The notes under the pieces: generated by a model
Told to the model about the DNA's origin: nothing
The model's database searches: none
What the model saw: only the letters and a program-made list of their open reading frames with translations
Position numbers and translations under genes: made by a program
Shown: one piece after another, positions 1 to 51,241 of the stretch
Position numbering within the stretch: the stretch's first letter is position 1
How the letters are laid out: every line of letters begins with the position of its first letter
Virus record (IMG/VR): IMGVR_UViG_3300037483_000317
Span: 1-51,241 of that record
Strand: one strand, 5' to 3'
Length of the DNA: 51,241 nucleotides
Origin: a virus
Taxonomy: Duplodnaviria; Caudoviricetes

Positions 1-1671
1 GAGCGTCAGCGTGCCGGCTGATCCGGCTTGGGCCGTGCCCGAGTCGCTGATATACGATCCAGAAACACCAGCAATGTCGGCGGCGAGGTCAACGGCTGGG
101 GTTCCGATCTTCGGCTGCATGTCGGCCGTATCAACTAGGATCGCATCGATCGAGGCATTATCAGGCGCTGTCGTATTTGCCCCGTCCGTGCCACGCATGT
201 CGGTGTTCGTGGTCGTGGTGTCGGTCAGCGTCACGCGGGAGACGTGTCCGCTGCCGTTGATGCCGAGCGCAGCAAAGTTTGCCGGTAACGCGGCTGCAAA
301 TTCCGCGTTCGTCGGCACACCATCAACGCTGGTTTGCAGCGCAGTCGTCGCACTCGCCGGTGCGATGGGGTTGCCGCTGCCGTCCAGCGCAAGCAATTGA
401 TTCAGCGAATTAGCAAATGGCATCCAACGAATATTGGCGGGCACTCGGAGCTTCGACGTATCTGGCTTGTTCCCGACAACGGTTACATGCGAATCATCCA
501 GCGTGGCGTCGATGTCGATTTCTTCTCCGCCGCCAGCCGTCGTCGAATAGTAGGAGCAATTGACCAGGTTCGCTTGGTTCGGAAGCTGCGATCCAGCCTG
601 AGTTGATCCTGAACTACAGATTGCATCGCCAGTCGAGCTTGCATGTGATTGCGTTGCAATTAGGTGGCAGTCTTGGATCGTGACGGCCGCGTGAATAATC
701 GGCGGGTTGTTGTTGTTTCCGCCACTCACCACGATTGCAACTGCATGGCCACTATCTTCCAACACTCGCTCGGAGGCGATCCGGCAGCGGCGGATCGTCC
801 CGCAAGAGAAGAGGCTGCACCACACGCCACGAGCGTCGAGAGTCGACGAATAAACGCCGGCGGTACTAATGTCGCAATCTTCGATCAAAAATCCATAACA
901 GGAAGAGACGTTAATACCGTCCCAAAAACCCTCGAGTTTACAATTTGCCATGTAAAAACCAGGACAACTATTGGCCAGCACGGCATCTTGGCCGCCATAC
1001 AACCAACAATCAATTATCCGAATCCCACGTTTGTTTGAGGCCGTGACCGGCAGCCCGCTAAGGTCTGATGTGTAAACCTTTAGTCCACGAATCGTCGTGA
1101 ACTCCGCCATGGTAAGCGTCGTTCCCGTGGTGTGACTTAGAATTGCGGTCCAATCGTCACCTCGCAATTCAAGATGTGTTTTGGTGACGGTGATCGCACC
1201 GGAGTGCGTGCCAGCTAGAAAATGGATTGTGTCGTAAGCGACAGCGCCGCTTTGGGCATTCGCAAAAGAATCAAGCGGTAAGGATCGTGTACCAGAATTC
1301 GTACTACTGCCACCCGACGCCGCTACGTACCAAATCCGCCCACCACGTTCGTTGAATTCCGCACCCTGATACGTGAGTGCGAAGCTCGTCGTGGCCATCA
1401 TGCGGAAGTCACGGCCGATCGGCCCCACCGCATCCGCGTGGTCGATGGCGACCACGAGCGTGTCGAGCGCCGCCGCCTCGTCGGCGTGCAGCGTGTATTT
1501 CCATTGGTCGGTCTCGTCGACCGCCAGCGTGCCGGCCCCCGCGCCCCAGGTGCCGTCAATGCAGACCCGCACCGTTGCGCCCGTGACCAGCCGCGTGCCG
1601 TCGCTCAGTTTGATGAGCGACTCGACAAAGTAAATCGTTTCGATCACGCCAGTGCGTAGGAACCCGTTCAT
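1..1671 (-). CDS. Beta-helix virion adhesin/tailspike-like protein, allele A (partial, runs off left edge)
   Basis: ATG at 1671 overlaps the stop of the upstream gene (ATGA). Manual translation begins MNGFLRTGVIETIYFVES, the same N-terminus as 48588..51227. The frame is consistent with running to base 1, where it matches AGTLTL of allele B. Missing from the ORF track because there is no stop inside the window. Confidence 0.85.
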   Translation of the reverse strand, partial: MNGFLRTGVIETIYFVESLIKLSDGTRLVTGATVRVCIDGTWGAGAGTLAVDETDQWKYTLHADEAAALDTLVVAIDHADAVGPIGRDFRMMATTSFALTYQGAEFNERGGRIWYVAASGGSSTNSGTRSLPLDSFANAQSGAVAYDTIHFLAGTHSGAITVTKTHLELRGDDWTAILSHTTGTTLTMAEFTTIRGLKVYTSDLSGLPVTASNKRGIRIIDCWLYGGQDAVLANSCPGFYMANCKLEGFWDGINVSSCYGFLIEDCDISTAGVYSSTLDARGVWCSLFSCGTIRRCRIASERVLEDSGHAVAIVVSGGNNNNPPIIHAAVTIQDCHLIATQSHASSTGDAICSSGSTQAGSQLPNQANLVNCSYYSTTAGGGEEIDIDATLDDSHVTVVGNKPDTSKLRVPANIRWMPFANSLNQLLALDGSGNPIAPASATTALQTSVDGVPTNAEFAAALPANFAALGINGSGHVSRVTLTDTTTTNTDMRGTDGANTTAPDNASIDAILVDTADMQPKIGTPAVDLAADIAGVSGSYISDSGTAQAGSAGTLTL

Positions 1672-1685
1672 GCGTTCGCCCTCCG
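1..1685. repeat. Left copy of imperfect terminal direct repeat (pairs with 49485-51241)
   Basis: 1-107 is identical to 49485-49591 and 1559-1685 is identical to 51115-51241. Flanks are near-identical; the central ~1 kb is strongly diverged. Confidence 0.95.
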
Positions 1686-4040
1686 GCGCGAGTGATAGTA
1701 GTTTGCGATCGCTGGAATCGACGGCCCGCCGCCAGCAGCCATCGGCACCGCTCCGATATCACCGCTATCGTGGGCGGCTCCACGTAGTGCTTCGTTCTGA
1801 GGCCGGAAGCCCTCGCGTATCCAGGTCAATACGGCAAGTGGATAGGAGGCGCTCGATAAAGAGTAGGTGGCGTCGGTAATCGTAGCACCGAAACCGCAAG
1901 AATCTTGCATCACTGCGGAGAAGTCAAACTCCCAATTTGCACCCCAACTCGCACCAACACCCGGCTCGGTCGTTGCACCGGAAGTGTGGTCTGCAATGCA
2001 GCGATACCAAAGCACTTCGTCGTTGTACCACGCGGCGTCATTGTTTTTGACGCGGTCTCCGACGACGTAGCCGGTTGCCGTGGCCCAATCAGCAGGCGTC
2101 GTCAGAATACCTTCTGGGCCAAGGTAGCGGTTCGGCCAATTGTGGAATCCGCGAGTGTAGTCGACGAATTGCGGACCGGCCCCCGTGGGATCACTACCCG
2201 TTCCGAGGTCCACGTCATTGGCACCGACAGCAGCCGACAGGCAGAAGCCAGCGATTCCGTACTGACTGGTTGGATTCTGGCCGCCCTCATCGTAGATCGT
2301 GCCGCTCCGCACGTTGTACCCGGCGTTGTAGTCGACGCCTGTTGGAGTCGCCACGTCGGGTATGACAACTCGGAATGTCGTGCCACTGTCCGGCGTCGCC
2401 GAGAAAGCAGTGCCTACAGTCACGCTGTTGGAGGTGTGCGAAGCATATGTTTGGTGCTCGCCCACTTCCGGCCCGCTGCCAGTTTTCGCCGTGATCCAAA
2501 TCTCGGCACCGGTCCAACCTTGCTCGGTGCCAGTGTTCCAAGCCGTCGTTTCATTGCGAATCAGCGTTGTTGTCGTGCTGCCTGCTTTTGCCGTGCCATC
2601 CAGCCCCCACGTTCCGTTCACGCCAGAATCAGCCAACCCGTAATATTCCAGGATGTAGCCGTATTGACTGAGCGGTACAGGAGCCCAGGCCAGATTCGAG
2701 CGGCAGGTCGGCACCATTCCCGTAAAGCCCGGAAACTCAGCGCCGATGTTGAACAGGAAGTATTCGTTGGATGCACCGGCAAGCGTGTTGTCGAACGTGC
2801 CGCCCGTGCAATGCTCCGCCTTGATGCTGATTTTCTTCGTGCCGTGGCCCGAGAAAATGTTGCAGCTCGGCCACATGCGTGAGTTGAGGCAGACGATCCA
2901 ATTCTTCAAATACCACTCGACTGTGTTGTTCGTTTCCGAAACGCCTAGACTTATTCCATCGGCGCGTTCGCTGGCGATCGTGCTCTGCAATACCACTCCA
3001 TCCATCGTAAGCGTGCCATCCGAAGAACCGTTGCCGCCGCTAAACATCCACTCGTTATAGCCAGCGCTGGCCACGTCATAAAACACGCCGATATTACTCC
3101 ATGTTTCGGATCCACCGGCGCTAACTACCGGAGGTGCGTTATGGACTCTCGGAACAATGATTAGCTCACTGATGCTTGCGCCCGTCTGCCCGCTACCGCT
3201 GAACTTTCCACACACAACGTCTTGTAAGACAAAGTTTGCGTGCTGGGATGGGATAGTAATGGCTGCGTCTTTGAACGACAGATGCCGCCACACTCGCTGG
3301 GCAGTTGAGCCTGGAACGCTCACCGACGTCGTAAGGCTATCTCCAACATTCGCCGCGATGGCTGGATTGCTGAAAGTGATATATTCCAGATAGATATCTC
3401 GATTCGTCGGAAAATTCTCTCCGTTAATTTTTCCGCAGCGGTTGAACGTGCAGGGATCGCCAGCAGCGCCGCGTAGATCGAACTTTTGATTGGTTCCGTT
3501 GCAACGGAAGTCCAGGCACTTGATCGTCGCATCGCCAATGTCCGAGAAGTCGACAAATGTGCCCACGAATCCACCGTACTCCGTGGCTGCGCCAGTCAAC
3601 CGGCGAATGCTGCCCACCCCTGCTCCCGCCTCGATCAAAAACGAGACATGCGCGCCGGTGGTGCCATTGCAAAGGATTCGGCTGTTCGTTTGGCCCGTGG
3701 TCGAGCCGAAAAAGATCGGGTACTTTTGTGCTGATCCACCGTTGCCGAAGATGTACCGCGAGCCCGCCTCCATCGTCAGCACAGAGTCTTTGAGCTGCAA
3801 TCCGCCGTTGATGAGGAAGTCGACACCAGCAGCTACCGTAAGTGACCCGGTGTTGCCAGCCGTTGCGTCCACCACGCCGTCGATCGTGTCGGTCGCACCC
3901 GAGGTGCCAACCTCGACATTTGTATCGACAATCACCGGCACCTTGACCTCGAACGAATCTCCATTGCCTGGCGGCCCACTCCCGCCCCAGGTGGCCGTGT
4001 CGCTCCAATCGCCAGTGACTGAGGCTGTATAGGCAGCCAT
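1668..4040 (-). CDS. Large virion-associated beta-rich protein with C-terminal carbohydrate-binding (CBM5/12-like) module
   Basis: 790 aa, G/T/S-rich. N-terminal GDWSDTATWGG motif; WATATGYVVGDRV...WYRCIADHTSG...PG...W module near the C-terminus. Confidence 0.7.
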   Translation of the reverse strand: MAAYTASVTGDWSDTATWGGSGPPGNGDSFEVKVPVIVDTNVEVGTSGATDTIDGVVDATAGNTGSLTVAAGVDFLINGGLQLKDSVLTMEAGSRYIFGNGGSAQKYPIFFGSTTGQTNSRILCNGTTGAHVSFLIEAGAGVGSIRRLTGAATEYGGFVGTFVDFSDIGDATIKCLDFRCNGTNQKFDLRGAAGDPCTFNRCGKINGENFPTNRDIYLEYITFSNPAIAANVGDSLTTSVSVPGSTAQRVWRHLSFKDAAITIPSQHANFVLQDVVCGKFSGSGQTGASISELIIVPRVHNAPPVVSAGGSETWSNIGVFYDVASAGYNEWMFSGGNGSSDGTLTMDGVVLQSTIASERADGISLGVSETNNTVEWYLKNWIVCLNSRMWPSCNIFSGHGTKKISIKAEHCTGGTFDNTLAGASNEYFLFNIGAEFPGFTGMVPTCRSNLAWAPVPLSQYGYILEYYGLADSGVNGTWGLDGTAKAGSTTTTLIRNETTAWNTGTEQGWTGAEIWITAKTGSGPEVGEHQTYASHTSNSVTVGTAFSATPDSGTTFRVVIPDVATPTGVDYNAGYNVRSGTIYDEGGQNPTSQYGIAGFCLSAAVGANDVDLGTGSDPTGAGPQFVDYTRGFHNWPNRYLGPEGILTTPADWATATGYVVGDRVKNNDAAWYNDEVLWYRCIADHTSGATTEPGVGASWGANWEFDFSAVMQDSCGFGATITDATYSLSSASYPLAVLTWIREGFRPQNEALRGAAHDSGDIGAVPMAAGGGPSIPAIANYYHSRRRANA

Positions 4041-5411
4041 CTACGCTTCCCCCTCCCCAACGACGATCCTCGTGTGTGGCACGTAGTCTTCACCCCACCG
4101 GCGACAGTTGCGCAGCTCAACCACGCAGCCGGGTGAGCAAGCTGGGTGTAACAACTCGCGCGGGTTGTCTTTGTAGGCGACGTAGGAAAAGTCAATCAGC
4201 AAAAACGGTTTCTTGCCTCCCGATTCCCGCAACAGTAGCGAACCCGGCCAGATCGGCGTCCCACTTACGCCGCTGATCCGCACGTCCGTCATCGACTGCA
4301 CGTCGACCAGCGGCAGGTCGTCATGCTCTTTGGCGCGATTGAGACACACGCCGCGAATGTCAATGCGGGCTTGCGCGTAGCGGCCCAGCCAATCCGTGAC
4401 GACCAGTTGCGGATTGCGCGTGTTGTCGCCGCCGTCAAATGAGACGCCGGTGACCTCGAATGGCGAATTGTTCGAGGCCACGCCCTTGCCGAGCCGCAAG
4501 AGGCATTGCGAGCCCGACCAGCCGGCGATCTCGATCGAGTCTGCCGTGAGCTTGCCGCCCGCGTCGAAGTTGAACACGGCCTCAGTGATGCCTGTCGCCG
4601 CCAAGTGCCGATGCGCGTGCATCACGCTTTGCTCGTTGCGCACAAGGATCGCATTCGCGCAGTGCGTAATGTTGCAGTGGTCGGTCTCGATCGAGTCGGC
4701 GTGATTGTCGGTGCGGCCGGGCCAATCGTTGTCGCCGCTGCGGAAGCCTGTCAGGTCTCGGCCGCACAAGATGCCGGCGTCGGCGGCGTAGCCAAACGAG
4801 CAACTGTCAAACTTGTGCTTCCCAGTCGCCACTTTGTTGCCGTAGTTCGTGGCGACGTGGTAGCAGACCGACCCGTAGGCATCTTGTTTCGTCAAGATGC
4901 GGAAGCTGAATTGCAGGCCGACGGTGCGAGTCCAGAGCCCGTTGTTGCGGACGATCGTTTTGCCGCGCCCCTCAGGACCGGTCACGCGAAGCGTGAGGTG
5001 CGAGCCAAGGCACTTGCCGCCACCCGTGCCGCCAGGAGCGTCGCCGCCCATGCCGAGCCAGCACCGGCCGCTGTCGGTCGGCAGCACCAGCGTGTCGTCG
5101 ATCAGGATCGCTGTTGCCGTGCTGGCTGCTCCCTGCCACTGCCACGGCAGCCTCTGCGGCCCGGCGTCGATGGCCGCTTGGAGCCGCGCGCGGTTGTTGG
5201 CGGCGTCACGGTGCGAATTCTCGACGAGGCCAAACTCGTCGACGACGTTGACGGCAGTTCGGCTGGGTCTCACCGCCAAGCGTTCGTTGACGGCCACAAG
5301 TTGCTGCTGTAACTGTTGCACATCGCGCTCGCGCGCGTCGAGCAGATCGAGCAGCGGTCCCAAATCGACCGAGCATTCGCCCCGCGCCAGTCTGTCGTTA
5401 CGTGTGGTCAT
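4041..5411 (-). CDS. Pectate-lyase-like beta-helix protein with N-terminal coiled coil
   Basis: 456 aa. VNVVDEFGLV...DAANNRARLQAAID is a typical start of pectate_lyase_3-like beta-helices. Confidence 0.6.
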   Translation of the reverse strand: MTTRNDRLARGECSVDLGPLLDLLDARERDVQQLQQQLVAVNERLAVRPSRTAVNVVDEFGLVENSHRDAANNRARLQAAIDAGPQRLPWQWQGAASTATAILIDDTLVLPTDSGRCWLGMGGDAPGGTGGGKCLGSHLTLRVTGPEGRGKTIVRNNGLWTRTVGLQFSFRILTKQDAYGSVCYHVATNYGNKVATGKHKFDSCSFGYAADAGILCGRDLTGFRSGDNDWPGRTDNHADSIETDHCNITHCANAILVRNEQSVMHAHRHLAATGITEAVFNFDAGGKLTADSIEIAGWSGSQCLLRLGKGVASNNSPFEVTGVSFDGGDNTRNPQLVVTDWLGRYAQARIDIRGVCLNRAKEHDDLPLVDVQSMTDVRISGVSGTPIWPGSLLLRESGGKKPFLLIDFSYVAYKDNPRELLHPACSPGCVVELRNCRRWGEDYVPHTRIVVGEGEA

Positions 5412-5674
5412 TTCTTGCTGCCGCGCTCGCCAGCCCGGTGTATGTCGTCCATCAGATACTGCCGCTCGAGGCGCTCCATGATGGCGTTGGACGTGCTCAT
5501 CACGGCCGTGCTGGCCTTGATCGAGTCCAGCATCGTCTGCCTGACAAATTCCTCGTTACGTTCAATCCGAGCGGTGAGTGAGTTTTCACGCACCCAACTC
5601 GCGTAAATAAAAAACACACACATGGCCGCGAAGATGCCCCACTCGCGAGCGACTTTCCAGGCCATCTCCGTCAT
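5408..5674 (-). CDS. Putative holin (single TM plus coiled coil)
   Basis: WGIFAAMCVFFIYASW TM segment followed by a helical charged tail. Start chosen at the in-frame ATG 5674. Confidence 0.5.
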   Translation of the reverse strand: MTEMAWKVAREWGIFAAMCVFFIYASWVRENSLTARIERNEEFVRQTMLDSIKASTAVMSTSNAIMERLERQYLMDDIHRAGERGSKK

Positions 5675-5904
5675 GCCAACTACCCTTGCCTCGCCGTTTA
5701 AGGTCACCTATCAGCCCCCCACGCACCCAGCCGCGGGGAGTAACAACGACGAGAAAACGCCAAAAGTGGCGGAGTCCGTTCCTTAGTGGTTACAATGTTG
5801 TTAGCCATCGGCGGGTTCGGTCCGCTGCTGGTCGGCGTCGTGGCGCCTTCGGGCGCCGCGGCGTCTCTCCTTTTTCACAGCCGGCGATCGATCTGTAGAG
5901 TTAC

Positions 5905-6240
5905 CTACAAAAAGTGAACTGCGGCTTGAATCGCTCCCAAAAATAATGTGATCGCTAAAATCCACGTCATGGTTGCCTTCTGTGCTTCCGCTTGCCTTGT
6001 TTCTACCTCGGCGACTTTTGCTGCTAACGCATCGTGTAGCTCGCGGCTCGCAGACAGACCACGCTCACTATTGATTTGCGCCCGCATCTCATTCATTTCC
6101 GCCAGTCGGCGGTCGACGTTTTCCGCCGCAACTTTGATTTGCGAACGAAGCATTTTGTGTTCGCGCAAATGCGATTTTAGGTAATCCTCGAACCGCTCTG
6201 TCGTAACTGGCCGCTGCCTGTTCATCCCGGCCACCCTCAC
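5905..6240 (-). CDS. Coiled-coil protein with C-terminal TM helix (holin/XhlA-like)
   Basis: 111 aa; heptad-rich body ending in WILAITLFLGAIQAAVHFL. Confidence 0.5.
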   Translation of the reverse strand: MRVAGMNRQRPVTTERFEDYLKSHLREHKMLRSQIKVAAENVDRRLAEMNEMRAQINSERGLSASRELHDALAAKVAEVETRQAEAQKATMTWILAITLFLGAIQAAVHFL

Positions 6241-6252
6241 TACCGCAGTTCA

Positions 6253-6465
6253 CTATTTTCCATGCGATTTCCAAAATGCGTCAATCTGGTACTTCGCATT
6301 CTCTTTGGCGTCGGTTTGTGTCGCTCCAATCGACCTGATCTTCTCCAGTGCCACCCCTGCATTTTCCGGTCGAGCCTCGCAGACCCAAGGCGTCGTCGGG
6401 CTTCCGCTGCTGCGGTCGGTCTGTAGCTCGAATGATCTGTAGGTTTCGTTCATGTCACGCCGCAA
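6253..6465 (-). CDS. Hypothetical protein
   Basis: 70-aa ORF packed between neighbours in the operon. Confidence 0.5.
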   Translation of the reverse strand: MRRDMNETYRSFELQTDRSSGSPTTPWVCEARPENAGVALEKIRSIGATQTDAKENAKYQIDAFWKSHGK

Positions 6466-6488
6466 ATGACTTCAGCGTCCTCCACCGA

Positions 6489-7037
6489 TCATGCCGACTT
6501 CAATTCTGGGTACTCTCGATACAGCAGTACCAGTTCATTCTTGTTTGGCGTCAACACTTGCGGATCATAGTAGGGATTGAGTAAGCCTCCCTTGACCGTC
6601 GAGTGGCCAAACCCGATCGCGTGTCCGCCCTCGTGCAAAATCACGTTGAGCGCGTGAATGGCGTCGTTCGATTCAAAGTAGCGCTGCCACGTGTCGCCGG
6701 GGTCGAACTCAATCAACGCCTGCGATGGATCGCGTAGGCTGACCACGTCCGACCACGCGAGAATGCCGCTCGTGCCGTCGAACTCATCCGGGTCGCCGAG
6801 CTGCAAGACGATCTTGGCATTGTCCCGTTTGCGCACCCGATAGAACGGGATGCGGACGAACACTTGTGCCACCTCGAACGCGGCAGAGATCACGCCGCGA
6901 GTCTGCGACACCGAAAGTCCTGGCAACGCCATCTTCGTCTCGTGATACCAGCCGATCTTGGCAGGTAGTTCGCCTTCGACGTGTTTGGCGAAGGCGGCCT
7001 TCACTTTTGTGCCGCATTTGTATCTTGTACTACTCAT
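6489..7037 (-). CDS. Matrixin-like (M10) zinc metalloprotease
   Basis: HEGGHAIGFGHS (HExxHxxGxxH) motif and FDGTSGILAW segment; Met-turn position reads LLNPYY. Confidence 0.85.
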   Translation of the reverse strand: MSSTRYKCGTKVKAAFAKHVEGELPAKIGWYHETKMALPGLSVSQTRGVISAAFEVAQVFVRIPFYRVRKRDNAKIVLQLGDPDEFDGTSGILAWSDVVSLRDPSQALIEFDPGDTWQRYFESNDAIHALNVILHEGGHAIGFGHSTVKGGLLNPYYDPQVLTPNKNELVLLYREYPELKSA

Positions 7038-7237
7038 TTGCCGAGTGTTCCTTTTTTTGTGGTGCTTGCGTGTTTCGTCCGGACCTGATATTCGCCGACG
7101 TTGTCGCCGTCGACCACGTTCACGACGGTTCCAGGAATCGACGCGAGCCCCAGCGGTGGCGGCGCGGCCCAGGCGGAAAAGCCGGCCGCCACCCAGAGCA
7201 TACCTGCGAGCACGACGATTGAAGTTCGGTGTTTCAT
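7034..7237 (-). pseudogene. Signal peptide plus truncated thermonuclease (SNase) N-terminus
   Basis: Signal-peptide-like start, then GTVVNVVDGDNV (SNase VxxVxDGDT motif); the ORF ends about 20 aa later. Confidence 0.45.
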
Positions 7238-7311
7238 GGTTCTAAGATGCGCCGCCCGCCGGAAAGAAACGGCGGACGACGCGGGAGGGTGCGTCGTGAG
7301 ACGCCTTTGTG

Positions 7312-7746
7312 CTACTCGGTGCGTTCGCTGACGACGCGAACCTCACCAAAATCCCCCGGCGATTCTGGTGTGATCGTGTCAACGGCCGTGAACGCCTGCG
7401 TGCGAGGGGCCGACACGTTGCCGGCGTCGTCGACGTACACCAACGATATGTCGACTGCCGATCCTTGCGGGACCTCAAACGTCGCCACCGTTGCGGCCTT
7501 GTCCAGCGTTTGGTCTGCCGGCGCGCCGCCATCAACGACGACTGAGAATCGCTGCTCCTGCATGTCGGTTCCGTCCGGCACAGTTGGCAGATCAGCTTCG
7601 TAGGTTAAAAAATCCATGTCGTTTTCTCTCCTCTCGGAAATGAGTTTGATCGTAAATGCTGCGGGGCGTGGTGGCCCAGGTGCTAGGCGATTGGCAGCGT
7701 ATCGAATCGCCGACGCCAGTTCGCTGATTGCTGTTTCGAGCGACAC
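7312..7746 (-). CDS. Ig/FnIII-like domain protein
   Basis: Beta-rich acidic domain ending VYVDDAGNVS...DTITPESPG. Confidence 0.55.
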   Translation of the reverse strand: MSLETAISELASAIRYAANRLAPGPPRPAAFTIKLISERRENDMDFLTYEADLPTVPDGTDMQEQRFSVVVDGGAPADQTLDKAATVATFEVPQGSAVDISLVYVDDAGNVSAPRTQAFTAVDTITPESPGDFGEVRVVSERTE

Positions 7747-7750
7747 ACGG

Positions 7751-7924
7751 TTATTCCTTCGGTTTGATGATCCAATCCACGAGCCGCGTCAGCAGCTCCA
7801 AACACTTCTCCCAAATATCCGCCTTTCGATGTTCGGCATCGGCTAAGTGCTCAATCTGATCGGCGGCGCGAAATACCGCGTGCGGGAGCTTGCCGCGGCC
7901 TCCATTCTTTGAATCGTCTGACAC
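7751..7924 (-). CDS. Hypothetical protein (57 aa)
   Basis: Manually translated GTG-start ORF (MSDDSKNGGRGK...WIIKPKE) exactly filling the gap between neighbours. Confidence 0.5.
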   Translation of the reverse strand: MSDDSKNGGRGKLPHAVFRAADQIEHLADAEHRKADIWEKCLELLTRLVDWIIKPKE

Positions 7925-7930
7925 ACGCGG

Positions 7931-8431
7931 TTACTCCCCATGATTCTTGACTTCCAAGCCAAGACCCCAATCTGATTCGTTGAACTGTGGCTGCGTCACT
8001 GAGGGAGCGTCATGGTGTATCCAATTGGAAACCGCTAAGCCGAATCCCGAACCACCGACCAGCATTGCGGCACCAATCAATAGCGCCGGCCAAATTGGCG
8101 ACTTGGTAACTGTCGTCGTGTTCGTGGTTGTCGTTGTCGGTGTCGGTGAAGTGGTTGTCGCTGGCGTTGCAGTAGACGTTGGCGGTAGCTGCGCAACGTG
8201 GTAAGTGTCGCCCTGAATGTTGATGTCACCGGGCATCTCAACTTCGCCATCCTTCTCTAAGATGTCCTCCGCGCCCATCGTCCGGAATTGCAGGCGGTGG
8301 TCGTGTTCTCGCTTCTTGGCCGACTCGGCCCAAAGTTGTCGCGTATTTTGAATTGCGGCGAGTCGCGGTATCAGCCAGGCGGGTGATTGATCCGCGAAAC
8401 GCCGCTCTACTTCATTCAGTGGGTTTTCCAA
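7931..8431 (-). CDS. Membrane-anchored protein with Thr/Pro-rich linker
   Basis: TSTATPATTTSPTPTTTT linker then TM WPALLIGAAMLVGGSGFGLAV. Start uncertain (TTG 8431; ORF open to 8566). Confidence 0.55.
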   Translation of the reverse strand: MENPLNEVERRFADQSPAWLIPRLAAIQNTRQLWAESAKKREHDHRLQFRTMGAEDILEKDGEVEMPGDINIQGDTYHVAQLPPTSTATPATTTSPTPTTTTTNTTTVTKSPIWPALLIGAAMLVGGSGFGLAVSNWIHHDAPSVTQPQFNESDWGLGLEVKNHGE

Positions 8432-8645
8432 GGTCGGCGGGATCGGCCAACCAGGTTGCACCGTTGCCGGCTCCGCCGAAGTGCTCGTCGATTCTTCGCT
8501 CAATTTGGGCCACCTTTGCAGCGAAATACTTATCCCAACGACCGTAGGCAAACGCCTCGGCCGCAACTAACGTCTCCTCATCTGCCGCCTTTATTCTGGC
8601 GACAGAATCGGAAGCCGCTTTCGCCATTAACTCTTCATTGGTCAC
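8412..8645 (-). CDS. Hypothetical protein
   Basis: 77-aa helical ORF in the operon. Confidence 0.55.
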   Translation of the reverse strand: MTNEELMAKAASDSVARIKAADEETLVAAEAFAYGRWDKYFAAKVAQIERRIDEHFGGAGNGATWLADPADLGKPTE

Positions 8646-8651
8646 GGATGA

Positions 8652-8888
8652 TTACGCCTGAGGCTGCGGTGCTTGGAGCGGAGCCGTGGTAGGCGTACCG
8701 TTTAGCATCCGGATGCCCTGCGATGCGAAGATCGTTGGACTAGTGAGCGCAACCGCCCACATGCTAGCCGAATCTTCGCTCAACTGATCCCAACGTCGCG
8801 TGCGAGAACTGCTCGCCGCGACCGATTCCTGCGACAGACCAGTAATGATGCTGCTCTGTACGCCGTTGTCTACTAGACTTTCTGCCAT
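8652..8888 (-). CDS. Hypothetical protein
   Basis: 78 aa, preceded by a GGAG ribosome-binding site. Confidence 0.6.
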   Translation of the reverse strand: MAESLVDNGVQSSIITGLSQESVAASSSRTRRWDQLSEDSASMWAVALTSPTIFASQGIRMLNGTPTTAPLQAPQPQA

Positions 8889-8925
8889 CGTTCAAACTCC
8901 TGCTTCTACGGTGAAAAAAGCGGCT

Positions 8926-10203
8926 TCAGTTGCCGCGTAAACGCGAGAGAGAAATGTCTGCATCTTGACCAAGTCGAACCGGCTTCAATGGTTCGTTCTG
9001 TTTGACTCGTAAGTAAAATGGTGAGAGTTTGCCTTCGCCGCCAAGATGAATGACGATCGGATCGCTGGAATCATTCTCTCGGATGCTAACCGGCGGCAGG
9101 TACGGCAGAATCGCCTCCGCCTGCTGCTCCGGCGTCGGCGTATCGTGATTGAGCTGTGCTAAAGCGTCTTCGGTTGCTTTCTGCTGCTCGTTGATTTGCT
9201 GGATTGTTTGGTTGATCGTGGCGTTCGACTGCGCGATAGCTGAGACGTTCTCAGATAACTTGACCGCGCTTTCAGAAAGCGCCGACACCTGATTCTGAAG
9301 CTCCTCGAATTCTTCCTTCGTCACGTCGTTCACGTGGTCGCACTCGCACTCTTTGCCCTGAAGCTTCACGTCGATCTGGCTGTTGATGTAGGTTTCCCAC
9401 TTGCCGAGTAGTTCGGGCGTCGTAACGACGGTATTGGAGCTGGCGGGTTCTTCGGATTGAACCGGCTCCCAATCATCCTCACCATCCGCGATGCTCTGCC
9501 CTTGACCGCCTTCGTAGATTTTCTTTCCACCAGGAGAGTAATACTGCGATGGCTGCCATTGCCGGCCACAGTTACCGTTTTGGCAGCTGTAGTACTGAGT
9601 CAGTTTCGCCATAAAGTTAGAAAACGGCTTCCCGCACGTCATGCGTGCGCCGTTCCTGCTGCCCCACATTACGCCGATCATCTTGCCGCGATCGTCGACT
9701 ACTGCTCCGCCGCTCTGGCCGGAAATTGTGTCAGTCGACAGAACCGGGATGTAGTAATCGCCCGGCGCGAACATTTCGCTTGAGTCGTTGACGATTCGCC
9801 CGCGAGTCACTTGGAGTGGCCCGGCATGAGGGAAGCCGTAGACGCGAATGTCGCCATCGCTATGGTAAGCACCGAGGTTGATTTGATGAGCGTTTGGTCG
9901 CTGTATGACGAGCGCGCACAGGTCGTATTTCGTGTCTAGGCTCACGACAGTCGCCATCGCTGCCGTGTGATTCAGAAACTCGCACCGGACCGTGCCAGCT
10001 TGCTGCGTTCCTCGCATGATGTCGCGCACGACATGACTTGCGGTCACCACCAGCCCGTATTTCTCGTTCTTGTCGACGACAGTTCCTGAGCCGCACAAGC
10101 CATCGCCGCAACGAACAAGGCACCACGGCTGCGCAAGCTCCTGAGCCTGCGCAGCCCCGGCCAGCAGCAGAGCGATCAGCAGTGAAGTGAGGGTGCGGGT
10201 CAC
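8926..10203 (-). CDS. Secreted trypsin-like serine protease with C-terminal coiled coil
   Basis: Signal peptide; GSGTVV, TASHVV (His), DLCAL (Asp), GQSGG (Ser). GTG start overlaps the upstream stop. Confidence 0.85.
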   Translation of the reverse strand: MTRTLTSLLIALLLAGAAQAQELAQPWCLVRCGDGLCGSGTVVDKNEKYGLVVTASHVVRDIMRGTQQAGTVRCEFLNHTAAMATVVSLDTKYDLCALVIQRPNAHQINLGAYHSDGDIRVYGFPHAGPLQVTRGRIVNDSSEMFAPGDYYIPVLSTDTISGQSGGAVVDDRGKMIGVMWGSRNGARMTCGKPFSNFMAKLTQYYSCQNGNCGRQWQPSQYYSPGGKKIYEGGQGQSIADGEDDWEPVQSEEPASSNTVVTTPELLGKWETYINSQIDVKLQGKECECDHVNDVTKEEFEELQNQVSALSESAVKLSENVSAIAQSNATINQTIQQINEQQKATEDALAQLNHDTPTPEQQAEAILPYLPPVSIRENDSSDPIVIHLGGEGKLSPFYLRVKQNEPLKPVRLGQDADISLSRLRGN

Positions 10204-10877
10204 GGCGTCGCCTCCATCGGCTGCGGCGGTACGGCCGGCAACTGCTGAACAGGGGCCAGACAATACGGACCGATCAACACCGCCCCTTGACTCCACGTCG
10301 AATCTGGAATCGTCCAGCCCAACAGCGCGTAGCCAGTCGCCGCTTCGTAGGCACGTCGGCAGACGCTCACGCAATTCTGCGGCTGCGGTCGCCAGAGCAG
10401 CCAGGAGAGCCAGCTACGCACACGCTGCGGGCCGAGCGACTGGTACGGGCCGTAAGGCTGTCCCACCAGAGTTGCGGCGTAGGCGGCGGCACGCTGCCCT
10501 ACGGCCGGGTCACGGGGCAAGAACAAGAGCACCTGATACGGCCTGGCGAGAAATTCAGAGAGCGGCGCACGAAGGACGCCGATGCCAACTTGCGCCTCGA
10601 CCACCGCGCCGTCGCCGACGTAGATTGCCGTATGGTTCCAATACCCGGCTGAGCTGTTCAACCGTTCGTCCAGGTTCCGCGTCACGTAGACCGTACCGAG
10701 CGGTGGCTCGTAGGCGGCACACCCTGGCTCCTGCCCGCTCGCCCGGTGGATCCCGAACGCGATCAGCCCCAGCGCCAGGAGCACGGCGAACACCAGAAAT
10801 AGCCGGTCGTTCTTCAACTTCGGCCACAGCCAGCGACCGATGCGTACATACCACACGATTCGCGTCGCTCGGCTCAT
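10200..10877 (-). CDS. Permuted papain-like NlpC/P60 (YiiX/YaeF-type) peptidase/amidase
   Basis: WNHTAIYVGDGAVVEA (His first), LVGQPY, then NCVSVCRRAY (Cys last); N-terminal TM. Confidence 0.8.
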   Translation of the reverse strand: MSRATRIVWYVRIGRWLWPKLKNDRLFLVFAVLLALGLIAFGIHRASGQEPGCAAYEPPLGTVYVTRNLDERLNSSAGYWNHTAIYVGDGAVVEAQVGIGVLRAPLSEFLARPYQVLLFLPRDPAVGQRAAAYAATLVGQPYGPYQSLGPQRVRSWLSWLLWRPQPQNCVSVCRRAYEAATGYALLGWTIPDSTWSQGAVLIGPYCLAPVQQLPAVPPQPMEATP

Positions 10878-11494
10878 GGCTTGCCCTGCTCCTGCTTCTC
10901 CAACTCGGCCTCATTGACTGGGGGCGTCGCCGTCTCTTCCTTCGTTACCTCTGTCGCATCGCTTACGGCCTCGGCTTGTCGTTCCGTTGATGTTTGCTGT
11001 GTAGACGGAACCTCGTCGACATGCGGAGGCTGAGACGCATTGTTCGGCGGATTCACCAGGCGATTCCAAACAGTCCACGACCACACCGCCAGAAACATCA
11101 GGTGTCCCTGAAGTTTCGTCAGTTTTTTCGACGAGTCTTTTCGATTCTCGGCAAGCGCAATGAGCACCGAGATAAAGATTCCGTCGGCCACGCTCCGCGG
11201 CAATAGGTCTGGATTGTCGATGATGAAGTCGTGCGGCAGCGCGGCGAGCAGATGCCAGTCCAGCTTCGCAAACCCAGGAACAATCCGAATGATCCACGGT
11301 ATGCTCGCCCCGTCGGACGAATAGTTTTCTCGAATTTTTAGGAAGTAGTCGCCCTTTCCGTAGCGATATCGTATTTCGCACTGCGTCACGAACCACCCCG
11401 GCTTCTCGTGGTCGACAGCAATGGGGAAGCGATACATCGCATCCCACTCGATCACAACCGGTCCGAACACAAGCTGCTTCGGTGGCAGTTTCAT
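10874..11494 (-). CDS. DUF1353-like phage protein
   Basis: YSSDGASIP...AALPHDFI...RSVADGIF motif set. Confidence 0.75.
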   Translation of the reverse strand: MKLPPKQLVFGPVVIEWDAMYRFPIAVDHEKPGWFVTQCEIRYRYGKGDYFLKIRENYSSDGASIPWIIRIVPGFAKLDWHLLAALPHDFIIDNPDLLPRSVADGIFISVLIALAENRKDSSKKLTKLQGHLMFLAVWSWTVWNRLVNPPNNASQPPHVDEVPSTQQTSTERQAEAVSDATEVTKEETATPPVNEAELEKQEQGKP

Positions 11495-12047
11495 GCTGCG
11501 CCTCCGGTACGGGCAACTCTTCGACGCGACGCGAGCACGTCTCGCAATCGCGGCATTGCTGATGCTTCACTGGCCTGTATGTGTTTGGTGCGATCTCGCG
11601 GTAGTACCCCTTGTCGACTGCTTCTTGCATTGTTTTGCACGCACCAGGGCAGTCCGGTGGCGCTGGTGCGACCTTGAGAGCGTTCACCTCGGCACGCAGC
11701 TCGTTGATTTGCTTCTGCTGCTTTTCGATCAGTCCGATGCACCGTCCGATCATGTCCATCATGCGACTGCGAGCATCCAGTCGATCGTCGGAATCGTCGA
11801 TGAGTTGTCGTATCGCCTCCGCTGCCTTGCGTCTGTCCAGTTGATCCTTTGTGGGTGGATTCGGTTCGAGCGCCGGCACACAATGCTCTAATAGCTTTTT
11901 GCACATCGGACAATTGTCGCAGAGCAAACGGCCGTCGATTATCTGACCGGTCTCGGTGTCGATAAACGTGCCGCCGACTTCCTTGCCTAGAGCCGGCGTC
12001 GCCAGAAGAATAGCAAGCAAAAACAAACATCGCATAATCTGCCTCAT
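10911..12047 (-). CDS. Secreted coiled-coil/Cys-motif protein (C-terminal ~195 codons overlap the DUF1353 gene)
   Basis: Signal peptide MRCLFLLAILLATPALG, CDNCPMC motif and coiled coil. The real product probably ends near 11490. Confidence 0.55.
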   Translation of the reverse strand: MRQIMRCLFLLAILLATPALGKEVGGTFIDTETGQIIDGRLLCDNCPMCKKLLEHCVPALEPNPPTKDQLDRRKAAEAIRQLIDDSDDRLDARSRMMDMIGRCIGLIEKQQKQINELRAEVNALKVAPAPPDCPGACKTMQEAVDKGYYREIAPNTYRPVKHQQCRDCETCSRRVEELPVPEAQHETATEAACVRTGCDRVGCDVSLPHCCRPREAGVVRDAVRNTISLRKGRLLPKNSRKLFVRRGEHTVDHSDCSWVCEAGLASARRAAARLHHRQSRPIAAERGRRNLYLGAHCACRESKRLVEKTDETSGTPDVSGGVVVDCLESPGESAEQCVSASACRRGSVYTANINGTTSRGRKRCDRGNEGRDGDAPSQ

Positions 12048-12258
12048 GGTCAGAGTGTCGGGAACGGAATCGCTCGGGCCAGTTCTTTCTCCTCGTTGCT
12101 GAGCTGGCGCCACACGTGGTCGATCGTCCGCTGCCACAGCCGCGGGTCGATTTTGCGATTGGTGATCGCGGCGATCATCCGGCAGTACAGGCTGTATGGG
12201 TCCATGCTGTTGCTCCCAAACATTCTGCGGCGTACTGCCCCATGAGCCCAGCGATCAG

Positions 12259-12331
12259 TGGTGCCGGCTGGCTTCGATCCAGCGTCTCGGGGTTATGGGC
12301 CCCGCGGGATACCTGGCTTCCCCACGGCACT
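12259..12331 (-). tRNA. tRNA-Met(CAT), initiator-type
   Basis: 73-nt cloverleaf: acceptor AGTGCCG/CGGCACC plus A73, D stem GGGA/TCCC, anticodon stem CGGGG-CCCATAA-CCCCG, T stem GCTGG-ATCGAAG-CCAGC. CCA not encoded. Confidence 0.88.
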
Positions 12332-12340
12332 CAACGAAAA

Positions 12341-12393
12341 AAAGGCGTAGCGTCGTGAGCCCGATTTGTTCGGACAAACGACCCTACGCCTTT
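12341..12393. terminator. Stem-loop with U-tract on minus strand, immediately upstream of the tRNA
   Basis: AAAGGCGTAG...CTACGCCTTT inverted repeat; the plus-strand A-run gives a U-tract on the minus-strand transcript. Confidence 0.45.
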
Positions 12394-12435
12394 GGCGTTC
12401 ATAGGCCGGGGTAAGCGGCCATTTCGGTTGTGCGG

Positions 12436-12651
12436 TTATTCTGTGCCCATTCGGTCCCCAAAGTCAAGCCGTTTTCCCGGCCGATGCCCTGCCCGCAGCC
12501 GCTTGCACTTCCGGATCGCGTCGTCTACGCCGTCTTCCGGGCCGAATCGCAGCAGGTGGGCCTCCCCGTCCCAGTAGCCGCAGAAGAAAAACGCAGGCGG
12601 GCCGGTCTCCTCGTAGAGCGGCTGGCCGGGCTTCACGGTGAGGAGTTCCAT
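12436..12651 (-). CDS. Hypothetical protein
   Basis: 71 aa; AAGGA RBS and an upstream TACAAT -10-like box. Confidence 0.5.
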   Translation of the reverse strand: MELLTVKPGQPLYEETGPPAFFFCGYWDGEAHLLRFGPEDGVDDAIRKCKRLRAGHRPGKRLDFGDRMGTE

Positions 12652-12699
12652 TCGTGCTTCCTTGCTAGATTGTACCGAACCGTCCGGCGCAAGAAATAC

Positions 12700-13056
12700 C
12701 TACCCCGCCGCACACGAACCCCGTATCGCAGCCATCGCGCGATTTCTCAGCACCGCAGCCCGCGCCGAGATTTCCTCTGCGTCAGGTGCATACGGTATCT
12801 GTCCGAAGTTCGCGTAAACTGGTTTTCCGTCCAAGTCAATCGTCGCGCCGCACTTCCCGACTTCGAGCACGCGGCAGAAATGGTCGCCGCGATAAAGCAC
12901 GCGGTCGCCGGGTTCTAGGTTGGTGCTGATCGGCACTGCAATCTGTTCACGTTGGTAGGCGACCTTCCACCACGCTACGCCAAGTTCTCGCGCAATGTCG
13001 GTGTTCGTGCCACCGGCCTCGATTCGTCGGCGGATTTTTTCGTGGATGCCGCTCAT
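12700..13056 (-). CDS. HTH DNA-binding protein with SH3/KOW-like domain
   Basis: GGTNTDIARELGVAWWKVAY helix-turn-helix, then LEPGDRVLY. Confidence 0.6.
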   Translation of the reverse strand: MSGIHEKIRRRIEAGGTNTDIARELGVAWWKVAYQREQIAVPISTNLEPGDRVLYRGDHFCRVLEVGKCGATIDLDGKPVYANFGQIPYAPDAEEISARAAVLRNRAMAAIRGSCAAG

Positions 13057-13058
13057 AC

Positions 13059-13265
13059 TCACCATTTCAGCCAGACATTTCCCCAGAACAGCGTCAACAC
13101 CACGCCGCAAGCAAAACCCAGCGCCAAGCCGCGCAGCGCGTCCCACGGACTGCCGCGCCCCCCGTCTTCCACGCCGGCCTTGTAAGCCTTGGCTACATCC
13201 TCGGGCCGGGGTGAGTATTTCGCGTTCTCGAATTGCCGCTGCACTTCTTCCAGGGTTTTTGACAT
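13059..13265 (-). CDS. Small membrane protein
   Basis: GGAG RBS; C-terminal TM. Confidence 0.5.
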   Translation of the reverse strand: MSKTLEEVQRQFENAKYSPRPEDVAKAYKAGVEDGGRGSPWDALRGLALGFACGVVLTLFWGNVWLKW

Positions 13266-13266
13266 C

Positions 13267-13467
13267 TCATTTCTCCTGGGGGTTGAGGGGTGGTTTTTTC
13301 CTGAACAGGGCAAACACATAAACGCTGCGGGTCACCACTGAAGCGCCGCACTTCTTGCACGAAATTACGGCGCGGTCCCGGCCGACCTCTCTTATCGGAT
13401 TCCAGCCTCTGCTGTACTGGCCGCGGCTGGCGCATTTCTTGCACTTTGGAAGTCCCTTGAATGGCAT
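13267..13467 (-). CDS. Small zinc-finger protein
   Basis: CKKC...CKKC. Confidence 0.55.
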   Translation of the reverse strand: MPFKGLPKCKKCASRGQYSRGWNPIREVGRDRAVISCKKCGASVVTRSVYVFALFRKKPPLNPQEK

Positions 13468-13471
13468 GCCC

Positions 13472-13654
13472 TCAACTCTCCGCGACTGCCGAGCGTGCGG
13501 ACCACGCGACGCGGGCGTAGGCCAATCGCCGCTCTAATGTGAGCACGTCGGCTGCTAGTAGCCGCTCACGCTCACGTAAGGCTTCCAACTGCTTGCGGGC
13601 ATGAGCCAGCGACAACTCTATCTCGGATGGGTTCTGCGGTGTCGGGGTGCTCAC
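13472..13654 (-). CDS. Hypothetical coiled-coil protein
   Basis: Start overlaps the upstream stop. Confidence 0.5.
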   Translation of the reverse strand: MSTPTPQNPSEIELSLAHARKQLEALRERERLLAADVLTLERRLAYARVAWSARSAVAES

Positions 13655-13905
13655 GATTCGATTGCCTCCGTTTCTGATGCGGCAGCGTTGTCACGCTCCA
13701 TCGACTCCATCGCATTTACAAAGTTGTTCGGCCTGCGCGATTCGAGCACGTTGTCGGCGAACGATAGTGCGCCGAGCCCGAAATAAAATAACTGGTCTGC
13801 GCGGATGTGTTTTCCGGCAAAGAGCTGCTCGTGCCGCTCTCCAAACTCGACCAACAATCCAAGCAGTTTCTTCCGTAGCTGCTCGATGTCGTGTTGACTT
13901 TTCAT
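13651..13905 (-). CDS. Hypothetical protein
   Basis: ATGA coupling with the upstream gene. Confidence 0.55.
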   Translation of the reverse strand: MKSQHDIEQLRKKLLGLLVEFGERHEQLFAGKHIRADQLFYFGLGALSFADNVLESRRPNNFVNAMESMERDNAAASETEAIES

Positions 13906-14387
13906 TCAGCTTCCTCCGTTTTTGCGCCGGCACTGCGGTAGGCGGCAAAGATCGCTTCCTTCCGTGTTTTGAAAGGTCCACGCAACGCTGGAATCTCCGA
14001 GCTACTACCGCGAAGTCGTGACCAGTGCCCCTCGCGATTACAGCTTAAAATGATTTCACCATCGCAGTACATCTCCACCGCCGCCTCGAATTCTTCCAAC
14101 TCTCTGATCCGTGCGCGTGGCACTGTTTCGCAACGCGCCGTCGCTCGATGGCCATGCAAGTGTTGTACTGGCTGCTCAGCTATTCGCTCCTCCGCTGGGG
14201 CATCTGGCGGAAACTCCATCGCGCGGACGGCGGCGATTGCTGCGTCTCTGGCCATCCGGGCACCGAACATGCGTTCGACAGACCAATTGTCATCTTCAAT
14301 AATCTGGTGGCACCCAGCTTGAATGGCGTCCACGATGGCATCCAAGATCGCGTCTTTCAGTTCGTCGCGTGCTTGCGTGTAGCTCAT
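13902..14387 (-). CDS. Hypothetical protein
   Basis: GGAG RBS before ATG 14387; ORF open to 14483. Confidence 0.55.
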   Translation of the reverse strand: MSYTQARDELKDAILDAIVDAIQAGCHQIIEDDNWSVERMFGARMARDAAIAAVRAMEFPPDAPAEERIAEQPVQHLHGHRATARCETVPRARIRELEEFEAAVEMYCDGEIILSCNREGHWSRLRGSSSEIPALRGPFKTRKEAIFAAYRSAGAKTEEAE

Positions 14388-14595
14388 GGGATCTATTTCT
14401 CCTGGGCTTCGGGCCGGATAACAGACATTCGATGGTGTGGTATCCAAATTGGCCTCGCTGATCAAATGACTGCCCGCTTTCAATCATCCAGCCGAACACG
14501 CCAAAAGCCTGCTCAATCGTATACGGCGAAGGCCAATAGCTGCACGGCCGCAGGAATTCAATGAACTTGTATTTGGCTTTTGTGTTGATGGTCAT
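14296..14595 (-). CDS. Hypothetical protein (uncertain)
   Basis: AAGGA RBS; overlaps the downstream gene. Confidence 0.3.
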   Translation of the reverse strand: MTINTKAKYKFIEFLRPCSYWPSPYTIEQAFGVFGWMIESGQSFDQRGQFGYHTIECLLSGPKPRRNRSHELHASTRRTERRDLGCHRGRHSSWVPPDY

Positions 14596-14635
14596 ATCGC
14601 TGATCCTTGCTCTAGGATTCGTTCGCGGTCGGTTG

Positions 14636-14734
14636 TTATGTCACGGGTTCCTCTGCGCTGGTCTGCGGGAACTCCCTGACGCGCAAGTCTTCGGGCCACT
14701 CGGCCGGATCGCCACCCTTGCTGCTCGTGAGCAT
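14636..14734 (-). pseudogene. Remnant resembling the C-terminus of DUF5131 (Gp37Gp68-type) proteins
   Basis: 32-codon ORF MLTSSKGGDPAEWPEDLRVREFP... Confidence 0.45.
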
Positions 14735-14777
14735 GATCCGCTGCCCGTCACTTTCCACGCCCGACGGCCAACATTCT

Positions 14778-15095
14778 TTATTCTCCGTCGTGGTAATCTG
14801 GATCGTCATCAATCATTGGCAGCGCGTGCTGAATCGACGGCGAGTACACGTCAACTGGCCTCACGACACTTTGTGTTGCCACCGTCCTCGCCACTTCTTC
14901 CGAACATGGCGTGATGGCGAAGATCGACCCTTGGCCGAGCAGCTTCGTGAATGCCAAACGATCCTTCACCGCCGGCACGTCCACGCGAACGAACGCACAG
15001 CCACCGATCGCCTGCTCCGTTACGCGACCTGCATACCGCGAGTGCCCCATCACTTCGACGACCGCCCAACAATCAAACTTTTCGTTCTCGCTCAC
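14778..15095 (-). CDS. Conserved phage hypothetical protein
   Basis: WAVVEVMGHSRYAGRVTEQ...FVRVDVP; GGAG RBS and GTG start. Confidence 0.65.
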   Translation of the reverse strand: MSENEKFDCWAVVEVMGHSRYAGRVTEQAIGGCAFVRVDVPAVKDRLAFTKLLGQGSIFAITPCSEEVARTVATQSVVRPVDVYSPSIQHALPMIDDDPDYHDGE

Positions 15096-15151
15096 GTGAT
15101 TTCTCCGTGTAAGTGAACGCGCCGCCCACGGGCAGCGGCGCGATGGGGTTC

Positions 15152-15577
15152 CTACTGCTGCTTGACCTTGAGCATCTTCACGTGCGGCTCGCCCGGCTCG
15201 ATGAAAAACTTCTTGCCGACGATGATATAGCAATCGAGGTCGTTATCCTTCAGCAGCGCGCCGATCTTCTCCAAGTCCTCCGCGAATTCCTGTGCCGCGC
15301 TCTTGGCCTTCTCACGATTGGCGATCGCCCGCTGACAAGCCTCGTCGAGCGCCGGGATCCGATCGTCGATGTCCTCCATCCCGGCCAGCGGCGGTTGCTC
15401 CGCCGCGAATCTGCCGGGCCCGGACGTCGACATGGCCGCCCCGTTCGAGCTCGGCTTACTGGCCGCCCCGTTCGGCTTCGCCGGCGGCCGCTTCGCTTTG
15501 GCGATTACCTTCTTCGACTTTCCGGTCGGCTTACGGGCCGGACTCGACTTTCCTCGCTTCTTCGTTGCAACTGCCAT
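15152..15577 (-). CDS. Hypothetical protein with Lys-rich N-terminus
   Basis: 141 aa; GGAG RBS. Confidence 0.65.
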   Translation of the reverse strand: MAVATKKRGKSSPARKPTGKSKKVIAKAKRPPAKPNGAASKPSSNGAAMSTSGPGRFAAEQPPLAGMEDIDDRIPALDEACQRAIANREKAKSAAQEFAEDLEKIGALLKDNDLDCYIIVGKKFFIEPGEPHVKMLKVKQQ

Positions 15578-15588
15578 CTGAATTACTC

Positions 15589-15990
15589 CTATTCCACGGG
15601 AATCAAAACTTCGGAACCTTCACAGACGACGATCGAGTCATCGCCCAATAATTCAAAGCTGCGGATGCTGACCAATTCGCCCCGGCTATTTGGTTCGCGG
15701 CGAATACCCCACAACTCCACCAGCCACCCGGCGTCGAGGCACTCGCAGAGCCGCGGTTCGGCGAGCATCTTGGTTTGATGTATGGCAATGTCGCCGCCGC
15801 CAGACGATCGCAGGGCGCAAACTTGGACCGCCAACGTCTGGCCAGCATTGACGCAGAGCAAGTCGGCAAACCCGAACAGGTCGACGCGGATGTTCGTGCG
15901 CGGGAGCCACTTCTCGACGTCGGCCACCGTCCAGCCGAGCGCCTCGAGCATTTCCTTCGCACGCTGCTTGTGGGATTTTCGCTTAGCCAT
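15589..15990 (-). CDS. PD-(D/E)XK Holliday-junction resolvase-like nuclease
   Basis: LEALGWTV...DLFGFADLLCV...LAVQV. Confidence 0.75.
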   Translation of the reverse strand: MAKRKSHKQRAKEMLEALGWTVADVEKWLPRTNIRVDLFGFADLLCVNAGQTLAVQVCALRSSGGGDIAIHQTKMLAEPRLCECLDAGWLVELWGIRREPNSRGELVSIRSFELLGDDSIVVCEGSEVLIPVE

Positions 15991-16879
15991 ATTTTATATG
16001 CGCCGCAGACCTTCCGAAGTTGCGAGGCGGCATGTGAACCCCGATGAAATAGGACTCGGCAAAGTCCAACTCTTTACGATCGATCAATAACCAAGACAGC
16101 ATCTCGCCCTCGGCTATGTTTTCGTGGCCGATCTTACACCTATCCCTCAGCCTGATCGATTGCCCTACGTAAACGATCGAAGCGCGAGACCAGACGAAAT
16201 AGATTCCGCTTTCTCTTGGTAATCCGTCACCATACTTCGTCACTGGTACTGCCGGCTTAGGCGCAGTCAACGAGTGCCAATCTTTGGCAGGACGAACACG
16301 AATGGTATTGCTCGCATCAGTAATATTGATCATCTTGTCAATTTTGAGTTGCAGCCTCCGCTCTTCGTCCTTGAGCTGCTTTAGATGAAACAGCCTCCTG
16401 CCGAATTCTGCGCGGATTGCCTTTCGCACTCGCTTCATCTCCTGTTCCGTGTTTTCGACTACATCCCGAAGTTGCGGAGCGATCGCATACGCGCGTGCAA
16501 ATCGCCCCATTTGCTTCTCGATCGACTTCCCAAATTCAAAGGAAAGCCGCTTGATAGTAACGTCACCCAGCCCGCGAAAATTCGTTTCTTTGCGAATCTT
16601 CCGCAGGGCCACGATCGCCGCCTCCTCGATTAAAAATTGCATCGCCGACTTGGCGGCTCGTTTCCACTTCGCAATTGATTCACCAGGCGACATCTCCATG
16701 TTAAGTTTCAATGAGAAATGGAATTCCGCCACCGCCTCGCGGACGTTGACGAATGTGTCGATAGCCTTGTCTCCGTGGTGGCTTGACGGGCCCTCTTCCC
16801 TTGCGTGGTTCAGCCGTGGCCTAAGCCTGAGTATGTCGAGCGCGAACGTTTCGCTATTTGCGTTAATCATCGCCATCAT
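15983..16879 (-). CDS. Protein with C-terminal GIY-YIG nuclease domain
   Basis: LPRESGIYFVW...IVYVGQSIRLRDR...AESYFI...PPRN. Confidence 0.75.
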   Translation of the reverse strand: MMAMINANSETFALDILRLRPRLNHAREEGPSSHHGDKAIDTFVNVREAVAEFHFSLKLNMEMSPGESIAKWKRAAKSAMQFLIEEAAIVALRKIRKETNFRGLGDVTIKRLSFEFGKSIEKQMGRFARAYAIAPQLRDVVENTEQEMKRVRKAIRAEFGRRLFHLKQLKDEERRLQLKIDKMINITDASNTIRVRPAKDWHSLTAPKPAVPVTKYGDGLPRESGIYFVWSRASIVYVGQSIRLRDRCKIGHENIAEGEMLSWLLIDRKELDFAESYFIGVHMPPRNFGRSAAHIKYG

Positions 16880-17121
16880 CCCCTAAACGGTTCCGGCCGC
16901 TCGGACCTATAGCAGTTCGTACACTCAGTATCATCCATCGACCAATGGTGATCGCAAATCGGACAGTGCCAAACGATGCGCTCGAAAGCATCTCCGCATT
17001 TGCATATAAAACATACACGTCGACACCGCTTCTGGAGCCGGCAAATTCGACTCAAGGTTTTCCCTATCTTTGACCATTGACGAATCACTGACTCAAGTGC
17101 GTCTTTCCAGCTACAGTTCAT
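16876..17121 (-). CDS. Small Cys-rich protein
   Basis: Several CxC and CxxC motifs. Confidence 0.45.
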   Translation of the reverse strand: MNCSWKDALESVIRQWSKIGKTLSRICRLQKRCRRVCFICKCGDAFERIVWHCPICDHHWSMDDTECTNCYRSERPEPFRG

Positions 17122-17131
17122 CTCCGTGTCC

Positions 17132-17533
17132 TCAGTGCCTCTGTGGTAAATCCAACTCCCTGCAAATCAACAGCACCACGTCAGTCCAAACTATTTGTGG
17201 CAGGCCGCGCCTGATCGCATTGAACTTTTCCAGGTCGAACCACTCTCGATCGTTGAGCCACTTCACCGCGAGCTGTCTGGCGACTGGCCATGTTTTCTTG
17301 TTCGTGAGTTCGAGACAGTTGCAATTCCGGCAAGCTGCGCCCCAGGTACATCGCTCGCCGTAGGCCTGGATGCGACACGGTCCATTGGCGATCTCATGCG
17401 TGTCGTGCGCCATGTCTGCTCGGCAAAACCAACACGTCTGAAATTCAGAACGGAAGGTCGATCTCTCCTTTCGGTGCGCCCGTTCCATCGCTGCTTGTTT
17501 CTTGCTCTTGGCTTTTAGCCGCATGCGTTTCAT
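17132..17533 (-). CDS. HNH-like zinc-binding protein
   Basis: CWFC...THEI...ACRNCN. Confidence 0.6.
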   Translation of the reverse strand: MKRMRLKAKSKKQAAMERAHRKERSTFRSEFQTCWFCRADMAHDTHEIANGPCRIQAYGERCTWGAACRNCNCLELTNKKTWPVARQLAVKWLNDREWFDLEKFNAIRRGLPQIVWTDVVLLICRELDLPQRH

Positions 17534-18089
17534 GTTCCAGCCCTTCTCTGAGTTCGCTCAGCGCTCTCGACACGTGTTCGGCATGGTTCGCGTTCACCAG
17601 CGCCTCGACTTCACTGCGGAGATCCATCGGGTAGCGGGTAATCGATCGCACGAAAACCGACAACTCTCCTGGCATGCCTTGAAACCGTCTCGGCAAACCA
17701 GACAGCGCCGCTTCGAGCACGTCCTCGAACCGCGGATGCAAACTACCAACCGGGCACCTCGCCGAGCTCAGGTCGACCAACTCATCCGCGTAAACGATGG
17801 TCTCTCCCACGCAGCGTTCCCCAGCCGTGGCCGGGCAGTCGACAACCAACACCCGACCGGCTTGTCTCCGTGCCGCGCCCAGCTTCACCCGGTCGAGCGT
17901 CGAGAACCGCGCCAGCGCTCGGATCGCCATCCGCGTCAGTGCGGCATTCATCCGCTTCTCGGCCCGCAGTTCGGTAATCAACTTGCGCATGGTGGCGGTC
18001 CATGGTCCGGCCCGCTTGAGGTCCGTTCGTTCGAGCCCGGCCAACTGCTGATCGGTAAAACTCGGGCTGGTTTTGTCACGTGTTCGCAT
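17445..18089 (-). CDS. Hypothetical protein
   Basis: Long minus-strand ORF ending EIDLPF; start uncertain. Confidence 0.5.
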   Translation of the reverse strand: MRTRDKTSPSFTDQQLAGLERTDLKRAGPWTATMRKLITELRAEKRMNAALTRMAIRALARFSTLDRVKLGAARRQAGRVLVVDCPATAGERCVGETIVYADELVDLSSARCPVGSLHPRFEDVLEAALSGLPRRFQGMPGELSVFVRSITRYPMDLRSEVEALVNANHAEHVSRALSELREGLEHETHAAKSQEQETSSDGTGAPKGEIDLPF

Positions 18090-18229
18090 TCGTCGAGCAT
18101 CCTCGTAAATGAGTCGGCGATCCCTTGGTATGAGTCGCGCTCTCGGACACACTCCTGGAGCGTGTCGACGTCGGGGACTTCGCCGAGAAGCTCCCAACGC
18201 AATAGGGCAATTATGGCAGTCAAACTCAT
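17978..18229 (-). CDS. Hypothetical protein (uncertain)
   Basis: GGAGG RBS upstream of ATG; overlaps the next ORF. Confidence 0.35.
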   Translation of the reverse strand: MSLTAIIALLRWELLGEVPDVDTLQECVRERDSYQGIADSFTRMLDECEHVTKPARVLPISSWPGSNERTSSGPDHGPPPCAS

Positions 18230-18452
18230 CTCATGGTCCTCCCATCCGTACACGTAACAGGCGCGCACCAACCCCAATGAAAACGTCTGTCGTCGGCAAG
18301 CGGCCCGCTCTTTGGGTTGCTCATTTCCGACCGTAGTCGCCGGAGTTGACCCACCGGGCAGGGCCTTCGCTCCGCGTACAGGCGGCTTGCCAATCTATTC
18401 CCGCGAATCTATACTTTCGTGTTAGGTTGTAAGGCCGCCGGGAAATCGGCCC

Positions 18453-18482
18453 GCCCGCGTCGATGAGCTCATCGACGCGGGC
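18453..18482. repeat. Perfect 30-bp palindrome
   Basis: GCCCGCGTCGATGAG|CTCATCGACGCGGGC followed by ATTTTT. Confidence 0.9.
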
Positions 18483-18486
18483 ATTT

Positions 18487-18714
18487 TTATGCGCCCTCGA
18501 CCGCCTGATCTTCGCGGTCGAGTCGTTCGCTGTTGGAAGTCCAGCGATACTGGAAGGCGTCGAACACGTCGGCCGCCTGCGCCAGACCTTCCCCAGCCAC
18601 CCCGTCCAGGTTGCGAGCAGCACGGCGGATAATCGCCACCGCGTCGCGAATCCGACGCGACTCGACCTGCAACAGCTTGAACACGGTCTCGCCGTTCTTG
18701 GTGTTGATTTGCAT
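18487..18714 (-). CDS. Hypothetical protein
   Basis: 75 aa in the operon. Confidence 0.55.
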   Translation of the reverse strand: MQINTKNGETVFKLLQVESRRIRDAVAIIRRAARNLDGVAGEGLAQAADVFDAFQYRWTSNSERLDREDQAVEGA

Positions 18715-18716
18715 CG

Positions 18717-18935
18717 CTATCCCTTTCGTTTTGATTCCACGAGCAGCCGATTCACTTCGTCGGCGTCCGACTCGTCGGTCGCACTACCACGTCCCTGCTC
18801 GCGCCGCCAGATTTCCGTCCGACACGCGGCCTGGACAACATTCGATTCTCCACCGTAGCGCACGATGGCTGCGAGTCGGCTGCTGGAGACTTCGCCAATC
18901 GGTAGCCCGTCGATTTCCATAATCAGCCCTTTCAA
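18717..18935 (-). CDS. Hypothetical protein
   Basis: 72 aa in the operon (start possibly 18920). Confidence 0.5.
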   Translation of the reverse strand: MKGLIMEIDGLPIGEVSSSRLAAIVRYGGESNVVQAACRTEIWRREQGRGSATDESDADEVNRLLVESKRKG

Positions 18936-19111
18936 AAGTCGAGTTCGTCGGACCCGTCCAGATCTTCTACAGTCACGCTTGACCTGACGCCGCCATGTTG
19001 GACCCAGAGCCCCACAAACGAGTCGTCGTCCTCATCGTGTAGCGGGAACACTTCGGCGGCGTCGTCCTCGTCAATCGCTTCGGTGAGCCGCTCTAGTTCG
19101 CCAAGTGTCAC
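18932..19111 (-). CDS. Small acidic protein (59 aa)
   Basis: Manual translation MTLGELERLTEAIDEDDAAEVF...DELDF; AGGAG RBS. Confidence 0.5.
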   Translation of the reverse strand: MTLGELERLTEAIDEDDAAEVFPLHDEDDDSFVGLWVQHGGVRSSVTVEDLDGSDELDF

Positions 19112-19112
19112 G

Positions 19113-20711
19113 CTAAACTCCTTTCACCGCAGCCATGAACTGATCGAGCACCGACTCGGTCCCGTCGAACAACGGCCTGGGTTCTACATTCGCGGGCTTC
19201 TTCTTCGGAGGAAACAACTTCGCCGCTGGCAGATACCAATCCGAAGGGCGGCTCGGCATGAACGGCCAATCCGGGCTCGGCATCTGTCCCTGGTTCTCAC
19301 GCTGAAACAAGGAACGGGCCTGGTTCATCGTCCGTTTCGCGTTCCGGCAACGGCAAACCACCGTCACCCATTTGTCTTTGAGCGTGGGATCCTCGGCCAC
19401 GCGACGCGGTCGGAAGATGTCGCCGCGGACCTCATGCAACCGACCGTTGGTTTCGATCACCATCCGCGTGCGGCCCTTGTAGGCATAGCCACACCCCGGG
19501 CAGACCACGCCGCGATAGCGGACCTTCGAACATTTTGGGCAGACGATTGGCTCGGGCTTCGTCTTGCCTCGAAATTCCTCGAAGTGTTCATCCTGGTACT
19601 GACGGTCGGACTTGCCGAGCGACCAGACGCGATCGCAGTTGAGCGAGTCGAACCGCCAGAAGTTGCCCCCATGATCTTGGATCGTGACCTCGGAAAGTTG
19701 TGGCACACCGTCGACGTTGTATTGCCCGAGCACCCGGCCTCCGGCTTGCAGGTACGCCTTGACCGTTCCGAACGTGCAGAGAAACATGCAATGCGACAGC
19801 CACGAAAACGTGACGCCTTCGCGGAGCACAAATCGGTTAAAGACGACCGTGACGTCCCCATTCTTCGAAGCGGCGCGGAGCGCGTCGCGCCCCTTCTTGT
19901 TCGTATTGAGCGTCCTCCCGTTGAGCCAAATCCGGTTGCTGTCGATGTGCGCCGACGGGATGCCTGCCGACGAATACCGCTGGGCGTACCACAGGCTGTC
20001 CGCCACGCCAGGCGGGAAGGCGATTGTCGGTCGGCTTGTCGGATTGAGTCGCCGAAAATGCTCGATCGACCGACCGCAGATCACCTCCATCATCGTCTCT
20101 TTGACTTCCTTGCGGAGCTCGATGATCGCGGCCCGCTGTTTCTTGAACGCCTTGAGCGTCGGCTCGTCAGGGGCGTAGGTTTGGGCCGGCACGATGGCGC
20201 CGCAGGACCGCAGGTCGCTATTGCGGCCGGCGACCACCATCCGCGTCGCCATGTGATTGATGCCGATCGGCGTCGCCGTGACCAGCACGACGATCGCACC
20301 ACGAGCGATGTACTCGTCGACGATCTGTACCGCTCGCGGCCCGGTTTCGTTGTGGGCCTCGTCGACGATCACCAGCTGGGCCGGTGGCAACTCCATCTGC
20401 CCGGCCTTCCACCGCTTGTGGAGTGTCTGGATTGAGGCGACCTGCACCCGGGCCAGCACGTCGGGCGCGTAGCCGCTCGCCACGAGCCCCGCTTTCAAGT
20501 CGGCGACCTCGGTGTCTTCAAACAACTGATCGATGAGAATCTTCTTGTTGGCGATCAGCAGCGAATCGAAGCCCCACTGGCACATCTTGAGCATCATCCA
20601 AGATTTGCCGCCCCGGGTCGGGCTGGTGAGCACGATCCTCCGCTCGCCCAGTTCAATCAGGCGGTGGACGTCGGCGACGCCAGAGACTTGATGGGGCCAG
20701 GGGCTATGCAC
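19113..20711 (-). CDS. Superfamily 2 DNA helicase with C-terminal zinc finger
   Basis: WPHQ, SPTRGGKS (Walker A), DEAH, TATP, QAGGRVL, CPKC...CPGC. Confidence 0.9.
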   Translation of the reverse strand: MHSPWPHQVSGVADVHRLIELGERRIVLTSPTRGGKSWMMLKMCQWGFDSLLIANKKILIDQLFEDTEVADLKAGLVASGYAPDVLARVQVASIQTLHKRWKAGQMELPPAQLVIVDEAHNETGPRAVQIVDEYIARGAIVVLVTATPIGINHMATRMVVAGRNSDLRSCGAIVPAQTYAPDEPTLKAFKKQRAAIIELRKEVKETMMEVICGRSIEHFRRLNPTSRPTIAFPPGVADSLWYAQRYSSAGIPSAHIDSNRIWLNGRTLNTNKKGRDALRAASKNGDVTVVFNRFVLREGVTFSWLSHCMFLCTFGTVKAYLQAGGRVLGQYNVDGVPQLSEVTIQDHGGNFWRFDSLNCDRVWSLGKSDRQYQDEHFEEFRGKTKPEPIVCPKCSKVRYRGVVCPGCGYAYKGRTRMVIETNGRLHEVRGDIFRPRRVAEDPTLKDKWVTVVCRCRNAKRTMNQARSLFQRENQGQMPSPDWPFMPSRPSDWYLPAAKLFPPKKKPANVEPRPLFDGTESVLDQFMAAVKGV

Positions 20712-21441
20712 GCTGGACGTCCTCCGTGATGGCGGACAAGGCCGCACTGTGCTTCTCGTAGAGGCCCAGCAACTCGAGCGACCGGATCAGGCCGCCCAAA
20801 TGTTTCTGGGCCGTCACCCGGTCCTGCCGGCTGATCACCGGCTTGCCGTTGCGGCGGACGGTTTGCGCTTCGAGCTCGACCGGGTCAAAGTCGACGGGCT
20901 CGTCGTCGAGGGGCGGCTCCGCGACCTCGCTATTTCCCGAGGGTTGCGCTGTCGATTGTTCCACCGTGGAACAATCACTATCCTTTTGGGGGGTCGGCTG
21001 TTCGCGTTTTGGCGTGTACGAGTCGACGATCTCTTTTGCCCGTTGGGCGGTGATTCTGATGCCCTTCGAAGCGAGCTTGCTGGCCTCGATCGCGGCGGCT
21101 TCTGGCACCGATGGCGCCGAGAGAGCGTACATGGCCGTGTCGTCAAACTGCCCGAGTGCGTCGCATTTTTGGAAGCGACCCCAGGCTGCCATGTAGCGGT
21201 GGGCCGTTGTGCGACCGATTCCGCATTCGAGCTCGACCCACTCGCCGAACCGACCGTACTTGCCGTGTTCGGACAGCAGGTCGTTCGCCGTCTGGATCGC
21301 TTCGCCCATCATCATGGCGGCCTTGATGTGCTGGCCCTTGGCGGAGTTGATCTCGCCCATCAGGCAAATCAGCTTGCTCTTCAGCTCGCCGTCGAAGCCT
21401 GCGTAATCGAATGTCTTAGTTGCCAGCAGTTTGCGTGACAT
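20704..21441 (-). CDS. DUF3102-like DNA-binding protein
   Basis: MGEAI...HGKYGRFGEWVELECGIGRTTAHRYM. Confidence 0.7.
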   Translation of the reverse strand: MSRKLLATKTFDYAGFDGELKSKLICLMGEINSAKGQHIKAAMMMGEAIQTANDLLSEHGKYGRFGEWVELECGIGRTTAHRYMAAWGRFQKCDALGQFDDTAMYALSAPSVPEAAAIEASKLASKGIRITAQRAKEIVDSYTPKREQPTPQKDSDCSTVEQSTAQPSGNSEVAEPPLDDEPVDFDPVELEAQTVRRNGKPVISRQDRVTAQKHLGGLIRSLELLGLYEKHSAALSAITEDVQRA

Positions 21442-22330
21442 GGGACTCCGTTCCTTGTGGTGGTTCGGCGTTCATTTCCGACGAGCGTTTGATCTCGCCC
21501 ACGATCAGCGTTGCGCAAAAATCACTTTTCCCGTCGATCTTTTTGGCAACGATGATGCGTCGTAGCCGATTCGCAAAGTGAGTCATCACCGGCGGCCAGT
21601 CGACGGTCGAGTTGTAGAGTGGGGCGTTGTTTTGCAGCGCCGTGAAGGCCCTTTCCCACGCCTCGACGTTTTCCGGTAGCGCGTCGATCCACCGCATGAT
21701 CGTGGGCGGCTCGGACCTGTCGGGCCAGCCGACCGGAAGCGAGAGACCAGCCGAGACGTTGGCAGCAGGCGGCTTAGACTGGCTAGCCGGTGCCGACTGC
21801 TGGCGCCCTGCCCCACGCTGCTGCGATCGTCCACCACGCGGCACCTGCACCGCGGCGTTACCATCCGCCGCGTTCGCATCGTCATCATCTTCTGACGTCA
21901 ACCCGAGGATCGCTGCGTAGCCGTATCGCCGGCGGAAGGTGAGCATCCCACCAAGATCCTGATTGGTGGTCCGATCGGTGGCCGGAATAAAGTCGATCGC
22001 CTCGAAGTAGGCTCCGCTGGTGTGGCCGAGAATTGTTCGCAGCAGCCAGCCGCCGCGAGTCGAGTGGTACGGCTGGCAAATGCAGAGGCCGTTGGCCGAG
22101 AGTGATTCGCGCGTCGCGGCGACAAGGTTTTCGAGCGGCGCATAGCTGAATTCGTATTCCGCTTTCGATTGATCTTTTGGTCGCACTCGCACCGTCTTGC
22201 TGCGCTCGATCTCCTTGAAGGTGGGAGCCGCCTTCGCCAACGCGGCGAATACCTCGGCCGCTGCGCCAACGATCCGAAACCGTAAATCATCCGCTGCAAC
22301 TGTCGCTACCGAACCATTCGTCTCATCCAT
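21416..22330 (-). CDS. ERF-family single-strand annealing protein
   Basis: FSYAPLENL...LSANGL...Q...TILGHTSG...QDLGGMLTFRRRYGYAAILGL..EDDDD. True start is ATG 22330 after a GGAAGGA RBS, downstream of the array. Confidence 0.85.
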   Translation of the reverse strand: MDETNGSVATVAADDLRFRIVGAAAEVFAALAKAAPTFKEIERSKTVRVRPKDQSKAEYEFSYAPLENLVAATRESLSANGLCICQPYHSTRGGWLLRTILGHTSGAYFEAIDFIPATDRTTNQDLGGMLTFRRRYGYAAILGLTSEDDDDANAADGNAAVQVPRGGRSQQRGAGRQQSAPASQSKPPAANVSAGLSLPVGWPDRSEPPTIMRWIDALPENVEAWERAFTALQNNAPLYNSTVDWPPVMTHFANRLRRIIVAKKIDGKSDFCATLIVGEIKRSSEMNAEPPQGTESHVTQTAGN

Positions 22331-22346
22331 GCGTCGTTCCTTCCCC

Positions 22347-22579
22347 CCTGCGCTAACACCCAGTTTCGCTGTCTCGTTCACCGCACCACCATCTCGCCGT
22401 ATAGCTGACGCACCTGCGCTAACACCCCGTTTCGCTGTCTCGTTCACCTGCCTGTAGTTCGAGTTTTCCAACTTCGCACCTGCGCTAACACCCCGTTTCG
22501 CTGTCTCGTTCACCGGATTGGCCGACATAGCTTGGAGACTCCGCCTGCGCTAACACCCCGTTTCGCTGTCTCGTTCACC
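22347..22579 (-). CRISPR. Mini CRISPR array: 4 x 36-nt repeats, 3 spacers (29, 30, 30 nt)
   Basis: Minus-strand repeat GGTGAACGAGACAGCGAAACGGGGTGTTAGCGCAGG at 22544-22579, 22479-22514, 22413-22448 and 22347-22382 (last copy has one substitution). Spacers are unrelated to each other. Confidence 0.9.
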
Positions 22580-23847
22580 CTCGTCGGCTGTAACGCCGTA
22601 CTTGGCACGGCCTTGCGGCCAATCTTGCCGCCGCAAAACGCTCGCAATTCAATCTTGACGTTCAACCGCTGCGCACTTTGCTGCAAAAACTGCTCGAGCT
22701 GATACCACGGCCAGCCGGTCGAATCCTCGCGGTCTGGAACCTTGCCAGCTGTCGCTAGTAGCCGGTCCTCGTGCCCGCCAATTAAAACCACCTTGCCGAC
22801 ACCCTGGTCGCAGCACAATTGCAGCACGTCCGCAATCAATAGCCGATTGCATCCGCTCGCAAAGTTGTTCCACGCCGACTGGAGTTTGAACACCGGCAGC
22901 AGTCCGCGATCTCTCCCTCGCCCCTTGCGCTTCGGTGAATACGTGTAACCGTGCTGCCGACTCCATCGCTGCAAAAGATTCGTCTTGCGTTTGTGGGCGA
23001 CGTGGTGCCCGCGTCCGCCTAGCCGCCATGTTCGGCCAGCGACTCGTAGCGTCCAACAGTTCCTAGACCCGGGCCGCAAGACAGCGATCTTCCCGGCGTC
23101 CAATTCGATCGCCTCGCGTTCCACTTCGTAACTCAGCGCAACAAACCATTTTCGTTTCTTCGCGTCATACGTCAGTTTCGCACCCGCCAGCTTGCGGTCG
23201 CCCGACGCCATCTGCACAGCCGGTTGTGCGTAAGCGGCACGCTTACCGCCCGTTTTCAACGCGGCGCGAATCAGCGTGGACGTTCCAGTTTTCTTTCCCG
23301 GCCGTTCGATTCGATTCAGCCGTGCCTCAAACCATACGCGCCCTTTTTCATCGGCCGGAAGAACCTTGGCATTGGCCGAATCAAACGGAATCGGCTGCGG
23401 GTAACGCGAGCCGCCACGCGAATCGAGGTCAAGCAGAATAGCAATCCACCATTTCGTTGCCGCTGCGCTCGACTGCTTCGTGGTCACGGTCTGGCGCATC
23501 TGATTCAGCAGCAGCACCAGCACCCGCGAATTGAGCCCTGGAAAGCGGGTAGTGATTTTGTGGTAAAGTTCGTTCGCGAGTTCTTTCGGCCACGGCTGCA
23601 CGGTCCATTTCGGTCGCCCGCCGCGAGTTGCCTTGTCGCTTTGATGCCACGCTTTGTCGGCCGCGAGGCAGTGTCTCAATGAGGTGGATGTGTCGCGTGT
23701 CGTGTGCCAGCATTCCCACTGCCGCCAAATGAAGTTGGCCGCTTCTCGTAGCTGCGAGGAAAGATCGTACATCAGCTTTCGGTGTTCGCTCGATAGCTCC
23801 ACGACCTCCAGCTTGCAGCAGCGGGTGATGGAATCTGTTTTTTTCAT
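22510..23847 (-). CDS. Cas12f/TnpB-like RNA-guided protein, predicted nuclease-dead
   Basis: 445 aa. KWFVALSY strand, KGRGRDR bridge-helix region and GWPWYQLEQFLQQSAQRLNVKI match the Cas12f/TnpB layout. RuvC-I reads AVLRPG, RuvC-II reads VVLIGG, and the Zn finger and RuvC-III are absent. Confidence 0.8.
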   Translation of the reverse strand: MKKTDSITRCCKLEVVELSSEHRKLMYDLSSQLREAANFIWRQWECWHTTRDTSTSLRHCLAADKAWHQSDKATRGGRPKWTVQPWPKELANELYHKITTRFPGLNSRVLVLLLNQMRQTVTTKQSSAAATKWWIAILLDLDSRGGSRYPQPIPFDSANAKVLPADEKGRVWFEARLNRIERPGKKTGTSTLIRAALKTGGKRAAYAQPAVQMASGDRKLAGAKLTYDAKKRKWFVALSYEVEREAIELDAGKIAVLRPGSRNCWTLRVAGRTWRLGGRGHHVAHKRKTNLLQRWSRQHGYTYSPKRKGRGRDRGLLPVFKLQSAWNNFASGCNRLLIADVLQLCCDQGVGKVVLIGGHEDRLLATAGKVPDREDSTGWPWYQLEQFLQQSAQRLNVKIELRAFCGGKIGRKAVPSTALQPTRVNETAKRGVSAGGVSKLCRPIR

Positions 23848-23854
23848 GTTGATT

Positions 23855-23936
23855 TAAGGCGGCCGGCGGCGGGTGAGGCCGCCGGCCTAAGCGAAACGAA
23901 GCATCAGTTGGCGAGCGCTTCAGCCCTTGGTCGCCC
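23855..23936 (-). ncRNA. Putative tracrRNA (anti-repeat plus GC hairpin)
   Basis: Minus-strand CTGATGCTTCGTTTCGCT (23907-23890) pairs over 18 nt (13 WC + 5 G-U) with repeat nt 13-30, followed by a 10-bp hairpin at 23861-23887. RNA ends are uncertain. Confidence 0.65.
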
Positions 23937-24125
23937 CTACGGGCAGTGATGGCCAGCTCTTCTCGCCACTGGGCGCCGCAGTGCGCCCTCACCGAACTGG
24001 CGGTGTACGTTACTTATCTCCTTCAACCGCATCGTGCGGCGGCCTCGATCTCCGTCCTCGATTTGTAAAACCGCCGTCCCGTCCGTTGTTGTGGCCAGCG
24101 GGACGACGGACATTGGCCGCGACAA
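23937..24125 (-). CDS. Small hypothetical protein
   Basis: 62 aa between the repeat protein and the cas locus. Confidence 0.45.
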   Translation of the reverse strand: MSRPMSVVPLATTTDGTAVLQIEDGDRGRRTMRLKEISNVHRQFGEGALRRPVARRAGHHCP

Positions 24126-24129
24126 GCGG

Positions 24130-25227
24130 CTAGTGTGCTAGGCCCACTCTCGTCGGTATTAGATCAACAACGGCTGGCTCCGCTGGACGCTCGTACTTAG
24201 CGCCGATGACCTTGCCAGCAACATCGCACTCGTAATGGTTCCAACACGCACGCGCCTTCACTTTGTTTGGGTGATCGCCGTTAGGATGCACGGCGATGTC
24301 TGCGAGTGAGACGAGGCAGGCAACGTACTTTGTCGCGCCGCCATTGAATTCCAGCGTGGCGGCCGGCGTCGGTGAAAAATGGAGTCCGCCGCCACACTCT
24401 GTTATGCCACCATCCCAGTCGCCTGCCAACGACTCGGTGCCCGGCGCATAGACAGTGCCGTGAGGCGACAAAAAATCTTCGTCGACGCCCTTGAACAGCA
24501 GCGCGTAGCTACCGACGACTTCCACACCGTAGTAGTCACACCATTCGCCAGAAGTCACCGGCGCTACAATTGTTATTTGGTGCCCACCGTCGCACGTCGC
24601 CCCGCGGTGTAGTTGTACGGCGACCATTGCGGCTGCCTTCGCAGACACGCTCGCACCAAAAAGAGCAAGCGAAGCGGCGGCCGACGCCACGACGTGCGAG
24701 CTTTCCCACGCCTCGACGTGCGAGCTTCCCCGCGCCTCGACGTGCGAGCTTTCCCACGCCTCGACGTGCGAGCTATCCCGCGCCTCGACGTGCGAGCTTC
24801 CCCGCGCCTCGACGTGCGAGCTATCCCGCGCCTCGACGTGCGAGCTATCCCGCGCCTCGACGTGCGAGCTTTCCCGCGCCTCGACGTGCGAGCTATCCCG
24901 CGCCTCGACGTGCGAGCTTTCCCACGCCTCGACGTGCGAGCTTTCCCGCGCCTCGACGTGCGAGCTATCCCGCGCCTCGACGTGCGAGCTATCCCGCGCC
25001 TCGACGTGCGAGCTTTCCCACGCTACGACGTGCGAGCTTTCCCGCGCCTCGACGTGCGAGCTTCCCCTCGCCCTAAAGAATCCGCCTGTGATGGCCTTCA
25101 CTACGAGCCGCACCGCCGACGAAATGCAAACGTCGATCGTTATCGCGGCTTCGAGGCTGATGCGGTCACTGCCCGCGGCGATGGCCGCATCAAACTCTGC
25201 CTGCGACTTTACGATGGTCCAGTCCAT
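24130..25227 (-). CDS. Octapeptide-repeat phage protein with conserved C-terminal domain
   Basis: 16 x A[R/W][D/E/G]SSHV[E/V]; C-terminal FKGV...ECGGGLHF...KVKA domain. Confidence 0.8.
   Translation of the reverse strand: MDWTIVKSQAEFDAAIAAGSDRISLEAAITIDVCISSAVRLVVKAITGGFFRARGSSHVEARESSHVVAWESSHVEARDSSHVEARDSSHVEARESSHVEAWESSHVEARDSSHVEARESSHVEARDSSHVEARDSSHVEARGSSHVEARDSSHVEAWESSHVEARGSSHVEAWESSHVVASAAASLALFGASVSAKAAAMVAVQLHRGATCDGGHQITIVAPVTSGEWCDYYGVEVVGSYALLFKGVDEDFLSPHGTVYAPGTESLAGDWDGGITECGGGLHFSPTPAATLEFNGGATKYVACLVSLADIAVHPNGDHPNKVKARACWNHYECDVAGKVIGAKYERPAEPAVVDLIPTRVGLAH
24688..25071. repeat. 24-nt tandem repeat, 16 copies
   Basis: Unit approximately CTCGACGTGCGAGCTWTCCCRCGC. Confidence 0.95.
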
Positions 25228-25349
25228 GCGGGTGGCTCCAGTTTTCTTGGGCCAGCACGGCAGCGGTGCCGAGAGGGCCGGTACTTGCTACCGGCTTCAG
25301 GTGGGCGATGTGCCCAGGTGAGAAGGCCGGCGTTTCTTTCGATGCCGCA

Positions 25350-25378
25350 AATATATTCGCTACCGAATACGTTTGCAA
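25350..25378 (-). promoter_or_regulatory. Early-operon sigma70-type promoter with TTCG-N4-CGAA operator
   Basis: TTGCAA-17 nt-TATATT; palindrome TTCGCTACCGAA at 25356-25367. Confidence 0.65.
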
Positions 25379-25425
25379 GGGCAAAAACGCCGACGAAAAA
25401 AGATTTTCAGAATTCCCCAGCTACA

Positions 25426-25644
25426 TCAATCTGTAGGGGGTCGACCGGGATCGCGACGCTCCCTGTTGTAGCGGTCGATTTCCGCTTGAGAAATAAGCCA
25501 GTCGCGGCCACCCTTGACGGCTTGAAGCCGCGGCGGGTCGGAGTTGCAATACGTGCGCACCGTGTCTGGGTCGAGGTCGAGCAATTCGGCGGCCTCCCTG
25601 CACGTATACATCTTCCCCTTGAGTTGGATTGACACGGTGCTCAT
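25426..25644 (-). CDS. Excisionase-like / HTH_17 DNA-binding protein
   Basis: MYTCREAAELLDLDPDTVRTYC...LQAVKGGRDWLISQAEIDRY. Confidence 0.8.
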   Translation of the reverse strand: MSTVSIQLKGKMYTCREAAELLDLDPDTVRTYCNSDPPRLQAVKGGRDWLISQAEIDRYNRERRDPGRPPTD

Positions 25645-25650
25645 GCTCCT

Positions 25651-25679
25651 AATATATTCGCAAACGAAAGTAAATGCAA
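25651..25679 (-). promoter_or_regulatory. Promoter of the HTH gene with TTCG-N4-CGAA operator
   Basis: TTGCAT-17 nt-TATATT, 6 nt before the ATG; TTCGCAAACGAA at 25657-25668. Confidence 0.65.
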
Positions 25680-25831
25680 GCGGCAGGCGATATCGCGGCA
25701 AACGCCGGCAAAGCCGAACCGCCCCAAAGCCTTGCGGACAATGGGACACCTGCCGCTTGCGTTTGTTGGTCCTTTCTCGAGGTTGATGGTTTACTTACTT
25801 GCATTGGTAACGCTATTCGACTTTGGGATTT

Positions 25832-25881
25832 GGGGCGGGCCGTCGGGAGTGGTATCCAGCGGCGGCCCGCCTTTTTCATTT
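25832..25881 (+). terminator. Terminator-like hairpin
   Basis: GGCGGGCCGTCG...CGGCGGCCCGCC followed by TTTTTCATTTT. Confidence 0.5.
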
Positions 25882-25951
25882 TGTTCTCTCGGCCCCGCAA
25901 ACCTCCCGCGGTGCCACCCCGGCCGGCGACCGCCGCCGCGCCGGGGACTTT

Positions 25952-26080
25952 TCATCCCGGGTGCATCACCCACCACACGGCTAGCGCCGCCACGACCACG
26001 GCGAGTGGGATCCACACGTCATGCGGCGACCAATCTGGGTCGGAGCGTTTGGCCCACTGCAACCAGCGTTTTGGATTCAT
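25952..26080 (-). CDS. Small membrane peptide (42 aa)
   Basis: MNPKRWLQW...WIPLAVVVAALAVWWV. Confidence 0.4.
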   Translation of the reverse strand: MNPKRWLQWAKRSDPDWSPHDVWIPLAVVVAALAVWWVMHPG

Positions 26081-26280
26081 GGGAATTTCTTTTCTGGAAA
26101 ATTTGACACGGCCAATTTGCGCAATTAGGGTTGAGTGAGCCGACAATCGGCGGACTGGCCGTAGTTCTCAGCGGAGAGGACTTCTTTCGACTTTTGGATA
26201 TGCCGGATGTACCGGCGACGCACGGCTGCGCTGTGCATGGACGTGAGCTAGGGTTTAGATACACCCCCAACGTCCAAGCA

Positions 26281-27186
26281 ATGCCTCAACACAAACTTCT
26301 ATTTGCTCTCTACGAAGGGCAATACGAGCCAATCAAGATTCGTTCGCGGCGTCCAAACACGAAGCGTCTCTACCGCGCTACACTCAAGGAATTTGCGTTG
26401 TTCCTTACGCGACCACCAACGCTCGCGGACTTGAACGACGCGACGGTCTCAAGGTTTGCCGCCCATCGACTCAACGGAGGATTGGCAAAGCGCACCATCA
26501 ACAAAGACCTATTCAACCTGCTCGCGCTCTGGCGATGGCTCCACACCAAAGGCTACGTCACGAACTGGCCAGCCGTGGAAATGGAAACGCCACCGGTGCG
26601 TGTGCCGATTGCACTCTTGCGAGACGAGATCGACCGGATGATGGAGGCGATCGACGCCGAGCGGTTGCCGGTCGGCAGCATTTCGCCGCCACTCTTCTGG
26701 CGCGCGCTGATGCTCGTCATTTGGGATACTGGCGAGCGGATCGGCGCATTGATGGCGCTCACGTGGGACCAGGTCGATCTCGACGGCGGCTGGGTGCGGT
26801 TTGTCGCCGAGACCCGCAAGGGTGCGATGGAAGATAACCTGCTGCCGATCGCAGCCGACACCCGCGATGCGCTCCGCAAGATTCGGCCACGCTCAGCCGT
26901 GGGAAGCGATCTGGTATACCGCTGGCCCTACTCGGCGACGTACATCTATCGGCGGCTGGGAAGGATCATGCGGCAGGCCGGACTGCCGGACAATCGGCAA
27001 TACAAATTTCACGTCGTGCGGAAGAGCGTGGCCAGCCACTACGAGGCGGCCGGCGGAAACGCGACCGACCTACTCAAGCACAGCAGCCGGAAGGTGACGA
27101 TGAGTTATCTTGATCCGCGGATTGTGAAGCCGGTGGCGCCGGTGGATCTGCTGTTTCGGCCTGGATCAGCCGTCCCGAGCCAGTAA
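26281..27186 (+). CDS. int: Tyrosine integrase/recombinase
   Basis: DTGERIGALMAL (R), FHVVRKS (HxxR), LKHSS (H), SYLD (Y). ORF open from 26131. Confidence 0.9.
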   Translation: MPQHKLLFALYEGQYEPIKIRSRRPNTKRLYRATLKEFALFLTRPPTLADLNDATVSRFAAHRLNGGLAKRTINKDLFNLLALWRWLHTKGYVTNWPAVEMETPPVRVPIALLRDEIDRMMEAIDAERLPVGSISPPLFWRALMLVIWDTGERIGALMALTWDQVDLDGGWVRFVAETRKGAMEDNLLPIAADTRDALRKIRPRSAVGSDLVYRWPYSATYIYRRLGRIMRQAGLPDNRQYKFHVVRKSVASHYEAAGGNATDLLKHSSRKVTMSYLDPRIVKPVAPVDLLFRPGSAVPSQ

Positions 27187-27244
27187 CCCCGCCGCCGCTA
27201 TGAGTGGTCAAGGATTCCTTGACGGCTGGCGTGTCGCTGCTGGG

Positions 27245-27439
27245 TTAGCGGTTTATGAACCGAAAGAACTGGTTGTTTTCTTGCTGGATGAACAGGTCAC
27301 GGCAATCGACTGACGAGTTGAGATCCACTGCAATTGTTCCCATGTCGCCGCTGGTGGATTCGACCAGCAGTTTTATGAAATGGCCGTCGACGGCTTGCTT
27401 GACAATTCGGCAGTTTTTAAGTCTCAGTGCGATTGGCAT
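27245..27439 (-). CDS. Hypothetical protein
   Basis: 64 aa, lower GC than surroundings. Confidence 0.4.
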   Translation of the reverse strand: MPIALRLKNCRIVKQAVDGHFIKLLVESTSGDMGTIAVDLNSSVDCRDLFIQQENNQFFRFINR

Positions 27440-27482
27440 GGTTCACCCCTCCAGTACCGTGTCCGACTCAGCGAAGCAATGC

Positions 27483-27836
27483 CTATTGCAGCGGTGCCCG
27501 TGGTTCACACGGAAATGGCTCAAGCCGGATTCCACGGAAGATATCGCCTGGTCCAGCCGATTCAACAATCTCAGCCGACCTACAAAGCTGACGATACATT
27601 CGTTCGCAGAGCACGATTGCGTCGCCGCATTCATGCCGGTAGGTAATCTTGTGGCCGCAGATACTGCACGGGCCGATCTTTTCGATAGCTTCCGAGAAAC
27701 CACGCAACTCGCGCCGGCGGAACTCAGCGAACACTTTCTGCTGGGTCTCCATCAACTGAACAATCTGGTCGGCCGTCCAATTGTAGAGCGGTTCCCTTGT
27801 GCCTACGGAATTCGTGAAACAGAACGTCGCGTCCAT
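27483..27836 (-). CDS. Hypothetical protein with CxxC
   Basis: TAGAAT box 7 nt before the ATG. Confidence 0.5.
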   Translation of the reverse strand: MDATFCFTNSVGTREPLYNWTADQIVQLMETQQKVFAEFRRRELRGFSEAIEKIGPCSICGHKITYRHECGDAIVLCERMYRQLCRSAEIVESAGPGDIFRGIRLEPFPCEPRAPLQ

Positions 27837-27952
27837 GACAATCATTCTACCGCCCGCTGCTGGATTTGGCAGGGGCAGTTTCTAAAGTGCCCCACCCCGC
27901 AAACCAATGCCGGGTGCGAAGCCGGCGCGGGGTGAGGCGGGATGGCTGGTGA

Positions 27953-28228
27953 CTAGCGGACGACTCGGCCAGCGCGGACGGCGTCGAGCGCTGCTTGCAA
28001 AAGACGCTCTAGGTTGTGGCCTCCATCGCCACCACGAACTGTCAATTGCATCGTCGGGTGGCCGTCGTAGGTCTCGCCGGCGCGATCGTGCAAGGTCAGT
28101 GTGGTGACGTGCGCGCCGTCTGCTCCCGTGTGGAAGATCGGCGGTTGATAGTCGGCAGTGTCGTTCGCCATGCCGCGTGCAACAGTTCGGAGCTGAGCTG
28201 GCCATGCTTTTTTGATTGTCGTTGTCAT
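27953..28228 (-). CDS. Hypothetical protein
   Basis: 91 aa, ATGA-coupled to the 29-aa ORF 28225-28314. Confidence 0.55.
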   Translation of the reverse strand: MTTTIKKAWPAQLRTVARGMANDTADYQPPIFHTGADGAHVTTLTLHDRAGETYDGHPTMQLTVRGGDGGHNLERLLQAALDAVRAGRVVR

Positions 28229-28320
28229 CTTTCATTCTCCCGGCGCTTGCGGCGCCACTCCGGTCTGTCACTCAGCCGACCGGCAACTGGTCGCGGCTCA
28301 CTCGGCCGCGTCATGCCCTC

Positions 28321-28404
28321 ATTATATCGGCAGTATTGTTTATTGTCAATAGGTAATTCGAAAAGATTATTGAGCGTTGACAATACTGGCGGACGATGTA
28401 TCAT
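28321..28404. promoter_or_regulatory. Back-to-back promoters with inverted-repeat operators
   Basis: Minus strand: TTGACA (28349-28344)-17-TATAAT (28326-28321). Plus strand: TTGACA (28377-28382)-16-TATCAT (28399-28404). CAGTATTGT..TCAATA / TATTGA..ACAATACTG inverted pair. Confidence 0.8.
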
Positions 28405-28410
28405 CAAGGC

Positions 28411-28635
28411 ATGGCAGTTACCATTGAAAAGCTACTGAGGGATGGCGTAGACCACTATTTGATTGCCGGCGGCACTCTCAACTCACTGTCTGATGCGTCT
28501 GGCGTCGACCCTGCATCGCTGCATAGATGGTGGCACTCCAAGACAAACATCCGGCTTGCGACCGCGCAGTCGCTCGCTGTCGCTGTCGGGCTGCGGTTCT
28601 CGGCCAAGCGGTCCAAGACTGGCAAGGGCCCGTAG
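28411..28635 (+). CDS. XRE-family HTH regulator
   Basis: TLNSLSDASGVDPASLHRWW...NIRLATAQSLA. Confidence 0.8.
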   Translation: MAVTIEKLLRDGVDHYLIAGGTLNSLSDASGVDPASLHRWWHSKTNIRLATAQSLAVAVGLRFSAKRSKTGKGP

Positions 28636-28779
28636 ACGAGCGCGGCCGCCGGACGGGTCAACAGTCGCCGAGCACTGGCGGATCGCGGCTGGGGGCGGTG
28701 TGGGAGGTCGGGTTTTGGTGTGGAACGCAGCTTGCATTTTACGGGTCGGGCGGGTAGCGTGGGCTTCGGAGGTGAGACC

Positions 28780-29724
28780 ATGGGAATCGCCGATGAGCGA
28801 CGATTGGCCGAGCTGCGTTACAAACAGAGCCGCAACCGCGCCTTGTTCCGCGCGATCGGCTACACCGCTTCGCTGATTCCTGCCATTCTCGTAGCGATGA
28901 ATTTTGAAGCCTTCCGCTCCTACGTGCTCGGCGCGTTTGGCGGAGTGCCGATCGAAACGGTGCAGCAGAGTCGTGTCGCCACACCGTCAAAGCAACCGCA
29001 GCCACGAATCGTGCGCCGGACAGAACCGCCGCCACGGCAATACATACCGCGGGTGAGCCATGCGACGCCACGCAAGCCGATCACGCCGCCCATGGCTCCG
29101 CGGCAACCGGTCCAACTTCTGCCCGCACAAGACGAACTGGCCCGGAAGCAAACGGAATCCGATTACGTCGTGACGCTGGACCTTAGCGAACGTCTCCAGC
29201 GTTTTTCTATCGAGCCACTCACGCCGGATCAAGGGCTGCGAATTCGGACGACGTTTGCTGGGGTAACGCAGGTCACTTCGGACGCGCCAGCACGCATCAA
29301 TCTTAACGGGCCGTACAACCCTCGTATCGAGGTTTCGGTTGAGGTCCGCGGCAAGACGATTCTGGTGCTCGAATATGCAGTCGACTCCGAGCGTGGCAAA
29401 CCGATCGCACTCACGCCGTCGAACCTGGGGTCGATTCGTCGGCGGATCATGCGTCGTGGCGGGCGGGCGGCTGCCACGCTCGGAAATCTCGAAGCCGAGA
29501 AGATACACACTGAGGCGTACCTTGCCAGCTCGCAGGCCAAGCTATGGACCGAAAAGCGCGACGCTGAAATGCGCATCAAGAAACTTCCCGCACTGATCGA
29601 GGCAGCCCGCGTACCAGTCGCGCAACTGCAAGCCGAATTATCGACGGTAGACGAGCTGATCCAATTGGTAGAACAGATCAGCGGCAAAGAGATCGAGGTC
29701 TACGTCGATGGGCAGTCGACGTGA
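28780..29724 (+). CDS. Membrane-anchored accessory protein
   Basis: GGAGG RBS; N-terminal TM, Pro-rich linker, C-terminal coiled coil. Confidence 0.65.
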   Translation: MGIADERRLAELRYKQSRNRALFRAIGYTASLIPAILVAMNFEAFRSYVLGAFGGVPIETVQQSRVATPSKQPQPRIVRRTEPPPRQYIPRVSHATPRKPITPPMAPRQPVQLLPAQDELARKQTESDYVVTLDLSERLQRFSIEPLTPDQGLRIRTTFAGVTQVTSDAPARINLNGPYNPRIEVSVEVRGKTILVLEYAVDSERGKPIALTPSNLGSIRRRIMRRGGRAAATLGNLEAEKIHTEAYLASSQAKLWTEKRDAEMRIKKLPALIEAARVPVAQLQAELSTVDELIQLVEQISGKEIEVYVDGQST

Positions 29725-29727
29725 TGT

Positions 29728-29994
29728 TTAGAGTCTGAGCCACCTGCCGACTTTGTTGAGCCACTCCTTGCGAGCCTCGCAGTCGCACGTCGGGGCGAGG
29801 TTGAACTTCTCTTTGATTTCGACGTATCGCTCTTTTGTCACGCCGATCGACGCAAGTAGTTGTTCGGTGTAGTCGCCGAGGCCGAAGCTGCAAATCCTGA
29901 CTGGCGGTTTGTTGAACTCTCTAGTCAAACTGTAACCGCAACGCAGACACTTGCTACCAACGGTCAGCCTGCGCCACTTACAATAGCTTGTCAT
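29728..29994 (-). CDS. Small Cys-rich tail-associated protein
   Basis: CLRCG...GLGD...CDCEARKEWLN; ATGA-coupled to the upstream gene. Confidence 0.6.
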   Translation of the reverse strand: MTSYCKWRRLTVGSKCLRCGYSLTREFNKPPVRICSFGLGDYTEQLLASIGVTKERYVEIKEKFNLAPTCDCEARKEWLNKVGRWLRL

Positions 29995-30548
29995 GAAAGG
30001 GTTAAAGTGCAAGTGCCAACAGAGCATTCAGGGTTGGTAGACGTACCGCCGCCTGGACCAGCGCACGAAGCGGGAACGCACCCGTTTCCATGATATGTAT
30101 CTATGTACGGAATACCTACGGACACATTCCTGTCTTCGCATGCCGTTGTCAATGCGTCATAAGCATCTGTGCCGGTCAACGCAAACTTGTCAGTTAGACC
30201 ATAGAACAGCGGAAATGGATGGTATAAGCACAGATGCACCAAGATGTAGCATGCGCTAGGATTTGCTGGAGCGTAGTTAATTGCAATTGAAATGCTGGCA
30301 ATGGAGCCAAAACAGTAGCCGCTCCCGATGGTCATCGGATCGCTGTAACAACAGTCCGCTGCTTCGTCGATGAGTGAGAATATGTAGCTGTTGTCGAGGT
30401 TTGAACACGCACTGCACTCCCCCGGAGAATAGCCACTCAACTCAATCGCCGGAGTTAAACCGTTCAGACAGCAACAACAGCAGTCCGCGTGCGCAGCCAG
30501 CTTGTTGTCCCTAACCAACAGCTTCCCGCTCTTTAAATACAGCGGCAT
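29991..30548 (-). CDS. Cys-rich tail-tip protein
   Basis: MPLYLKSGKLLVRDNKLAAHADCCCCC. Confidence 0.65.
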   Translation of the reverse strand: MPLYLKSGKLLVRDNKLAAHADCCCCCLNGLTPAIELSGYSPGECSACSNLDNSYIFSLIDEAADCCYSDPMTIGSGYCFGSIASISIAINYAPANPSACYILVHLCLYHPFPLFYGLTDKFALTGTDAYDALTTACEDRNVSVGIPYIDTYHGNGCVPASCAGPGGGTSTNPECSVGTCTLTLS

Positions 30549-30550
30549 TG

Positions 30551-32698
30551 CTACACCCCGCAATCCGTCGTATCGACCGTGTCCTCATTGGACGTAGACG
30601 ATCCGGCCGTACCGTAGACCGTTACCGGTGTGTAGTTGACTGTTACTTTCAGCGTGTCCCCAACTAGCTCCAGCGTCACGCCATCGAAGCTGTTGATGGT
30701 CACCGCACCATCAGCGCCTGGTGCTGGGTTTCTGTTGATCCATTTCCACGAATCAGCATCGTTCAACAAGAGCTGCTTACCGACAGTGTTATAGTCAGCA
30801 GTCGTCTTTAGGTCGAAATCATCATTGTCGTTGACGAATATTTGGAAGGCGGTGGCACTGTAGCTTTGAAAGTCGCGCCACTCCCATGAGCCCTGAAAGT
30901 TAAACAATCCCCCGCACAAATGTGACGCGGAATAAGACCCTGCCGTTTTCCAATCGGCGTCGGTACGTGCTGTCGCGCCGGCAAAATGGGCCCAAAATTG
31001 TTGCTCGCCAGTATCCAAGTTTGCCGGCACTGAGCCTGCGGCAGCCGTTATTTGATTGAGATGCAGTTTGTCTGTTGCAAGGTCTTCAAGTTCGGTGCAA
31101 TAGCCTTCATCGATCGCAATCGAACCAGCCACCGTTAATTGATCGCAGCCACCCGGCCCGGCCGCATAAGTCAGTCCTGCGCCAGCTAGTGTCGACGCCG
31201 TAACGTGGATGAATCCGTAGGCGTCCGCGAGCAAATGGCAGCCGAGCAGATTCGGCGACGGAAGATTGTCCCACGTTTGTGAGGCTTGATTCCAAATCGC
31301 TTCAGTCGGCTGGCCAGCAACATAGCCCTGTTGGAAAATCTGCCGAACCGTGAGCGGTTCCGCTGGCACCACACCGCCGTAAACTTCGGTAATGTTTTCG
31401 ATTGTGAACGTCGACGCAGCTACCAAGATATTGCCGACCACCGTACCTCGCACGCGCTTGCCCCACGCACGTGAACTAATAGCTGCATAGGTCGGCGGCG
31501 ACGTGTCCGGGTCGGACAGTCGGGCGGTGATGAGTTGATCGACCTCGACGACGCCTGGAAAGAGCGACGATGGGTCGGTGAGCGTGATTTGGTCGTCGAC
31601 TTCACCGGGCGCAATGTTGGCCCACTGGTCGTTCGTGCTCAGGCTGGACACATATTTGTAAAAGCCAACCGAATACTTTTTCAGCACCACGAACTCGGCC
31701 AGGCCATCCATCACCACGATTTCCCAGCGGTCGGGTTCCACCGCGCCAAGGTCGGTACGCAGAATAGCAACTCCCCGGAAGCCGGGCGAGCCAGTGTAGA
31801 GGTTGCCGGCGATGCGACCCGAGAACTGCTGCTCTGGATCGTAGAGCGTCACGTCACTACCGGTGGTGGCTCCCGCGTCGGTGAGAAACTTTGCCGTGGC
31901 CGTCGCCGATGCGAGCGCCTTGTTGGCCGTCAACTCGAATCGCCGCAGTTGTGGCGGCGCGACTGCGCCCGGCTCGAACATCAACCAGTCGACCTGTACG
32001 TCGCCGCTGCCTGGATCGAACGTCAAAACATTCTCACGGTAGATCGCCCAGATAGCAGTGCCCACAGTGAGCGTCACGCCGCCTGAAGGTGCCTTGACCC
32101 AGAGCGGTGAGCCCGGATTTGCCGAGTGTTGTTCGTGCGGATCAACTCCCTCAATTTGAAACGCTACGTCGGAGGGCCCGACCGCTCCGGTGGTTTCGCC
32201 GCGGACAATCTGGTAGTGGTCGCCGATGCCGCCGCCGAGCAGTTCCCAGCGCATAGTATCGCGCCGCCACGTGATCCAGCGGCGGTCCTCGGTGGTCACG
32301 TCGTCCGCCGTGTTGGTGTCGCCGATCCGGAACGGATCGCCAACCACCACGTAGTCGTTGCCATCGGTCGAGTAGAGCAGCTTGACCTGGACGGGGCTCG
32401 CAAAGATCGCCGTACCGCCCGACGTGTACGCGCCGTCGCCCGTCGAATCGTCGAGCGTGAAGGTAGCTGACGAGGTGACCGTCACCAGCCACACGCCATT
32501 CGCCGCGTCGTTCCCCAACACGCCTTCGATCTTGACCTTATCGCCCGTCGCGAAGCCGTGCGCCGTAGCGGTGATTTCGATCGGTGCCGCGTTGGTCGCG
32601 CCCGTGACGTCCACGGGAGTGTCGATCGTGTAGACCTCGACGTAGCGCACGTGCTGCTGCGCGTCGTGGTTGCCGAATTGATCTCGCGTCCGAGTCAT
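30551..32698 (-). CDS. Tail fibre/tip protein
   Basis: 715 aa; N-terminal TGATNAAPIEITATAHGFATGDKV beta-barrel; follows the hub gene. Confidence 0.7.
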   Translation of the reverse strand: MTRTRDQFGNHDAQQHVRYVEVYTIDTPVDVTGATNAAPIEITATAHGFATGDKVKIEGVLGNDAANGVWLVTVTSSATFTLDDSTGDGAYTSGGTAIFASPVQVKLLYSTDGNDYVVVGDPFRIGDTNTADDVTTEDRRWITWRRDTMRWELLGGGIGDHYQIVRGETTGAVGPSDVAFQIEGVDPHEQHSANPGSPLWVKAPSGGVTLTVGTAIWAIYRENVLTFDPGSGDVQVDWLMFEPGAVAPPQLRRFELTANKALASATATAKFLTDAGATTGSDVTLYDPEQQFSGRIAGNLYTGSPGFRGVAILRTDLGAVEPDRWEIVVMDGLAEFVVLKKYSVGFYKYVSSLSTNDQWANIAPGEVDDQITLTDPSSLFPGVVEVDQLITARLSDPDTSPPTYAAISSRAWGKRVRGTVVGNILVAASTFTIENITEVYGGVVPAEPLTVRQIFQQGYVAGQPTEAIWNQASQTWDNLPSPNLLGCHLLADAYGFIHVTASTLAGAGLTYAAGPGGCDQLTVAGSIAIDEGYCTELEDLATDKLHLNQITAAAGSVPANLDTGEQQFWAHFAGATARTDADWKTAGSYSASHLCGGLFNFQGSWEWRDFQSYSATAFQIFVNDNDDFDLKTTADYNTVGKQLLLNDADSWKWINRNPAPGADGAVTINSFDGVTLELVGDTLKVTVNYTPVTVYGTAGSSTSNEDTVDTTDCGV

Positions 32699-34617
32699 AG
32701 TGATTGGCCTCGAATCGCCTTGGTCGAGAAGCGACTGCTTGTCCCGCGCGTGCGGGTGGGTAGCGTGAGCGGCTGCCGAAAGTGTTCGAGGTGCAACGTA
32801 GTCACCTGATTCGTAATTTCGCGCTCGATCGCCACAATCTGCGGGTAGACGCCGCTCGATGGGCGGGCCTCGAAGTCGATGTTTTTCAAATCGACACCAG
32901 AGATCCGGTCGCCGACGTAGAACAGCCGGTCGAGCCCTTCGAGCTGGATTGCTCCGCCGACGTGCATCAAGTCCCAGGCGGCGCGGGCATAGGCGGCGAA
33001 GTCCGTGATCGGCGTCGTATCATCGACAGCTAATGAAGCCGTAGCCCCGCCAGCGTATTTCGAGAGTCCAGTGAGTCGAGCGCGGAGCCGAAACCGATCG
33101 GGCGCACTGACGACCACCTGCACGACTTCACTATTCGGCGAGCCGGCGACCTTCGGCGCGTAGCCGAACAAGCGCAAGTCGCTCTGGATCGTGAACGTCG
33201 CGCGAATGCGCAGGTTGTCGGGGTCGATCATAAACTCGTCCGGCGGCCGATCAAAGTCGAAGTACACACCCGCTTCGTGTTTCAGCAACCCGCAGCCCCA
33301 GCCCGTGACTGGCTTCCACTGGCTGGAGAGTTCGTCCGAGTATTCGACTTCCACGCCGTCAGTTTTGCCGATCGGCTCCCCGTTCGCATCGAGCGTGAGC
33401 GTCGGCAGCAGGCGCCGCCGGCGTGGCACGAAGTCGGCGGCGATCCCGGCGGCCGATAGTGCGTCCCGGATGTCGGACGTGTACACGTCGTCGAGCTCCG
33501 GCCGCAGTCCGATGTAGTCGCCCGCCTCGTTGAGCACCCACCGCCGCAGCACGTCCTTTTTCGACTCGAAGTCTGGGTGATCTGTCGACAGCTCGTCGCC
33601 GATTCCAGGTGGCGGATCGTCCGACTCCGGCCAAGCCCGGGCCAGCTCGGCGGTGATTTCGTACTCGGTGTAGCCGCCCAGAATCACAATGTCGTTTGCC
33701 AGGCTGGACACGTCGAACTTCAACCCGGCCGCCTCGACGTTGGTCGACGCAGGGACAAGCGTCGAGCCTAGCCGCTGGTGTGACACCGATCGTAGTGTGC
33801 CGCCGTTCCCCTTTTTCCAGAACGAATAGATGCGGGCGCCCAGCGCCGTGCGGCTGACCTTCCACTGGTATCCCAGCGGGGTGAGCACCACGTCGAGCGC
33901 TTCAGCTAGCCAAGTTCCTCGAGCGATTCGCAAATCACGAATCACAACGGTGGGGTCGTTAAAGACCGCTTGCAAGTTGCCGAGCGTTTCGTTAGCGATA
34001 TTCGTCTGGGCCGTGTTGAGAGACCAGAGCAGATAGTAGATCGCTTCGGCGAGCGTCCAGGTGGCGATGTTGCCGCCCTGGTACGTGACCGCGGCGGCCG
34101 TCCGCACCGACTCGGGGTCGAGGAACACTGGATCGCCGCCCGCCGTCGTGCGCGTGTCGTTTCGGTTGCCGTAGACCGTGCCATCGATCAGCGGGTTGAA
34201 AATCAGCTCGCCGTCGACGACGCGCGTGGCGGACGTGGCCGGGTCGTAAACATGGTAGCCATTGACCTTGCCGCCGAGGTGATAGAGCTCTGTCCGCGAC
34301 TGGATCCGCAGGGTTTCCATGCGCGGGTTGATCGTGATTGGTAGCTGTGTGATTTTCCCCCAGTGGACAATCTCACTCGACCCGCCGATCCGCTGAATCT
34401 CGATTTCCAAGCCGAGCAAGGCATAGGGGTCGAAGTCCTCAAGCACCGCCTGCTTGTAGTCGAGCACCGCCGTGTCGAGTTTCGCCGCGCCGGCCGACTC
34501 GGCGATCGTCAGCACGTCGAAGTAGTCGAACGTGCCAGACACGCCGTCGGCGTCTGGATCGTTGGCCCAGATGCCCTCGAGGAAGACCTTGTAGTCGACG
34601 TTGTCACGGCTCGGCAT
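32695..34617 (-). CDS. Baseplate hub/tail protein
   Basis: 640 aa; position after the TMP and Dit-like genes. Confidence 0.55.
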   Translation of the reverse strand: MPSRDNVDYKVFLEGIWANDPDADGVSGTFDYFDVLTIAESAGAAKLDTAVLDYKQAVLEDFDPYALLGLEIEIQRIGGSSEIVHWGKITQLPITINPRMETLRIQSRTELYHLGGKVNGYHVYDPATSATRVVDGELIFNPLIDGTVYGNRNDTRTTAGGDPVFLDPESVRTAAAVTYQGGNIATWTLAEAIYYLLWSLNTAQTNIANETLGNLQAVFNDPTVVIRDLRIARGTWLAEALDVVLTPLGYQWKVSRTALGARIYSFWKKGNGGTLRSVSHQRLGSTLVPASTNVEAAGLKFDVSSLANDIVILGGYTEYEITAELARAWPESDDPPPGIGDELSTDHPDFESKKDVLRRWVLNEAGDYIGLRPELDDVYTSDIRDALSAAGIAADFVPRRRRLLPTLTLDANGEPIGKTDGVEVEYSDELSSQWKPVTGWGCGLLKHEAGVYFDFDRPPDEFMIDPDNLRIRATFTIQSDLRLFGYAPKVAGSPNSEVVQVVVSAPDRFRLRARLTGLSKYAGGATASLAVDDTTPITDFAAYARAAWDLMHVGGAIQLEGLDRLFYVGDRISGVDLKNIDFEARPSSGVYPQIVAIEREITNQVTTLHLEHFRQPLTLPTRTRGTSSRFSTKAIRGQSL

Positions 34618-34621
34618 GGTT

Positions 34622-35077
34622 TCAACTCAATTGTCGGAACATCAACACGACGTCGGCCCAATACCCGCCGCCCAGCATGCCGGCGACGTCCAACTTCGGA
34701 CCTTCCAAGAGCGCGCAACCACCGAACCGACAATCATCGAACGGGGCGTGGTTCGATTCGCTGGTGATCGTGAGTTGGCCGGACTCCCCCTTTTTGGTCG
34801 TGTTGAGGGTCACGTCGAGGTAGTCGGCCAGCTTGCGGGCCGTGTCGAAGTCTTCGTCTTCCTCAGCGTCATCGTAAATTGTCATCTCGACCTGAATGTC
34901 GCGACCGCCGTAGCCGCCCGCGATCCGACTCTCGCCATCAACGCCCCAGAATTTGGTAATCTTTTCGGCCAGCGCCCGCTCGCCGATCTCGATCCGCGTC
35001 ACCAGCCCCTTGGCCTGGATATGGTTGACCGGCGTGCCGGTCGGGTCTTCGATGAGCGTGAGAACGATCGCCATCAC
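34622..35077 (-). CDS. Distal-tail-like protein
   Basis: 151 aa immediately after the TMP. Confidence 0.5.
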   Translation of the reverse strand: MMAIVLTLIEDPTGTPVNHIQAKGLVTRIEIGERALAEKITKFWGVDGESRIAGGYGGRDIQVEMTIYDDAEEDEDFDTARKLADYLDVTLNTTKKGESGQLTITSESNHAPFDDCRFGGCALLEGPKLDVAGMLGGGYWADVVLMFRQLS

Positions 35078-36450
35078 GGGCTCCGGAAGTTGGCGGACTG
35101 CGTAGCGTCGTTGCTCACGTCCTGGTTGAGCGCTTCGCCCTCGGTCTGAACCGGCACGTCGCGGCCGTCGGGGCCGAGGAACCGATGGACAATCTCGCGC
35201 TGGCCCATGATTTGCTCACGATAAATCCTTCGCTCCTCGCTCAATTCGGCAGCGCTTTTTGCGCCAGATTGCCGAGAGAAAAAATCGCTGCCCGTCGAAT
35301 CGGTAGTCATCCTTTGCAGCGCGTATGCCGCCTGCGTAGTCTTCATCGATAGCTTGTTAAATCCGAGAAAATCCGGCCCCCACGGGTTGTCAAAAACACT
35401 CTCGACTTCTGTCCCCCTGTACGTTCCCTCTATGCCCATCGACTCAAGTAAACTCACTAGGTTGTTGCGGGCCTCGCGACGACCGACAACACCAGGCGTG
35501 TATCGACCAAATGCCGCACTGGTTTCGGATCGCTGTTCACGTGTTGCCATGCTGCCGCCAACAATGTCGACCAGCGTTTGGTAATCTCCGCCACCGGCTG
35601 CCACCATCGCCGCACCACGCGATTGCAGGCCCGCGAGTTGTTGGGCCTCGCCGGGTCGAACGTCGGCGTCGAACAGTGAGCGGAACTGAGTTCCTGCACG
35701 CCTCATATTGGTTTCTTTGCTGCGCAGCGCGACCCACATCGACAATCCCTGTTGCTCGTCGAATCCGGCCCCCGTCACCTGGGTAGCAAACTGGTTGTAT
35801 TCATCGATCATCCCGAGGTTGGCGCCGACGCCAGGCCGCAACAGCGAAGTCATCAGACCGCCAAGACCTTCGATCCTTTTGGGGGTGATCTTTCCTCCCG
35901 ACTGACGCAGTATCGACGCGATCGCCTCCGATGGGTCCGGACCATTTAACTGTTTCGATACGTCCGCCACCCCCAACATTGCAATCAGATTTTCTTGCGT
36001 ATCGCCGCCCTGGCGAAATAAAATGTCGCTCGTGGCAAAAGCCTGGCTGGCAGTGGAAGCTGCTGCGACTGCGGCCTGCCTAACTCGGTTGAAAAGCGCT
36101 GACCCGGCTGGTGATTCGCGCGTAATATGACGCACGCCGAGCGAAGCCGTAAATGCGGCATCGATCGTCCTGGTATTCTCTACGCGCTCACCGCTTATTT
36201 TCTGCTGAGTGGCGAAGTAACTCTCGGCCGCGTCCTTGGCGAGTTTGATGGCAGCAGCGATCGACAGCCACTTGCCGACGATACCCTCCAAGGCACTAGC
36301 CCACTTCGTCGACGAGCCTTGCTCCAAGTCGGAGATCCGCTTGAGCGCTTCCTCGAGCGCCTTGGGCCCGTTCTCGATGTCCTTCCACGCCTGGAGCGCT
36401 TCGGCCATGTCGGCCGATACTTTGATATTGACGTCTTCTTTCACGGCCAT
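35074..36450 (-). CDS. Tape measure protein (short, 458 aa)
   Basis: VNIKVSAD N-terminus; Ala/Gly/Ser-rich helical sequence; follows the frameshift chaperone. Confidence 0.7.
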   Translation of the reverse strand: MAVKEDVNIKVSADMAEALQAWKDIENGPKALEEALKRISDLEQGSSTKWASALEGIVGKWLSIAAAIKLAKDAAESYFATQQKISGERVENTRTIDAAFTASLGVRHITRESPAGSALFNRVRQAAVAAASTASQAFATSDILFRQGGDTQENLIAMLGVADVSKQLNGPDPSEAIASILRQSGGKITPKRIEGLGGLMTSLLRPGVGANLGMIDEYNQFATQVTGAGFDEQQGLSMWVALRSKETNMRRAGTQFRSLFDADVRPGEAQQLAGLQSRGAAMVAAGGGDYQTLVDIVGGSMATREQRSETSAAFGRYTPGVVGRREARNNLVSLLESMGIEGTYRGTEVESVFDNPWGPDFLGFNKLSMKTTQAAYALQRMTTDSTGSDFFSRQSGAKSAAELSEERRIYREQIMGQREIVHRFLGPDGRDVPVQTEGEALNQDVSNDATQSANFRSP

Positions 36451-36585
36451 CGTGTCACCGGTGCAATTTGATGTGGTTGATCGTCACGGGCGGGTTGTCG
36501 TAGACCTTGAACAGCACGGCCAAGGCGTCAAAGCAGGTCGGTTCGTACCCGGGCCCCTGAAGCCCGCGGGCGTAGAGCATCGCAT

Positions 36586-37329
36586 TCAGTTCACGGCGGC
36601 TGAGAGGAAAGGCTGTCTTGTACTTTTTTTTTGATCGATCGCTTTCTCGATCGACGTGATCCCCGCCGCCACCATTGCCACTCGGGCCGCTTCGATCTCA
36701 CCCACCAGGTCGAGCACGTCGATTACGTCGATCGTCACCCGGTAATTCTTGGCCAGCGCCAGCGCCGCAAACCGCATCCCGCTCGGAATCTGGACCCGCA
36801 ATTCCTTTCGCAGCATCACTTGGAAGCTGTCCGACATAAACAGTTCGAGCAGGCTGTTGGCCCACTCGTCGAAAGCGCGGTGCTCCTCCGTGACACGCCG
36901 CACTTCGTCGCCCGTATTCGGGTCGCGCGACAGACGCTGCGGGAGGAGCGCCGCGATCGGCACGACCCAACCATTGCCGTCGCGGAGCGCCACCGGCTCG
37001 CCGTCGAACAGCTCCGCCCGCTGTAGCTCGCCCGCCGACGGCTTCTCTCCACGCACATAGCCGAGCCAGAAGCGATCTTTGGCAAGTTCGCCGTCTGGCG
37101 GCGCCGGCTGCCACTCCTGCGTCTCACGGTCGATTTGGCGTGGCGTGGCGGGCAGTCCCGGCGCGTCGAACGTAACCAGGATCCCCGATCCGCCGTCTGG
37201 GCCGGTCTGGACCTCGGTGGCCAGCGGATCGACAGAACGATCCAGAAGCGGGTCTAGACCGACCCGGCGGAGCTCGGCGCGTGGATCGCCGGACGCCGGC
37301 GACGGAATGTAGACCAGAATCCCAGCCAT
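36586..37329 (-). CDS. Tail assembly chaperone (gpG-like; -1 frameshift product extends to 36455)
   Basis: A9G slippery run at 36623-36632; the -1 frame is open to TGA at 36455. Confidence 0.75.
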   Translation of the reverse strand: MAGILVYIPSPASGDPRAELRRVGLDPLLDRSVDPLATEVQTGPDGGSGILVTFDAPGLPATPRQIDRETQEWQPAPPDGELAKDRFWLGYVRGEKPSAGELQRAELFDGEPVALRDGNGWVVPIAALLPQRLSRDPNTGDEVRRVTEEHRAFDEWANSLLELFMSDSFQVMLRKELRVQIPSGMRFAALALAKNYRVTIDVIDVLDLVGEIEAARVAMVAAGITSIEKAIDQKKSTRQPFLSAAVN

Positions 37330-37330
37330 G

Positions 37331-38257
37331 CTACGCTCCCAATGCGACGCCTAGAGTCGGCACGACAGAACCGACCGGCGCGATCATCACCTGCGTTGTC
37401 GCGTCGTCGATTCCCGACACGCTGAGATTATCGACGCCCCAACTTCCCGCCGCGGCGGCGTAGCGGATGTGGCTCAAGCTGGCCCCCGCGATCCGACCGT
37501 CGACTGCCGTCGTGCCGCGCTGCAGGTAGCCGTTGATCGTCGCCCCCAACGCCGTCAGAAACATCGTGCCAATGTCGTAAGCAAACTCCGCATTGAGGAA
37601 CGTCAAATCGAACATCGGATCGCGGGCCACGATCGACGTGCCGTCGGCACGCGAAAAGACTCCGCCGTCCGAACGCCGCGACACAACCTGCGTCCCCGGC
37701 CGGAAGGCGAACCGCGTCAGCCCCAACACCGGCGTGGTCGCCAGCCACAGCCCGCCCATGAAGTATTGCGACATGAAGGCCGGCGCCGCCACGGCCGCAA
37801 AGCTCTGGGCCGGCGTGTTGGCGATCGGATTCTCACCGGCCACCGACAGCGGGATGTATTCCAAATTGGCGTACGCGCCTTCGTCACTATCAATGTCGAC
37901 CCCGATTTCGGTGATGTACAGAAACCCCTTCGCGGTCGACTGGACAAAATGATCGAGGCCCGCGGCGAACGCGCCGCCCTCGATCCGCTTCTGGTAGCGC
38001 ATCACGTGCCCGCCCGAGCAGTAGAGGAAGAAATTGCTGCCCATCACTGTATGCAACGTCAGCAAGTCGCACGTGCGGAACTGGCATCGTGGATTGGCGG
38101 TCGAGAGAATATGCGCGGCCGGATTAGTCGCTCCGCCCGGCCGAATAGTTTTCTTCCGCGAGCCGGCCGACAAGCCTTGACTGTCGAGTTGCTGAAGATT
38201 CATCGTCCCGCCGGCGTGCGTGAACGAACCGGAAAAAATACTATAGCGATCTGCCAT
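37331..38257 (-). CDS. Major tail (tube) protein
   Basis: 308 aa, beta-rich, upstream of the chaperone. Confidence 0.6.
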   Translation of the reverse strand: MADRYSIFSGSFTHAGGTMNLQQLDSQGLSAGSRKKTIRPGGATNPAAHILSTANPRCQFRTCDLLTLHTVMGSNFFLYCSGGHVMRYQKRIEGGAFAAGLDHFVQSTAKGFLYITEIGVDIDSDEGAYANLEYIPLSVAGENPIANTPAQSFAAVAAPAFMSQYFMGGLWLATTPVLGLTRFAFRPGTQVVSRRSDGGVFSRADGTSIVARDPMFDLTFLNAEFAYDIGTMFLTALGATINGYLQRGTTAVDGRIAGASLSHIRYAAAAGSWGVDNLSVSGIDDATTQVMIAPVGSVVPTLGVALGA

Positions 38258-38266
38258 TGGACACCT

Positions 38267-38917
38267 CTATGCGGCCTGCGAGTTGCCGCGTGAAATTCTG
38301 GTTCGTTTCCGGCCAGCGCGATGGGCCTCGACCTTCTGCATGTACGCGCGGAGGAAGTGCTCGGCCAACAAACGCGGGTCGTCCTCGTCGAACCGCTCCA
38401 GCTCGATCCGCATCTTCTGGATCGTCAGTGCTTGATGCAGCACCTTCTCGCGGAGCTTGTCCTGCTTGATGAGTTCGATCAGGTTTTTCGGCACGCGATG
38501 CAACTGGCGAAGGCGGCCCGTGCCGCCCTTGAACGGAAACCGCAAGATCAACGTGCCGCGGAGCGTATCACCCACCGCCGTGCCGCCAACCGTAATCTTT
38601 TTGTTTTTCCGCATGTGTTCCTTCGTCCGGCTGGTCTTCACCAAATCGACGGTCGAGAAGTACCGCTTGCCGTCGACCTTGACACCCTTGGCCTTGGCCC
38701 GCTTGTATTTCTCGGTCCGCGGGAAGTGTTGGAACTTCTCGCGGTTGCCGCGCTCGAAGTGGTCCTTGAATCCGTCGGGGTGCTTGTGCCACCATTCGAG
38801 CGTGTCGCGGAGGGCCGCCTTGGCGTACTTGTTGTGCCACCGCTTGGCCAGGTCGTCGGGCCGCACGGGCACGTCGATCACCCAAATCGTTTTCGGGAGT
38901 ACGCCTTTAATGGCCAT
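38267..38917 (-). CDS. Basic neck/tail-completion protein
   Basis: 216 aa, K/R-rich; assigned by synteny. Confidence 0.5.
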   Translation of the reverse strand: MAIKGVLPKTIWVIDVPVRPDDLAKRWHNKYAKAALRDTLEWWHKHPDGFKDHFERGNREKFQHFPRTEKYKRAKAKGVKVDGKRYFSTVDLVKTSRTKEHMRKNKKITVGGTAVGDTLRGTLILRFPFKGGTGRLRQLHRVPKNLIELIKQDKLREKVLHQALTIQKMRIELERFDEDDPRLLAEHFLRAYMQKVEAHRAGRKRTRISRGNSQAA

Positions 38918-38933
38918 CTGCTATACTCGGGAC

Positions 38934-39125
38934 ATGGACCTGAAAATCATCGGTAGCCTGTTTTTTGGGTGTGCTTGCGTGTCTCTAGCATTTGCCTTAC
39001 TCAGCAATGCCTATGCGGACGATTGGTTTGTCGAACCTTCGCACACTTTAGCTTGGCGGTTCGCCGTGCTCTGGCTGCTCGCCGGAATCGCCGATCGCAT
39101 CACCTCCAATCGACCCCCAGCGTGA
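38934..39125 (+). CDS. Small two-TM moron protein on the opposite strand
   Basis: MDLKIIGSLFFGCACVSLAFALL...; TATACT box 6 nt before the ATG. Confidence 0.55.
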   Translation: MDLKIIGSLFFGCACVSLAFALLSNAYADDWFVEPSHTLAWRFAVLWLLAGIADRITSNRPPA

Positions 39126-39678
39126 AGCCCACGAACAATTCGATTTCCTGGACCTCCTGATCCATCGGCTTCGCCTCGACGTCGATCGACGTCGCGTGTA
39201 AGTACGGATTGCCGGCCCCGTCGCCCCGGCCACTCTCCGCGTACAACTCGGACCGCAGTGTGTTGAGCATCTGATCGCACCACGTCCGAAACGCATTGAA
39301 CTTGGCGGCCCGCTCGGTCGGCGAGTCCTCGCCCAAGTACCGAAACGCAGCGGGGAGCGGCGTCTCAACCGAAATCTCCAATCGCCCGGTGCCGCGCCAG
39401 GTCCCCGTCCCCGCCAACTCGCGGCGGTCGGATACCTTTTCGATCAGCGCGCGCGGGCGACCGTGGACCGGTGGCGGTAAATCCGGTGCCGTCTCTCCTT
39501 CCGCTTCCAAGTTCGGCTCGGCCGGGATCTCCTCGTTGTAAATGCGGGCTTTCGCGGCATCGCGGGCCTCGTCTGTCGTCGGTTCGGTGCGGAGCATCAA
39601 GTCACGGACGAAGCACTCGCTGGCGACGAGCCAGTCGCGGGCGTACTCGAAGGTCGATGGTTCCGTGCTGATTGCCAC
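39100..39678 (-). CDS. Tail terminator-like protein
   Basis: Assigned by synteny; acidic; GTG start 39678. Confidence 0.5.
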   Translation of the reverse strand: MAISTEPSTFEYARDWLVASECFVRDLMLRTEPTTDEARDAAKARIYNEEIPAEPNLEAEGETAPDLPPPVHGRPRALIEKVSDRRELAGTGTWRGTGRLEISVETPLPAAFRYLGEDSPTERAAKFNAFRTWCDQMLNTLRSELYAESGRGDGAGNPYLHATSIDVEAKPMDQEVQEIELFVGFTLGVDWR

Positions 39679-39682
39679 TCGT

Positions 39683-40051
39683 TCACCTGCGCACCCGTGG
39701 TTTGCGGTCGATAATTCCTTCGCGCCGTACAAGGGAGAGCGTCTTCGACGCACTGTCTTCGCTGACCGGACCTCCCATCGCCTTGTAGACTCGGCCCCGA
39801 ATCACCCACGTGTCGTCCGGCGTCGTGGCCTGCGTGGCGGCAATCTCCAGCTCGCCGTCGGCCTGGATCATCCGACCGCGTTCGTCCTCGACCAGTCCGC
39901 CCGCTCCGCCCCCCGAATCCAAGTTCACGATTGCGGAGACCTCTTCGGTCTTACTGGCGTCGCCGGCCGCCCGGCGAATGACCGTTTCTTTGAACTCGGA
40001 GTAGCAGCGGGACCACTCGTCGGCCAGTTGTGTCTCGAAGCGGCTGGGCAT
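39683..40051 (-). CDS. Head-tail adaptor/closure protein
   Basis: 122 aa; DTWVIRGRVYK beta motif. Confidence 0.55.
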   Translation of the reverse strand: MPSRFETQLADEWSRCYSEFKETVIRRAAGDASKTEEVSAIVNLDSGGGAGGLVEDERGRMIQADGELEIAATQATTPDDTWVIRGRVYKAMGGPVSEDSASKTLSLVRREGIIDRKPRVRR

Positions 40052-40055
40052 CGTG

Positions 40056-40481
40056 TCACTCGCGGCTATCAGCGGTCGTCGCAGTCTCCTCGGCTTCGCC
40101 GACGGCTTCGACTTCGGGCTCGCCGCCGAGCGACTTGACTTGCTCGATCAGGATCGCCACCTGCTCTTCGGCGGCGGCCAGATCGAGTTCGAGCTCGGCG
40201 ATCCGCTTTCCCATCGCGTCGATTTCGCTCTTGCCTTCCGCCGCCGCTGCCGGAGAGCGGCGCCGTCCCTTCGGATCGAGCAGCCACGGCACGATCAGCC
40301 CCGAGTCAACAAACCGCTGGACGCCGGCGAGCTCCTGCTCAGTCAGCTCATACGGCGTATCCGGCTGGAATACGAGTTGCACCCGATTGGGCTTGCCCTT
40401 GGTGCCGATGTCGACCGTCCGCCGAAATGGCGTCGTGTGGCCGACCTTGAGGCCCCACGCCGTTGTCTTTTTCTTTGCCAT
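40056..40481 (-). CDS. Hypothetical head-associated protein
   Basis: 141 aa directly after the MCP. Confidence 0.6.
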   Translation of the reverse strand: MAKKKTTAWGLKVGHTTPFRRTVDIGTKGKPNRVQLVFQPDTPYELTEQELAGVQRFVDSGLIVPWLLDPKGRRRSPAAAAEGKSEIDAMGKRIAELELDLAAAEEQVAILIEQVKSLGGEPEVEAVGEAEETATTADSRE

Positions 40482-40533
40482 CGAACTATCTCGCTTGTGT
40501 TGAAGGAATGCCGCACGAAGTCACGCCCGCCTA

Positions 40534-41472
40534 CTAGGCAGTCGTGAACGTGTGGCGGATGGCATTCCACCAGGCCAGGTAGCCAATGTTGTAGCGCGCT
40601 TCGGTCATGAACTTCACTTCCTTGAACTCCATATCATCCATGCCCTTCATGCCGCGCGTGAGCGGCTCGCGGGCCTGGAAGATGTACGGCTTCACGGGCG
40701 TGTCCGTCCGGTACAAGTCGAAGTAATCGCCCGTGATATGAGCCGACTTTGCCACGCGCGCCGACGCGATGGGGACATTCGTTTCGCCGTTGTTGATCAG
40801 AATGCCAGGCGTGACCGCCCGCTGGGCCACATCCCAGTATTTGAGAGGGCACAGCACAAGCAACTCAGCCCCAGCCTGATCGTCAACGATCACGTCATCG
40901 TGCAAAAGTTCGCCGAAGTCGTCTTTGAAAGCAAACATCGCAATCACGGCGGCCAGGAAAGCCGCTTTGAACTCGTCAACCGTTGGCGCCGCAGCAGCGA
41001 CAATGGCCGAGGTCTTGTCGTTGTCCTGAGCACCCGAATCACCCCAAGAGTGATCCGTGTCGAAGAATGCCTGCCCGTCGAGGCAGAGATTGGTGGTTGC
41101 GTTCACAACCAGATCACCGATCAGCAGCTTGTCGGGGTGACGAGCCGCCCGCACGCCAAGATTCGTGAACATCGGCCCGTAGATCGCCATTCGATCGTCA
41201 CGGATGCGGGTCTTTTCGACTTCGATGCCAGATTCCCAATGCTTGTTTTCGAGCGTAAACTTGGCCGCTCGTACAGTGTTGAACCTGCGCGCACCGAGCC
41301 ACTCTCGAACTTGAGGCACGGCACCCAGCATGCCGTACTCTTCGTCGTACCCGTCGGACGGGATGATTGTTGCGAGGCGCGGGTAGAACGGTACAGTGCT
41401 CTTGACGGCGTTGTCGAACTTGCCGGTCAGGCTGCGGAGCTTTGCCACCGCAGCGGCAGTGTCGAGTGACAT
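40534..41472 (-). CDS. Major capsid protein, Mu gpT-like
   Basis: YGMLGAVPQVREWLG...LENKHWE...IRDD...AARHPD...DGQAFFDTDH...KPYIFQAR. Confidence 0.9.
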   Translation of the reverse strand: MSLDTAAAVAKLRSLTGKFDNAVKSTVPFYPRLATIIPSDGYDEEYGMLGAVPQVREWLGARRFNTVRAAKFTLENKHWESGIEVEKTRIRDDRMAIYGPMFTNLGVRAARHPDKLLIGDLVVNATTNLCLDGQAFFDTDHSWGDSGAQDNDKTSAIVAAAAPTVDEFKAAFLAAVIAMFAFKDDFGELLHDDVIVDDQAGAELLVLCPLKYWDVAQRAVTPGILINNGETNVPIASARVAKSAHITGDYFDLYRTDTPVKPYIFQAREPLTRGMKGMDDMEFKEVKFMTEARYNIGYLAWWNAIRHTFTTA

Positions 41473-41536
41473 GATTGCGATCCTTTTCGTATTGAGTGAA
41501 TGCCGTACCGGCGAAAATTCGAGCTACAGGAAGCGA

Positions 41537-41974
41537 CTAGGTCACCAACGGACCGGTGTCTCGCATGCCGAGGCCGTGGATTTCCACCCAAACCTGCGTC
41601 GTGCTCACCACTTCGGTGATGATGCCAACGGGCACCAAATCGGTTGCCGTTTCGGTGATCTGGAAGTTGTCAACGCCATACACCGGCTTGCCGATGTCGG
41701 CCGCGACCGCCGTGGCGGCGCTGAGCGTCAGCAGAAACTCGCCAGTGACCCAGACGTCGGCTTTCTTGTCCGCGTCGGCGCCGGCACTGTTGTCGACGTT
41801 ATCGATCACGATACCGCCAAACGTGCCGTTTTCGAGCACCGTGCCCGTGAAGTCGCCACCGGCGTCTTCGAAGCACATCGTGCCTTCGTACAAGATCGTG
41901 CTGGCCGCCACCGGCACGCTGCGCCGCTCGGTGTGGCCCCGCTTCGCGACTACTTGATTGGCTGTTACTGCCAT
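41537..41974 (-). CDS. Capsid decoration/cement protein (DUF2190-like)
   Basis: VPVAASTILYEG...ADIGKPVYGVD. Confidence 0.7.
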   Translation of the reverse strand: MAVTANQVVAKRGHTERRSVPVAASTILYEGTMCFEDAGGDFTGTVLENGTFGGIVIDNVDNSAGADADKKADVWVTGEFLLTLSAATAVAADIGKPVYGVDNFQITETATDLVPVGIITEVVSTTQVWVEIHGLGMRDTGPLVT

Positions 41975-42044
41975 TGAATTATCCTCGCGTCAAAATAATG
42001 TGGTTCGGTGACTGCCAACGAAAATCAGTTGGCCACTTGGTTTG

Positions 42045-43280
42045 CTAGGCCGCAGCGGCCGACTTCGGCGCCAGCAGTTCCTTGCCTTCGTCGATCTTGC
42101 GGCTGGTAACGTACTCATCGAGCGACATTCCCATCTGAGCGAACGCCGCCAATTGCGAGTTGTACTCGGCCTTGTACTTGGCATCCGGATCGCTGCCCGC
42201 TTGGCCGCTGTCTTTCGAGAGCTGATTGCCGTTGACCATCAGCGTACTCATGGCTAGCGAGAGCTTTCCGTCAACCTTTGAAAGTAGGTTCTCGCTGAAC
42301 TTATCGAGCGTCGCGTCCAATGAGGTCTGCGACAGAATCTCACCCCCAGGCTTTTCTACTGCGGGTTCCGGCTTGGAATCGCCCGGTTTGAGTGCGGCGA
42401 GCTTGGCGTCGACGTCGCTGAGCAATTTCGCGCCGAATTCTTCGAGCGTTGCATCAAGCGATTCCTTGGTAAGCGCAACCGGCGCCGTAGGATGTGCGTT
42501 GGTCGTGGTCATTTCTTTTTTCCTCAATTCGAGTTGGTGGCTTTCCAGAAAACGAGCCGCGTATTCGGTGATCCGCTCCGCGTCAACACTCAAGTGCTTC
42601 AGTACTGGCCGATGCGACGAAAGCCCAAGCGCAAACTCGCACAGCTTGTCGGCTTCTTCCGCAATCTCGTGACCCTTTCGGAATAAACCGTCAGGATTTG
42701 CGGCCGGCTCATCGACGACGTCGTCGGCCCAGAGTCTGGCGATGCGCATGTGTTCAAAATTGTTCGTGTTGTCGTCGTCGGGTGATCGGAAGTAGCCATC
42801 TTCGTCCTCGTGCTCCGCAACGAAGCGATCCATCTCGCCCCAATCCGGATCAAATACGATGGAGGTAGCCAACGCTGCGGCGTCCTCTTCGGCCATGTCC
42901 ATCACGTAGGTCGCCAAGTCTCCGTCTGGCGTGTTGTGCGACGAGCGCTGAAGGTGCAAGTCGGCCAATGCACGGTCGCCCTCGATGTGAAAATTCTTCA
43001 TCCGGCCGAGCATTGTGCCCAACCCGTCCGACGAAAGTCCAGGATGTGCAAAGCGCGACTTGACCCCATTGCGGGCTTTGTTGCCAAGCGTAACGACCTG
43101 CTCGACCGCGAACTGATCGACCCACTCGCGGTGCCCGCGGGCCTCGCCTCGCGTAATTACCGCAACGCCAGTCAACAGGCCGGCGCCGAAATGACCGCCC
43201 TTGCGATCGACACGCGGCTGAGCGCCTTTGCTCGGCGCTGCTCGCATCCGCTTCAATGGCTTATTGAGTACGTCGGTCAC
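42045..43280 (-). CDS. Prohead protease/scaffold
   Basis: ITRGEARGH...SRFAH...SIVF...ADDVVDEPAANPDGLF, then a helical scaffold-like tail. Confidence 0.7.
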   Translation of the reverse strand: MTDVLNKPLKRMRAAPSKGAQPRVDRKGGHFGAGLLTGVAVITRGEARGHREWVDQFAVEQVVTLGNKARNGVKSRFAHPGLSSDGLGTMLGRMKNFHIEGDRALADLHLQRSSHNTPDGDLATYVMDMAEEDAAALATSIVFDPDWGEMDRFVAEHEDEDGYFRSPDDDNTNNFEHMRIARLWADDVVDEPAANPDGLFRKGHEIAEEADKLCEFALGLSSHRPVLKHLSVDAERITEYAARFLESHQLELRKKEMTTTNAHPTAPVALTKESLDATLEEFGAKLLSDVDAKLAALKPGDSKPEPAVEKPGGEILSQTSLDATLDKFSENLLSKVDGKLSLAMSTLMVNGNQLSKDSGQAGSDPDAKYKAEYNSQLAAFAQMGMSLDEYVTSRKIDEGKELLAPKSAAAA

Positions 43281-45013
43281 GTAACCACCGCCTCCGTCTC
43301 TTCGCTGTTGGCGTCCGACGATTCCTGGTTCTTGTCACCAGGCTGCGTCGGACTGTTTTCGCCGTCGCCGTCGCGGCCCATGTTCGGCATCGTCGTGTTG
43401 ATCTCCCAGAGCTTCATCAGCTTGAAGTTCTGGAAGATGCGCCGATAAATGCTCGACGCTGGTTGGCCAGTCTTTCGCTCGACCATGTCGCTGTGCGGCT
43501 TGATGCCACCTTCAATGAGCACCATTTCGTTGCGATCTTCGCGGGCTGGATCGATCGAAGCGCGGGCCGGCGGGATTGGTCGGCCAGCCCAATACATCCA
43601 CGGTGCGGAGCGGTAGGCCACCGAATCGATCTCCACTTGGCCAGTGACCACCATCCGCGTCACAAAGTGGGCATAGATGGCGAGCATCGTCTTGACGTGG
43701 CCTTTTTGCAGGACGTCGACCCCAGCTTCGTCGAGATTCCAAATGATCCTTGCGGCGTTGTACGCCAGGCCCGCCCAGTTGCCGGTGAGCATTTCGTAGG
43801 GCGTGCCGGCGCCAGCAGCGAACATCCGCCCCTGGTGTTCCATGAACGGCGAGAAGTTCGACGACGGGCTCGACGGGTTGAGAAATTCAATCGCGTCACT
43901 CTCGCCAATGTAGTGGAACGTGCCCGGCACAATATCGCGGACCCGCTTGCCGTCGGCAGTCTGGACAACGCCGTGCGATTCCATCACGTCGTCGATCGCC
44001 AAGTCGGTGCGGACAACCGCGGCCAAGCATGATTCGACGAATACCTTTTCGAGATACGCTTCGTCGGCATCTTGCGAGTTTTTGAGGCGCGGCGTGCCGA
44101 CCTGCATCCGCGGGAAGCCGCGATGCTGCCCTTCGTCGATCAGATGAAAATGATGAATCACCCGCGGCAGACCGTTCGGATAGGTCGCTGGATAGTACGT
44201 CCAGGTTTCCTTGAACGTCTTGTCGTCGCCCGGATGCGTGTCGCGGACGTAGTAGCCGAGGACGTCGCCGCCTTTGTCGAGCTGCACGCCCATCCGGACG
44301 TAATGATCGCCGAGCCAAGGTGCGGAGTCACCGTTGCTGACCGCACCGATGCCCGGTGGATTGGTGACGCGGTCCGGATGAATAACCTCGACCTTGAGAG
44401 TCGTCGGCGCCATCGCGTCAAAGCGATCTCCGACGAGAATGAACCACTCGCCGCGCCGTTCCCAGTATTCCTGACAAAGCTGTTGCAGTTGCCAGTATTC
44501 TTCGCCGCGCTTGCCGAGCCGACAGGCCGTCCGCTCCCAATTCTTGCGGAGTGTAAGATTCCATTTGTCAACCGTCTCTTCCGACTGGCCGACTTCTTCG
44601 TAGTCGATGTCCGGATCGATTGTGAATCCACAACCGACCACCCGAATCCGCCGGCCCTCGACGTGCGCCGTGCCGAGCTCGAAATTCTTCCGGGCGGAGT
44701 CGGCCCGCAAGATCATTTCGTCGCGGTCGTACTCAAGTGCCGAATCCGGCGAGAGCCGGCTGGTCAGCCAATTGTGGGCATCTGGCGACTTCTCCGCTGA
44801 ATGGAATCCACCTGTGCCGCCGCGGCCACCTCCGTCACGATCGGCTGAGAGCTTGCCGAATCGCTCGATCGACTTCTCAGCAAACTCACGACGCTTGCGG
44901 GCAACAAATCTAGCGTTGCCCTTTTTCGGATCGACGGTGTAGACGCACGAATCCACGAACGCGCCGAGTCGAGCGGCGATACTGCGTCGTGGTTCGGTGC
45001 TGCGTCGTGTCAT
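43277..45013 (-). CDS. Portal protein, lambda family
   Basis: VVGCGF, RRGEWF, VIHHF...GQHRGFP, YEMLTGNW...YNAAR, IDPARE. Confidence 0.9.
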   Translation of the reverse strand: MTRRSTEPRRSIAARLGAFVDSCVYTVDPKKGNARFVARKRREFAEKSIERFGKLSADRDGGGRGGTGGFHSAEKSPDAHNWLTSRLSPDSALEYDRDEMILRADSARKNFELGTAHVEGRRIRVVGCGFTIDPDIDYEEVGQSEETVDKWNLTLRKNWERTACRLGKRGEEYWQLQQLCQEYWERRGEWFILVGDRFDAMAPTTLKVEVIHPDRVTNPPGIGAVSNGDSAPWLGDHYVRMGVQLDKGGDVLGYYVRDTHPGDDKTFKETWTYYPATYPNGLPRVIHHFHLIDEGQHRGFPRMQVGTPRLKNSQDADEAYLEKVFVESCLAAVVRTDLAIDDVMESHGVVQTADGKRVRDIVPGTFHYIGESDAIEFLNPSSPSSNFSPFMEHQGRMFAAGAGTPYEMLTGNWAGLAYNAARIIWNLDEAGVDVLQKGHVKTMLAIYAHFVTRMVVTGQVEIDSVAYRSAPWMYWAGRPIPPARASIDPAREDRNEMVLIEGGIKPHSDMVERKTGQPASSIYRRIFQNFKLMKLWEINTTMPNMGRDGDGENSPTQPGDKNQESSDANSEETEAVVT

Positions 45014-45222
45014 CGGAATCCGTGCCGGCTGGTGGCCACGCCCACACCGCGCTTGGCGGCGAGTTGCTTTTCAAGGAGGGCGATTGCCTTGTCGACCGCG
45101 TCGAGGCTGGGAAAGCTCCGGCCCTTGCCGCGGATCGAGGCGGACTGGCCGCCCTTGAGAATGTCGAGCTTGCACTGCCGCGCGGCCGCAAGCTCCTCTT
45201 CAATTTTGGCGACCGTTGCCAT
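45010..45222 (-). CDS. gpW-like head-tail joining protein
   Basis: 70 aa; ILKGGQSASIRGKGRSF; between TerL and portal. Confidence 0.75.
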   Translation of the reverse strand: MATVAKIEEELAAARQCKLDILKGGQSASIRGKGRSFPSLDAVDKAIALLEKQLAAKRGVGVATSRHGFR

Positions 45223-45290
45223 GCGGGCAGAATACCCGCTTCAGAGTGCCGAAAACCGGAGGTTTGTCCTATTGATAGGAAAACAGGAGG

Positions 45291-45503
45291 CTATCTACGA
45301 GCGGCCGACTTCTCGATCGGCACCACGCGCTTATTGTCCTCGGGCCGACAGCCGCACAGATTGCAACCGTAGAATCGCTTCATGTGCCGTCCGTCGTCGG
45401 TCTGTTTGCTGTCCTTCACGACAAGTATCCCCTCACACGCAACACGCGGGCACGGCTGGCCAGCCAAATCGTCGACGATGATCATACGTCCGTTCGTACT
45501 CAT
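45291..45503 (-). CDS. Ogr/Delta-like zinc-finger protein
   Basis: CPRVAC...VKDSK...KRFYGCNLCG. Confidence 0.6.
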   Translation of the reverse strand: MSTNGRMIIVDDLAGQPCPRVACEGILVVKDSKQTDDGRHMKRFYGCNLCGCRPEDNKRVVPIEKSAARR

Positions 45504-47524
45504 CGCGATCGAATCCTTTCCCGCCGCACGCGGTAACGCTGGTGCCGCTCACTTCGGCCGGCACGTCGCGCCGACTCCTCGGGTCGCTTCTCGATAATGG
45601 GCGCTGGTAGCGGCTTCGCCGTCACCACGGTCGACGTCTGCCGCCGCTCGGCCACCCGCCAGTTGCCGCGGAACTTCACGTCCATCGCGCACCGACACAT
45701 CTTCAAGTCGTCTCGGAAGTCGTTCGCCTGTTCTGGCCAGCGCTTGCACCACAGATATTTGTCGGGGCTCATCTTCGACGGCGTGTCGCTAATCGTGCCG
45801 TTGCACAACTCCTCGACAAAATCCATGTCGGCGGCCAACTCAGCGGGAATCGACAGCGACCCCTCGTCGCCCGGCTTCAATTGGTCGATCTGCTTTTGGA
45901 TGATCGACTCGTAACAGAACGGGTTGTGCCGCACGCGCACCAAGCCACGCGCCCGCAGCGCCTGCCGCCGCATCGGCTTCGACTTGTGCTTCGTGTCGGG
46001 CCCGATGATCACCTTCACAAACGGCTCGCCGTTGCAATCGGTGTTGGCGCCTTTGAACGGCATCACCAGCCGATCCGGCCGGCTCCACGCCTTGCAGTGC
46101 GCGTGGACCTCGGGCGTGCGGTGCCCGTCGTCGATCGCCACGACCGCCGGCAGCAACTCGCCGAGCCCGTCCTCGTGTGGGATCCGTCGATCAACACACT
46201 GCGAATAGACTTCCTCCCACGTGTCGCAACTACCTCGATCGACAATCGCCAGCCGCTCGCCGGGCCCACAAGCGACCGTGAGCCACTTGAAATATTCCTC
46301 CTGCACGTCGACCGCCGCGAACAGCCACGTCGCCCACTTCGGAATCACGCCCGGCTTCGCGTCCTCGACCGACAACCGATCGGCCACGTCCTCGGGCTCA
46401 CTCTTGGTTCGGTAGGGCTTCCACGTCTCGGCCAGCCAGTCGGTGACAAACGACTGCAGCTTCGTCGGATTCTTGCGCGATGCGACGAACTCGGCCGCGA
46501 TGTCGCCCCAGCCGTAGAACAGGCTGTAGAGCGACGAGAGTTGGCCGCCCCAAACTTTGCAGTCGGGCCGAACGGGCTTGCCGCAGACGCGGCCTTTGCC
46601 ATCCACGCGGCAACCCTTCGGCACCCACTTGCCGCACCGCATCATCGCCGGCCGGTGCTCGTTGTAGATCGGCTTGCGACATTTCTTGGCGTGGCAGACG
46701 TACCGCGCCGTGCGCCGTGCCAGGTCAACGTCGAGCGTTCCATCCGACCCCTTGTCGAACTTGATCCCGCCCGCGTCCGGATCGTCGCTGCCCATCCGCA
46801 GCACAAAGTACGACCCGCAGTGCGGACAAGGCACGTAGTATTGGCACTGGTTCGACTCGGCAAACTGCTTGGCGATCCGCGAGTGCCCCTCCAACGAAGG
46901 CGAACACTCGACCAGAATCTTGTGGTCTGAAAATTCTTTAAACCGCTGAAAGAATAGATCGAGCACGTCGCCGTGCCGGTTCTGTCCGTCAATCGGCTTC
47001 TCGTTTTTGGGCTTGTCGACTTCGTTCGCCCAGCCGACACGCGCTTCGGTGTCGGCCAACTGACTCTCCGACCCAAACCAGACGCAACTCCACAAGCTGA
47101 GCGTCAACCGCAACGCCGTGGGATTGCGTAGCCGCGGGGGCATGAGCTGCCACGCCAGATGATGATTCGCTTCCAGCGCAGGATAGAACTTCTCCTTCAT
47201 CGTCCGCTTCAAGAGTGCTTCCGTCGCCGTCGCAAACAGGCCCTTGTACCGGTCGACGGCCATGATTTTCTGCATCCATTGAGTGCCGATTTGCGTCTTG
47301 CCGCACCGCGTGCCCCACATCAACACGACCTTGCGGATGGCCGGATCGTCGAGTGCGTCGCACACGCCCTCACCCCACGGCAGCATGGCGCCGTCGAACG
47401 GCTCGGCATCCTTAGTCCGCCCCTCAGAACAAATCCAATCCCAAGTCCGCACCTTGGCCGACGGGCGCAGAGCCGAGAGCACGTCGGCATTGAACACGAT
47501 GGGTGGGTTGAGCGTTGCAATCAT
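45500..47524 (-). CDS. Terminase large subunit, GpA family
   Basis: MWGTRCGKT (Walker A), ANEVDK (Walker B), CSPS, YYVPCPHCG, AAVDVQ. ATG 47524 is coupled to the upstream stop. Confidence 0.92.
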   Translation of the reverse strand: MIATLNPPIVFNADVLSALRPSAKVRTWDWICSEGRTKDAEPFDGAMLPWGEGVCDALDDPAIRKVVLMWGTRCGKTQIGTQWMQKIMAVDRYKGLFATATEALLKRTMKEKFYPALEANHHLAWQLMPPRLRNPTALRLTLSLWSCVWFGSESQLADTEARVGWANEVDKPKNEKPIDGQNRHGDVLDLFFQRFKEFSDHKILVECSPSLEGHSRIAKQFAESNQCQYYVPCPHCGSYFVLRMGSDDPDAGGIKFDKGSDGTLDVDLARRTARYVCHAKKCRKPIYNEHRPAMMRCGKWVPKGCRVDGKGRVCGKPVRPDCKVWGGQLSSLYSLFYGWGDIAAEFVASRKNPTKLQSFVTDWLAETWKPYRTKSEPEDVADRLSVEDAKPGVIPKWATWLFAAVDVQEEYFKWLTVACGPGERLAIVDRGSCDTWEEVYSQCVDRRIPHEDGLGELLPAVVAIDDGHRTPEVHAHCKAWSRPDRLVMPFKGANTDCNGEPFVKVIIGPDTKHKSKPMRRQALRARGLVRVRHNPFCYESIIQKQIDQLKPGDEGSLSIPAELAADMDFVEELCNGTISDTPSKMSPDKYLWCKRWPEQANDFRDDLKMCRCAMDVKFRGNWRVAERRQTSTVVTAKPLPAPIIEKRPEESARRAGRSERHQRYRVRRERIRSR

Positions 47525-47709
47525 TCGGTCGCTGCTTGCTCCGCCGCTTCGGTATCCTTGCCTAGTTCGTCCATCATTTCCTTTACGCCGCCCATCGCCG
47601 TACCAGCCAACTCGGCCGTCGTCGCGCACGATTGCAGCCGTTGAACCACGCCCTCGGGTCCGTATTCGATCACTTCAATTCGATAAACCTTTGTGGTGCC
47701 CGTTGCCAT
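47521..47709 (-). CDS. Small hypothetical protein between terminase genes
   Basis: 62 aa; GGAG RBS; ATGA-coupled to TerL. Confidence 0.5.
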   Translation of the reverse strand: MATGTTKVYRIEVIEYGPEGVVQRLQSCATTAELAGTAMGGVKEMMDELGKDTEAAEQAATE

Positions 47710-48316
47710 TGCGATGTTCTCCCTTTACAAAGTCAGTCACCGGCTGTTCGCTCAACCGCGTGAGCTTGTGCCGGATCAGCCGATCCATTTCCGCGACAGT
47801 CTGGTCGGCGACCTTCGCCGGCAACATTGGTTTCACGTGCCGCGGAATTTCCAAAATGCCATCGCGCAGCGTCGTGAGCGCCTCCGCCCATTCGCTACGC
47901 ACAATGTCAATCTCGACGTGCCGACCTTCCTCGGCCTGCAATCGCCTCACCTCACGTTTCGCTGTCGCCTCCGCCCGCGTGACCTCCGCAAGTCGCAAGC
48001 GGTCCGTGTACTGATCTGCGCCGCGGGCCTTGCTCACGTCGACGTGTCGTTTGAGCCACCACAGCAGCACGTCGGCGAGCGGAAACTTGTTCTCTTTGGT
48101 GGTGCCCCGCTTCGCGGTCCCTGGCATCCCGTCGCGCCGCCAGGTGTTTCGCACCGTCGCCGCTGACACGTTGAAAGCCTGTGCCACCTCCGACATGCTC
48201 TTGAGCACCACTCCGCCAAAGATGGCTCGAAGCTCGGCTTCGTCGACGTCGGAAGGCGCGAGCTTCACGATCAGCCGACACACCGCGATCGGATCGAGTT
48301 GTTTCACTTCGCTCAT
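47675..48316 (-). CDS. Terminase small subunit, Nu1-like
   Basis: SEVAQAFNVSAATVRNTWRRDGMP wHTH; RLRLAE...EEGRHV...ILEIP. Confidence 0.85.
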   Translation of the reverse strand: MSEVKQLDPIAVCRLIVKLAPSDVDEAELRAIFGGVVLKSMSEVAQAFNVSAATVRNTWRRDGMPGTAKRGTTKENKFPLADVLLWWLKRHVDVSKARGADQYTDRLRLAEVTRAEATAKREVRRLQAEEGRHVEIDIVRSEWAEALTTLRDGILEIPRHVKPMLPAKVADQTVAEMDRLIRHKLTRLSEQPVTDFVKGEHRNGNGHHKGLSN

Positions 48317-48407
48317 TCACCGACGGACCCCCAAGTGGGCTGAAACTTTTCGATCAATTGGCACGCAGCAATCGACGCCCACAAACCGTGCAGTCGTTAG
48401 TAGTGGA

Positions 48408-48584
48408 ACCATAAGGACTTACGCGCATTGCGCGCAAATTCATTTCGAGAGGCAACCACAAATCGTGCTCCAACGGGGGGAAGGACCCGACCGGCCCTCG
48501 TCGTAAGTCCTTATGGTACATTGGGTAAGCATAGACGTAAGTCCAATGCTCATTATGAGACGTTTTCGCGTAACGACTTACGTC
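48408..48584 (-). other. Putative cos packaging site
   Basis: cosQ-like GGGTCCT (48488-48482), candidate cosN at 48442-48463, 16-bp inverted repeat 48408-48423/48502-48517 and 10-bp inverted repeat 48534-48543/48575-48584. Confidence 0.7.
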
Positions 48585-48587
48585 ACC

Positions 48588-51227
48588 TCACAAACTCGAC
48601 GGCCGAACCTTGACATTGGCCACAAGTGTGTGCCCATCCACCGTGAGCACAGTCACCTTCAGTTGGTCCGTGTTGCCGCTTGTCCCGCCGGTCAATGCGA
48701 AGCGTACCGCAGTCGACAGCCAAAGTTCAGCCTCACCAACATCAGCAAAGGCTGGCGAGTCAACGTCGTCACCAACATCTGCGTCTGCTACCAACTCTAC
48801 CGACGTGATCGACGTGATCGCATCGCCAGTGGCCAGGACCGATCTGAAGTCACAGGCCACATCTTGTGTCTCTGTCGGGTCAATCACGATCGGGAATGGG
48901 GAGCCGATCTTGCCGTCTCGCCGCTGTACGGTCCACGTCAGTTGTTTTGGGACGCCGATCTCTGCGCCAATCGAGTTCGCCGCCAGCAACTGCAAACGTT
49001 CGTCTGTCGTGAACCCACCACTCGCAACTGCGGTCAAGCCACTCCCCTCCGTGCCCACGTTGTCCCGCCGCGCCTCGTCGCTGTCGGTGACGTTGCTGAA
49101 CGTGCCCGCTCCGCTACCCTCGTCGGCGTTGATCTCGGTGAGTTCCGGGGCGTTGTCGATCGCGATCCCTGCGTCTTTGCGGAGTGCGAGCTGCGTGTAC
49201 TTGCGAGTCTTGGTCAGCACTGCGGCCAGTTGCGTGCTGTTGGAATCAATCTCTTGGCGTACCTCAATGGCAGTCGGTGCCGTGGCACCAGGAATCTGGC
49301 CGAACGCCGTGACCGTGTAGGTCGTTGTTCCATCCGGCGTCGTCGCCCAATTTCCATTGACTGTCGCAACCTTGGTTGACCCCACGTAGTCGCTGATGAT
49401 CCGTGCTTGACCTGCCCCCGTGCCGCCGGTGAGTGTGAGAATCTGATAGTTGTAGTAATCGTCGGTTGCGACGGCGCCCGCTTGGAGCGTCAGCGTGCCG
49501 GCTGATCCGGCTTGGGCCGTGCCCGAGTCGCTGATATACGATCCAGAAACACCAGCAATGTCGGCGGCGAGGTCAACGGCTGGGGTTCCGAGCTTTGGCT
49601 GCATGTCGGCCGTGTCAATTAGGATTGCAGCGATCGAGGCATTATCAGGTGCCGTCGTGTTCGCCCCGTCCGTGCCGCGCATGTCCGTGTTCGTGGTCGT
49701 GGTGTCGGTCAGCGTTACCCGTGAGATGTGCCCGCTGCCGCTGATTGCGAGCGCAGCAAAGTTTGCCGGTAACGCGGCTGCGGGTGCGATCGCGTTGCCG
49801 CTGCCATCGAGCGCGAGCACTTGGTTCGAGGCGTTTCCGGTTGGTAGACCACCGCTTGCCGCCGGTTCCACGGCGGGGAGTGCGAGCAGTATGCGTGTTT
49901 TTGTGTCGTCGATTGTCTCGCGGTCCCAAATCGCATTGCTCCCGATCTTCGCCCCGCCATCCATGCGGCAACTCGCCGCCGCCACGACCCGCCCTGCCTC
50001 TCCACTGCCGGTCGCTCTGCCGCGCAGGTCGTTAACGCCCGCGCCGTTCGCGTTGCTCGTGACAATCCTTGCGCCGCGCAAGGCTACTAAAGGCGACGGC
50101 AAACCTTCTGAGCTGTTGTTAGCGGCAAGCACGCCATCGACTGTCGCCGCCAAACCGGAGTCAAGATTTCGCACTCGAATTAAACAATTAGAAGACGTAA
50201 CGATCGAGTTGCTTTCAGAAAAGATGCCGGCGAGCATTGTGCCAGAAGTGAGCGGATGACCGGTTGCGGGCACTACAACGTCGATTTCGCAATCTTCAAC
50301 CGACAGCACACCCGACGCTCCTCCTTGGGCGACCGTTGAGCCTGCTGCGTTGATTCCTCGAACAGATTGGGCTCCGCCAATTGAAACCGTGCCGTCGGTA
50401 AATAAAGAGCAGCGGTTGATGCGCGCCGAGCGCATGCCGTAAAGCACGACCACGTCCTGCTGGCTGATGAATCGGCTATCTTCAAAATGGCAAACACCGT
50501 TTCCGCCATTGAAATTGGTGATTGCGCACGCATCTTGCCAGCCAGAGCATGTACAGCGTTTGATCGTGATATCGCTAACATTCTGCCCCACAAACGCCAA
50601 TCCTGCCGTGTTCGTAATGTTTAACCCGTCGAGAGTGGTGCCATCCTCAAGATCGATTGCGCCGACAACAACGACGCTGCTCGTAATCGTGACGCTACCG
50701 GGTGCCGCGCATAGAGTGAGACCCTTTTTGCTGACATCAATTGCCGTCGTCGACATAGCGTAGGTGCCAGGCTTAAAAAAGATCGTGTCGCCTTCAGACG
50801 CAGCGGATATCGCCGCTGCTGGCGTTTCTAGTGGCGCGCTAAACGTGCCAGCGTTCGAGTCGCTACCGCCGCTTGCCGCCAAGTACCAAATCCGCCCGCC
50901 ACGCTCGTTGAACTTCGCGCCCTGATACGTGAGTGCGAAGCTCGCCGGCGCCATCATGCGGAAGTCACGGCCGATCGGCCCGACTGCATCCGCGTGGTCG
51001 ATTGCGACCACGAGCGTGTCGAGCGCCGCCGCCTCGTCGGCGTGCAGCGTGTATTTCCACTGATCGGTTTCGTCGACCGCCAGCGTGCCGGCCCCAGCGC
51101 CCCACGTGCCGTCGATGCAGACCCGCACCGTTGCGCCCGTGACCAGCCGCGTGCCGTCGCTCAGTTTGATGAGCGACTCGACAAAGTAAATCGTTTCGAT
51201 CACGCCAGTGCGTAGGAACCCGTTCAT
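48588..51227 (-). CDS. Beta-helix virion adhesin/tailspike-like protein, allele B
   Basis: 879 aa; WYLAASGGSDSNAGT..APLET...GDTIFFKPGTY beta-helix start; C-terminal Ig-like domain. Confidence 0.8.
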   Translation of the reverse strand: MNGFLRTGVIETIYFVESLIKLSDGTRLVTGATVRVCIDGTWGAGAGTLAVDETDQWKYTLHADEAAALDTLVVAIDHADAVGPIGRDFRMMAPASFALTYQGAKFNERGGRIWYLAASGGSDSNAGTFSAPLETPAAAISAASEGDTIFFKPGTYAMSTTAIDVSKKGLTLCAAPGSVTITSSVVVVGAIDLEDGTTLDGLNITNTAGLAFVGQNVSDITIKRCTCSGWQDACAITNFNGGNGVCHFEDSRFISQQDVVVLYGMRSARINRCSLFTDGTVSIGGAQSVRGINAAGSTVAQGGASGVLSVEDCEIDVVVPATGHPLTSGTMLAGIFSESNSIVTSSNCLIRVRNLDSGLAATVDGVLAANNSSEGLPSPLVALRGARIVTSNANGAGVNDLRGRATGSGEAGRVVAAASCRMDGGAKIGSNAIWDRETIDDTKTRILLALPAVEPAASGGLPTGNASNQVLALDGSGNAIAPAAALPANFAALAISGSGHISRVTLTDTTTTNTDMRGTDGANTTAPDNASIAAILIDTADMQPKLGTPAVDLAADIAGVSGSYISDSGTAQAGSAGTLTLQAGAVATDDYYNYQILTLTGGTGAGQARIISDYVGSTKVATVNGNWATTPDGTTTYTVTAFGQIPGATAPTAIEVRQEIDSNSTQLAAVLTKTRKYTQLALRKDAGIAIDNAPELTEINADEGSGAGTFSNVTDSDEARRDNVGTEGSGLTAVASGGFTTDERLQLLAANSIGAEIGVPKQLTWTVQRRDGKIGSPFPIVIDPTETQDVACDFRSVLATGDAITSITSVELVADADVGDDVDSPAFADVGEAELWLSTAVRFALTGGTSGNTDQLKVTVLTVDGHTLVANVKVRPSSL

Positions 51228-51241
51228 GCGTTCGCCCTCCG
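49485..51241. repeat. Right copy of imperfect terminal direct repeat (pairs with 1-1685)
   Basis: See left copy; this copy is 72 nt longer. Confidence 0.95.

Follow-up and report, generated by a model that had tools for sequence, protein, structure and literature searches.

AsCas12f (type V-F1; PDB 8j12, 7wju, 8dzj) is a compact, active nuclease of 422 aa with a D-E-D catalytic triad and a Zn-ribbon/RuvC-III end, and it works with an array and a separate tracrRNA that carries a 3' anti-repeat. Nuclease-dead Cas12f proteins are already in print, as sigma-linked dCas12f and as CasMu-V. The sigma-E-linked dCas12f proteins (Hoffmann et al. 2026, PMC13472631; PDB 9n9c) are described there as naturally nuclease-dead, part of their RuvC being lost through truncation at the C-terminus; according to that description they measure about 365 aa, are encoded in Bacteroidota chromosomes together with rpoE and HTH genes, and act as transcriptional activators guided by one chimeric RNA, with neither tracrRNA nor array, and they are marked by an ECF sigma factor with a C-terminal extension. 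The same paper mentions a separate 'distinct cluster' of array-linked dCas12f, which may or may not coincide with the phage family treated here. CasMu-V (Altae-Tran et al. 2023, PMC10910872) is described as a type V effector dead by RuvC-III loss, with an array, in phage-like mobile elements, and is defined by MuA/MuB and a homing spacer.

The best functional analogue of the locus presented here comes from another branch of the Cas12 proteins. Cas12m (type V-M) is a compact Cas12 of about 600 aa which keeps an altered RuvC site, uses crRNA only and interferes by binding and blocking transcription, not by cutting dsDNA; it is found on plasmids and some prophages, where it serves mobile-element conflict, and its published descriptions (PMC10442227, PMC11013384, PMC12669027) set a precedent for interference through binding alone. 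TldR proteins are also dead RNA-guided DNA binders of the TnpB family in temperate phages, acting as repressors; they derive from TnpB and have a single omega-RNA-like guide, fixed host targets and neither array nor tracrRNA. Cas12r of Thermus Lalka phages (bioRxiv 10.64898/2026.04.20.719267) is described as a phage-encoded, adaptation-less type V system with spacers against other mobile elements, built on an active RuvC nuclease of 564 aa and working without a tracrRNA.

Here we analyse a viral genome of 51,241 b (the window), which is a complete IMG/VR virus record (CheckV completeness 100). On its minus strand lies a unit of about 1.65 kb in the order tracrRNA candidate, nuclease-dead Cas12f homologue (dCas12f) and three-spacer array. 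This unit resembles AsCas12f in its compact effector, with about 405 folded residues, and in its array and anti-repeat-bearing RNA candidate, but the catalytic triad and the C-terminal end are missing, the tracrRNA candidate precedes the gene, and it is a phage that carries the unit. It shares natural nuclease loss by truncation with the sigma-E-linked proteins and differs from them in having an array with a separate upstream RNA and in its sigma factor linkage: Sigma70_r2 was not found in the window and occurs in one of 16 records (the window and 15 related viral contigs), G003, where it precedes the effector gene by about 3 kb. From CasMu-V it is set apart, by description, through its tyrosine integrase and the outcome of the rve and DDE_2 searches given below, which were the whole of our test for Mu-type linkage. 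Its effector belongs to another branch than Cas12m, which keeps an altered RuvC site, and a tracrRNA candidate distinguishes it from Cas12m, TldR and Cas12r alike; TldR additionally lacks the array, and Cas12r is active where the present protein appears dead.

Results

The effector gene is a 445-aa ORF at 22510..23847 (minus strand, ATG start), initially annotated as Cas12f/TnpB-like in architecture. Pfam, NCBIfam and PHROGs returned nothing for the protein, and PADLOC alone gave it a name (Cas12u3, 4.3e-14; Cas12f, 4.7e-13; no Cas12m match). A phmmer search against the PDB reached AsCas12f at 3.6e-7, and the family profile ranked AsCas12f first (2.5e-39, 138 bits), followed by SpCas12f1 (9.9e-34), OsCas12f (3e-31) and Fta dCas12f (1.3e-18), with 70 bits for 9n9c. 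The AF2 model has a pLDDT of 86.7; its folded part comprises residues 1 to about 405, and residues 406-445 fall below a pLDDT of 50. Foldseek against the PDB placed 8j12_A first (1.4e-21) and recovered 9n9c_A at 2.5e-17 (TM 0.62 by target); among the matches listed, ranks 1-22 were Cas12f or dCas12f chains only, with TnpB first at rank 23 and Cas12m at rank 27 (8.6e-9, TM 0.31 by query). By sequence and predicted fold, the ORF is a Cas12f homologue whose nearest solved relative is AsCas12f, so that the architecture first proposed was borne out on the Cas12f side by PADLOC, PDB profile and Foldseek, the last being a comparison that the initial annotation had itself suggested. Its apparent type V-F features are the sequence, the fold, the adjacent array and a tracrRNA candidate with anti-repeat; the D-E-D triad and the TNB domain are absent.

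All the motifs from which loss of the nuclease had been read were located, namely AVLRPG at residues 255-260, VVLIGG at 353-358, WPWYQL at 379-384 and NVKI at 396-399, the last with 46 residues C-terminal to it (about 45 in the initial annotation). In the profile alignment, R258 stands where AsCas12f has the Asp of its G-I-D-L-G motif, I356 stands where it has the Glu of M-E-D, and the window protein ends before the Zn-ribbon and RuvC-III, with no residue matching RuvC-III. Pfam gave no match to the TNB domain in the 445-aa protein, and the sole PF07282 signal in the whole record, at 6212-6337, scored a sub-cut-off 13 bits and lies 16 kb distant. The catalytic positions were examined in 109 diverse representatives with 23-39% identity to the window protein. 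At column 258, none of the eight commonest residues, which account for 90 of the 109 sequences, is acidic; column 356 holds L, V, F, Y, I or W in 78 sequences and E in 7; the tails past the last strand have a median length of 18 aa, and CxxC occurs in 0/109. The losses are common to all 109 relatives, and the description of a truncated, nuclease-dead effector, without RuvC-I Asp, RuvC-II Glu and Zn-ribbon/RuvC-III, applies to them as it does to the window. Most likely, the window protein cannot cut DNA and binds it instead. Because the acidic residue four positions after the RuvC-II site is partly conserved (55/109 have D or E there; the window residue is E360) and D375 is invariant in an alignment of 26 sequences, some non-canonical activity may nonetheless be conceivable.

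The family to which the protein belongs counts 1039 representatives at E <= 1e-3, 487 at 1e-10 and 237 at 1e-30, and forms at least 237 clusters at 50% identity. Its two nearest Atlas clusters are 75-78% viral, and 23 of the 26 other proteins found are 412-427 aa long. One carrier in the family is a 364-kb phage. The scan of metagenome contigs found no relatives, and that of genome contigs gave a single weak match of 70 residues in a Bradyrhizobium MAG (L005), which was dismissed, as 0 of 108 other family representatives matched it. As judged from the alignments, nuclease loss is the fixed state of this large, mostly viral family, which is little described so far. This bears directly on whether the locus could be the decaying remnant of an active Cas12f system, with no present function. 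A truncated protein, a short array and a gene whose stop codon lies inside that array would all fit such decay, but the same truncated and substituted state recurs in every one of the 109 representatives across their wide range of identity, the fold is predicted with high confidence, and the accompanying RNA carries compensatory changes, so that we find decay scarcely credible.

The CRISPR mini-array (22347..22579, minus strand), which is predicted to be co-transcribed with the dCas12f gene, has four 36-nt repeats and three spacers and overlaps the gene as first annotated. Its repeats start at 22347, 22413, 22479 and 22544 (plus-strand numbering) and are separated by spacers of 30, 30 and 29 nt; three are identical, and the far repeat (22347-22382), which has one substitution, abuts the ribosome-binding site of erf. 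The ORF runs through the repeat at 22544-22579 and the adjoining spacer to a stop codon inside the array, which therefore overlaps the disordered tail of dCas12f. Contigs of the three sequencing runs that cover the array (X1, X2 and, in part, X9) are free of differences within it and give no sign of ongoing spacer uptake; parts of the dCas12f gene are without cover in the X9 and X10 contigs, to which we attach no meaning. None of the sequencing runs listed for the locus is recorded as RNA. Short matches at the 85% level in the sequencing runs, at 23012-23046 and 23500-23536, were taken as unrelated DNA. Arrays are present in 15 of 15 distinct related IMG/VR contigs and reach 13-24 repeats with unique spacers. 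The window repeat is homologous to those of the relatives, and family repeats co-evolve with the effector protein.

Upstream of the gene, covariance model R1 identifies a conserved, structured, tracrRNA-like RNA at 23848..23986 (minus strand), in which a two-part stem (GGCGAG...CUCGCC around GCU...AGC and an inner helix that varies) is followed by an anti-repeat and then by a terminal hairpin. The model scores 73.1 bits at the window (E = 2.5e-17). Its 18 matches at E <= 2.4e-10 come from 13 of 16 sources and lie without exception on the gene strand; of the cells, 99% are paired, both-sided changes occur in 6 of 13 pairs, and 0 of 500 shuffles reached the observed values. The anti-repeat (23890..23907, minus strand) can form 18 contiguous pairs, five of them G-U, with repeat positions 13-30; once the array is masked, this helix outscores every other on either strand over 10 kb (19.0, against 14.0 and 13.5 for the next). 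Between it and the dCas12f ATG, the MFE fold predicts a strong hairpin at 23861..23887 (minus strand). In 13 of 15 model matches the anti-repeat keeps both its place within the RNA and the segment of the repeat to which it pairs, and across loci it co-varies with the local repeat (Fisher p = 3e-6; 10 loci). The comparative model and a test for contiguous helices that allows G-U pairs were used in place of two other approaches: a search for exact anti-repeat matches gave a 9-mer at best, which is chance level (E = 4), and RNAduplex, run on 50-nt windows, failed to set the upstream region apart, as long interior loops inflate all its scores in G+C-rich DNA. Rfam gave two sub-threshold matches, both unrelated. 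The predicted size of the helper RNA is about 85-140 nt. Since the anti-repeat changes with the local repeat, we consider the upstream RNA a tracrRNA candidate with comparative support. The anti-repeat and tracrRNA that had been annotated upstream of the gene can accordingly be retained as an 18-bp, G-U-tolerant helix backed by covariation, and the suggested check of homologues in viral metagenomes found both parts kept, the array in 15/15 contigs and the anti-repeat in 13/15 model matches.

These pairing data also speak to a possible decoy or anti-CRISPR role, in which the dead effector and tracrRNA would soak up type V crRNAs or tracrRNA of the host. A function of this kind was proposed for a phage Cas9 with a dead RuvC domain, as described in PMC10910872. 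Here, however, the phage has its own array with unique spacers, its anti-repeat co-varies with its own repeat, and the repeats of the family follow the protein in their evolution. We therefore give a decoy next to no weight.

Turning to the carrier, the genome (59.6% G+C) encodes a tyrosine integrase (26131-27186, plus strand) about 2.3 kb from the dCas12f gene, an HTH_17/excisionase-like gene (25426-25749, minus strand), and large terminase, portal and tail genes. On this gene content the carrier is a temperate tailed phage, in line with the initial annotation. The dCas12f unit adjoins the int/xis region. Searches across the whole 51,241-b record for Cas1, Cas2 and Cas4, and for Y1 transposase, rve and DDE_2, were empty, which upholds the reading of a locus without adaptation genes or transposase; Cas1 was likewise found in none of the 16 records. 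A GC-rich hairpin followed by UUUU lies at 24067..24109 (minus strand) in the MFE fold of 23848-24129 (minus strand), directly past the stop of the upstream gene (24130). The consensus terminator scan made no call there; going by the fold, the hairpin probably ends the upstream transcript, in which case the CRISPR unit would be its own transcription unit. The genes for an Erf single-strand annealing protein (erf) and a helicase come after the unit on the same strand, and the order of unit and Erf/helicase recombination module is also found in two relatives (L007 and L008). A conserved coiled-coil partner gene accompanies 11 of 12 relative loci and is absent from the window, so that the relatives may work differently or the window unit may be incomplete.

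The nearby integrase raises the question of RNA-guided mobility, in which the dead effector would mark a site at which the tyrosine integrase acts or transposition takes place, on the model of Cas12k CASTs or CasMu-V. Published cases offer parallels: CasMu-V, without RuvC-III, is described as linked to MuA/MuB with a homing spacer (PMC10910872), and inactivated TnpB is reported to have become tied at least three times to tyrosine recombinases of the phage type (PMC10691335). Within the present family, on the other hand, rve is above cut-off in 0/16 records (one match of 13.4 bits in G014), DDE_2 is also at 0/16, a weak blank given that the control genomes were silent too, and the integrase link is not conserved, as Phage_integrase occurs in 2/16 records (2/3 of the complete ones). 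Three different spacers exceed what homing would need. Furthermore, the stretch that matches spacer 2 is open in two reading frames and, going by its flanks, is unlike a tRNA-type attachment site. We thus regard guided mobility as highly improbable.

That match is the one candidate target of the window array. Spacer 2 (22449..22478, minus strand) is matched exactly, at 30/30 positions, by a protospacer on another contig, 219 nt long and with unlike flanks, from sediment run X9, a run in which the phage is also present. The flanks have about 46% G+C, some 13 points below the phage, and the contig could be host, plasmid or phage DNA. A second target comes from a relative with about 30% identity to the window protein (L011), whose spacer 7 matches the tape-measure gene of its own record at 30 of 35 positions, with 5/5 mismatches at third codon positions; judging by this pattern, the spacer derives from an orthologue of that phage gene. 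The 26-mer of the same spacer occurs in three IMG/VR contigs, all of them arrays and hence not targets. A comparison of the 101 inter-repeat segments of 12 loci against 8 whole records gave one extended match outside arrays; five further short matches broke down on extension. The window spacers have no match above chance in the window itself, exact seeds of spacers 1, 2 and 3 found 0 matches in IMG/VR, the seed of spacer 2 found 0 in JGI metagenome contigs, and the arrays of the window, L011, L004 and L007 have no significant match in GenBank phages.

The most serious competitor to a role in mobile-element conflict is a regulator of lysogenic conversion, in which dCas12f, tracrRNA and crRNA would bind host chromosomal sites and repress or tune host genes to the lysogen's advantage. 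Such a role has parallels in TldR of temperate phages, described as repressing host genes such as flagellin (PMC13418256; 10.1101/2023.11.30.569447), and in the array-linked dCas12f of PMC13472631, whose predicted guides are there said to be sometimes directed against efflux promoters. The position of the unit, moron-like beside int/xis and behind a terminator-like hairpin, would suit it, as would a host origin of the 219-nt contig. Yet the sole identifiable target in the family is a phage structural gene, arrays of 13-24 repeats with unique spacers resemble an archive of conflicts rather than a regulon with set targets, and the G+C content around the spacer 2 match departs from that of the phage. 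On balance, we consider host regulation unlikely, at perhaps one chance in a handful.

Discussion

We favour, with somewhat more confidence than doubt, an interpretation of the locus as a self-contained, type V-F-derived unit whose product is an RNA-guided DNA binder for conflict between mobile elements. In the array transcript, repeat positions 13-30 would pair with the tracrRNA; after processing, the duplex would be taken up by dCas12f, which like Cas12f is probably a dimer. This complex would then form R-loops on matching DNA beside a PAM and, because it does not cut, would block transcription or replication of the bound element. Its targets would be other mobile elements, for instance related or competing phages, making the unit a guided device for exclusion or competition, comparable to Cas12m or type IV-A. 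The initial annotation had proposed an early-expressed, multiplexed repressor used against competing phages or host genes; the targeting part of this proposal gains indirect support from the exact protospacer of spacer 2 and from the tape-measure spacer of L011, and repression itself is what we infer from the predicted loss of the nuclease.

A bolder extension holds that the R-loop also serves as an entry point for the Erf/helicase recombination module. Guide RNAs would then direct recombination with, or gene capture from, related phages, and nuclease loss would be ancestral and universal in an almost purely viral V-F branch. Its proponents could cite the Erf and helicase genes that follow the unit, their order in L007 and L008, and the coiled-coil partner of 11/12 relatives. 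We think this a long shot; if true, it would represent a natural RNA-guided recombineering system.

The initial annotation had further recognised no named subtype with this combination of features. That statement needs narrowing, since CasMu-V and the sigma-E-linked dCas12f are in print and a cluster of array-linked dCas12f is mentioned in PMC13472631, and it survives for the specific form found here: in the print literature, we found no phage-borne dCas12f with a tracrRNA that lacks both a Mu transposase and a sigma factor, with the qualification that the SI tables of PMC10691335 or Extended Data Fig. 1a of PMC13472631 may list the family.

If the unit is indeed an RNA-guided binder for conflict between mobile elements, several implications follow. 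An array- and tracrRNA-bearing stage, which evolutionary schemes place between active Cas12f and sigma-linked dCas12f, would be documented. The family would also supply gene-regulation tools with naturally dead DNA binders of very small size (about 405 folded residues) that work with two RNAs, and the coiled-coil partner gene of the relatives would be a possible, undescribed third component. A CRISPR-interference-like device of about 1.65 kb would be widespread in tailed phages whose hosts are bacteria of soil and sediment, and interference by binding only would extend from plasmids, where Cas12m and type IV operate, to conflict of phage against phage.

A Cas12f that has lost its nuclease site

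The 445-aa ORF (22510-23847, minus strand) drew nothing from Pfam, NCBIfam or PHROGs; PADLOC matched its product to Cas12u3 (4.3e-14) and Cas12f (4.7e-13). A single-sequence search reached AsCas12f chains at 3.6e-7 and the sigma-linked 'nuclease-deactivated Cas12f' 9n9c at 3e-3, while a profile built from 109 family representatives (identity to the window protein, 23-39%) reached AsCas12f at 2.5e-39, SpCas12f1 at 9.9e-34, OsCas12f at 3e-31 and 9n9c at 1.3e-18. The initial annotation had proposed structural comparison with Cas12f1, TnpB, Cas12k and Cas12m. AlphaFold2 modelling from 26 sequences (mean pLDDT 86.7) answers in favour of the first: in Foldseek against the PDB, listed ranks 1-22 were Cas12f or dCas12f chains only (best 8j12_A, E 1.4e-21; 9n9c_A, 2.5e-17), with TnpB, Cas12k and Cas12m chains from rank 23 onward. 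The protein is a Cas12f.

The replacement of the acidic RuvC positions and the missing Zn finger and RuvC-III, both noticed initially, hold up when the profile is aligned to wild-type AsCas12f (8j12): R258 stands where AsCas12f has the Asp of G-I-D-L-G, and I356 where it has the Glu of M-E-D. The alignment stops at the last beta strand, before Zn-ribbon and RuvC-III. Across the 109 representatives, the eight commonest residues in column 258 (R, S, V, W, L, H, Y, F) account for 90, and column 356 holds L/V/F/Y/I/W in 78 and E in 7. Tails past the last strand have a median of 18 residues (maximum 73), and CxxC occurs in 0/109. A separate Zn-ribbon/RuvC-III gene was not found elsewhere in the window, the sole PF07282 signal (6212-6337) being 13 bits, below cut-off. 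Judged from its sequence, the protein cannot act as a conventional RuvC nuclease, with two caveats: the column four residues on (E360) is acidic in 55/109 representatives, and D375 is invariant across the 26-sequence alignment.

Genomic setting

The window, 51,241 bases with linear ends, is a single complete IMG/VR virus record (CheckV completeness 100) of a tailed phage. That the phage is temperate, as first proposed, is borne out by a tyrosine integrase (26131-27186, plus strand) and an HTH_17/excisionase-like gene (25426-25749, minus strand) alongside large terminase, portal, tail protein and protease genes. The excisionase-like gene starts a minus-strand series that continues with a phrog_15773 protein of unknown function (24130-25227), a 282-nt gap, the dCas12f gene, four 36-nt repeats (22347-22579), an Erf-type annealing protein (erf, 21416-22330), a 245-aa protein and, last, a helicase (19113-20747). 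The order dCas12f, array, Erf, helicase is also kept in the related loci L007/L008. Searches for Cas1, Cas2 and Cas4 were blank over the whole record, in line with the first reading, as was that for a Y1 transposase; Cas1 was also missing from all 16 records, that is, the window and 15 related IMG/VR contigs. Two further features of the record are a phage-borne tRNA-Met (CAT) gene (12258-12331, minus strand) and, in the phrog_15773 gene, a tandem run of about 20 SSHVEAR/W heptads, which gives long open frames on both strands.

Array and spacer targets

The array was described initially as one of 36-nt repeats and three spacers that overlaps the gene, and so it is: the ORF reads through the first repeat and spacer, and the AlphaFold2 model predicts disorder for this tail (residues 406-445). 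Other proteins found measure 412-427 aa in 23/26 cases. Three window repeats are identical and the one farthest from the gene bears one substitution; spacer lengths are 30, 30 and 29 nt. This slightly degenerate last repeat directly adjoins the RBS and ATG of erf (22313-22346), so that an array transcript would continue into erf and a fourth 'guide' from that repeat would bear erf 5' sequence.

Homologs in viral metagenomes keep the array: all 15 distinct contigs have one of 3 to 24 repeats no more than about 1 kb from the gene, its repeats recognisably homologous to those of the window (5' GGTG.A... and 3' ...GGTG....CAGG). Certain spacers occur twice in one array at L003:7260-8300 and L006:7220-7530, which points to segmental duplication inside arrays and not new acquisition. 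Locus L012 has very short arrays (7287-7378 and 8040-8217) with spacers of just 18-20 nt or so and a repeat spacing of 54-57.

The window spacers had no match above chance in the window itself. At least half of the locus is present in eleven soil or sediment runs, and none of the listed runs is recorded as RNA. Comparing the contigs of four runs with the locus revealed, in sediment run X9, a 219-nt contig (depth 2.5) matching 22449-22478, exactly spacer 2, with zero differences; by our own estimate, that amount of sequence should yield about 6e-5 such 30-mer matches by chance. Its two flanks differ from the window, and they are not one repeat in two copies; the contig is thus not another array. 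The match is preceded by CCTC on the crRNA-like strand, and since the stretch has one open frame on each strand, it permits no call on target strand relative to any gene. Spacer 7 of G008 (the record holding L011) agrees with that record's own tape-measure gene at 30/35 positions, all five mismatches being third codon positions; the simplest reading is that a related phage's orthologue of this gene was the source of the spacer.

A tracrRNA candidate upstream of the gene

The anti-repeat reported upstream does not stand as an exact match (a 9-mer, chance level) but does once G-U pairs are allowed, as an uninterrupted 18-bp helix in which repeat positions 13-30 pair with 23890-23907 on the gene strand, 43 nt ahead of the ATG. 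With the array masked, this is the best helix with the repeat in 10 kb on both strands. We ran the helix test on 150 nt upstream of the gene at ten loci, two more being dropped because the gene lay at the locus edge. Rank p values were 0.003 (window), 0.015, 0.002, 0.011, 0.024, 0.079, 0.11, 0.16, 0.93 and 1.0, and repeat positions of about 19-31 were involved every time. Fisher's combined p of 3e-6 over the ten is a guide value only, because the loci are related.

The upstream regions share GAAGGYGAGAAYAGCUG...GCCGUGUAGCNCUCRCC, followed by the anti-repeat and then a hairpin with a U-run or a U-run alone. Six aligned well, and RNAalifold found 13 pairs, 5 with compensatory changes. A covariance model from these six gave 18 matches at E <= 2.4e-10 in 13/16 sources, on the gene strand in all; matches outside the model set include those in L007/L008, L012/L013, L016 (four copies) and L017 (three). 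In the sources without a match (L001, L002, L018), gene or array lies at the contig edge. In an alignment fitted to the model, which favours structure, 99% of cells pair against 34-52% with partners slid, changes fall on both sides in 6/13 pairs, and 0/500 shuffles reached the observed values. The best helix with the local repeat begins right after the closing stem in 13/15 model matches, in which the anti-repeat keeps the same place. It also tracks the local repeat sequence (e.g., AGUCACCU with AGGUGACU, ACUUGCCUUU with AAAGGCAAGU), and this two-molecule covariation is the strongest argument for the upstream RNA being a tracrRNA.

Family and known relatives

The dCas12f family is large and mostly viral. 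An exhaustive profile search found 1039 family representatives at E <= 1e-3, 487 at <= 1e-10 and 237 at <= 1e-30; of the two nearest ESM Atlas clusters, one (58 members) is 75% viral and the other (95 members) 78%, and the next neighbours by structure are 365-aa Bacteroidota clusters. The 15 IMG/VR contigs encoding relatives range from fragments to complete 129-kb and 364-kb records. In both L016 (364-kb record) and L017 (122-kb record), dCas12f is present as a tandem pair of paralogues, accompanied by three or four tracrRNA-like RNA copies, some directly preceding an array, and by several separate mini-arrays.

Beside the array in 11/12 relative loci lies a conserved protein, 162-205 aa long, its N-terminal domain helical and its C-terminal part a coiled coil/leucine zipper (L002:1878-2429; L003:8393-8881; L004:8174-8719; L006:7621-8160; L007:8317-8925; L011:7362-7880; L012:7529-8035; L015:2309-2881; L016:9396-9929; L017:9753-10280; L018:1673-2290). 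It matches no Pfam family above cut-off and has no counterpart anywhere in the window; the relatives may use it as a third system component.

The first reading recognised no named subtype. Natural dead Cas12f is already published in three places. The unit lacks the defining linkage of either named system. Sigma-E-linked dCas12f has been characterised, with no tracrRNA identified for it, in a paper that also mentions a separate array-linked cluster (PMC13472631); the window has no sigma factor. Among the 16 records, only G003, the complete 129-kb record holding L003, carries a gene of the sigma-70 family; it lies about 3 kb upstream of dCas12f (L003:2321-2929; G003:79269-79478). CasMu-V is described as a Cas12 without RuvC-III linked to Mu transposases (PMC10910872); we found no Mu-type transposase at cut-off, though the DDE_2 control was silent. 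TldR has no array, unlike the window unit, and Cas12r is an active nuclease without tracrRNA. We therefore regard the unit as a new form among already known natural dead Cas12f, which may overlap with clades listed only in published supplements.

Proposed working

Cas12m and type IV-A demonstrate that plasmids and phages can be excluded by binding alone (PMC12669027, PMC11656645). The most likely working of the phage unit has four steps. It would be transcribed on its own, behind a hairpin-U4 at 24067-24109; the tracrRNA would pair with each repeat and the duplex be cut by a host RNase; the dual RNA would be loaded on dCas12f; and the complex would open R-loops where other mobile DNA holds a matching site and remain there, blocking RNA polymerase or replication.

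Follow-up and report, generated by a model that had tools for sequence, protein, structure and literature searches.

Introduction

A long repeat/anti-repeat stem combined with a short repeat/anti-repeat stem of 5–7 bp, which forms a pseudoknot, is the guide design of Cas12b, Cas12f1, Cas12g and Cas12l according to the passages of Jiao et al. that we draw on here, and the same passages give the short stem as necessary for targeting by AsCas12f1 (PMC11246509). The dCas12f proteins that work with sigma-E are described, in the text passages of Hoffmann et al. (2026) considered here, as residing on Bacteroidota chromosomes beside rpoE and hth and as using single guide RNAs, with no tracrRNA-like species found (PMC13472631). 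A separate cluster of dCas12f near CRISPR arrays is mentioned there in passing, with reference to Extended Data Fig. 1. One array-linked dCas12f, from a Chitinophagaceae genome, is given with a guide against an efflux promoter in the portion of the literature covered. In the sequence of events proposed in the text of Altae-Tran et al. (2023), Cas12f first lost its activity and RuvC-III while the array and the tracrRNA remained; at a later step only a half repeat was left of the array, close to the tracrRNA, with which it subsequently fused (PMC10691335). RNA-guided DNA binding also serves silencing in two further systems, Cas12m, which binds without double-strand cleavage (excerpts of PMC10442227), and TldR (as reported in the text of PMC13472631).

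Here, we describe a locus on the minus strand of an IMG/VR virus record (IMGVR_UViG_3300037483_000317), which was analyzed over its whole length of 51,241 nt and is referred to below as the window. In this locus, a candidate tracrRNA, an effector gene (P0001) and a CRISPR array follow one another. The RNA has the long plus short anti-repeat layout of the dual guide of Cas12f1 (AsCas12f1, PDB 8J12/7WJU), as far as that layout is set out in the passages of PMC11246509. Three features of a type V-F tracrRNA are present: the element adjoins a Cas12f-family gene and an array, and it carries both a long anti-repeat and a short one of 5–7 bp. Several points set it apart from the AsCas12f1 system: a short RNA core of about 100 nt, a tracrRNA placed upstream of the gene, an array that abuts the 3′ end of the gene, a phage record as carrier in which no Cas1 was found, and the lack of a match of the RNA to any Rfam family (scan of positions 20000–27000 at E ≤ 1, with two unrelated weak matches only). 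The protein differs from AsCas12f1 in the absence of the RuvC-I Asp, the RuvC-II Glu and the whole TNB/RuvC-III end. Like the sigma-E dCas12f (PDB 9N9C) described in the text of PMC13472631, it is truncated at the C terminus, with part of the RuvC site lost. Unlike that system, again by the same text, the window has an array and a separate anti-repeat RNA, and no sigma factor was found among the 10 neighboring ORFs scanned, the neighbors being a phrog_15773 protein and Erf.

There is also a likeness to the array-linked dCas12f cluster of PMC13472631 and to the intermediate of PMC10691335, in which an inactivated Cas12f is still tied to an array; in the text of these two papers, however, no phage-borne family, tracrRNA model or experiment is described for it. 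The P0001 family fits the first stage of the path given in the text of PMC10691335. A full-text literature search, which covered the running text of PMC13472631 and PMC10691335, returned no description of a phage-borne dead Cas12f linked to both an array and a tracrRNA. The RNA-guided DNA binding without double-strand cleavage that we propose for the window module would be like that of Cas12m and TldR, with the difference that TldR uses one omega-RNA-like guide and no array.

Results

Repeat Complementarity Upstream of the Effector Gene

The first-pass annotation had placed a tracrRNA-like anti-repeat upstream of the effector gene, pairing without gaps to the CRISPR repeat on the condition that both RNAs are read from the minus strand. 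When the window was scanned with RNAduplex in 40-nt windows, G+C-rich noise dominated the result and the candidate fell outside the top 10. The loose scan was replaced by scoring of ungapped helices on both strands of all 51,241 bases. With this measure, the proposed helix of 18 bp, comprised of 13 Watson–Crick and 5 G-U pairs with repeat positions 13–30 (score 38), ranked first outside the array, and the runner-up reached a score of 31 with 12 bp. Dinucleotide-preserving shuffles of the 282-nt intergenic region, scored on both strands, reached the score of the helix in 2/5000 cases and its length in 1/5000. For a plus-strand RNA against the plus-strand repeat, the best helix had 10 bp and a score of 24 and was located elsewhere in the region. 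Thus, the pairing and its restriction to the minus/minus orientation both hold as originally described. The coordinates of this and all other parts of the locus are listed in Table 1.

Table 1. Parts of the candidate tracrRNA–effector–array locus in the window, listed from the array upward.
Feature	Position	Strand	Description
CRISPR array	22347..22579	-	four 36-nt repeats, three spacers, period 65–66 nt
Repeats 1–4	22579-22544, 22514-22479, 22448-22413, 22382-22347	-	only the gene-distal repeat, 22382-22347, is mutated
Spacers 1–3	22543-22515, 22478-22449, 22412-22383	-	29–30 nt
Effector gene P0001	22510..23847	-	445-aa ORF; homology spans 23826-22597
Candidate tracrRNA, whole	about 23855..23991	-	conserved core 23991-23889 and terminator-like hairpin; ends approximate; alignments A3–A5
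GC hairpin	23861..23887	-	10-bp perfect stem, 7-nt loop; element ends 13 nt before the ATG
Long anti-repeat	23890..23907	-	18 bp with repeat positions 13–30; helix scan, cross-locus scoring, shuffles
P2 3′ arm (CUCGCC)	23910..23915	-	followed by two unpaired A (23909-23908)
Inner stem-loop region P3	23916..23961	-	invariant GAA-N-AGCU motif; helices 3 and 4 are 100% and 91.7% paired (alignment A5)
P2 5′ arm (GGCGAG)	23962..23967	-	pairs with 23915-23910; 98.6% of cells paired over 12 loci; 2 pairs vary on both sides
Hairpin 1	23971..23988	-	6-bp stem, 6-nt loop; fold -13.3 kcal/mol; all 6 stem pairs vary on both sides
Short anti-repeat, hairpin 1 loop (CUGCG)	23981-23977	-	complementary to CGCAG near the repeat 3′ end

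Extent and Fold of the Candidate tracrRNA

The anti-repeat belongs to a conserved RNA element of ~100–137 nt that sits directly upstream of the effector gene and extends further in the 5′ direction than the interval first flagged. A covariance model (R1) built from 12 distinct element sequences (see below) gave a single match in the window, to the conserved core (55.2 bits, E = 1.8e-12). Its parts succeed one another as follows: a short hairpin, a GGCGAG...CUCGCC stem around an invariant GAA-N-AGCU motif, two unpaired bases, a locus-specific stretch and, usually, a GC hairpin. In the window, the repeat sequence CGCAG to which the loop of hairpin 1 is complementary sits one base before the spacer. 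The P3 region of the window contains a 15-column insertion that is absent from the other 11 aligned loci, and it is because of this insertion that the window has the lowest R1 score. The insertion also bears on the GGCGA/TCGCC stem of the first-pass annotation: its 3′ arm at 23914-23910 is real, but the GGCGA at 23935-23931 that had been taken as the partner lies inside the window-specific insertion, and the comparison of 12 loci places the true partner at 23967-23962, outside the interval first flagged.

The perfect 10-bp GC hairpin at the 3′ end was recovered as annotated, with a folding energy of -24.7 kcal/mol (z = -3.81) that was reached by 0/200 shuffles. It resembles a terminator, but CCUUAAAU comes next instead of a U-run, and a simple terminator scan did not call it. 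A scan of positions 22200–24400 for promoters and terminators found neither; such a scan is uninformative for this phylum. By eye, a hairpin is present at the equivalent place in 7/12 loci, whereas 4/12 (L004, L014, L015 and L020) have no hairpin between anti-repeat and gene. Three of these, L004, L014 and L015, but not L020, have a T-run and a ribosome-binding site directly after the anti-repeat, also judged by eye. The window hairpin without a U-run and the loci in which the hairpin is missing suggest that the RNA may not be a small RNA of its own but a 5′ leader. All 15 of the 15 sequencing runs that contain the stretch are DNA metagenomes.

Conservation of the Element and Its Pairing across Loci

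The common element, consisting of hairpin 1, the GGCGAG...CUCGCC stem and a variable tail, was seen upstream of the effector gene in L003, L004, L005, L006 and the window. We searched IMG/VR with a motif derived from the DNA of the conserved core only, leaving out the anti-repeat. This search returned 19 stretches, of which 10 were the element; nine of these scored 77–88 bits with R1, and the tenth (L029) is on the same contig as L003. A P0001 homologue lies directly downstream in 9/10 of the element stretches, and in the remaining one (L022) there is an array instead. The other 9/19 stretches were chance matches, with R1 scores of ≤16.6 bits or no score. The order element–gene–array of the window, where the array begins at the 3′ end of the gene, recurs in L003, L004, L005, L006, L012, L014, L015, L019 and L020. 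In L002 to L006, the gene is immediately followed by an array (period 65–74) of like orientation; L001 has its array upstream of the gene. The R1 scan found no element in L001, where the array occupies the start of the contig, or in L002, where the DNA upstream is truncated. Pairing was tested in the 11 loci with an array among the 12 that define R1, L024 being left out because there is no array in its available DNA.

For the long helix, the 22 nt that follow the core in each of the 11 loci were scored against each of the 11 repeats. Pairing with the repeat of the same locus gave helices of 6–18 bp with a mean of 10.0, compared to a mean of 6.96 and a maximum of 10 for the 110 cross-locus values. 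In permutations, which ignore the shared descent of these related loci, 1/100,000 reached the summed length and 0/100,000 the summed duplex energy. In 10/11 loci, 0–2 nt separate the core from the start of the helix, whose other end falls at repeat position 29–31. By length, pairing with the own repeat was strictly the best in 5/11 loci, tied in three (L005, L004 and L022) and beaten in three (L012, L019 and L020); by duplex energy, it was strictly the best in 6/11. In L019, L020 and L022 the long helix has only 6–8 bp, and the best helix found automatically in L019 is in another register.

A second, short anti-repeat, which the first-pass annotation had not described, lies in the loop of hairpin 1: in 11/11 loci this loop can pair with the last 5–7 nt of the own repeat. 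Compensatory changes in loop and repeat end occur in L003 (CUUGU/ACAAG), L006 (UUGGA/UCCAA) and L022 (CCCGC/GCGGG). The own-locus mean for this short anti-repeat was 5.55, compared to 4.24 across loci, and the observed sum was reached by 1/100,000 permutations; since the repeat 3′ end is alike in most loci, the cross-locus values are high, and the weight of the test rests mainly on L003, L006 and L022. The core structure of 19 pairs, which was derived from the alignment, was paired in 89.0% of cases, compared to 79.6% in shuffles and 35–45% in slid controls. Ten core pairs vary on both sides, where 6.2 would be expected, and 0/500 shuffles reached these values. RNAalifold alone yielded 18 pairs, 9 of them with compensatory changes. 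The covariation across homologous loci that the first-pass annotation had named as a check is therefore present, both as own-repeat pairing above the cross-locus level and as compensatory change in the short stem, and the complementarity to the own repeat that is kept across the 11 loci supports the identification of the element as a tracrRNA-like anti-repeat.

Several loci have features of their own. At a distance of 50–150 nt upstream of the element, L005 (3762–3778 and 3807–3817) and L003 (3699–3712) carry incomplete repeats that correspond to the 3′ half and are oriented like the array; they recall the stage with a half repeat near the tracrRNA in the text of PMC10691335, and none were seen in the window. 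L009, from a genome of the phylum Planctomycetota (G371), encodes at 1048–2541 on the minus strand a 497-aa Cas12f of the active type, with a PF07282 match (3.5e-21) and QMEDL kept. Between this gene and the array, at 953–1050 on the minus strand, there is a weak R1 match (22.5 bits, E = 0.002) with a hairpin loop complementary to the repeat end, followed by an array with a period of 66 and repeats that end like those of the window. The phage system may have a cellular relative here. In L022 (oriented, 369–900), the element is followed directly by the array, and no P0001 homologue was found in the 7-kb contig; either the layout is different or the effector gene has been lost. In L012 (about 9824–9900) and L014 (oriented, about 2204–2260), the last, cut repeat appears by eye to run into a small CxxC ORF. 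The ORFs after the arrays of L004 (6174–6719) and L014 have phrog_2658 in common, which is absent from the window, where Erf is found instead; such a post-array ORF may be a recurring neighbor.

These data also bear on the reading that the element acts only in cis, as a 5′ leader for autoregulation or attenuation, in which the complementarity to the repeat would regulate the operon transcript and no guide would be built. The position of the element, on the strand of the gene and immediately ahead of its start codon, would suit a leader, as would the hairpin without a U-run in the window and the 4/12 loci without a hairpin, three of them with a ribosome-binding site right after the anti-repeat. 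A location in the leader is, however, compatible with release of the RNA by processing, and pairing at two sites copies the guide scaffold of Cas12f1 and Cas12b, which in those systems is part of the effector complex in the passages of PMC11246509. Moreover, the weakly similar element of L009 lies between gene and array and not in a leader, and in L022 no gene separates the element from the array. We therefore consider a purely cis-acting leader improbable.

The CRISPR Array and Its Spacers

The array has regular repeats, a nearly constant spacer length, mostly unique spacers and one strain variant. The repeat alone is unstructured (-4.9 kcal/mol, z = 0.24; 109/200 shuffles fold as well), in agreement with its initial description as hairpin-poor. 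The first-pass annotation had also used the single mutated repeat, at the distal end, as an argument for the minus-strand orientation, and the other three repeats are indeed unmutated; the mutation falls on repeat position 21, within the long duplex. Of the 89 spacers counted in 11 loci, 86 occur only once in their own locus. In one 96-nt metagenome contig (run X11, depth 3.3), a different spacer lies between repeats 1 and 2. This variant first spacer hints at turnover at the gene-proximal end of the array, in a phage without Cas1.

Matches to the spacers give only weak hints of a target. No self-targets were found when the window spacers were compared with the window and the related loci. All 30/30 nt of spacer 2 were found in a foreign context in two short contigs from two metagenomes (runs X2 and X9) that also contain the phage. 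The first 22 nt of this spacer had 0 matches in viral contigs and one in metagenome contigs, in a conserved part of a phosphoglycerate kinase gene on an unrelated contig (L030, 5800–5821); this match covers only 22/30 nt, and by eye the flanks of the 30/30 copies are unlike that gene. When the array of L005 and its upstream half-repeats, with the sequences next to them, were compared with the genome of their host (G001), the matches did not rise above chance level (best 21 nt, 95%, E = 0.076). When all 89 spacers were matched against all the sequences compared, only two matches were obtained, both known from the other searches. BLAST of the L015 array and of window positions 21400–24200 against GenBank phages gave no match.

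The Effector Protein P0001

P0001 had no match in Pfam (E ≤ 1), NCBIfam or PHROG, and at the same Pfam threshold the TNB/zinc-ribbon domain PF07282 was absent. A word-indexed search returned 27 relatives, most of 412–427 aa, and an exhaustive search gave 296 cluster representatives at E ≤ 0.001, most of 400–480 aa, corresponding to about 300 family clusters at 50% identity. An alignment of 26 sequences of the family has 19 invariant columns. When the profile of these 26 members was compared with the PDB, the matches were to Cas12f chains: 9i8y (6.4e-22), AsCas12f 7wju/8j12 (about 2e-20) and dCas12f 9n9c (2.4e-9), so that the profile is nearer to active AsCas12f than to dCas12f. The AlphaFold model of P0001 had a pLDDT of 86.7, with residues 406–411 and 415–445 disordered. 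The best Foldseek hit of this model was AsCas12f (8j12_A, E = 1.2e-21, TM 0.49–0.54), with dCas12f (9n9c_A) at 2.1e-17, and the protein is far nearer to Cas12f than to Cas12m (8hhl_A, 7.5e-9). Cas12m, a larger protein, matures its crRNA itself and uses no tracrRNA for this. By both profile and structure, P0001 is Cas12f-like, with the WED, REC and RuvC core of that fold.

In the HMMER alignment, the P0001 family has a Leu opposite the Asp of the GIDLG motif of AsCas12f, a residue that is Ala in the deposited 7wju chain, and no Glu opposite the QMEDL motif. This Asp and this Glu we take to be the RuvC-I and RuvC-II residues of the catalytic triad. The profile match leaves about 60 residues at the C terminus of AsCas12f uncovered, and the RuvC D-E-D triad is not intact in P0001. 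With the RuvC-I Asp and the RuvC-II Glu replaced and the TNB/RuvC-III end missing, P0001 is probably nuclease-dead, judging by its sequence. The combination of a C-terminal truncation with a retained Cas12f fold is that by which dCas12f is defined in the text of PMC13472631. Cas12r of Thermus phages, an active nuclease of 500–700 aa that needs no tracrRNA, and the Cas12p “hacker”, also an active nuclease of 500–700 aa, were considered as the family on the basis of partial accounts and rejected.

The P0001 ORF has no stop before the array: it continues through repeat 1 and spacer 1 to a TGA in repeat 2. Its last ~22 codons come from repeat 1 and spacer 1, and the resulting tail is disordered in the model. 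In L005 and L004, the stop of the homologous gene is exactly at the array border.

Phage Context

The record is a linear IMG/VR virus with a CheckV completeness of 100%. Its phage genes include a tyrosine integrase (26131–27186), an Erf recombinase (22330..21416), a helicase and a tail protein, and the effector is present in one copy. The ESM Atlas cluster nearest to P0001 is 78% viral, and the family is rare in cellular genomes: a scan of genome contigs gave two loci, and among 401 genomes of the phylum to which the genome of L005 belongs there were one strong and two weak family matches. A tblastn search of phages with P0001 gave one weak match only, to a transposase, and a protein-pattern scan of metagenome contigs returned 159 stretches with 0 relatives of P0001.

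Just upstream of the candidate tracrRNA, a minus-strand ORF (24130..25227) contains sixteen tandem 24-nt units at 24685–25072 (92% matches), which correspond to an 8-residue repeat. Its protein matches phrog_15773, a family with no functional annotation (3.7e-58), and has weak similarity to the C-terminal repeat of T4 gp5. At either end, the record breaks off within a long minus-strand ORF (1–1671, 557 aa, and 48588–51239, 883 aa). Their frames, by count, do not join directly, and the record may thus be cut inside one or two large genes.

Discussion

We conclude with high confidence that the interval first flagged belongs to a tracrRNA gene (about 23991–23855, minus strand), of which it forms the 3′ portion, within a phage-borne, adaptation-less CRISPR module of type V-F-like character whose effector has probably lost its nuclease. 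The features that point to loss of the nuclease raise the question of whether the module is a decaying relic in which RNA, array and protein no longer work. The loss of the catalytic residues and of the C-terminal domain, the effector ORF without a stop before the array, the mere three spacers and the absence of Cas1 from the record would all fit decay. The family is, however, large and has kept its length, as seen in its 296 representatives and 19 invariant columns; compensatory changes accompany the conservation of the RNA core and of the two anti-repeats, 86 of the 89 spacers in 11 loci are unique within the locus, and the same truncation occurs in working dCas12f according to the text of PMC13472631. 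We thus regard decay of the whole module as very unlikely. Chance complementarity beside an ordinary terminator of the upstream gene is hardly credible, even though 9-nt exact matches to a 36-nt repeat are expected, by simple arithmetic, several times in 51 kb and loose duplex scans of this G+C-rich region yield many matches of -33 to -37 kcal/mol, since the helix ranks first in the record and is equaled in score by 2/5000 shuffles, the same position is occupied by locus-specific anti-repeats in other loci, the upstream gene appears by eye to have its own hairpin and T-run at about 24050–24090, and both anti-repeat permutation tests and the core-structure test contradict it.

For the tracrRNA, we propose the following mode of action. 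The RNA would be transcribed in the direction of the gene and the array, either as a short RNA that ends at the GC hairpin or as the 5′ leader of the effector mRNA. It would then base-pair twice with each repeat in the array transcript: through the long anti-repeat with repeat positions 13–30, and through the loop of hairpin 1 with the CGCAG near the repeat 3′ end, beside the spacer, closing a pseudoknot. Processing of the duplex would probably fall to a host RNase, for instance RNase III acting on its 18 bp, and the Cas12f-like protein would bind the composite scaffold with the spacer at its 3′ side. This complex would bind matching DNA without cutting it and would probably block transcription or replication of the target. 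Of this scheme, the data show the pairing and its co-variation with the repeat over the loci, the conserved fold of the RNA core, the Cas12f-like fold of the protein and the loss of its catalytic parts; transcription, processing, protein and DNA binding and silencing are inferred. The likely function of the module is tracrRNA-dependent, RNA-guided DNA binding without cleavage.

A wider interpretation, which we put forward tentatively, at somewhat less than even chances, is that a widespread family of temperate phages carries a self-contained, programmable “natural CRISPRi”, made up of a tracrRNA, a dead Cas12f and an array that turns over without Cas1, which would silence, and not cut, genes of the host or of rival mobile elements. 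The family would then be a living example of the intermediate of Altae-Tran et al., between active Cas12f and the dCas12f transcription factors with single guides.

Since the design of the RNA is the known Cas12f one, the presence of a tracrRNA is in principle no surprise. What is new is the setting, a phage-borne Cas12f-like family, probably nuclease-dead by nature, that would still depend on an array and a tracrRNA. The two anti-repeats and the conserved core are what reconstitution and the design of a single guide need, and the system would, if this reading is true, provide a very small (about 415 aa) natural DNA-binding scaffold. The system opens the question of what use a phage makes of a DNA binder that is unable to cut, and it would offer an experimental handle on the proposed path from a CRISPR nuclease to an RNA-guided transcription factor.
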